Source of the DNA: a bacterium
GTDB lineage: Bacteria; UBP15; UBA6099; JAJRTR01
Length of the DNA stretch: 37,214 nucleotides
NCBI GenBank assembly: GCA_024278215.1
Contig: JAJRTR010000133.1
Coordinates: 1 to 37,214, forward strand
Reading direction: 5' to 3'
Part shown: in pieces, positions 1 through 37,214 of the stretch
Layout: each line of letters begins with the position of its first letter
How positions within the stretch are numbered: the stretch's first letter is position 1
Notes under the pieces: model-generated
What the model saw: the letters and a program-made list of their open reading frames with translations, nothing else
Told to the model about the DNA's origin: nothing
Databases searched by the model: none
Made by a program: the position numbers and the translations under genes

Positions 1-2
1 AG

Positions 3-3000
3 CAGTCCCACAGTGTTCTCGGCCTTAACGGTTACATAATACGTCTGGCCCTCGACAAGCACCAGCGGCGTCGCCGTAGCGGCGGTTGCCACTCCCGCGT
101 CTGTCCAGTACACGACATCCGTCGCGCCGCTCGCTGTGCCGATCGCATACCAGTAGCGCTGCAATCCGCTCTGTCCGTCCGCCGACGCGGACCAGTTCAT
201 AGCGATATAGTTCGTCCAGGTCGCCGTGTCAATGTCTGTTCCGTTTCCGTCGTTAACAGTCAATATGTCGCTCGGCGGCGTCGCGTCGACCGTTACGCCG
301 TCCGAGGTAGTAGTATTCGAGAACAGACCGGCCCCGTTTTCGGCCTTCACCGTGAGGTAATACGTCGTCCCGTCGACAAGTGTCAACGTAGTGGTCGAGA
401 AGTTCTTGTATCCATAATTATCAGTCCAGTTGATGGTATCCGACGCGCCCGCGACCGTTCCGACACTGTACCAGTAGTGCGAAACCCCGCTTTCCGAATC
501 CGTGGACTCCGACCAGCTTCCCTCCAGGTCCGTAGTCGAAGCCTGCCATGTCGCGTCTGTCGAAAGGCCGTCGATCACGGTCACGATATCAGTTGGCGGA
601 GTATCGTCGTAGTAGTCGACCAGAGTTCCGTCCGAAATCGTGTTGGTCGAGAACAGGCCGACCCCGTTTTCAGCTTTCACAGTCGTGTAATACATCTGGT
701 TGTCGGTCAGGGAAAGTCCGGTGTCGTTCGCATATCTGGAAAGCCCGTTATCCGTCCAGCTTATCGTATCGGAAGCGCCGGGTGTTGTACCCACTGAATA
801 CCAGTACCTTGCTATCCCGCTTTCGCTGTCCACGGAAATATCCCAGTTCGAGCTCATATACGATCCGCTGCTCTGCGTGTCTTCGTCCGCGCCCGCACCT
901 TCATACACAAACGCGATAGTGCCCGGCGCCGTGTCGTCAACCGTATATGACAGTTCTGTCGAACTTGTGGCGTCGTCCGCGTTCGACCACTCGTCCTCGC
1001 AGCCGATGAAAACAGACTCGGTGCCCACCGACAGCCCTGTCGTCGAACACGAGTGATTGACGGCAAGCGCGACGTCACATGTGTGAGTTGCCGGCATCGA
1101 GGAATAATCCAGATCGGACAGAGCCCACAGGCAGCGGCTTGTCTCATCCGTGTCGAATGTCAACAGGGGTGATGTCGTCGCCACACCCGAATCGTCCGCC
1201 GGGTCCCAGTTGCTCTGTATCGGCGTGGACAGGTCGATCGTATATGTGAGCAAGGTATTTGTGTCGTAAGCATCCGAATTATTATTTGTGTCCATGCACG
1301 CGATATAGACGTTGTTGCTGCCTTCCGTGAGGCCCGTCGCAGTGCAGGTTTGCGACATTGTGCCCGCGCCTGCGCACTCGTTCCCTGCCGGCATGACCGT
1401 GTATGCGTTGTCGTATTCGTACCACCTGCATGTCGCGTTTTCGTCGGTGTCGAAAGTGATGACAACCGTCGAGCTTCCCTGCTCTGTCCCGCTTGCGGGC
1501 GACCAGTTGCTCTGCACCGGCGGCGCATTATCAACTACGACGCCGTCTGAAACCGAGACATTGGAATAAGTACCTGCTGTGTTCATCGCTTTGACCGCGA
1601 AATAATATGTCAATCCACTCGTCAGTGTCAGTCCGCCCTGTGTGACGGACGTGTTGCCGCCCGCGTAGGTCCAGTCCACTACATTTGTCGCGAATGTCGC
1701 AGTACCTATCGCATAATAATAGGCGGATATTCCTGTCTGGGGGTCCGACGAGGTCGACCAGTTGGCCGACAGCGATGTGGTCGAGCTGGCGAAGTCGCTG
1801 TCCACGCCCGTCTCCGTGCCGTCATAAACATTCGCTATATCGGTCGGCGGCGTACTGTCCACCGTGACATTTATATGTTCATTTGTCAGGTCCGTATCTT
1901 CGTTCAAATTGGTATCTATACAGGAGAGGTAGAAAATAGTGGCGCCGTCCGCGAGTCCCGCCACGTCGCAGGTCATGGATGTTGTTCCGCCGCCGCCGCA
2001 GTCCTGACCCGCCCCCATATCCGTATAGCCCTGGTCCGTCAGCGACCACCGGCACGAGCCGTTTTCATTCAGGTCGAATGTCACAGTCGGAGACGCTGTG
2101 CCTATGGTGCTGAATTTCGCCGGGTCCCAGTTGCTCTGCTGGGGCGGCCCGTTGTCCAGCTTCTGTCCGTCGGTCGTTACTGTTGCCGATACACCTCCCG
2201 CTCCATTTACCGCCCGCACATTGACGTAATACGTTACCCCGTCCATCAGGGACAGATTCAATTGCGTCATCCCATAGCCGGAAGTTCCATCGTCCGTCCA
2301 GTCCAATACATCCGTCGCACCGGCACTGGTGCCTATCGAGTAGTAAAACGTGTCGATTCCGCTTTCGCCGTCTGCAGCGTCCGACGCCCAGTTCGCGGAC
2401 ATCTGATCCGGCAAAAAGATTATATCCACGTCGCCCGGCCCCGCTCCGTCATTCGCCCAACTGGGTGCCGACGGCGCTGTCGCGTCATAGAGTTGCCGGT
2501 CGGAATTCGCGGCGGGCGATTGCAGCCCGACACCGTTCTCCGCCCGCACCGTGAAGTAATACTTCTGGCCCTGAATAAGCGACAGCCCCGTATGCGTGAC
2601 CCCGGTCGCCAGTCCGATGTCCGTCCAGCCCACCAGGTCCACAGCACCCGTGGAGGTGCCGATCCCATATTGATATTTGACTATTCCGCTTTCCGGATCG
2701 GACGAAGTATCCCATATCGCCGAAAGCTGTGTTCCGTCGTTTGTGAAATCTATATCGTCCGGCCCCGTGCCGTCATACACATAAGAGATGTTCGTAGGCG
2801 GCGTGCCGTCGACGATATCCACCTGCTGGCCGTTGGAATTGACCACTCCGGATTCTATCCCGCCCCAGTTCTCCGCTTTCACCGTGAAATAGCACCATGT
2901 ATAGTTCGGTATTTGCAATCCCGTGTGGGTTACGGACAGATTGTTGCCGTTGTCCGTCCAGTCGACAATGTCGGTAGCCCCCGGCGCGGTGCCTATCGCA

Positions 3001-6000
3001 TACCAGTAGCGCCTTATGCCCGAGTCTCCGTCGACGGCGGCGTTCCAGTTGGCTTCAAGCTGCGTCGCGACCGGCGTCGAGTTTATGTCCGCGCCCAGCC
3101 CGTCCCTGACCACTCCCACCGTCGACGGTGCCGATGTGTCAGTATTAAGTAACGCGCCGTCGGATACCGATGCGTTTCCCTCGAGTCCCGATCCGTTTTT
3201 GGGCTTGACAAAGAAGTAATACGTCTGTCCGTCGGTCAGGCTCAGACCGGTGATTGTCTCGGCGGTATCCGTTCCGGCGGATGTCCACGACATGAGGTCC
3301 GGATACCCGTTTGTCGCGCCGAGCCCCACGTAATAATCCGATATCGCGCTCTCGCCGTCTACCGATGCGGACCAGTTCGCCGGGTACTCGGTCGGGTCGT
3401 AAAACACGTCCCAGTCGGCGCCGGGCCCATCGTTCACCGTCGCTATATCGCCTGGATACGTATTGTCGACTTCCACGCCGTCCGCCTGGGTGGTCGCCCC
3501 CGTCAGCCCCACCCCGTTCACCGCTCTGACGGACCAGTAATATATGTCTCCATGCACAAAAACCAGTTCACTGTATGTTACGAACGTATTATCCGTATGG
3601 CTCGCCCAGCCGATAATATCCGAGCCGCCGGGCGTTGTGCCCAGCGCATATTCATAATACAGTATCCCGCTTTCCGGGTCGTCCACCCCCGACCACGATA
3701 CCGTCAGGTCGTCAGGCTCCGGACTCAGGTCCTGGCACAACGCGCCCGTCCAGTTGCAGACAGAAGGGTATGCTTCGCAATTGGTCTGATTCAATCCCGT
3801 GCAGATGCTAGTGTGTGATATGTAATCGCCGTCGTAGATGATGTCTATGGCGGGTGGCGGCGTGACGTCTGTATTGTTCACCTGCTGGCCGTCGCTGGTA
3901 ATCGTGTTGGACATGTAGCCCGCGCCGTTTTCCGCTTTCACCGTGAAGTAATATGTCTGACCGTTGACGAGGTCGAGTCCACCGTGCGTAACCGAGAGAT
4001 TCGTTGCGTTATCCGTCCACGAAACGGTGTCCGACGCCCCGGCGGTCGTTCCTATCGAATACCAGTAACGTGCGATGCCGCTGTCCACGTCCGAGGAAGC
4101 CGACCAGTTCGCCGACAGCTCCGTCATAACCGACGTCGTGTCGATATCGGCGCCCAGCCCGTCATTGAGCGTCGTAATGTCCGAAGGCGGTGTGTTGTCG
4201 ACCTGGAACCCGTCTGATGTTTCAACAGCCGATGCGTCGCCGTTTCCGTTATACGCGACTACGGATATGTAATACGTATTTCCCGTACCGCCGGCAAGCG
4301 CGTGCGCATCCGCCATCACTGTCGACGTGGAATTATTCGTCCACCCGATCTCGTCGGCGCCGCCGGGCGTCGTTCCCAGCGCGTAGGAATAGTATGCGAC
4401 GCCGCTTTCCGGGTCCGTCGTCGGCGGCCAGTTCCCGTATACGGTCGTGGTCGGTGTAATGTAATCGACATCTTCGCCGGTCCCGTCTCTGACGACCGGC
4501 ACCGCGGGCGGCGGCGTCGTCTCCGTATAACTCGTCATCTGTCCATCCGAGTTGCGCGCGCCTGTCCAGTTCCCGTTTCCCGCTTTCGCCATTACCGTGA
4601 AGTAATACGTGGTCAGATTCGCGAGCGCCAGATCGATATGCGTGACCGATGTCGCCGTGCCGATACTCGTCCAGGGCACAACATCCGTCCCGCCGGCCGT
4701 CGTCCCTATCGCATACTGATAATGATCTACTCCGCTTATCCCGCAATTGCAGTCATCCCAGTTGGCGGACAACTTGGTACCGTAAGGCGTAGTGTCGATA
4801 TCGGGAGCAATGGTGCCGTCACGCACAGCGTCGGGCAATGTCGGTATTCCCGTGTCGATCGTCACTCCATCGCTGATCGGGTAATAGCCGCCGCTGCCGC
4901 CTATTTTCGTCTGCATACCGACGCCGTTCTCCGCTACGACTTCGACGTAATATGTCGTACCGACGATCAGTGTCAGCCCCGTTTTGGTAAACGATGTGTT
5001 CAGTCCGTTGTCGGTCACCGCCACAATATCATTTCCGCCCTGTGTCGTGCCGATCTGGTACAGATACCTGACAATACCGGATTGAGGGTCCTGGACGACA
5101 TCCCAGTTTGCCGATAATTGGGTTGTTGAAGTCTGGAAGTCGATGTCCACTCCAAGACCGTCCCTCACTTCCGTCGGTCCCTCCGGCCCGGATGTGTCTA
5201 TCGTCACCCCGTCCGACACAACCTCTTTATATGCACCCGCGTTGTTGTAACCCCTGACCGTCACGTAATATGTCTGGTCGGGTTTAAGGGATAATGAAGT
5301 AACTTCCACAACCTTGGTTCCAGGTGAATAAGCGATAGTTGTCCAGCCCAGGGCTTCTGTCGTGTCCGTCGCCGTGCCGATTGCATAACGATATTTGTCC
5401 ATGCCGCTTCCAAGGTCCACGAAAGCCGGCCACTGGGCCTTGATCGTGTTGGTCGAACCCTGGAAATCTATGTCGACACCAGGATCAATAAATATTTCTA
5501 TCACAGGTTCGCCGCCGGTAGGCGGTGTGTTGTCGACTGTAATGCCGTCGGAATATGTAAATGCAAATGGAGCCACACCGGGCGGCGGCGGATCGTCAGG
5601 AATGCTTCCGGCACAGTTCTCGGGAATTACGGTAACGTAATACTTTGTCCCGTTCGACAGAGAGAGCCCGAGTCTTGAAAAACTGGTGGACGAACTGCCC
5701 GTGCTTGTCCAGTCGACAACTTCTCCGCCGCCCTGCGTCGTGCCTATACGATACTGATGATTGCATATTCCGCTCTGAGCGTCCGACGCGGCGTCCCAAC
5801 TCGCGTAAATCCGGTCCGTCCATGACTGGTAATCCATGTCAAGATGAAAAATAATTCCATCATAAACAGTTGCTATTGTGCTCGGAGGTGACAGGTCGAC
5901 ATCGAAACCGTCGGATACCCGCGCTGTCCCCTCTCCATCTGCGTTTTCCGCCCATATACATACATAGTTCTTACTCCCTGTCGAGAATGTACCGGTGTTG

Positions 6001-6305
6001 AGCGATCCTTGAAGATTTCCACCCGGGGGATTTGTCCATACTATCGTGTCCGGCGCGCGGTCGCAGGCGATACACGTATTCGTCGAAGACACGCACATGT
6101 GGTAGCCGGTAATAGTGCTTCCGTTCGGTGCAGCCGCATCCCAGTTGGCACCGATATCAGTAGTACTATTGTTCCAATCGACATCTATACCCAGATCGTA
6201 GCCGTCCCTCGCGGCGGGCGGCACTCCGGGCAGTGCTCGTGCGATTCCGGTCGAGGCCAGTGTGAGTATTACAAGCAAGCAGAATATTACGCTACTTCGC
6301 TTCAT
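3..6305 (-). CDS. Giant secreted/surface repeat protein (FN3-like and 4-Cys Ig-like modules), 3' end beyond the window (>=2101 aa)
   Basis: ATG at 6305-6303 preceded by AGGGGA. The N-terminus MKRSSVIFCLLVILTLASTGIARA looks like a signal peptide. The same frame reads sensibly at spot checks near 2100, 1200 and the left edge (LVEGQTYYVTVKAENTVGL). A ~105-110 aa unit recurs: ANW..D.ESGI..Y.Y.IGT..G..D...WTD.G...TYY.TVKA.N.AGL...SDG..VD.TPP. Confidence 0.9.
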   Translation of the reverse strand, partial: MKRSSVIFCLLVILTLASTGIARALPGVPPAARDGYDLGIDVDWNNSTTDIGANWDAAAPNGSTITGYHMCVSSTNTCIACDRAPDTIVWTNPPGGNLQGSLNTGTFSTGSKNYVCIWAENADGEGTARVSDGFDVDLSPPSTIATVYDGIIFHLDMDYQSWTDRIYASWDAASDAQSGICNHQYRIGTTQGGGEVVDWTSTGSSSTSFSRLGLSLSNGTKYYVTVIPENCAGSIPDDPPPPGVAPFAFTYSDGITVDNTPPTGGEPVIEIFIDPGVDIDFQGSTNTIKAQWPAFVDLGSGMDKYRYAIGTATDTTEALGWTTIAYSPGTKVVEVTSLSLKPDQTYYVTVRGYNNAGAYKEVVSDGVTIDTSGPEGPTEVRDGLGVDIDFQTSTTQLSANWDVVQDPQSGIVRYLYQIGTTQGGNDIVAVTDNGLNTSFTKTGLTLIVGTTYYVEVVAENGVGMQTKIGGSGGYYPISDGVTIDTGIPTLPDAVRDGTIAPDIDTTPYGTKLSANWDDCNCGISGVDHYQYAIGTTAGGTDVVPWTSIGTATSVTHIDLALANLTTYYFTVMAKAGNGNWTGARNSDGQMTSYTETTPPPAVPVVRDGTGEDVDYITPTTTVYGNWPPTTDPESGVAYYSYALGTTPGGADEIGWTNNSTSTVMADAHALAGGTGNTYYISVVAYNGNGDASAVETSDGFQVDNTPPSDITTLNDGLGADIDTTSVMTELSANWSASSDVDSGIARYWYSIGTTAGASDTVSWTDNATNLSVTHGGLDLVNGQTYYFTVKAENGAGYMSNTITSDGQQVNNTDVTPPPAIDIIYDGDYISHTSICTGLNQTNCEAYPSVCNWTGALCQDLSPEPDDLTVSWSGVDDPESGILYYEYALGTTPGGSDIIGWASHTDNTFVTYSELVFVHGDIYYWSVRAVNGVGLTGATTQADGVEVDNTYPGDIATVNDGPGADWDVFYDPTEYPANWSASVDGESAISDYYVGLGATNGYPDLMSWTSAGTDTAETITGLSLTDGQTYYFFVKPKNGSGLEGNASVSDGALLNTDTSAPSTVGVVRDGLGADINSTPVATQLEANWNAAVDGDSGIRRYWYAIGTAPGATDIVDWTDNGNNLSVTHTGLQIPNYTWCYFTVKAENWGGIESGVVNSNGQQVDIVDGTPPTNISYVYDGTGPDDIDFTNDGTQLSAIWDTSSDPESGIVKYQYGIGTSTGAVDLVGWTDIGLATGVTHTGLSLIQGQKYYFTVRAENGVGLQSPAANSDRQLYDATAPSAPSWANDGAGPGDVDIIFLPDQMSANWASDAADGESGIDTFYYSIGTSAGATDVLDWTDDGTSGYGMTQLNLSLMDGVTYYVNVRAVNGAGGVSATVTTDGQKLDNGPPQQSNWDPAKFSTIGTASPTVTFDLNENGSCRWSLTDQGYTDMGAGQDCGGGGTTSMTCDVAGLADGATIFYLSCIDTNLNEDTDLTNEHINVTVDSTPPTDIANVYDGTETGVDSDFASSTTSLSANWSTSSDPQTGISAYYYAIGTATFATNVVDWTYAGGNTSVTQGGLTLTSGLTYYFAVKAMNTAGTYSNVSVSDGVVVDNAPPVQSNWSPASGTEQGSSTVVITFDTDENATCRWYEYDNAYTVMPAGNECAGAGTMSQTCTATGLTEGSNNVYIACMDTNNNSDAYDTNTLLTYTIDLSTPIQSNWDPADDSGVATTSPLLTFDTDETSRCLWALSDLDYSSMPATHTCDVALAVNHSCSTTGLSVGTESVFIGCEDEWSNADDATSSTELSYTVDDTAPGTIAFVYEGAGADEDTQSSGSYMSSNWDISVDSESGIARYWYSVGTTPGASDTISWTDNGLSRYANDTGLSLTDNQMYYTTVKAENGVGLFSTNTISDGTLVDYYDDTPPTDIVTVIDGLSTDATWQASTTDLEGSWSESTDSESGVSHYWYSVGTVAGASDTINWTDNYGYKNFSTTTLTLVDGTTYYLTVKAENGAGLFSNTTTSDGVTVDATPPSDILTVNDGNGTDIDTATWTNYIAMNWSASADGQSGLQRYWYAIGTASGATDVVYWTDAGVATAATATPLVLVEGQTYYVTVKAENTVGL

Positions 6306-6523
6306 AAGAATCCCCTGTAAAATAGATTTGCATTGTCTACTCATACTCATTGCTCCCAGGGTCAACCCTGTGAACACAAAAAACCGGAAGCTACCGCTTC
6401 CATATTTTTATAAACGTATACAGGAAACGGCTGCCGCCGTAACCTGATTTTTTACATGGAAATGTATTGACTGTAGTAATTGACTCTATGTTTGAAAGAT
6501 TAAGATTCTTCACTGTTAATATT

Positions 6524-6552
6524 ATTATAGCACATTTTCCGCTTTTTGTGAA
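6524..6552 (-). promoter_or_regulatory. Putative sigma70 promoter for the giant protein gene
   Basis: On the minus strand, TTCACA (6552-6547), a 17-nt spacer, then TATAAT (6529-6524) with an extended -10 TG, about 220 nt upstream of the ATG. Confidence 0.6.
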
Positions 6553-6730
6553 TGCAGAACTCTGCACAAAAACCACCTCGTATGTGCTTTTTATTGCACG
6601 GTTTTACGGATTTCTCTGCAAGAAATCCGGATTAATTCCAAACTTGTGCATTTTTCAACATATTGTGAGAATTTCGGGGACAAGACTGGAATATGCCCTT
6701 TAATTCCGGATCGTCCTCATAAATTCCACT

Positions 6731-6923
6731 ACTGTCACGTCAGGCTTGCAACGTCGCAAGAAGGTGTAGACAAGGGCGGGGTCACCGTACCCCGCCTGAA
6801 CATATTTCTCGCGAAAACTGTTTGTACAGGCACAAGTTGAGGCGGAGTACAGTGCCCCCGCCCTTTACTTTTATTGTTTTAAATCTACCCCATTTTACAT
6901 TTTTCCTTTGTTGACATGGCACT
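6731..6923 (+). mobile_element. Family B non-autonomous element (~190 bp, terminal inverted repeats, internal inverted REP-like pair), copy 1
   Basis: Ends are ACTGTCACGTCA ... TGACATGGCACT. Inside are GGGCGGGGTCACCGTACCCCGCC and its imperfect inverse. It aligns along its length with the reverse complement of 12948-13133. Confidence 0.75.
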
Positions 6924-6960
6924 TCTTTTTATAAAAACGCAATAGTTCATTTAATCGAAA

Positions 6961-7133
6961 ATAATTCTTCGGGGCTTGCCCCGGAGTTGGTGATACGTAA
7001 GGTCGACACAATGTTGAGAGAAGCGCTCTTCTTGCGCTTCTCGACGAAAAGTTTTGAAAGAGTGTGAGAAAACTTCTCCAGAAGTTGTCTCACGTATTTT
7101 GATACCCCGGAGCCTGCTCCGGGGAGTTTCATT
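6961..7133. mobile_element. IS200/IS605-like non-autonomous remnant (paired terminal hairpins, no transposase)
   Basis: Hairpins CTTCGGGGCTTGCCCCGGAG (6967-6986) and CCCCGGAGCCTGCTCCGGGG-AGTTTCATT (7105-7133) resemble the subterminal palindromes of Y1-transposase elements. Two more hairpins lie at 7018-7042 and 7064-7093. Confidence 0.5.
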
Positions 7134-7424
7134 TCCAAAATATCACCTTATTACAAACCAGGGCTTGTATTCACCATACATTGCTCAATATTCTTCCGCA
7201 AAATACATGCCAGATTTCACTAAAAACTCAGCATTCCTACTTACAGTTTTGGCTCTTAAGAATGAAATCCTGCGCAAGGTTGTAAGGGGATGTTGAAAAA
7301 TAGATCAATGAACGAGGCGCGTTCAGACCCTGCGTTCCGGATCGGAGCCCCGAAACGATGAAAGCTGTTTTACCCACACAATTCGGCGAAAAACCCGGTT
7401 TTTTTCTGAAAAATGGTATCGACA

Positions 7425-9059
7425 TCAACCGCCGAACGAGCCGACGAGCAGTCCTTCGAGATAATCGCATTTTTCGCGATTCATGCCTTCAGAAGTTTCG
7501 ATCACGTCACCGATGAGAAGAAAATTATCTTTTTCGGCACTGTACGGCCGCCAATCAGGCACTTCGAATGCGCGCGGAATACCCGTTCGTGCAAATGTTG
7601 TCCAAAGATCAATAACCCTGCGCGACAGTGCCCGGTTGGACCTTGTTTTGAAATCCAGACCCATGAATCTGAAATTTCCGAACACAAAAGGAAGTTCGCA
7701 TCCGTGAAAAGCGCCGAGCCCCTGTGCGAATCCCGTCTCAACAGGAGCCTTTGTAAACATGTAGAGATATGTTTTAATATTGTTTTCGGCGAACAATCGC
7801 GCGGCGGCCCGCGTGGGACACACAAAACGCGTGTCCGTCGTCATCTCGATATAAGCGCGCTTCGGAGTCTTATAACGACCGGGCGCATACTGCCGCAGCA
7901 TGTCCGAGGGTTCGACTTCCGCACCGTATCGCTCTCTGATATATTCGACATTCGGACCGAGGCTGCTTCTGAATTCATCATAGGTTCGCAGGTCCCTGCC
8001 GATATTGAAAATGGTAGTCTCGTCCCTGTTGACGCCGAGCATGATGCCGATGTCCGACGAAAAGCCACCTTTATTGATGATCTCCAGCGCACGCCCGGGA
8101 ATTAGTTTGCCGTCGATATTCGGTTGAAAACTGAATGCTTCGCTGCTGTTATTTTTGCCGTTTGGCGACGAAGGGGGTGTCATGCCTGATCTCACAATGC
8201 CATAGATTTTATCCGCAGGCAACTGCCTAAGGCACATCGCCGCTGTTGCCGGGTCGCCGCAACCCAGCATCTCCGCCGCCCTGCTCCCTTCCTTTTCCGC
8301 CTCATCGAGCGTCCTGTATATCATCATCATGGGACTGCTCTGCATGATCGCCCTCCTGAACATCGCCGACACGGAAGGCGACGCAATAAAATTCGCAATG
8401 CTCACAGCGCCCGCGGATTCGCCGAACAGCGTTATATTGTGCGGATCGCCTCCGAAATATTCTATATTCTTCCGCACCCAACTAACTGCATAAGCCATGT
8501 CGTACATTCCGTAATTCCCACTGGTTCCTTTTGAATCCCTTAGTGCCGGATGCGCGAGGAAACCCATTGCGCCAAGCCGATAGTTGAAAGTAACAACAAC
8601 CACCCTGCCCTGCTCCGATAGCCTGTTGCCGCGGTATATTTCCTGCGAGCCCGAACCGGAAACGAAACCGCCGCCATGCACAAAAAGCATTACAGGCAGC
8701 AACTCGGCGCCCGCGTCATTCGGCTGCCATATATTCAGGTACAGACAGTCTTCACTTCCGACAAGTTTCCTTGACGGAAAAATACTCATCGGATATTGAA
8801 GGCATTCAGGTCCGAATTCATAAGCGAGATACGGCTGTTGCCATTCGGCATGTGGAACAGGTTTTTCAAAACGAAGCGATCCCACAGGCGGCGCGGCATA
8901 AGGTATTCCGCGATATTCGCACATGTCGTTTTCGCCGAGGTCCACGCCTGTTACAGGTCCTCTGTCTGTCGGTATATTCGCGCAATGCTTATTGTTCCGG
9001 GCGTAGCATAGGTTTGCTGAAGTTATAAATGTCAGGAGCAAAATTATCAGTATACGCAT
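7425..9059 (-). CDS. Type-B carboxylesterase/lipase family protein, secreted
   Basis: Motifs GIPYAAPPVG, SEDCLYLNIW, HGGGF, NYRLG, nucleophile elbow FGESAG and GAFHGCEL. The likely start is ATG 9059 (MRILIILLL... signal peptide); the ORF track extends it to 9161. Confidence 0.92.
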   Translation of the reverse strand: MRILIILLLTFITSANLCYARNNKHCANIPTDRGPVTGVDLGENDMCEYRGIPYAAPPVGSLRFEKPVPHAEWQQPYLAYEFGPECLQYPMSIFPSRKLVGSEDCLYLNIWQPNDAGAELLPVMLFVHGGGFVSGSGSQEIYRGNRLSEQGRVVVVTFNYRLGAMGFLAHPALRDSKGTSGNYGMYDMAYAVSWVRKNIEYFGGDPHNITLFGESAGAVSIANFIASPSVSAMFRRAIMQSSPMMMIYRTLDEAEKEGSRAAEMLGCGDPATAAMCLRQLPADKIYGIVRSGMTPPSSPNGKNNSSEAFSFQPNIDGKLIPGRALEIINKGGFSSDIGIMLGVNRDETTIFNIGRDLRTYDEFRSSLGPNVEYIRERYGAEVEPSDMLRQYAPGRYKTPKRAYIEMTTDTRFVCPTRAAARLFAENNIKTYLYMFTKAPVETGFAQGLGAFHGCELPFVFGNFRFMGLDFKTRSNRALSRRVIDLWTTFARTGIPRAFEVPDWRPYSAEKDNFLLIGDVIETSEGMNREKCDYLEGLLVGSFGG

Positions 9060-9164
9060 GAATCCGGCAAACAGGGTGCCCGATTCCCACTCCAGCGATA
9101 AAATCATCATACTTATACTTTTAATTATCCTATAGATATAAGATATAATATTATTCAGCATGTT

Positions 9165-9980
9165 CTATTCGCCAGTGCCTTTGGTGCAGTTGTTTCCTGT
9201 TCTCTTTTCAACAATAAACTGCAATATTAGCGGATCGTCCGTCTGTATTATATCCAATCCTGCTTTCATCTTTTTCCTGACTCTTTTCTCACTATTTATC
9301 GGCATCGTTATTACGCGCAACCCCAGTCGCTTCGCCTTCCTGATACGTGCCGCTGTGGCCGTCTCCACAAGCATACCGACCCAGTCGGCCCCGAGTTTTC
9401 TTATCTGTTTCAAACTCAGCGCCGGCACGGGCCATGAGAGAGAAGTGGTTACTTCCGGATAATTCGACTGCATCCATTTCTGATCTTCTATGCGCCACAG
9501 CCCCGCAACGACTCTGTCCCTCATCTTCTTACCGACAACAACCGCCATCAGCTTTTCCATAGTAGAAATGTCATGCACTCCTGTGTCAAGGTAAACTCTT
9601 ACCCTGCGCTCCTTCGCAACATCGAGCACTTCTTCAAGTGTCGGAATCATTTCCCCGTGTTCAGTTCGAAGCATCCTTATCTCGTCGAGTGTCATGTCTT
9701 CGACTTTCCCGCTGCCGTTTGTCGTCCTGTCCACAGTCTTGTCGTGCATGATGATGAAGGCACCGTCTTTTGTGAGGCGCGGGTCGCATTCGATAATGTC
9801 CATTCCGTAATCAGCGGCCAGCCCGAATGCTTTAATCGTATTTTCATCGGCCCGGCTTCTGGTGCCCCTGTGCCCTACAAGAATCACCGAATCCTCACCG
9901 GCTTCCTGCACGCTTTCTGTTCCCGAAAGCAACAAAAATACGGGAATCGCCGCAAAACTCAGTAATAGTATTATTTCCAT
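9165..9980 (-). CDS. Glycerophosphodiester phosphodiesterase (GDPD) family protein, N-terminally anchored
   Basis: GHRG...ENT, IECDPRLTKDG, MHD.TVDRTT, IPTLEEV and IQTDDP motifs. ATG 9980 has GGAG 6 nt upstream and is followed by a hydrophobic N-terminus. Confidence 0.9.
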   Translation of the reverse strand: MEIILLLSFAAIPVFLLLSGTESVQEAGEDSVILVGHRGTRSRADENTIKAFGLAADYGMDIIECDPRLTKDGAFIIMHDKTVDRTTNGSGKVEDMTLDEIRMLRTEHGEMIPTLEEVLDVAKERRVRVYLDTGVHDISTMEKLMAVVVGKKMRDRVVAGLWRIEDQKWMQSNYPEVTTSLSWPVPALSLKQIRKLGADWVGMLVETATAARIRKAKRLGLRVITMPINSEKRVRKKMKAGLDIIQTDDPLILQFIVEKRTGNNCTKGTGE

Positions 9981-10073
9981 ATACAACTCCTGTCCGCCTC
10001 ACTCGCTAACCATCATATACCGCATACGCTGGATATAAAAGCAAAAGCGCGAAAAGCAAAAGTTCTTTTCGTA

Positions 10074-10112
10074 GAGCCGATTACAAAATTCTGATTCTGC
10101 TGCGGTCGGCTC
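10074..10112 (-). mobile_element. 39-bp truncated derivative of MITE family A
   Basis: GAGCCGATTACAAAATTCTGATTCTGCTGCGGTCGGCTC matches the first ~37 bp of the copies at 19399 and 26833, ends in GGCTC and is flanked by TA on both sides. Confidence 0.7.
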
Positions 10113-10294
10113 TATAATATATCCACAGTGAACTCATAACTTCAGCCTTTTTCGTCGCTGATCGGAGTTCCGGATTGTCGCAAAGATGCCTGAACGAACA
10201 CCCCGAAGCTTTATTTTCAATTTGTATATCCATATAATTACGACGATGAAAGCCCGAGGGCAATCACATAATATTTTCTGAGAGAACGCTTATT

Positions 10295-11104
10295 ATGAAA
10301 CTTGTCGTGTGCGTGAAACAGGTTCCGATGGTATCAGAACTGCCATGGGACGCGAAGACGGGAACACTGAAGCGCGAACATGCCGAGGGGATGATGAACC
10401 CGGCATGTAAACACGCGCTCGAAGCCGCGATACGCATTAAAGAAAAACACGGTGGCGACATAACCGTGTTGAGTATGGGCCCATCGCAGGCGGAGGAAGT
10501 CCTGCGCGAAGCCCTGGGTATGGGCGCGGACCGGGGAGTGCTGCTTACATCGCGTAGAATGGCGGGCGCGGACACACTGGCGACGTCATATACACTTGCA
10601 TGCGCAGTACGGAAAGTCTGCCCGGATTTCGACCTCATTTTGTGCGGAGCGCATACCTCGGACAGCGAGACATGGCAGGTGGGGCCGCAGATGATGGAGG
10701 AGCTGGATGTACCGGGTGTCGCCTGTGTCGAGGAATTCGAGTTGAATTGTAACATATTGCGCATGAAACGCGAATCGGACGATTTTCTTGAAACTCTCGA
10801 AATGGAGCTTCCCGGTCTTATAACAGTGTCCACGCGGCATAATATTCCCAGGTATGTATCATTCGCAGGCGTCGAGAACGCGTTCGACGAGGGACAGATC
10901 GAAGTGCTGGACGTTGAAGCGATAGGTGCCGACCCGGCGCGAATCGGTATCGGCGGCTCGCCCACGAAGATTCTCAGTGTCTACTCGCCTACGGCGGAGA
11001 AAAAGGGCGTTCTGATCAAGGGTTCCGCAAAGAAAGCTGTCGAAGAACTGTTCGACAAATTCGGCGATCTCCTCGGCGGCGTGATTGGAAAAGACCTCGC
11101 TTAG
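10295..11104 (+). CDS. etfB: Electron transfer flavoprotein beta subunit
   Basis: MKLVVCVKQVP, ALEAA, SMGP, ALGMGAD, GADTLATSY, QVGP and IGIGGSPT motifs. Confidence 0.93.
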   Translation: MKLVVCVKQVPMVSELPWDAKTGTLKREHAEGMMNPACKHALEAAIRIKEKHGGDITVLSMGPSQAEEVLREALGMGADRGVLLTSRRMAGADTLATSYTLACAVRKVCPDFDLILCGAHTSDSETWQVGPQMMEELDVPGVACVEEFELNCNILRMKRESDDFLETLEMELPGLITVSTRHNIPRYVSFAGVENAFDEGQIEVLDVEAIGADPARIGIGGSPTKILSVYSPTAEKKGVLIKGSAKKAVEELFDKFGDLLGGVIGKDLA

Positions 11105-11149
11105 AGAATGCACAATTCTGACGGCGCTTTACCGGTTGGAGCATTATAA

Positions 11150-12151
11150 ATGACAAACAATAGAAGAGAAATATGGGTATTCGGTGATTACAGGAATTAT
11201 TTCCAGAACCGCGTTACCCTGCAACTGATAGCGAAGGGGAAAGAACTCGCGGCGCAGACAGGCGCGGATTTGTGCGCTGTTGTATTCGGCAACGATATTG
11301 ACGAATGGGTATGGGAATACACATGTCACGGCGCAGACAGGATATATATAGTAAAAGACGAGTCACTCGCGCAATATAAGATAGAAATATACGCCGCGCT
11401 GCTCGAGCGACTGGCGCGTGAGTATGAGCCTGATATACTTCTTATCGGAGCCACGGCGTTCGGGAAGGAATTCGCGCCGCGTGTTGCGAAAAGACTTGGC
11501 GCGGGCCTCAGCGCGGACTGTATCGGACTGAAGATAGACAAAGAGGAACGTCTTGTGGCGACTGCGCCGGCATTCGGAGGTAATCTGCTTGCCGATATTG
11601 TCGCGCCGGACAGCAAACCGCAGATGGCGACGGTCAGGCCGGGCACTTTCAAAGAAATACCGCACAATGACAACCTCGATAGTGAAAAGATATATATTCC
11701 ACTGCCTGACGATCTTCCAGAGGAAAGAGTTCGGCTGATCAGCTCCGAGAAAATCCCCGAGCGCGGAGTGAAGCTCGAAAACGCCAGAGTGGTGGTATGC
11801 GGCGGGCGCGGCATGGGAAGCAAAAGAAAGTTTCGCAACCTGAATGAACTCGCGAAACTTCTTGGCGCGGAAGTCGGCGCCACAAGGCCTGTTGTGTATT
11901 CCAACTGGGCGAGCCATGACGCGCTTGTCGGACAGGCAGGCAAGAATATCAGGCCACAGGCTCTGTTCTCCTTTGGCATTAGCGGCGCGATCCAGCATAC
12001 CGCGGCGATTACAGATGCGGATTTCATAATTGCAGTCAACAAGAACCCGAACGCCACGATGATGAAGATGGCGGATGTCGCTATAGTTGCCGATGCGGGG
12101 CAGGTGTGCAACGCCCTGATAAAGGAGTTGAAGAAACGCGCGAAAGACTGA
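11150..12151 (+). CDS. etfA: Electron transfer flavoprotein alpha subunit
   Basis: GLSADC, PAFGGN, PQMATVRPG, VVCGGRG, VGATRP, VGQAGK, GISGAIQH and IIAVNK motifs; it follows etfB. Confidence 0.93.
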   Translation: MTNNRREIWVFGDYRNYFQNRVTLQLIAKGKELAAQTGADLCAVVFGNDIDEWVWEYTCHGADRIYIVKDESLAQYKIEIYAALLERLAREYEPDILLIGATAFGKEFAPRVAKRLGAGLSADCIGLKIDKEERLVATAPAFGGNLLADIVAPDSKPQMATVRPGTFKEIPHNDNLDSEKIYIPLPDDLPEERVRLISSEKIPERGVKLENARVVVCGGRGMGSKRKFRNLNELAKLLGAEVGATRPVVYSNWASHDALVGQAGKNIRPQALFSFGISGAIQHTAAITDADFIIAVNKNPNATMMKMADVAIVADAGQVCNALIKELKKRAKD

Positions 12152-12200
12152 TGCTTTTTTTATTTTGGATTCCTGAATATTAATCTTTCGAAGAGAAAAT

Positions 12201-12575
12201 ATGAAATATAAAATCCTTTTGTTTATTGACATCATATTCGCGACAAGTTCGCAGATACTGATGAAGACGGGCGTTTCAAAACTCGGCGGTCTGGAGCAGT
12301 TCCACGGGCTACTTCCTCTGTTGTTCGCGTTTATTACTTCACCATACATAATAATCGGGCTTTTCCTGACAGGTTCGGGGATTCTGCTCTGGCTGACAAT
12401 CATCTCCAACCTCGAACTCAGCTTCGCATACCCATTCAATTCACTTAGTTACGTAGTTATATTGTTGTACGGTGCGCTGGTGTTAGGTGAGAATGTTAAT
12501 ATTATACGCATAAGCGGAGTTGCGATGATAATTGCAGGAGTAATAATTATATCACGCACAGAGGAGGCCGGCTAA
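12201..12575 (+). CDS. Small EamA/SMR-like 4-TM protein (ArnE/ArnF-like flippase subunit)
   Basis: 124 aa and hydrophobic, with QILMK.G, LELSFAYPF.SLSYV and LGE.V...RI.G..MIIAGV. Confidence 0.8.
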   Translation: MKYKILLFIDIIFATSSQILMKTGVSKLGGLEQFHGLLPLLFAFITSPYIIIGLFLTGSGILLWLTIISNLELSFAYPFNSLSYVVILLYGALVLGENVNIIRISGVAMIIAGVIIISRTEEAG

Positions 12576-12949
12576 TGGCTTTCGTGCTTCTTTTCGCATC
12601 TATATTCTGCGCAATCTGCGGCCAGTTGCTGATGAAAATCACAGTGATAAAACTTGACGGTCTGGATTTCGCTTCGGGCTCTTTTGCAAAGCATTTCATG
12701 AAGCTGCTTGCTTCGCCGTACATCTATATTGCAATGTGTTTTTATTTCATGAGCATGGTAATTTATCTTATTGCGATTTCGCATCTGGACCTGAGCATGG
12801 CATATCCGATGGTAAGCATCAGCTACGCTATAATATTGTTGTGTTCGAGATTGTTTTTTGGAGAAAAGGTGTCCGCGTTGAGATGGGTGGGTGTGGCGAT
12901 TATAATAGCAGGCGTGTTTTTAGTCTCACAGAGCGGTGGCCCGCACTAA
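12575..12949 (+). CDS. Small EamA/SMR-like 4-TM protein (ArnE/ArnF-like flippase subunit), paralog of the upstream gene
   Basis: GQLLMK, LDLSMAYPMVSISY and FFGEKVS..RW.G; its ATG overlaps the upstream TAA (TAATG). Confidence 0.8.
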   Translation: MAFVLLFASIFCAICGQLLMKITVIKLDGLDFASGSFAKHFMKLLASPYIYIAMCFYFMSMVIYLIAISHLDLSMAYPMVSISYAIILLCSRLFFGEKVSALRWVGVAIIIAGVFLVSQSGGPH

Positions 12950-13133
12950 CTTTGCGTCAACAAGAAAAGACGTAAAATGGGCTAGCGTAATAACGATAAA
13001 AGTGCAGAGCGGGGTCACCGTACCCCGCCTCAACTTGCGCTTGTAAAAACTGTTTTCGCGAGAAATATGCTCAGGCGCGCTGCGGTGCCCCCGCCCTACA
13101 CATCTTGCACATTTACAAGTGTGACATGACACT
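12948..13133 (-). mobile_element. Family B non-autonomous element, copy 2
   Basis: Reverse-complement match to 6731-6923. It contains GTAGGGCGGGGGCACCGCAGCGCGCC on the minus strand and GCGGGGTCACCGTACCCCGCC, and ends in TGACATGACACT-A. Confidence 0.75.
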
Positions 13134-13208
13134 ATCGTTGCGCCGGTGAAATGAACGCCGAGTGGAAGGTAAGAAGGAAGGTATTGTCGAAATCAACTTA
13201 CAGGATAC

Positions 13209-13295
13209 TGCCGAAGGGGGGACTTGAACCCCCACGTCCAATAGTGAACACTAGAACCTGAATCTAGCGCGTCTACCAAATTCCGCCACTTCGGC
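13209..13295 (-). tRNA. tRNA-Leu (anticodon CAG)
   Basis: Minus strand GCCGAAGTGGCGGAATTTGGTAGACGCG-CTAGA-TT CAG GT-TCTAG, a long variable arm, then GTGGGGGTTCAAGTCCCCC-CTTCGGC-A. CCA is not encoded. Confidence 0.96.
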
Positions 13296-13331
13296 TTGCT
13301 GCGAGGCCGTTTCTCGAAACGGCACTATAAC

Positions 13332-13359
13332 ATTATGGAGATTTCCGCCTGAAAGTCAA
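13332..13359 (-). promoter_or_regulatory. Putative sigma70 promoter of tRNA-Leu
   Basis: Minus strand TTGACT, 16 nt, CATAAT, about 35 nt upstream of the tRNA. Confidence 0.45.
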
Positions 13360-13366
13360 TTTATAA

Positions 13367-14452
13367 ATGAGAATTTTTAAGATTATAGACAGATACATTC
13401 TTGGTGAGTTTTTTCTATACCTCGTTTTTGGGCTGACGCTTGTTGTGATTTTTCTTATGGTGAATATGATCCTGTTCCAGATGCTGGATTTCGTGATAGA
13501 GAAGCAGGTGCCGCTCGCTGTTTTCATGAAGATACTTTTTTACCAGGTGCCCGCGTTCCTTGTGCTGGCGTTGCCGATGGCTACATTGTTCGCTTCGCTT
13601 ATCTCGATGAGCAGGATGTCTAAAGACAGCGAGATCGATGTGATGCGCACGAGCGGCATGAGTGTAATAAGGATTCTCATGCCGGTTCTTGTTGGCGGAG
13701 CGTTGGTTAGCGCGTTCGGGTGGGTTACGCTTCAGCGCATTGTGCCGTGGTCAAACACGCAGAGCGCGAAGCTGTGGCGGCAGTTCTACCTGAGCGATGT
13801 AATGAACAAACCTATGGCAAATGTCTTTTTCAAGGGTAAAGACAACAAGATGTTTTATATTGACTCGGTTGATCCGCGCTCGGATACTGTGCTCGGCATT
13901 TTAATATATGATACGTCAACGGGTAAATATCCGCGCATCACCACAGCGCCGCGCGGTGACTGGAAGGGCAACGCACTTACACTCCGCGACGGCATGATCC
14001 ACCATTTCAAGGATAACGGATTGCTCGATTACGAAGTGAATTTCGAAAAACTTAAATTGAATATCGAGCGACACATGGAACAGATATTCGGCGAGCAGAA
14101 GTCGCCCCAGGAGATGACGCTCGGGGAACTGCGTGACAAGATAACGCTGTTCAAGGAAAGCGGCATCGACACTAAGAAATGGGAAACCGACATGTACTTT
14201 AAAATGTCGATCCCCGTTGCGAGTTTCATTTGTGTGCTTGTGGGGGTGCCGCTGAGTATTAAAACGGGGCGCAGCGGTATGATGGCGGGGATATTGACAG
14301 CTTTTCTTCTTGTGATCCTCTACTGGGTGATGACGATAATATGTACCGCGCTGGGCTACAAGGGAGTGTTGCCGCCTGTAGTTGCGGCGTGGGCGCAGAA
14401 TGTGCTTTTCCTCGCGATTGGTATTGTCCTGATTGTCCGCACCAGAAGATGA
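13367..14452 (+). CDS. LptF/LptG family LPS export permease
   Basis: IIDRYI..E start, P.FLVLALPMATL, DSEIDVMRTSGMS, a periplasmic beta-rich region, K.S.P...F...L.G.PL and LPPVVAAW..N; 361 aa. Confidence 0.9.
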   Translation: MRIFKIIDRYILGEFFLYLVFGLTLVVIFLMVNMILFQMLDFVIEKQVPLAVFMKILFYQVPAFLVLALPMATLFASLISMSRMSKDSEIDVMRTSGMSVIRILMPVLVGGALVSAFGWVTLQRIVPWSNTQSAKLWRQFYLSDVMNKPMANVFFKGKDNKMFYIDSVDPRSDTVLGILIYDTSTGKYPRITTAPRGDWKGNALTLRDGMIHHFKDNGLLDYEVNFEKLKLNIERHMEQIFGEQKSPQEMTLGELRDKITLFKESGIDTKKWETDMYFKMSIPVASFICVLVGVPLSIKTGRSGMMAGILTAFLLVILYWVMTIICTALGYKGVLPPVVAAWAQNVLFLAIGIVLIVRTRR

Positions 14453-14476
14453 ATGCGTAATAAACGGTGAAAGATA

Positions 14477-14655
14477 GAGCCAGTTGCAAAATTATATTCG
14501 AAGCGAGGTCGAGCGAAATTGGTCGGAAGCAAGGCAGAGGTGCAAAATCCCCGCAGGCGTACTTGTAGAGTACGTCGAGGATGATTTTGTGCCGACAACG
14601 CAGCTGTTGACAATTGCAGCCGACCGTAGCTGAATCAGAATTTTGCAATTGGCTC
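14477..14655 (+). mobile_element. MITE family A copy 1 (179 bp), target duplication GATA
   Basis: TIRs GAGCCAGTTGCAAAATT / AATTTTGCAATTGGCTC; GATA at 14473-14476 and 14656-14659. Confidence 0.88.
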
Positions 14656-14678
14656 GATAATCAGTAACACACAGGTTT

Positions 14679-16958
14679 TTGATGAGATATGACCACACAG
14701 GAATGACCGCACACATAAAATCGTTTTCCGCATCCGTTGCAGCAGCATGGCTCGTGGGATTAGCTGTGATGCTGCTTTCGTGCACGATTTCGCCGAAAGG
14801 GGCGTGCGCGCGATCACAGAAATATCGGATTGTCATCGAGTCGGCCGATTATCTCAAGTATGAAAAAAACATGTCGGTTACGTTCATGAAAGGCAACGTG
14901 GTGATCGCCTATGAAGGCACCCGCATAATGGCCGATGAAGCAGTCCTGAATGAAAGGACGAAAATGGTGACTGCGAAAGGAAATGTCGCGGTTATCGAAT
15001 CGGATAACGAACTGGACGGCGAGTTTCTTATATACAAATACGATGAAAAGTATTTCGAGTTGTCGCAGGTGAGTGGCCGCACCATTTCGGACAACAAGGG
15101 AACAGAAGTTTTTTTTACCGGCGAGACGGTGAAGGGAACAGAGCGGAAGGTGAAGGTGAGGTATCCGGATTTCACAACGTGCGGCCCGCATTGCCCGTCG
15201 GAATATCACATGCGCGCGCGCGACGTTTCGATATTTCCGAACAATAAAATAATCGCCCGGAAAGTAGCGATATATCTGCGTAAAACGCGCGTGATGTGGC
15301 TGCCTCTTTATATTATATCGCTTAAGGATGAAGACCGTTATATGCCAGAATTCGGCTACGACAAAACCCGTGGCTTCTATGTGCTGTCGAAGTATCCGTA
15401 TCTTGCGAGAGAACTTGTTTCCGGCTGGATAATACTGAACTATATGACGAAAAAGGGCACAGAGTACGGGATGGACCACAAGTACACCGCACGCAGGATC
15501 GGCGGCGCGGGCCGCACTACTTTTAAGACTAATAACGACAAGCAATCGGGCAATACAAACTCGACGATTTCGCTGACACAGCAACTGAAGTTCGGAAAGA
15601 AGTTCTCCGGAAACACTTCGTATTCCAGAGTCAACACATACAACATCTACACACCCGCCTACCGCACTAACACTGCCAGATATGCACTGAACATGAATAT
15701 CAGGCAGACAAGTTACAAGAACCTTGGAATAAAGTATAACTTCAACGAAAGCAAAAGCAGGTCCGAAAGCAAGAACAGTTCGATCGGCCTGACGAGGAAA
15801 ACGCGATTCAGCAAAAACCTCACTCTCGATTACAACTATACACAGACATTCAGGCAGATCGGCGAATATCCGAAAAATGAAGAGTCGACCTTCAACTCGA
15901 CGACAAGATATAATCTGCCCGGCATCCTCTCGATGACGATGACGACATACAAGACCTTCGACCCCGACGGCGACAAATACGCGAACGACCGGAATGTCAG
16001 CGTAAACAACCAGAAGACGCCGGAGATAAATGTGCAGCTACAACCAAAACTCTGGCAGAAAACACTACCGCAAAAATATATTCCATTAAAAAAGGTTTCT
16101 TTCCAGCATGGCCGATACAGGCAGGGCACACGCAGGAGCAGCGAGGCGCTGCGCAGGAACGCCTTCGAGCTCATGGCCGACAGGCAGTTCAAATTCGGCA
16201 ACAGGCTCACTATCACTCCGCGGGAAACATACAAACAGCGTTTCTACAACACGAAAGACGCGATGTATATACTCGACCACACGACGGCGCTCCAGTACCG
16301 GACGCGGAGCAGGAACGGCAAGACAAAAACATTTACGATGAACTACAGGAAGTCCGGCGACTCCGGCGGAATACCGTATCCGCGCGACCGCGGCTCCGAA
16401 CAGATAATGCTCAACGGCAACTTTACAATACAGAATCCAAAAACTGTTTTCAAGATGGCGACGAGCTACAATTACAGGACTTTCTCATACAGTCCGCTGA
16501 CTCTCAATTACAAGCGGGGCATCACGCAGAACTCGACATTCAACATCAACGGCGGTCGCGATCTCAACCGGCATACATGGAACAATACTTCGACCACACT
16601 CGGACTGAAAAGGAGAAACACAAGAATAAATATCAACGCCACCTGGGATACGGAAAAGGATTTCGAACTGCGCAACATGAATATAAAAACCGAGCACAAG
16701 CGCCGCAATGGCTGGAAGTTCCAGACCAGAAGCGTCTACGAGGACAACGACCGTTACAGCCTGCTCCGCGATGTTATCGCCACAAAAACAAGATGCTGCA
16801 CGCAACTTCAATTTTCATATAATACGGAAAGAGACGAATTCAAATTTCAATATATGATCCTTGCGTTTCCGAGCAAAAGCTTCGGCTTCACACAGGGCGG
16901 CCAGGGGTTCGAGTTCAATGAGAATCTCACAGAATTCAAGTCTGAGGAACAGAAATGA
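14679..16958 (+). CDS. lptD: LPS assembly protein LptD-like (OstA-type N-domain plus beta-barrel)
   Basis: Signal peptide; N-terminal jellyroll motifs (IE.AD.L.Y, GNV.I.Y....I.AD, A.GNV); FTTC...C...Y...A, PEFGY...RG; a barrel-like C-half with RCC near the end; next to lptF/G. The start could be 14682 or 14703. Confidence 0.8.
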   Translation: MMRYDHTGMTAHIKSFSASVAAAWLVGLAVMLLSCTISPKGACARSQKYRIVIESADYLKYEKNMSVTFMKGNVVIAYEGTRIMADEAVLNERTKMVTAKGNVAVIESDNELDGEFLIYKYDEKYFELSQVSGRTISDNKGTEVFFTGETVKGTERKVKVRYPDFTTCGPHCPSEYHMRARDVSIFPNNKIIARKVAIYLRKTRVMWLPLYIISLKDEDRYMPEFGYDKTRGFYVLSKYPYLARELVSGWIILNYMTKKGTEYGMDHKYTARRIGGAGRTTFKTNNDKQSGNTNSTISLTQQLKFGKKFSGNTSYSRVNTYNIYTPAYRTNTARYALNMNIRQTSYKNLGIKYNFNESKSRSESKNSSIGLTRKTRFSKNLTLDYNYTQTFRQIGEYPKNEESTFNSTTRYNLPGILSMTMTTYKTFDPDGDKYANDRNVSVNNQKTPEINVQLQPKLWQKTLPQKYIPLKKVSFQHGRYRQGTRRSSEALRRNAFELMADRQFKFGNRLTITPRETYKQRFYNTKDAMYILDHTTALQYRTRSRNGKTKTFTMNYRKSGDSGGIPYPRDRGSEQIMLNGNFTIQNPKTVFKMATSYNYRTFSYSPLTLNYKRGITQNSTFNINGGRDLNRHTWNNTSTTLGLKRRNTRININATWDTEKDFELRNMNIKTEHKRRNGWKFQTRSVYEDNDRYSLLRDVIATKTRCCTQLQFSYNTERDEFKFQYMILAFPSKSFGFTQGGQGFEFNENLTEFKSEEQK

Positions 16959-17638
16959 AAAACAACTTGATGAAACGCGGATTCATGTTTTTGACGGCGG
17001 GAATACGGGCAGCGTGGTTGCTGATTGTATTCGTGATATTCCTTTCAGGATGCGCGAGATACGCGCCTGTGCCGCCGCCACCACCTAAAGACCGCATCCT
17101 CGAAATCAGGCTCGTTACGGCCGAACCGGTGTCGCCCGATTACTATTACTATATTGCCCTGAACACGGACAACGACCCGGATGTCGACGGCCCGTGGCAA
17201 TATCTTTCCGGTGCCGACCGCGCTAAAGACTGGTCATATTATATTGTCCTGAAAGACGGATATTTCAGTGAAAACATCATAGCGAACGAAGAGGACCGGG
17301 ACAATGAACCGACCCTGTTCAACAATACATCTTCGAGGTATTATTACACGACTGTTTCAGGCACAAGCATAACTGTAAGAATGCTTATAAGCAACTTTAT
17401 CGCCGACAATATCGCCATAAAGATGAATTTCATCACGAGCCTTCTGCCCCTGACTCCGACAGACGAGGTGATCGAGGCGCTGGATTATATCAAGCCGACT
17501 TTTTTCAGTGTTACCAACAGGGACGGCGAGTTGATAAATTATACGAATTACCCTGCTGTCAGCGACCACGCAGTCGCGGGCGACGACAACAAAGCTGCGG
17601 ATATTGTCGCCTGGTATGTGCGCATCTACGAGATTTGA
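16955..17638 (+). CDS. Hypothetical lipoprotein translationally coupled to lptD
   Basis: ATGA overlap with the lptD stop. A lipobox-like FLSG-C follows a hydrophobic stretch, then a Pro-rich tether (APVPPPPP) and a beta-rich domain. Confidence 0.75.
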   Translation: MKNNLMKRGFMFLTAGIRAAWLLIVFVIFLSGCARYAPVPPPPPKDRILEIRLVTAEPVSPDYYYYIALNTDNDPDVDGPWQYLSGADRAKDWSYYIVLKDGYFSENIIANEEDRDNEPTLFNNTSSRYYYTTVSGTSITVRMLISNFIADNIAIKMNFITSLLPLTPTDEVIEALDYIKPTFFSVTNRDGELINYTNYPAVSDHAVAGDDNKAADIVAWYVRIYEI

Positions 17639-17672
17639 ACCAAACACCGTATATCGTGACCGTCGTTTCTAT

Positions 17673-17695
17673 CCCGCATATTTCACCATTGCGGG
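17673..17695 (+). repeat. Family C 23-bp hairpin repeat, copy 1
   Basis: CCCGCATATTTCACCATTGCGGG; near-identical copies at 27038, 28487 (reverse) and 37117. Confidence 0.7.
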
Positions 17696-18123
17696 CCAAA
17701 ATTCGTAACGGTTGAGAATACGTTACAGGAACCGCTCCGGGTCTGTCGTATAATGATAGGGAGCAATTGGATACTTGCGTCCGATTCGCCATGCAAGGCC
17801 GGCTGCGATTTAATACAGGCTCGAATAACACATACCTTTGACTCGATACCCTTCAGTTTGCCACTCTGTGAACAGTAACATATTTTTAATATCGGACTTG
17901 ACAAAACGCGATAGTTACATAAGACTAAGCTTAACTGATAATTCATTCTTTTGGACATGTTCTTTTTTTGTGCGGAATGTATTTATCAAAAGTAATGAGC
18001 TTAGTTTTATGTTAGAGGGATTCTGTCTGGATAAAGTCACCACAAAAATACTAAAAACTTTTCCATTGTTCAGAAACACCGTTTTGCTAGGCTCGATTCG
18101 CGGAAAGGGAGAAGCGAAGCAAA

Positions 18124-18327
18124 ATGAGAATTCAAGGTACAGTAAAGTGGTTTAACGCATCAAAGGGTTATGGTTTTCTCCAGAGATCGGACGGAGACGA
18201 TGTTTTCGTGCATTACTCCGCAATTCAGGACGAAGGTTATAAGACACTCGAAGAAGGCGAGAGCGTCGAGTTCGACATCGTGGAAGGGCCGCGTGGCGAG
18301 CAGGCTTCCAACGTCACAAAAATCTGA
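18124..18327 (+). CDS. cspA: Cold-shock protein (CspA family)
   Basis: [14 protein letters not shown] (RNP1), DVFVHYSAI (RNP2), GYKTLEEG and QASNV; 67 aa. Confidence 0.95.
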
Positions 18328-18418
18328 ATTTCTAATCCGGAAAAGTTACACATTCGGCAAAGTGTAGTTGCATTATATTTGTTTGCAATGCTTATCTGTG
18401 CCTGTTTTCGTTGATGTA

Positions 18419-19330
18419 TTATTTGCTGACTTTAACTTTAAATCCGATCGATTCAAAACACTTCTTAAAGCTTTCAATATCTTCATCCCGCAGTTCCCCG
18501 AAATCTTTGTATGCCCCGCCCTGCCCTATCTTCTTATACTTTGTAGATGCCATCCTGTTATATGGCATAAAATGGACTTCGCCTTCATATCCGGCGCGTT
18601 TCAGGAGTTCGACAATACCGGCGGCGGACTCGCTATCCGTATTGAAACCCGGTATAAGCGGTATACGGGGCAGCACTTTCTCAACTCCGGCGCTTTTCAG
18701 CAACCGCTTGAAATTACGCTGTATCAGGTCCGTGGACACGCCTGTCATTTTCTTGTGCAATTCGGAGTCGGCATGTTTTATGTCGAAAAGAAAGAGGTCC
18801 ACCAGCCCGGTGAGTTCGCCGGCAAGGTTTTCTTTGAAAAATCCAGCCGTCTCTATCGCCGTATGAATACCCTTTTCTTTCATAAGCCTGAGCGTTGCAA
18901 TCAGGAACCCTGGCTGCATCGTCGCCTCTCCGCCTGAGAACGTCACACCGCCTCCGGAATTGTCGTAAAACGGCTTGTCTCTCAAAACCCGTTCAGTGAT
19001 TTCTTCAGGCGTTACTTCCTCGCCTATAAGTTCCGTCGCCCTGTTCGGGCATGCTGACGCGCATTTTCCGCATACGACACATCGCGCCGAGTCGCGAACG
19101 ACTTTTTTGTTTTTTAACTTTATTGCTTTTTCGGGACAGACCTTTACGCACTCGCCGCAGCCGACACAATTGTCTTCGAGATATCCGATCTGGAGTTTTG
19201 TTGATTGTGATTCCGGGTTATGGCACCACTTGCAAGTCAGAGGACAGCCCTTGAAAAAAACCAGTGTTCTTATCCCGGGTCCGTCGTATATCGCGTAGTA
19301 CTGTATGTCGAATATGAGTCCTTTTATCAT
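18419..19330 (-). CDS. Glycyl-radical enzyme activating enzyme (radical SAM) with a ferredoxin insert
   Basis: DGPGIRT.VF.KGCPLTCKWCHNPES, two CxxCxxCxxxCP motifs, GGGVTFSGGE, IETAG, DIKH and RIPLIPG. Confidence 0.93.
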   Translation of the reverse strand: MIKGLIFDIQYYAIYDGPGIRTLVFFKGCPLTCKWCHNPESQSTKLQIGYLEDNCVGCGECVKVCPEKAIKLKNKKVVRDSARCVVCGKCASACPNRATELIGEEVTPEEITERVLRDKPFYDNSGGGVTFSGGEATMQPGFLIATLRLMKEKGIHTAIETAGFFKENLAGELTGLVDLFLFDIKHADSELHKKMTGVSTDLIQRNFKRLLKSAGVEKVLPRIPLIPGFNTDSESAAGIVELLKRAGYEGEVHFMPYNRMASTKYKKIGQGGAYKDFGELRDEDIESFKKCFESIGFKVKVSK

Positions 19331-19398
19331 GCGTTTGCTCTTGTTTCCTGTGTGTTGCAGTCAATGATAATTCCTGTCGATATTTTATATTTCCTTAC

Positions 19399-19576
19399 GA
19401 GCCAACTGCAAAATCATGATTCTGCTGCGGTCGGCGGCTATTGCCCATAGCTGCGTTGTCGGCGCGAAATCGTCCTCGACGTACTCTACAAGTACGCCTG
19501 CGAGGATTTTACACCTCCGCCTTGCTCTGAACAATTTCGCTCGACCTCGCTACGAACATAATTATGCAATTGGCTC
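19399..19576 (-). mobile_element. MITE family A copy 2 (178 bp), target duplication TTAC
   Basis: GAGCCAACTGCAAAA...TGCAATTGGCTC; TTAC at 19395-19398 and 19577-19580. Confidence 0.88.
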
Positions 19577-19682
19577 TTACGTCTTTTCATCGCCGGCACG
19601 ACAGTAGTTACGGTAACGAAAAACTTCACAACCGGGCGCTTTGTCGATAGTAATGGTGCTCGCGTGGCGGCAAGACTTGAGT

Positions 19683-21638
19683 TCAGTCTATGATGTCTGC
19701 TTTTATGAATGAGACGTAGGCGAGTATGAAGAACAGGAACGCAAACCCGAAAAGAACTGTCAGATCAACCAGTGCATATCTAATTCTCTGCGCAAGGTCC
19801 ATTTGCTTGTAATTAAAGCGCGGGAAGTCGTCCATTTTGAATTCCGGTTCCCTGAAGGCACCGCCGAAGATCGAGTGTACGCGTTTGCTGTCGGGCATGT
19901 CGAACTTCGTGACGAGGAAATTGAGGAACTTCGACTGGTAGTCCCAGAGATATTGTTTCAGGTGTTTATCGCGTTCGATGCCTGTGTTTGCAAGGTCGGT
20001 AATCGCGTAGATGTATGCGGAAACCGGTGAGATGCGGGATATGTCTTTGGTGAGCGCCACCTGGCTGTCGATGTCGCGGGCGTATTTTTCTTCTTCTTCT
20101 TTGCTTATCTGGCTGCCTCGTTTGTTCATCATGATGAAGCTGCTGTACATGTCGTCGAAGAATTTTCCTTTTTCTTCATCCGAGAGGGACATGAACTTGC
20201 CCCAGAATTCATCCATTGTAACTTTATCCTTCTTTTTCGGTTCGGGCGCTTTCGCCTGAACAGTCTGTTGTTTGGGTTTTGCGGTTGTGCCGCCGCCCGA
20301 CTGCGCACTTGCAATAGCGGACGCCGAAGCGCCCGAGCGTTTCATTTCGATGAGTTTTGTTTTCTGCGATTCACATTCTTTAAGCAGCGTGTCTACATCT
20401 ATGTCGTAGCCGAAGTCGGTGGCCATTTTCTTTGCCTGGTCGAGAGTGACACCGTATTGTTTTTTGAGTTTTTTGCTGATCCAGCGTTCGCAGCCGCCGA
20501 GTTGTATTTCGCGCAGATCGCTGTCTGTTATCTCACCTGCCATTGATTCGAGAGAAGCCATGTCCATGCCTGCGGGCATACCCTGTGCCTGTGAGCCTCC
20601 GCCGGACGATGAGCTGCTGGATGATGATGACGCCGCCGCCGAGGCCTGCTGCTGCTTCTGGTCTTCGTCGCCGGTGTCTTCTTCGTCTTGGGTCATTCCG
20701 GAGAAGTCGATCTGGTCTACCGTGATGCCGGTGGCCTGTTCGAATGCTTTTATGGTCTCGCCGAGCAGATCGCTGATTGTGTTCCCCGTGCGGTATTTGA
20801 TCTGGCTCATTACAGAACTGTAGGAGTCGATGGGCTTAATCTTATCGACGATAAAGGGAACGGCATTGGGGATCATGAGAACGAAAATGACCCAGATAAA
20901 AAGGAGTATGGAGATGGAAGTCGAGCTGCGTTTCGACAAAACGGACACAAATATGCCGACGGAGTACATAACGCCGATGAAAACAAGTGAAATGATGACG
21001 GTCAGTATGTAGGCCAGCCACTCCTGTGTTTCGAAGCTTATTCGCGGGTTAAGCAGCACAATCAGAGTCGATATGACTGCGCCGGTTATGTAGGGGATGG
21101 CAAGGCTAACGTAGCCACCAGTCCATTTCGCAAGTATGATTTTGTCTCTTGGTATCGCGTAAGACATCAATAATTTCAGAGTGCCGCGTTCGCGTTCGCC
21201 GCACACCGCGTCGTAGCTGAAAACGAACGCGATGAGGCTCAACACGACGCTGATGACAAAAAGGGTGTCCACGACCGGAAAGAGCGGAAAAACGGGATTG
21301 ATGTTGAGTTCGCCCATAAATCTGGGTTTAAAGAAGGGGAGTATCATAGTCGAGCGGTTGGGGTTTTTCTCGACGCCGGTGTAAAAAATCTGGAGGGGGA
21401 CAGGCGGTCTGTCCGCGCCGATGCCCGAGAACATCAGTTCGAGATAATTATCTTTTGCAGCGGCCTGATCGAAGTGTGCTTTCAAGTTTTGTGTGTAGGA
21501 GTCGCGCTTGTTGGTGTAATCCTGCATGAGAACAATTGTGCTGATAATCATGATGAAGACGACAATTATCGAAGAAACCAGAAAGCGGAAACTAAGCAGA
21601 TTGTTGAGCAACTCCTTTTTTATAAGGTTCATTATCAT
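19683..21638 (-). CDS. ABC-2 type transporter permease with a large extracytoplasmic insertion
   Basis: IKKEL...L.SFRF, SYDAVCGERERGTLKLLMS..IPR..IILAKW.GG and SRISP motifs; paralog of 21678-23078; extra low-complexity/helical segment at about 20220-20700. Confidence 0.85.
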   Translation of the reverse strand: MIMNLIKKELLNNLLSFRFLVSSIIVVFIMIISTIVLMQDYTNKRDSYTQNLKAHFDQAAAKDNYLELMFSGIGADRPPVPLQIFYTGVEKNPNRSTMILPFFKPRFMGELNINPVFPLFPVVDTLFVISVVLSLIAFVFSYDAVCGERERGTLKLLMSYAIPRDKIILAKWTGGYVSLAIPYITGAVISTLIVLLNPRISFETQEWLAYILTVIISLVFIGVMYSVGIFVSVLSKRSSTSISILLFIWVIFVLMIPNAVPFIVDKIKPIDSYSSVMSQIKYRTGNTISDLLGETIKAFEQATGITVDQIDFSGMTQDEEDTGDEDQKQQQASAAASSSSSSSSSGGGSQAQGMPAGMDMASLESMAGEITDSDLREIQLGGCERWISKKLKKQYGVTLDQAKKMATDFGYDIDVDTLLKECESQKTKLIEMKRSGASASAIASAQSGGGTTAKPKQQTVQAKAPEPKKKDKVTMDEFWGKFMSLSDEEKGKFFDDMYSSFIMMNKRGSQISKEEEEKYARDIDSQVALTKDISRISPVSAYIYAITDLANTGIERDKHLKQYLWDYQSKFLNFLVTKFDMPDSKRVHSIFGGAFREPEFKMDDFPRFNYKQMDLAQRIRYALVDLTVLFGFAFLFFILAYVSFIKADIID

Positions 21639-21677
21639 GGTGTTTCAGACGCTCCCTCTTTTAAAGTAATAGCGCAG

Positions 21678-23078
21678 TTATTTAACGTCGTAATTCAGGA
21701 ATTTCACGAAAGCCAGAAGGAAAAGGACAATGAGGTAGGTCAGCAGCATACCAATGTCCCATATCGCATTCGAGATACTTGCGTCTATTGCAAGTTTTTT
21801 GTCCCTGAAGCTGGGGACCTTGTCCGTATTGATTTTTATGTACAGCATCGGGATAGGCTTGGATTTATCGCTTTTGAGAAATTTTTTCCTGGCCTCGCTT
21901 ACGTCGGCGCGGTATCTCAGCGCCTCGTCGCGAAGTTGCAGATAGTCTTCGACACCGGTACCGGCAATAGCTGATGAAGCAAAAAGGTAATTTGCGGAAG
22001 GTGAAATTCTGGCGATGTTCATTGCAAGCTTGATCTGCTTATCGAGTCCGCGCAACCAGCGGTCCTCGAGAGAACGAACTTTTTTGGGTATTTCCTCTTT
22101 GATTTTCCGACTTGCGGCGCGTTTGTCGGCATCCGATTTCTTGTTCCTCGCGTCTCGCTGCATCTGATCCTCGAGGCGGTCGACTTCACGTAGTATCTGG
22201 TCGGGTGTTTTCAGGGGAACAACCTGGCGCGCGATGACCGGCGCGAGATTGGGGATCACCAGCACGAAGATAACCCAGGCGAATATCGAAAGGATGAGCG
22301 AAGTCGATGCCTGTGCCGTGAATGTGGAGAAGACCATGCCTATCAGGAAGAATATACAGATATAAAGTGTCGCTACAGCCATGATCAACACAACTCTTGT
22401 GCCCGCTTCATCAGCGAAGGAAACATCGGGTCTTATCCACACAAGCAGAATTCCGATCATGAAAGAAGCAATAAAGGGTACAATGATCGAAAGAGTGCCT
22501 CCGATCCACTTGCCCACCAGAATAATATCGCGGGGCACTGCGTTTGTGAGCATCAGCTTGAGAGTCTGGTCTTCTTTTTCGCCCGAGATGGTGTCGAACG
22601 AATAGAGAAGCGCCAGCAGGCTCAGCACAATGTTCACAACATAGACGAAATCCGGAGCCATGAATAATGTGAAGATCGGGTTCGAGTACTTGCTGCCTTC
22701 AGGCATAATGCCCATGAGTTTGGAGGCGGAGTACATCATCGGAGCGTTTCTATCCTCATCGCTCAGCATCGACATGCCGGGAATCATGAAAGAACGGCTC
22801 ATCTGTTTTTCGAGTCCGATCGCGAAAATACCCAGCATGGCGGGTCGCGGGTCTTTCGTGACGCCGAAAGCCTCGAACTCGGGTCTTGTGCTGATCTTCT
22901 TGATGTCGTCCTCGTGCATTTCCACACTTGTCGAGAAGTCATCGAGCCGGCGCGAGTAATTCACAGCCATCATCTGCATGCTGCCGATAACGAGCAGGGC
23001 GAGTAGAGCCGTGGACACCATGAATCTGAAGCTTACCAGATTCAGAAGTATCTCTTTCCTTATAATTGTATACAGCAT
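21678..23078 (-). CDS. ABC-2 type transporter permease
   Basis: IRKEI...L.SFRF, SFDTISGEKEDQTLKLML...VPR..IL.GKW.GG, ARISP and a C-terminal KFLNYDVK. Confidence 0.87.
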   Translation of the reverse strand: MLYTIIRKEILLNLVSFRFMVSTALLALLVIGSMQMMAVNYSRRLDDFSTSVEMHEDDIKKISTRPEFEAFGVTKDPRPAMLGIFAIGLEKQMSRSFMIPGMSMLSDEDRNAPMMYSASKLMGIMPEGSKYSNPIFTLFMAPDFVYVVNIVLSLLALLYSFDTISGEKEDQTLKLMLTNAVPRDIILVGKWIGGTLSIIVPFIASFMIGILLVWIRPDVSFADEAGTRVVLIMAVATLYICIFFLIGMVFSTFTAQASTSLILSIFAWVIFVLVIPNLAPVIARQVVPLKTPDQILREVDRLEDQMQRDARNKKSDADKRAASRKIKEEIPKKVRSLEDRWLRGLDKQIKLAMNIARISPSANYLFASSAIAGTGVEDYLQLRDEALRYRADVSEARKKFLKSDKSKPIPMLYIKINTDKVPSFRDKKLAIDASISNAIWDIGMLLTYLIVLFLLAFVKFLNYDVK

Positions 23079-23123
23079 GATCGGTCTCCTGCTTAAGCAG
23101 CGCCCGGGGGCTGCCGCCTTGAA

Positions 23124-23873
23124 TTATTTTACGACTTTTCCGTGAGTTATATTCGATGAAATATATTTCAAATATAGTTTTTCAAGGTCTTCGTGTTCGA
23201 GTTCTTTGCGGTCGATAACGCGCACCAGATTACCGGAACTCATGATTCCGATGCGGTCCGCGATGTCTTTAGCCCTGAAGATGTCGTGGGTCGTCATGAG
23301 GATGCCCTTGCCCTCCTGGCGCAGTTCGTCGAGGATGCGCAGGAACTCCATGCCGCCCTTGGGGTCGAGTCCCGAAGTAGGTTCGTCCAGGAGTATCAGG
23401 TCTGTGTCTTTGAGGATGGCGATAGCGATGCCCAGGCGCTGGCGCATCCCTTTCGAGAATCCCTTGACACGCCGCTTGTGGGCCTCTTCGGCAAGTCCGG
23501 TTCGCAGAAGCACGCGGGAATACTCATCGTCGCTGACTTTTCTGCCGGCAAGCTTTGTGAAGAAGTCGAGATTCTGCCGGGCTGTGAAGTTGCCGTAAAG
23601 CTGCACGTTCTCAGAAACGTAAGCAACGTGTTTCTTTGCCGACAGCGGGTCTTTGTGTACATTGATGTCGCATATCTCGACAGTGCCGCTGGTCGGGTCG
23701 GTGAAGCCAAGCACGAGCATCAGTGTCGATGTTTTGCCCGCTCCGTTGGCACCCAGCATACAGAATATCTCACCGGCGTGTATGTCCAGGTTCAGTTTGT
23801 CGACTGCGAGAATCCCGTTGTCATAGCGTTTGACGAGTTCCTTGATCCTCAGTAATACCTTGCTGTTATCCAT
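23124..23873 (-). CDS. ABC transporter ATP-binding protein
   Basis: Walker A GANGAGKT, signature FSKGMRQR, Walker B LILLDEPTSGLDP and H-loop TTHD. Confidence 0.95.
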   Translation of the reverse strand: MDNSKVLLRIKELVKRYDNGILAVDKLNLDIHAGEIFCMLGANGAGKTSTLMLVLGFTDPTSGTVEICDINVHKDPLSAKKHVAYVSENVQLYGNFTARQNLDFFTKLAGRKVSDDEYSRVLLRTGLAEEAHKRRVKGFSKGMRQRLGIAIAILKDTDLILLDEPTSGLDPKGGMEFLRILDELRQEGKGILMTTHDIFRAKDIADRIGIMSSGNLVRVIDRKELEHEDLEKLYLKYISSNITHGKVVK

Positions 23874-23953
23874 TGGTATCTCCCGTTTATAATGGCAGGT
23901 ATGTTCATTTCAAAATAATCATATCAGAAATAATGTGATTTTTATAGTGATAC

Positions 23954-24131
23954 GAGGCAATTGCAAAATTCTGATTATGCTGCGGTCTGCTACTATTGTC
24001 CATAGCTGCGTTGTCGGCATAAAATCGTCCTCGACGTACTCTACAAGTACGTCTGCGAGGATTCTACACATCCGCCTTGCTCTGAACAATTTCGCTCGAC
24101 CTTGCTACGAATATAATTTTGCAATTGGCTC
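23954..24131 (-). mobile_element. MITE family A copy 3 (178 bp), no matching target duplication
   Basis: GAGGCAATTGCAAAATT...AATTTTGCAATTGGCTC; the flanks are ATAC and GTAA. Confidence 0.88.
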
Positions 24132-24278
24132 GTAACTTTACAGAATTTCTTTCGAGACTTCGCTCGAAAGAAAAGCCGGTACCCGGAGGTTGGAAATCAG
24201 GAGTCAGGAAAAGATCAAACATTTTTCGTACCGTTCACAGGAGTTGAAATCAGTTATAAACAACCTTGAAAACCCTGA

Positions 24279-24305
24279 AGATTCTTCGCTTCGCTCAGAA
24301 TTACA
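24279..24305. repeat. REP-like palindrome
   Basis: AGATTCTTCGCTTCGCTCAGAATTACA resembles the AGATTCTTCGCTTCGCTCAGAATGAC-type extragenic palindromes. A related hairpin TTTCTTTCGAGACTTCGCTCGAAAGAAA lies at about 24146-24173. Confidence 0.5.
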
Positions 24306-24422
24306 AAACGATGTGATGAGAAGTATTTTTTCTCTCCATTCTCATTTTCATCATTTCCCCTCTGCATTCATAAAAGCTTCTGTTCGCAAAGACTATACGA
24401 CGGCCCAACTGATACAATATAC

Positions 24423-25805
24423 TCACGAAATCGCCCTCAATACTGATATATAACCGCCACAGGCGCGAGTGTCACAGGGTAGAAATGTGACTCCGATTCC
24501 ATCGTGAATAAAAGCATCTGTCGAGAAGGGCAGTTTTGAAACTGTTTCCTTCGTTACATTCTCGAAAGCGCTGTGCGAATCAAGAAAATGTTCTATGAGA
24601 ACCTGATTTTCTTCAGGCAGGACCGAACATGTTGAATAGACAATCCGGCCGCCTGATCGTACATATCCGGCTGCGGCATCGAGAAGGCGGGCCTGCAAAT
24701 CACTCAATTGACGAACATCTTCTTCGGTTATTCGCATTTTAAGTTCAGGTTTTCTCCGCAATGTGCCCGAACCGGAGCACGGCGCGTCGAGCAGCACACA
24801 ATCGAATGTACCGAGATCATGCTTTTTCGCCATATCTCCACAGAAAATTTCTATATTATCATCGTCGATACCGAGCCTGTTGAATTCGGCTTTCAGCGCT
24901 TTCAGTTTATGCGCGTGTACATCCGATGCAGTGATTGAAGCGCACGGTGCCAGCTCCGCGAGCTGTGTGGTCTTGATTCCCGACCCGCAGCATAAGTCCA
25001 GGATTCTTTCTCCATCCCCGGGAGCGGCGAAATAAGCGATATACTGCGAACTCCGGTCCTGCGCCGTCATAAGTCCCGCATTGTATTCCTTTGCCGGGAA
25101 CGCACCGCTGCCCGGTGGGATGCAAACACAGAAAGGCGGCGAGTTCACCCTGTTAAAATTACAAATCCGCTCAGGCTTTTCACCTTTCAGTTCTTCTTTG
25201 TCCTTTATTGATATTTTTGTTCTGTTCATGCGAAAGAACGTGTCCTGCGGTGTATTGTTCGCTTCGAGAACAGCTTTCGTTTTTTTCATTCCATAAGTGC
25301 CGGCAAGTTTTTCGGTCAGCCATTCAGGGTGCGAATATTTCAAAGCAATCGCTTCGATTTCATTTTCAGCGCTTTTCAATAATACATCTATATCATCCGG
25401 AGCGACCTGTCTGAGGCAGGCATTCATGAATCCCGATTCTCTCCTGCCGCAAACGCCGCGCGCCATTTTCATGTACTCTGAAACAGAGGCATAGCCGGGT
25501 ACTTTGTCCATGAACAGCAACTCGTATGCCGCCATTCGCGCAAGCAGCAGTGCGCCGTGTGACAGTGTAAGTTTTTTCCTTTTTGATTTTGATTTAAGAA
25601 CTTCGTCTATGAGTCGGTGATTGCGCAGAACACCGTATATAAGATTTACAGCCGCCCGGTTGTCGTCCGGCGAAGCACCTTCGCTTTCGATTGTTTTTCG
25701 TGAGATAATATTTGAAAACGCGCCGCCGTATAATATTCGCCGCAACGCTTTGAACGCAATCTTTCTGCCATGATAATACACGCAGCCGGTAGCATCTTCA
25801 ACCAT
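24423..25805 (-). CDS. rsmB: 16S rRNA m5C967 methyltransferase RsmB/Sun
   Basis: NusB-like N-domain (YGVLR, YELLFM, NACLR), YSHPEW, QDRSSQ, LDLCCGSG.KT, DAPCSGSG.LRRKPE and YSTCS; overlaps the end of fmt. Confidence 0.92.
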   Translation of the reverse strand: MVEDATGCVYYHGRKIAFKALRRILYGGAFSNIISRKTIESEGASPDDNRAAVNLIYGVLRNHRLIDEVLKSKSKRKKLTLSHGALLLARMAAYELLFMDKVPGYASVSEYMKMARGVCGRRESGFMNACLRQVAPDDIDVLLKSAENEIEAIALKYSHPEWLTEKLAGTYGMKKTKAVLEANNTPQDTFFRMNRTKISIKDKEELKGEKPERICNFNRVNSPPFCVCIPPGSGAFPAKEYNAGLMTAQDRSSQYIAYFAAPGDGERILDLCCGSGIKTTQLAELAPCASITASDVHAHKLKALKAEFNRLGIDDDNIEIFCGDMAKKHDLGTFDCVLLDAPCSGSGTLRRKPELKMRITEEDVRQLSDLQARLLDAAAGYVRSGGRIVYSTCSVLPEENQVLIEHFLDSHSAFENVTKETVSKLPFSTDAFIHDGIGVTFLPCDTRACGGYISVLRAIS

Positions 25806-26736
25806 AGGAACCGAACACGTCGCCTTCTTTTATTGTATAGCCGCGAAGAAACGAATCCACCGACTGGCGTTTCCTGCCCTCGAGTTGCACTTCCCTGATA
25901 AGCAACGCGCCGCCGCCCGTGCTGACAAGTATTCCGTTCTCATCCGATTTCTGTACTGTACCGGGTATATCGTTGTCATCGGGAGCCGAGACCACATTTT
26001 CCGCTCGCCATATCTTAAGAAATTTTCCATTGTGAAACGTGAACGCGCTCGGCCATGGTGCACAGCCGCGAACTCGATTCCTGATATCAACAGCGTTCCG
26101 CGTCCAGTTTATTCGGCCATCCACCTTTTTCATCTTTCCGGAATATGTAGCTTTCGATTCGTCCTGCTTTATCGGAACGATTGAATCGAAGTCGGCAATA
26201 GAACGGACAGCAATCTCCCGCGCTGCCTGTGCAAGCCGGTCATGCAGCTCACCAGCCGTCTCGTCGTCGCCTATCTCAACTTCGACTTTGAGCAGTATGT
26301 CGCCTGTGTCCATGCCCTCGTCCATAATAAAAGTCGTTACGCCTGTTCTTTTTTCACCCTGTATGACCGCCTGATTTATGGGAGAAGCGCCTCGCAGCTT
26401 CGGCAGCAGCGACGCATGGATATTGATGCACGCCTTTCTCGGAATGTCGAGTATTTCCCTCTTAAGCAACTGCCCGAAAGCGGCGGTCAATATGAAATCC
26501 GGTTCGAGAGCAGCCAGTTCAGCCGCCGCGTCTGTAGCGGATTCGGGCTGAAAAACATTGATGCAATGCTCGAGAGCATAATTTTTAACAGGCGTTCGGA
26601 TCACCTTCTGACCGCGTCCTGCCGGTCTGTCCGGTCGGGTGACAATAGCGCAGACATCGAACTCGCGGCGCAAAGCGTCAAGCGCCGGCAATCCGAAATC
26701 GGGCGTTCCCATAAATATTATTTTCTGTTTAGCCAT
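25798..26736 (-). CDS. fmt: Methionyl-tRNA formyltransferase
   Basis: IIFMGTPDF, VTRPDRPAGRG, INIHASLLPKLRGASPI, MDEGMDTGD, RGCAPWP and VQLEGRK. Confidence 0.96.
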   Translation of the reverse strand: MAKQKIIFMGTPDFGLPALDALRREFDVCAIVTRPDRPAGRGQKVIRTPVKNYALEHCINVFQPESATDAAAELAALEPDFILTAAFGQLLKREILDIPRKACINIHASLLPKLRGASPINQAVIQGEKRTGVTTFIMDEGMDTGDILLKVEVEIGDDETAGELHDRLAQAAREIAVRSIADFDSIVPIKQDESKATYSGKMKKVDGRINWTRNAVDIRNRVRGCAPWPSAFTFHNGKFLKIWRAENVVSAPDDNDIPGTVQKSDENGILVSTGGGALLIREVQLEGRKRQSVDSFLRGYTIKEGDVFGSYG

Positions 26737-26832
26737 ATCATCGTTTTATCGTTTTGGAACTCTGACCCGTGACGCATGGCATAAGCGCTCCGCTTTCACA
26801 TAAAACTTCGAAAGATGAAAGTTGTCGCCTTT

Positions 26833-27010
26833 GAGCCAATTCCAAAATTCTGATTCTGCTGCGGTCGGCTGCTATTGTCCATAGCTGCGTTGTCGGCGCA
26901 AAATCGTCCTCGACGTACTCTACAAGTACGCCTGCGAGGATTTTACACCTCCGCCTTTCTCTGAACAATTTCGTTCGACCTCGCTACGAACATAATTGTG
27001 CAATTGGCTC
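26833..27010 (-). mobile_element. MITE family A copy 4 (178 bp), target duplication CTTT
   Basis: GAGCCAATTCCAAAATT...TGTGCAATTGGCTC; CTTT at 26829-26832 and 27011-27014. Confidence 0.88.
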
Positions 27011-27037
27011 CTTTGCCTTTGCGTTTCCGGAGCGGAT

Positions 27038-27062
27038 CGCATATTTCACCGATGCGGGTTAA
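27038..27062 (+). repeat. Family C hairpin repeat, copy 2
   Basis: CGCATATTTCACCGATGCGGGTTAA, just past the 3' end of the aroC-like gene. Confidence 0.7.
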
Positions 27063-27102
27063 TTATAATACTCCAATAAACAACACAGGTTCAGTCTGCA
27101 AT

Positions 27103-28434
27103 TCACTCTGCAACTTTCTGTATCATCGCCTGATATCCATAGTGGGCGATAAGGTTGTCGAGAATAACCATGGCCATGACACTTTCCGCAACCGGCCATA
27201 TACGACCGACAATTGTGGGATCACGGCGCGTGATGGCCGAAAGCTGCGTGTTTTCCATCGTGTACTTATCCACAGTGTTTTGTTCTCTGTCGATAGTAGG
27301 CGTCGGCTTGACAGTGATGCGAGCGATAACCGGCTGACCTGTGGAAAGACCGCCTGTGATGCCGCCGGCGTTGTTCGAGTCGAACCTGATTTTGCCGTCT
27401 GCCGCGCTCATTCTGTCGTTGGAATCGTAACCTGTCATGTCTTTGACAGCCATGCCCGCGCCGACCTCGACTGCCTTCACGGCGCCAATGCTCATCAGTA
27501 TGCCTAGGTCGCCGTCGAGCTTGTGAAAAACGGGTTCACCTACTCCGGCAGGCAATCCGAGCGCCACAACTTCCACCTGTCCGCCTGACGAATCGCCTGT
27601 CTTTGTTATTTTATTGCATTCTTCCAGCATTTCATCCGCAATATCGGCATCAGGGCAGTTGATAACATGATGGACACCGTATTTATCCCTGATCACCGCC
27701 GGGTCGACCTCTCTCGCTTTTGCTCTGATGTCCTGTATTTCGTTTTCGATCTGTGCGAAGATCGCCATCTTTTCGAGGAAACGCTGTTCAGTGTTGATGC
27801 GCTCTTTTACGTATATTTCCTGGTAGAACGGGTCGTAGTCGCAACGATATTGTTTATACTGCTGATAAGATTCCCATGCTTTTTCCAGGTCTACGCTGTC
27901 GACTCGCACACCCGCAGCTTCCTTGATATAGGAGAAAACGCGGATGCCGCATTTTCCGAGAATGCGGCGGGCGACATGGCCCGCTGCGACAATAGTCGCA
28001 GTGTAGCGACCGCTGAAGAAGCCCGCGCCGATAGCGTCGTCGTCCGGGCCGTATTTGATAAAGGACGCATACGAAGCGTGGCCGGGGCGTGGTGTGCGGT
28101 TTGTATCCTGGTACTGTTTTATGTGAATAAAATGACGGTCCAGATTCGGTATCAACACGGTAAACGGCGTACCGTTGGTGTGTCCTTTGTTGTCTGCGCC
28201 CTCAATAGTATCCGCAGCATTTATCCCCGCATATATCACTGGCAGGTCTGGCTCGACGCGCGGTGATGAAAGCTCATCAGCACCGGGCTTGCGCAGCAGA
28301 AGGTCGGAATACAGTTCCTGCTCCGTTATCTTCATGCCGGGCGGCACTCCCTGTATCGTCGTATTCAGTCCGTCCTGGTAGGAGCCGCCGCCTACGGTCA
28401 CCTGAAATATTCGTCCGAAATGACATCCTATCAT
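27103..28434 (-). CDS. aroC: Chorismate synthase (AroC)-like protein, atypical
   Basis: AroC-fold motifs GVPPG, PR.EPD, T.GTP, RPGHA, VAAG, GDSSGG, P.G.GEPVF.KLD, SNNAGG..GG.STG, KPTPTI and DP..V.R. The signature FGESHG reads GGGSYQ, and there is a ~65-aa insertion. Confidence 0.8.
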   Translation of the reverse strand: MIGCHFGRIFQVTVGGGSYQDGLNTTIQGVPPGMKITEQELYSDLLLRKPGADELSSPRVEPDLPVIYAGINAADTIEGADNKGHTNGTPFTVLIPNLDRHFIHIKQYQDTNRTPRPGHASYASFIKYGPDDDAIGAGFFSGRYTATIVAAGHVARRILGKCGIRVFSYIKEAAGVRVDSVDLEKAWESYQQYKQYRCDYDPFYQEIYVKERINTEQRFLEKMAIFAQIENEIQDIRAKAREVDPAVIRDKYGVHHVINCPDADIADEMLEECNKITKTGDSSGGQVEVVALGLPAGVGEPVFHKLDGDLGILMSIGAVKAVEVGAGMAVKDMTGYDSNDRMSAADGKIRFDSNNAGGITGGLSTGQPVIARITVKPTPTIDREQNTVDKYTMENTQLSAITRRDPTIVGRIWPVAESVMAMVILDNLIAHYGYQAMIQKVAE

Positions 28435-28482
28435 GTCTTTGTGTCTCCTGTTCTCTGTTTTAACCCGGATTTCTCCCGATTT

Positions 28483-28508
28483 TTAACCCGCATTGGTGAA
28501 ATATGCGG
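28483..28508 (-). repeat. Family C hairpin repeat, copy 3 (inverted relative to copy 2)
   Basis: Minus strand CCGCATATTTCACCAATGCGGGTTAA, upstream of the aroC-like start codon. Confidence 0.7.
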
Positions 28509-28572
28509 TATAACACACGTGTATTATGTATAAAGAAGCGGTTTTCTGCAAGGGGACACATATACAGATGGA

Positions 28573-29499
28573 TCATGTATGTGTATGTGGAAAAACGAAC
28601 TTTCCGTATTTCTTAAGCAGCCTGGTCCTGACATTGCCGGCATAATATTCCAACTCCCGGAATGTGCCGTCCTGAAATAGTTCGACGGCAATACAATCTT
28701 CCTCGAAGCGGCTCCCGAAACTTGGAACCGTGAATATGTTTGCGCCCGGTATCGACTTCTTATCAATCAATTTAAGATGTGTGTGACCGTTGATAATTGT
28801 CAGACCTCCGCCCTCGTTTCTTTCCACATGTGCTTTTATGATATCTACGAACTCTTCTTTATCCTTCAACACATTTCCGTAATAAATCTCGAAACCGTTG
28901 AATATTTTTTTGTTGCCTGTTGCGTCATGATGAAGGAGGATGATTTTGTGTTTGCCTTTATATTCAGCAGTTGTGAGAAACCAGCGCAACATGTCGAGTT
29001 GCCGCATTCCGAGCTGTCCCATCGCTGATCGTGCAAGTGTCGAGTCGAGCCCGATGAGCGCGAAGCCCCTGCCGAGTTCACGAATATATGGAAAGTATTC
29101 TTTCGATGATTCAGGAGTATTCGTCTCATGCAGGAATTCGCGCATATACTTTTTAAAACGCCTCATGCGTACATTCCATGATTCCAGATTATTAAAGTTA
29201 GCTGTGTCGTGATTACCCGGAACGACGCAGAAGCGTTCAGGATCGCAACGATCGAGTACAGACATTACAGCTTCATATTGATCCGTCCGCCCGTTGTCTG
29301 TAAAATCGCCTGCGATAAGCACATAGTCGACAATCTTCAGGAAACGGCCCAGCAACTCCGCAAGGTCTTTCTGTATTTGCTCTGTGCTTTTAGCTTCGCC
29401 TACAATGCGGCTGAAAGCGAATGTTCTGCTGCCCACACAATGTATATCAGAAATAAGAAGCAGTTTGATAGAATCAATCTTTTCGGTCACATCAACCAT
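28573..29499 (-). CDS. Calcineurin-like metallophosphoesterase (CpdA/Icc-like)
   Basis: ISDIH, AGDFTD, PGNHD, LLHH and NGHTH motifs. The likely start is ATG 29499; the ORF track extends it to 29622. Confidence 0.85.
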   Translation of the reverse strand: MVDVTEKIDSIKLLLISDIHCVGSRTFAFSRIVGEAKSTEQIQKDLAELLGRFLKIVDYVLIAGDFTDNGRTDQYEAVMSVLDRCDPERFCVVPGNHDTANFNNLESWNVRMRRFKKYMREFLHETNTPESSKEYFPYIRELGRGFALIGLDSTLARSAMGQLGMRQLDMLRWFLTTAEYKGKHKIILLHHDATGNKKIFNGFEIYYGNVLKDKEEFVDIIKAHVERNEGGGLTIINGHTHLKLIDKKSIPGANIFTVPSFGSRFEEDCIAVELFQDGTFRELEYYAGNVRTRLLKKYGKFVFPHTHT

Positions 29500-29758
29500 C
29501 CTGAAGTTTATTAATCCACTTTTGAACAAAACGCAAAGTTCTGTCCATCCGCCGTCACAAATATTAGCATAAGATCGACACAACATAAAACGGGAATGGT
29601 TGCACTTCCTGTTTTTTGCCATGTATCGGGTCTTGTTGTGGAAAGCCTGTAGATATATAATTGCATAGTATCGGCAGTCGGCGATATAATCGACGGGCCT
29701 TCAACACCGTGCTGAACGGTATGGTGTATGTGCAATAGGCGCAAAGGGAGAACTTAAA

Positions 29759-30730
29759 ATGGACAATGTTCAAACAACAGTAGAAAAATCTTTCTGGATG
29801 TTAATAGAAGGAAAAATTCATGAGCTTGGTGATTCGGAATTCAGCGGAAGCGGAGAAAACGCCGTGAAAAAGATTGCCCTGGAAATAGACTCGAGCGGAC
29901 TCAATGTTTCTCTCAACGGAGGCCGTATGATCCAGCTGAGGACGGCAGTAAGAGAACGAATCAGGGTAGGCAGGCCGCTCTTGAAGGATATAACTGACGC
30001 GATAAACGCGCTTGCTCTCGAAGATATCGCGGATGCTTATGCCGCCATGATGGGTGTGACGGGCAAAGTGGGGCAGACATTTCCGGACTTCCGACAATCC
30101 GCCTACCGCCCCGATGTGCTCGCCATGGTCGAGAAAAAGAAACTCGATCTTCAGGTTGCAAAAGCAAAAAGTCTCGACGGCGACTCCGGGATACGATACT
30201 TGATCGGCGAAGGCATCGAAGATGAAATAATTATCGATTCGCTCGGCATCAATGATGAAAAACTCGCCGAAGTTAAAACCGCTATTGCCGCCGAACTTGC
30301 TGAAAAGAGACGGATTGAAAAACTGCTTGAAGCCGTCGGCGATAAAAGCGATGACGAAAAAGTGAAGCACCTCATAGACAACGATGTTGCCGATGAACAA
30401 ATAGTGAAAATCGGCGGCTTCGGTCGGGACATAATCGACAATGTCAAAAAAGCGATGGAAGAAGAGTTGAAAGAAAAACAGAGACTTGCCGATGAGGAAG
30501 CCGCCAGGAAAAAAGCGGAAGCGGAAGGCCCGCCCCTTGAAGATATTCCGGCAGATCAGATGCTCGAATACATAGAGACTATCAACGACATTCTCGATAT
30601 GACCGAAGTCGAGGCGGAGGTGCGACAGATGTGCGAACAGAGTTCAATCCCGAAATGCCTCATAGATGTTGCCGTCACGGATAGGGGAAAACTCGAAGAA
30701 CTCGAAAAACAGGCGGAAGACGCAAGCTGA
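29759..30730 (+). CDS. Acidic hypothetical protein with internal helical repeats
   Basis: 323-aa ORF with an RBS-like AAGGGAG upstream, E/D/K-rich, no recognised family motif. Confidence 0.8.
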   Translation: MDNVQTTVEKSFWMLIEGKIHELGDSEFSGSGENAVKKIALEIDSSGLNVSLNGGRMIQLRTAVRERIRVGRPLLKDITDAINALALEDIADAYAAMMGVTGKVGQTFPDFRQSAYRPDVLAMVEKKKLDLQVAKAKSLDGDSGIRYLIGEGIEDEIIIDSLGINDEKLAEVKTAIAAELAEKRRIEKLLEAVGDKSDDEKVKHLIDNDVADEQIVKIGGFGRDIIDNVKKAMEEELKEKQRLADEEAARKKAEAEGPPLEDIPADQMLEYIETINDILDMTEVEAEVRQMCEQSSIPKCLIDVAVTDRGKLEELEKQAEDAS

Positions 30731-30757
30731 ATCCCTTACGCACACATGATTTCAACA

Positions 30758-30894
30758 CCGGTGTATATGCCTGCGATACGGAAATACCGAACGGATAACA
30801 CCTCACAATGAGAGAGCCGTTCGCGCAATGAGCTTTCAACACAGCACACCCGATAGGCAGAGGCAAGCACCGGACCTCCCGGAGGTCTTTTTTT
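30758..30894 (+). promoter_or_regulatory. Candidate cis-regulatory RNA leader (riboswitch/attenuator-like) with a terminator and SD-sequestering hairpin
   Basis: CCGGTG(30758)/CACCGG(30868) and TGCCT/AGGCA close the region. An inner AACGG/CCGTT stem carries CTCA-CAA-TGAG. GACCTC-CCG-GAGGTC plus T7 lies immediately before ATG 30895. Confidence 0.55.
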
Positions 30895-31863
30895 ATGTCG
30901 CACATCCAGAATAAACTTGCACTGTGTCTGGCGTTATTGTCACTCTTTGTTTTTGCCCTTGCGTCCTGCACTGGTGAGAATCATGCAAATACCGACGGCG
31001 GCAATGCCGGCGCAAAAAATGCCCCGAAACGCATTGTGTCACTCGCTCCCAGCGTCACGGAAACATTGTTCCTGCTGGGACTCGACAAGGAAATAGTCGG
31101 AGTGTCGAGTTATTGCAACTACCCGCCTGCCGCGCTCGAACGTCCCCGGCTCGGCGGTCTGTATGATCCGAATCTTGAAAGTATTATTGCCCTCAAACCT
31201 GATCTTGTAATACTATTCCCAAGCCTCAGTGAAACCATCGGCGCTTCACTAAGGGCGATGGGCATAAAAACGCTTGCCAACGAAAACCAGACGCTTGAGG
31301 ATATCGAGCAGTCATTTATCACTATCGGTAATGCCGTCGGACACGTAAAAAAGGGCCGTGAGCTTGCCGAACAGTTCAGAACAGAAATAGAGCGCGCGAG
31401 AAAAAAATATGCAGGCAGGGAAACATCTGCAAAAGTTATGGTAGTGGTCGGTCGGAACCCCGGTACTATGCAGAGCATTTATGTCGCCGGCAAGAAGACG
31501 TTTTATAATGAAATATTGGAAATAATCGGCGCTTCGAATATCTTCGGCGACGTCGACATGAATTATCCGCAGCCTTCCATCGAAGAAATCATCACAAGAA
31601 ACCCGGACATTATCATCGAAGCAGCATCCGGACGCGCAGGCGAAAAAGACCTCACCCGTAACATTAAGAACGAATGGGCGCGGCTCGGGAATATCAGCGC
31701 GGTCGCAAATGACAGGATATATGTTTTTGTCGATCAGTACGTGTCGATCCCCGGCCCTCGAATTACGCTTCTACTGCATGATTTCGAAGAAGCGGTATAT
31801 GGAGACGAGCATGATGCGACGGATGAAGAAACCTCCGGCACGTCAGCTTTAAGGGATCATTGA
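30895..31863 (+). CDS. Helical-backbone metal/cobalamin ABC substrate-binding lipoprotein (BtuF-like)
   Basis: Lipobox LAS-C; PKRIVSLAPSVTETLF.LG, IVGVS.YCNYPP, PNLE.I.ALKPDLVI, G..NIF, S.EEII..NPDIII and PGPRI. Confidence 0.85.
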   Translation: MSHIQNKLALCLALLSLFVFALASCTGENHANTDGGNAGAKNAPKRIVSLAPSVTETLFLLGLDKEIVGVSSYCNYPPAALERPRLGGLYDPNLESIIALKPDLVILFPSLSETIGASLRAMGIKTLANENQTLEDIEQSFITIGNAVGHVKKGRELAEQFRTEIERARKKYAGRETSAKVMVVVGRNPGTMQSIYVAGKKTFYNEILEIIGASNIFGDVDMNYPQPSIEEIITRNPDIIIEAASGRAGEKDLTRNIKNEWARLGNISAVANDRIYVFVDQYVSIPGPRITLLLHDFEEAVYGDEHDATDEETSGTSALRDH

Positions 31864-31950
31864 ACAGAATGAGGCACAAAATATATAGAAAACTGTTGAC
31901 AGTTGCCGACCGGCGGTAATGTTCATAGCAACCGGGAGAGCAGAAACTCT

Positions 31951-32643
31951 ATGGAAAAAGCAGAGAGAGCCGTTGTTTTGCTGAGTGGAGGACTTGACTC
32001 CGCCACGACAACGGCAATTGCGAAAAGCGAAGGATACGAAATATATGCTATGTCCTTCGACTACGGCCAGAGACATCTGGTGGAGCTTGAAGCTGCAAAA
32101 AGATTGGCGGAATATTTCAATACCTGCAAACATCAGATAGTAAAAATTGATCTTCGGGCATTCGGCGGTTCCGCTTTAACCGGCGATATTGATGTGCCGA
32201 AAGACCGCACCGGTGATGACATGAGTGAAGGCATCCCGATTACTTATGTGCCGGCAAGAAATACTATTTTTCTCTCCTTCGCACTGGCCTGGGCGGAAGT
32301 TGAAGGCTGTGAAGATATCTTTATCGGCGTCAATGCGATTGACTACAGCGGTTACCCCGACTGCCGTCCCGAATATATAGCAGCCTTCGAGAACATGGCC
32401 AACCTTGCAACGAAGACGGCAGTTGAAGGCAAACAGAGAATAAGGATACACACGCCACTGATTTCGCTTACTAAAGCGGACATAATAAAAAAAGGTATAG
32501 CCCTTGGCGTCGACTACTCGATGACGTCGAGTTGCTATGACCCGGATATGCGGGGCCTTGCCTGCGGGCAGTGCGATTCGTGCCTGTTGCGAAAAAGAGG
32601 TTTTCTCGAAGCCGGGATTCCGGACCCGACAAAGTATGCTTAA
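31951..32643 (+). CDS. queC: 7-cyano-7-deazaguanine synthase
   Basis: [37 protein letters not shown] and SCY...CGQCDSC..R. The likely start is ATG 31951. Confidence 0.96.
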
Positions 32644-32684
32644 TAATAGCTGGAGATAGTGATATTAACTTTTATAATAGAAAA

Positions 32685-32857
32685 GAGCCAATTGCAAAAT
32701 TATGTTCGTAGCGAGATCGAGCAAAATTGTTCAGAGCAAGGCGGAGGTGTAAAATCCTCGCATGCGTACTTGTAGAGCAAGGACGATTTTATGCCGATAA
32801 CGCAGCTATGGACAATAGCAACCGACCGTATCAGAATCAGAATTTTGCAATTGACTC
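32685..32857 (+). mobile_element. MITE family A copy 5 (173 bp, 5-bp internal deletion), target duplication AAAA
   Basis: GAGCCAATTGCAAAATT...AATTTTGCAATTGACTC; AAAA at 32681-32684 and 32858-32861. Confidence 0.86.
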
Positions 32858-32889
32858 AAAAGAATTAGTTGTTGCGAAAGTGTACGGAA

Positions 32890-34290
32890 ATGATAAAGAA
32901 ATTGGGAAAAGCGTTCAACAGACTCCTTATTAAGAATGCACGTGTGCTCGATGTCGAAAAAGGTGAGCTTTCGCCGCCGCAGAAGATTATCATTGAAAAA
33001 GGTATTATTCGGGAAACAGGCACAGAGGCCGAACCCGATTGTGATAGTATCGACCTCGATGGACTGACTCTTTCGCCCGGTCTCATCGACTGCCATGTAC
33101 ATATTCTCAGTCCGTATCTGACGGAACAAAAGGGTATACCGGGACTATGGACACTGAAACAGATGGAGCGCAACTGCCGGGCGACTCTTGCTGCCGGAGT
33201 GGTCTGTGTCTGCGATATGCTTTCACCGATAAAGATACTGAATCGTGTGCGCAGAAAGATCGAATCCGGCAATGTCGATGGACCGGACATCATAGCATCC
33301 GGCGGAATATTCAGCTGCGCGGGCGGTTACCCGGAAGCGATAAGTCCGGTGGCTGCTCCCATAGGCGCTGTAACCGGCCAGCCCAAGTATGAGCCCAGAA
33401 CTCCGGCGCAGGCGAAAAGACTTGTTAATTACCTTTATAACCTTGGCGCAGGCGTGATAAAAGTCGGCTACACACGATTGTCACGCCAACTCGTGGACGG
33501 CAGAACCCTTCCCGCTATCAGCGATGAGAACCTGCGTGCCGTTTGCAACGCCGCACACGAACTCGGGCTCAAAGTTCGCGTCCACCACAATTGGTCCGAG
33601 GACATGAACCATCTCATCACATTCGACATAGACACGCTCGAACACGGCGTCTACGACAGGACGTTGCTTGATGAAGAAATTCAGGATGTGAAAGAAAGCG
33701 GTGTGTCGATTGTCCCCACACTTACCATAAACGACAGCCAGGCACGATTCGAAGAAAAGCTCGGATTTCTCAAAAGCAACAGGGCGAAAGAATATTTCGA
33801 GCCGGAAGCGCTAAGGCATCTCACATGGGTTTGCTCGACATGGACAGACTTCAGTGGTGAGAGCTATGGCGGCTCGTTCGGCTACACACGTGCCAACCGC
33901 TACTGTTATGATGCCGAATTGAATAATACACGAAACCTTTTCGAGGCCGGTGTGAAACTGTATGCCGGAACAGACACCGGCGCGGTCGTAGCATGGCCGG
34001 GTGAACTCGCAGATGAATTGATCAGGCTCAACAGCATCGGCATGTCTCCCCTGCAGGCCGTCAGGGCCGCAACGGCAGAGGCCGCCGAACTGGTTGGCAG
34101 GCCGGACCTCGGCATCGTTAAAAATGGTAAAACCGCGTCGTTCACTGTTATCGAGGGCAATCCGCTTGACGACCTTTCGGCTTATAAGAAAGTAAGATAT
34201 GTCTGCAAGAGTGGAAAGTGGTACAAACCCCTGCACGATCAATTGCCCGATTTCTGGTCGGGTTACGATGTTCATTTCAAGCTTCGATAG
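32890..34290 (+). CDS. Metal-dependent amidohydrolase (Xaa-Pro dipeptidase/imidazolonepropionase-like superfamily)
   Basis: LLIKNARVLD, PGLIDCHVH, IKVG, VRVHH, LEHG, AGTD, A.RAAT..AA...G and GNPL. The likely start is ATG 32890. Confidence 0.88.
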   Translation: MIKKLGKAFNRLLIKNARVLDVEKGELSPPQKIIIEKGIIRETGTEAEPDCDSIDLDGLTLSPGLIDCHVHILSPYLTEQKGIPGLWTLKQMERNCRATLAAGVVCVCDMLSPIKILNRVRRKIESGNVDGPDIIASGGIFSCAGGYPEAISPVAAPIGAVTGQPKYEPRTPAQAKRLVNYLYNLGAGVIKVGYTRLSRQLVDGRTLPAISDENLRAVCNAAHELGLKVRVHHNWSEDMNHLITFDIDTLEHGVYDRTLLDEEIQDVKESGVSIVPTLTINDSQARFEEKLGFLKSNRAKEYFEPEALRHLTWVCSTWTDFSGESYGGSFGYTRANRYCYDAELNNTRNLFEAGVKLYAGTDTGAVVAWPGELADELIRLNSIGMSPLQAVRAATAEAAELVGRPDLGIVKNGKTASFTVIEGNPLDDLSAYKKVRYVCKSGKWYKPLHDQLPDFWSGYDVHFKLR

Positions 34291-34349
34291 TGTCGTGTCA
34301 CACTTGTAAATGCGCAACATGTGTATACAGTGGCCGGGGTCACCGTACC
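34288..34349 (+). mobile_element. Family B element, truncated copy 3
   Basis: TAGTGTCGTGTCACACTTGTAAATGCGCAACATGTGTA...GGGGTCACCGTACC matches the reverse complement of the 13095-13134 end of copy 2. It begins on the amidohydrolase TAG stop. Confidence 0.7.
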
Positions 34350-34449
34350 ATAAGCGCTCAAATAAGAATGGCCAATAAACTGGGTGCAGTATTTCTATTT
34401 GCAATGTTCGTTTTCTATTTCCTTCCATCAATTTTGTTTTAATATCGTT

Positions 34450-34644
34450 AACCCCTCCCTGCAATCCGTACCCGGCCTCAGCCCCGTCTCCATCGCCGCC
34501 ATCATCGCCGAAACAGGCGACATCAACCGCTTCGAAACCGTCAACAAATACATCGGCTACATCAGACTCTACTCCGTTCGCTTCCAGTCCGGCAAAACCG
34601 ACTTCTTCTCCCGCATGACACGAAAAGGCAACAAGCTCCTGAAG
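34450..34644 (+). pseudogene. IS110-family transposase fragment (C-terminal domain)
   Basis: LQSVPGLSPVSIAAIIAETGDINRF......GY..L.....QSG......RMTRKGNKLL is the typical IS110 C-terminal pattern; the N-terminal DEDD domain is missing. Confidence 0.8.
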
Positions 34645-34749
34645 GATACACGGCATTGGCGACGACATGTCCACCGCCCGCGAAAAATACGAAAACGACG
34701 GCGTCAAAGCCGATGGCATCAAACACAACAACAGCGCCGCCTGCGCCGA

Positions 34750-34945
34750 GAAATCGCAGGAGTGAGCATCCCAAAGATCACACAACCGAGAGCCGCAGGC
34801 TCGAAAATCCTTGAGGCCCTCGACATAAAACTGCCCACCCCCAGCGACGACATACGAAAAGTATCCACCACAACCAAACAAGCGCACAAATAAAAACGCC
34901 TTTGTATATCAGCATATTTCCAATATCACACTGTTCGTTCGGGGG
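34750..34945 (+). pseudogene. C-terminal fragment and end of a second transposase (IS1634-like)
   Basis: SIPKITQP.....KILEALDIKLP resembles the C-termini of IS1634/IS4-superfamily transposases. It is followed by a stop and a putative end sequence ...ACTGTTCGTTCGGGG. Confidence 0.4.
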
Positions 34946-35146
34946 GAATATCCGTTGTGAATGGTTGTTTTCTGCTTTTTATTTTATGACACCGTTTAAA
35001 GGGTGAATCACGAGGATGTATAATAATCAGATATTGTTTGCTTAATTCCATGGGGGACACGATTCGGAATCGAAGTGCGAAGTCAGGTCATGTCCACGGA
35101 ACTCCACAACGTCACTTCAGCTTACTGAAGTGTTACGTTTACTTTA

Positions 35147-35902
35147 GTGAAAAGGCACAAAGGGTTTTTATTGAGTGGCCCGGTAAAACACATAGAGATA
35201 TTCGGACACAGGGGCGCGCCGACAGAAGCGCCGGAGAATACGATGTCGTCGTTTCAGCGTGCGTTCGAGGCGGGCGCGGGCGCTGTCGAGCTGGACCTGC
35301 GCCGCACGCTCGACGGCCGGGTGGTGGTCTTCCACGATAAAAAACTCGACCGGACGACAAACGGTCGCGGTCGGGTGGATTCATTATCTGAGGATGAACT
35401 TCTGGAGCTCGACGCCGGCGCGTGGTTCGGGCCGAAGTTCGCGGGCGAAAAGATACCTGTGCTGGACGAAGTGCTGAAGTGGGCGGCTGAGACGGGTGTC
35501 CGCCTCGATCTTGAACTTAAAGACGATGAGATCGAGGAGTTTGTCGTCAGGCGGATCAAGGCGCATGAGATCGAGGACAGTGTTGTGCTCAGTTCATGGA
35601 GCGTGAAGAATCTTCTCGCGGCTCGCGGATACGATCCGAAGGTGAGAATCGCACCGATATTGGTTGCCGGTCTGCACTTGCGGAAACATGTTGAAGAGAT
35701 CAAACCGGAATTTGTTTTGTTGTGGTCGGGGCCTGCGCTCACTGCCGGGATCGTCGAAAAAGCCGAAAAACTGGGTGTGCCGGTGGTCGCGTGGCTGGTG
35801 AATTCGGAGCCGTTGTTCAAGAAAGTCAAGGGACGCGGTGTCGCCGGTGTGATAACAGACGAAACCGCGCTTATATGCGGTGCCGCGGAGCGAAAGTCAT
35901 GA
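35147..35902 (+). CDS. Glycerophosphodiester phosphodiesterase (GDPD/UgpQ-like), cytoplasmic
   Basis: GHRGA...APENT, VELDLR.T.DG..VVFHD..LDRTTNG, LDAG.WF, IP.LDEV, LELK, W.VN and GVITD. The start is uncertain. Confidence 0.92.
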   Translation: MKRHKGFLLSGPVKHIEIFGHRGAPTEAPENTMSSFQRAFEAGAGAVELDLRRTLDGRVVVFHDKKLDRTTNGRGRVDSLSEDELLELDAGAWFGPKFAGEKIPVLDEVLKWAAETGVRLDLELKDDEIEEFVVRRIKAHEIEDSVVLSSWSVKNLLAARGYDPKVRIAPILVAGLHLRKHVEEIKPEFVLLWSGPALTAGIVEKAEKLGVPVVAWLVNSEPLFKKVKGRGVAGVITDETALICGAAERKS

Positions 35903-35981
35903 TAGTCGACGGGGTGTGGCCGTCGGTTTTATGCACATCTTTTGTGGCGGGCCGATTACATAAATCTGTACAGGGACGTAG

Positions 35982-36890
35982 ATGATGAAAACAGTGATTT
36001 TTTTCGTACTTGCGCAGCTTGTGCTGTGTTTTATGATGTTGACACAGAGTCCGTGCGAGGCGAAAGGTGCTGTCGACCGGCTGAGCGATAATCTCGTTGC
36101 GGGCATCTCCAGCGAAGACTACTTTCTCGGACGCGAGCCCGAGAACTTCGATTATGAAATCAACAAAAGAATGTTCTGGATCGGCGGAAAAAACGGCACA
36201 CGTTTTTTTTCGTCCAGGACGGAAACCGGGATCGTGAAAGATGCGTCGATAAAAAAGTTTGCAACCACGATACGAATGGACGAGTATGGACTGAAGGCCG
36301 GCTGGCGGCTCGGCGCAATGAATAACCAGAGCTTCGCTGTCGGATACGGCAGAAAGGATATCGACCCCAGCGATTATATCGAGTATTCATACAGCGATTA
36401 TTGCAAGGCTAATCACGCGGGGGGGCCTTGCGCTTCTCCGCTAGGTCTCTCCGGCATTCATTCCAACCCGGTTTACTTCGATTACCTGTATGACATGCGC
36501 GGACTGTGGCATGTCAGCCTGTCGTACATTCACGAAAAAATACATCTCGAAACGAATGCCGGACTATCGGTTGCCGCCGATGTGTTTACATTGTCAGGAG
36601 GCAGGGAATGGACACGGTTTGCGCTGGACTTTTCTCTTACAAAACAGGTTTCCGACCTCGCGCCGGATAACACGAATCTTGAAATGAAACTTGCGTATGA
36701 GCCTGTGCGGCACATCGAGATCAGTCTTCTCGCCGGTGCATATTTCAACGGGCTGCCGGCAGGCGGGCGCTCTTTCAGCGACCTCGGCGAGCGGTTCGTT
36801 TTCAATTATCTGGCAGGCGACAGCGGTTTCGATAAGCTGTATTCGGAAAAGTTCGGTTACTTTGCGCTCGGAGTGACTCTTTCGCTTTGA
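35982..36890 (+). CDS. Hypothetical exported protein, probable outer-membrane beta-barrel
   Basis: Signal peptide, alternating hydrophobic/polar strands (LKAGWRL, FAVGYG, VSLSY, MKLAYEP) and a C-terminal YFALGVTLSL. Confidence 0.65.
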   Translation: MMKTVIFFVLAQLVLCFMMLTQSPCEAKGAVDRLSDNLVAGISSEDYFLGREPENFDYEINKRMFWIGGKNGTRFFSSRTETGIVKDASIKKFATTIRMDEYGLKAGWRLGAMNNQSFAVGYGRKDIDPSDYIEYSYSDYCKANHAGGPCASPLGLSGIHSNPVYFDYLYDMRGLWHVSLSYIHEKIHLETNAGLSVAADVFTLSGGREWTRFALDFSLTKQVSDLAPDNTNLEMKLAYEPVRHIEISLLAGAYFNGLPAGGRSFSDLGERFVFNYLAGDSGFDKLYSEKFGYFALGVTLSL

Positions 36891-36905
36891 TCCGGGCTGT
36901 TGCCT

Positions 36906-37080
36906 GTGCTCAAACGAAAACGGTTTGAGCACGGCGCGCGCTCTATGGTTTTATCAGTACGATCTACAGTTTTATCAGTACTGATGTTCGTGCCCAAACG
37001 AAAACGGTTTGAGCACGGCACACGCTCTATGGTTTGAGCACGGCACGCGCTCTATGGTTTGATCACGGCGCGCATGGTTT
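36906..37080. repeat. Composite tandem repeat (25-bp unit, hairpins)
   Basis: GGTTTGAGCACGGCRCRCGCTCTAT at 36922, 37006 and 37031, degenerate at 37056. The hairpin GTGC(T/C)CAAAC-GAAAACG-GTTTGAGCAC occurs twice, and GTTTTATCAGTAC twice. Confidence 0.8.
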
Positions 37081-37116
37081 ATCTCAACTCCGGATTGAGA
37101 TCCGAGGAATCATTAT

Positions 37117-37139
37117 CCCGCATATTCCACCAATGCGGG
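37117..37139 (+). repeat. Family C hairpin repeat, copy 4
   Basis: CCCGCATATTCCACCAATGCGGG. Confidence 0.7.
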
Positions 37140-37158
37140 CTGAAAAATTAAATAAAAC

Positions 37159-37214
37159 GAGCCAATTGCAAAATTATGTTCGTAGCGAGGTCGAGCGAAA
37201 TTGTTCAGAGCAAG
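37159..37214 (+). mobile_element. MITE family A copy 6, cut by the window edge
   Basis: GAGCCAATTGCAAAATTATGTTCGTAGCGAGGTCGAGCGAAATTGTTCAGAGCAAG matches the left end of copies 1 and 5. Confidence 0.88.

Follow-up and report, generated by a model that had tools for sequence, protein, structure and literature searches.

The protein encoded by aroC*, a gene within a 37,214-nucleotide stretch of bacterial DNA (hereafter the window), probably completes a six-step shikimate pathway that dispenses with shikimate kinase, and would do so by eliminating water instead of phosphate. It belongs to a subfamily, here called the SY clade, that is widespread, and the genomes carrying it are, judging by their gene content, almost all devoid of shikimate kinase. 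To our knowledge, the steps leading from shikimate to chorismate have been regarded as fixed in all life. Phosphorylation at C3 has been thought necessary because it provides the leaving group for chorismate synthase.

An earlier note, made from the DNA letters alone, had described the product of this gene as a chorismate synthase-like protein with altered active-site motifs, and all of the motifs that it quoted could be verified (GGGSYQ, LLRKPG, GAGFFSGRYT, TRRDPT, RPGHA, GDSSGG, GEPVF, SNNAGG and KPT). The reading frame is intact throughout (Table 1). The product exceeds the cut-offs of PF01264 (301.7 bits, cut-off 27) and TIGR00033 (305.8 bits, cut-off 212.2), and falls just below that of the PRK05382/NF003793 equivalog model (310.4, cut-off 321), which a shorter form of the protein surpasses with scores of 414–415. 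A predicted structural model (pLDDT 70.8) has disordered active-site loops (pLDDT below 50). When this model was used in a Foldseek search, every listed match with an E-value below 1e-9 was a chorismate synthase, and the predicted chain has the beta-alpha-beta fold of that enzyme. A degenerate gene or pseudogene was considered and excluded, given the intact frame and the fixation of the altered residues across the clade.

Table 1. Coordinates of aroC*, its motifs and other features of the window, and loci of the odd kinase found with ordinary aroC in other genomes
Feature	Location	Strand	Remarks
aroC* gene (long-form SY-clade chorismate synthase homologue)	27103..28434	-	443 aa; PF01264, TIGR00033, Foldseek, tblastn
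GGSYQ motif, residues 16-20	28375..28389	-	Ser18 kept; Tyr19 in place of E. coli His19 (N. crassa His17)
RPGHAS motif, residues 116-121	28072..28089	-	flavin-protonating His119 kept (E. coli H106, S. pneumoniae H110)
GAGFFSGRYT, residues 136-145	28000..28029	-	Ser141, Arg143 kept (E. coli S127, R129)
RRDPT motif, residues 403-407	27214..27228	-	Arg403, catalytic Asp405 kept (E. coli R319, D321)
All-helical insertion, long form only, about residues 177-258	27661..27906	-	~67 aa more than solved homologues
178-bp element copies	26833-27010 (+), 19399-19576, 23954-24131, 32685-32857 (-), 14477-14655 (-), partial 37159-37214		
tRNA	13209-13295	-	Rfam
ORFs without Pfam match, 227-425 aa	29759-30730, 16955-17638, 1875-3152, 4302-5117, 35982-36890	+	
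IS110-family transposase fragment (PF02371)	33811-34893		after amidohydrolase gene
Odd kinase fused to ordinary aroC	L224:3535-5139, L242:1417-3069, L256, L257, L258, L260, L268		G106, G269, G301, G339, G280, G116, G355
Odd kinase adjacent to ordinary aroC	L222, L223, L239, L244, L008		

One change lies in the motif that holds the invariant ESHG His of chorismate synthases (H17 in N. crassa, H11 in M. tuberculosis), which the SY clade lacks. Residues are numbered hereafter as in E. coli AroC, by alignment. Tyr occupies the His19 position in all 241 SY sequences, comprising 121 of the long form (the window protein and 120 homologues at 70–93% identity) and 120 of the short form, whereas His is found there in 28/28 ordinary AroC proteins of control genomes and in 83 of 88 distant AroC representatives. 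Because the Tyr is present in 121/121 long-form sequences, the motif changes can be attributed neither to chance nor to decay. Three of the distant proteins outside the clade (P0170, P0174 and P0224) carry Arg at this site, which may thus have been altered more than once independently. Passages in two papers assign to N. crassa H17 the protonation of the leaving phosphate (PMC2386126; section 2.7 of PMC7144000), and the first of these describes the residue as conserved in all known species.

Many other active-site residues have been retained. Both SY forms keep S18, R48, R59, E61, R103, H106, S127, R129, K293, R319 and D321, and the His and Asp on the flavin side (H119 and D405 in AroC*) are present in 121/121 long-form and 120/120 short-form sequences. 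Passages in one mechanistic study assign flavin protonation to H106/H110 and activation of flavin N5 to the Asp (D367 in N. crassa, D339 in S. pneumoniae) (PMC3509576). Both forms differ from the E. coli-type enzyme in that D108 is replaced (by Ser in the long form and Glu in the short form), R121 is mostly replaced by Ile or Cys, and G318-R-H-D-P-C323 reads T-R-R-D-P-T, so that H320 becomes Arg (Arg404 of AroC*, an additional Arg beside R319) and C323 becomes Thr. The long form alone has also lost R125, E130 and R134. The loss of Arg residues emphasized in the earlier note is therefore real for R121, R125 and R134 but was overstated, since R48, R59, R103, R129 and R319 are kept in 121/121 long-form sequences. 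R59 and R319 correspond to R48 and R337 of S. pneumoniae, which we take to be phosphate ligands. With the flavin residues kept and the phosphate-side His lost, the flavin chemistry appears to be intact and the leaving-group side rebuilt.

AroC* thus shares with the E. coli-type enzyme (PF01264, TIGR00033; structures 4LJ2, 5Z9A, 7RCA and 1R52, and the FMN/EPSP complex 1QXO) its fold, the His and Asp that serve the flavin, the two conserved serines, K293 and the five Arg residues named above. The helical insertion, predicted to consist of four helices with 20 invariant positions, many of them charged, is a gain of the long form that is absent from the short form. Structural comparison of the insertion gave no match above Z 3.0, and the best one (Z 3.0, rmsd 8.9, 67 residues) is uninformative; such weak matching is no evidence of a new fold.

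In the AroC tree the two forms group as one clade (SH-aLRT 100; 23 of 70 rows; a quick search without bootstrap), which is placed in the half of E. coli type. The best 120 of 5,847 homologues of AroC* are 70–93% identical to it and about 440 residues long, and at least 575 matching stretches were confirmed among GTDB species genomes. Among the 80 matches listed are members of Planctomycetota, Fibrobacterota, Omnitrophota, Ratteibacteria, Armatimonadota, Spirochaetota and Deltaproteobacteria, and all titled records among the matches listed are MAGs or metagenome assemblies. The short form, which has a GESYG motif and about 375 residues, is present in two order-level kin of the source genome, and Armatimonadota, Bacillota and Ca. 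Syntrophoarchaeum are among the named sources of similar sequences. Database names for SY proteins, where there are any, read 'chorismate synthase'. A search of CC-licensed PMC articles and bioRxiv yielded no description of the SY subfamily or of a kinase-free route, a question on which gap tables of the GapMind type may also bear. The earlier judgment that the protein is not an ordinary AroC, and possibly represents an undescribed subfamily, is borne out by this monophyletic, highly conserved clade that lacks a His treated as universal in the literature.

The source genome is 95.2% complete and offers no second, ordinary aroC: there is only one PF01264 match, and the aroC* locus is the sole hit of a tblastn search with the E. 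coli protein. DAHP synthase, AroB, AroQ, AroE and AroA are encoded, as are the chorismate users TrpE and PabB, and genes cover six of the seven steps of the shikimate pathway. Being the sole AroC of a genome equipped to make and use chorismate, AroC* appears to hold the same pathway position as its E. coli-type relatives, after AroA. The step without a gene is that of shikimate kinase, and neither of the kinase families of the seven-step textbook pathway (AroK/AroL or the archaeal GHMP type) was found. PF01202 had no match, a local kinase profile reached at best 25 bits, and nothing scored above the cut-off of TIGR01920; the three weak matches examined best fit the ThrB, mevalonate/galactokinase and heptose-kinase families. 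The earlier note had proposed that a sole aroC in a complete shikimate pathway, able to complement delta-aroC, would argue for an ordinary enzyme. The gene is indeed the sole aroC, but the pathway that surrounds it lacks its kinase.

As had been reported previously for this window, no other aro gene lies nearby (none among 26 window ORFs scanned), and the neighbors of aroC* are unrelated (fmt, rsmB, a metallophosphoesterase gene and queC). Across 92 SY aroC loci, a few of them from the same genome, a same-strand aroA precedes the gene in 47 and is its immediate neighbor in 41. It is the only frequent neighbor; no recurrent kinase was found among the immediate neighbors of these loci, and the largest neighbor cluster after aroA has four members. 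An SY-type aroC adjoins or lies near purC at L039, L042 and L043 (G003, G005 and G007) and also at L094 and L097. Among 50 carrier genomes, taken from 50 of 80 loci, three have an ordinary AroC as well, one has a short SY copy, and two have a second long copy; two long-form copies each were seen in G003 and G007.

The window also holds copies of a 178-bp dispersed element that has terminal inverted repeats, resembles MITE or REP sequences, and folds into a long stem. There are 239 near-full copies with AT-rich flanks on 109 contigs of the genome, and one copy separates aroC* from fmt. The element has no Rfam match, the tRNA being the only Rfam match in the window.

The absence of shikimate kinase extends well beyond the source genome. 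A sample of 251 genomes at least 90% complete, drawn evenly from the phylum of the carrier G096 (Planctomycetota), was searched with six models, and matches were found to PF01264 in 244 genomes, the long form in 17, the short form in one, PF01202 in 235 and NF040667 in 16. Sorted by AroC, 15 genomes have the SY type only, three have both types, 226 have other AroC only and seven have none. An intact AroK is present in 0/15 SY-only genomes. PF01202 matches, for which only 14 candidates were scored per genome, occur in 225/226 genomes that have only ordinary AroC, which shows that the procedure is sensitive. All three genomes with both AroC types have a kinase, as do four of the seven without AroC. 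Twelve of the 15 SY-only genomes have no PF01202 match at all; G183 and G348 have a homoserine-kinase-like match alone, and G330 has such a match together with an internally deleted kinase-AroC fusion remnant. A Fisher test on this contrast gives p of about 1e-22, which is an overstatement, since related genomes do not count as independent and the sample was deliberately centered on G096.

Similar patterns were obtained with other samples. Among order-level kin, PF01202 matches occur in 0/12 genomes, compared with 18/19 domain controls (19 of the 40 that had an AroC match). The one exceptional control, G034, also lacks an AroA match, and it carries a divergent AroC (L217:2991-4214) in which GESHG is kept while the C-terminal and central motifs are eroded; this protein is possibly repurposed or decaying. 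A set of 46 SY-only genomes (within G062–G110, of which G094 and G096 are also among the 251) lacks a credible AroK in 44 cases. AroE is present and the kinase absent in G096, G102 and G108, three carriers with sequence records titled as chromosomes. Short-form genomes G006, G010 and G219 have neither the insertion nor the kinase.

The 46 SY-only genomes contain nine full-length PF01202 matches, eight of which form a separate clade (100/100) that best matches NF040667. Eleven kinase-like proteins of SY-only genomes reach 165–190 bits with NF040667 (cut-off 197) and at most 114 bits with the best AroK-type model. These 11 were accordingly rejected as better fits to the homoserine kinase model, and two further candidates were set aside as a GntK (G087) and a fusion remnant. 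The same homoserine-kinase screen removed none of the controls, and 13/13 ordinary-AroC genomes with such a protein have a second PF01202 match. Homoserine-kinase-like genes at L229, L230 and L233 (G064, G072 and G109; NF040667 177–184 bits, below cut-off) lie near a gene of about 250 codons whose product has an N-terminal His-x-His motif and looks PHP-like by eye.

Some genomes depart from the pattern. G084 is SY-only but encodes an AroK of normal appearance, found together with broken further copies on a contig of 8.8 kb, and the SY-only G100 has an unclassified kinase-fold match of 65.7 bits. Conversely, G159 has an ordinary AroC and no kinase match, so absence of the kinase can also reflect assembly gaps. 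An archaeal GHMP kinase was considered as a substitute and rejected: in a set of 71 genomes (70 SY carriers or kin, and G159), TIGR01920 found nothing above its cut-off, and the single 56.7-bit match is ThrB. AroE was detected in 67/71 of these genomes. Together, these gene inventories suggest that EPSP may not be made in SY-only cells.

The enzyme between the missing kinase and AroC* differs as well. Its closest known relative is class I EPSP synthase (E. coli 1G6S; plant 8UMJ), and the AroA of the source genome, here AroA*, passes TIGR01356 (419.9, cut-off 287.25). Unlike class I AroA, it has Glu (Glu192) at the position of Ser197, with positions numbered as in E. coli AroA by alignment. We take S169, S170, S197, N336 and K340, which are annotated as active-site residues, to be those that hold the phosphate of S3P. 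Glu is found at position 197 in 29/30 SY-only genomes (one was masked), in 5/5 genomes with both AroC types and in 45/45 full-length aroA neighbors, whereas Ser or Thr is found in 36/36 AroA proteins of 35 ordinary-AroC genomes, a control group from which five Glu197 ordinary-AroC genomes were set apart after the fact. Ser169 is invariant in Ser/Thr197 proteins (37/37) and relaxed in the Glu group, where Thr is most common. Catalytic residues are retained, and the AroA proteins of SY genomes keep K22, R27, R124, S170, Q171, D313, K340, E341, R344, H385 and R386. On a FastTree tree of AroA, proteins with Glu197 are split between two places.

Glu197 is not confined to SY genomes, occurring also in seven genomes that have only ordinary AroC and a kinase (G139, G180, G269, G301, G339, G280 and G052). 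In the first five, a distinct kinase lacking the usual lid Arg-Pro motif is fused or adjacent to aroC (5/5), and three of these genomes were used in building a profile of this odd kinase. In a forward test, Glu197 was found in the two genomes picked by the odd kinase (G280 and G052) and in G116, which has both AroC types; G353, without an odd-kinase match, has Ser197, and so does G043. Weaker members overlap ordinary AroK at 130–155 bits with this profile. In odd-kinase genomes, Glu197 was found wherever AroA was read. Either the Glu197 AroA accepts S3P, in which case the argument from residue 197 is weakened, or the odd kinase, a distinct shikimate-kinase subfamily and a candidate for such a role, acts after AroA, on enolpyruvylshikimate. 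The fusion remnant of G330 (L243/L250/L259; C126:3174-3740) is a 206-codon frame that covers the greater part of the kinase but just the C-terminus of AroC; its genome also encodes an SY-type AroC that is intact.

The proposed route would begin with AroA* transferring enolpyruvyl from PEP onto the 5-hydroxyl of unphosphorylated shikimate, with Glu192 occupying the vacant phosphate site. E. coli AroA is itself said to use shikimate slowly, in a reaction that is insensitive to glyphosate. AroC* would then use reduced FMN, like the ordinary enzyme, to remove the C3 hydroxyl and C6 hydrogen of 5-enolpyruvylshikimate in a 1,4-elimination that gives chorismate, with His119, Asp405, Ser18 and Ser141 in place. 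The earlier note's proposal of a different substrate would thus probably hold in a narrow sense, EPSP minus its phosphate, but not in the sense of an unrelated compound outside the aromatic pathway. Protonation of the phosphate as it leaves has been ascribed to the very His that SY proteins lack, and this loss is counted in favor of water elimination. More speculatively, Tyr19 could protonate the departing hydroxyl with the help of the new Arg404. One-electron transfer from the flavin, favored for ordinary chorismate synthase in passages of PMC3509576, could help to expel the protonated hydroxyl. For each chorismate made, one ATP would be spared.

Several observations count against water elimination, namely the retention of R59 and R319 and the added Arg in the SY proteins, and the retention of S170, Q171 and K340 in AroA. 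Moreover, hydroxide leaves far less readily than phosphate. The kept R59 and R319 and this chemical difficulty keep two rival explanations alive. The stronger, although still unlikely, is that AroC* is an ordinary chorismate synthase that acts on EPSP and whose residues have drifted, with S3P or EPSP being supplied by an unrecognized or promiscuous kinase of another family. Retention of R48, R59, R129, R319, H106, D321, S18 and S127, a TIGR00033 score above the aroC cut-off, and the seven genomes that combine Glu197 AroA with a kinase and ordinary AroC are all consistent with this explanation, and replacement kinases are known elsewhere, such as the shikimate-kinase-like homoserine kinase described in PMC5764234. 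However, drift leaves unexplained why phosphate-facing positions have changed in both of the enzymes that flank the missing step, no kinase recurs beside the 92 loci, and a homoserine-kinase-like protein is present in only 3/15 SY-only phylum genomes.

The second rival, which seems improbable, holds that the C3 hydroxyl is activated without an ATP-dependent kinase, receiving a phosphoryl or acyl group from some other donor or through AroA* or AroC* themselves, possibly via the insertion. Such activation would remove the leaving-group problem, an anionic leaving group would fit well with the retained and added Arg residues around its site, and the insertion has 20 invariant positions, many of them charged. 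Yet the short form lacks the insertion and its genomes lack the kinase all the same, Glu197 of AroA would presumably disfavor an anion at C3, and no donor enzyme recurs among the neighbors. Finally, an FMNH2-dependent enzyme of the AroC fold that works outside aromatic amino acid synthesis on an unrelated substrate, as a wide reading of the earlier note would have it, might be suggested by the replacement of a universal His and several Arg residues, by the lack of aro genes in the window and by the ordinary AroC found alongside in three phylum genomes and three others, but it is very improbable given that the protein is the sole AroC of its genome and of 47/50 carriers, that TrpE and PabB are kept in the genome and AroE in carriers, and that the gene directly follows aroA at so many loci (41/92).

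Taking the kinase-free route as the preferred reading, the evidence leans slightly toward a broader picture in which a six-step pathway, with AroA* acting on free shikimate and SY-type AroC* serving as a flavin-dependent dehydratase, operates in several bacterial phyla and some archaea. In this picture, lineages that regained an ordinary AroC did so together with the odd kinase fused or adjacent to it, which would phosphorylate enolpyruvylshikimate after AroA, with the textbook order of the two steps reversed. If this is true, many uncultured lineages skip the phosphorylation of shikimate, and metabolic models that score aroK-less genomes as aromatic auxotrophs would be corrected. An AroC-fold flavin would be able to expel hydroxyl, which bears on the debate over radical versus cation mechanisms. 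Altered glyphosate sensitivity would also be predicted, to the extent that the reported behavior of E. coli AroA is a guide, and the two genes might be used as an ATP-saving module in the bioproduction of aromatics.
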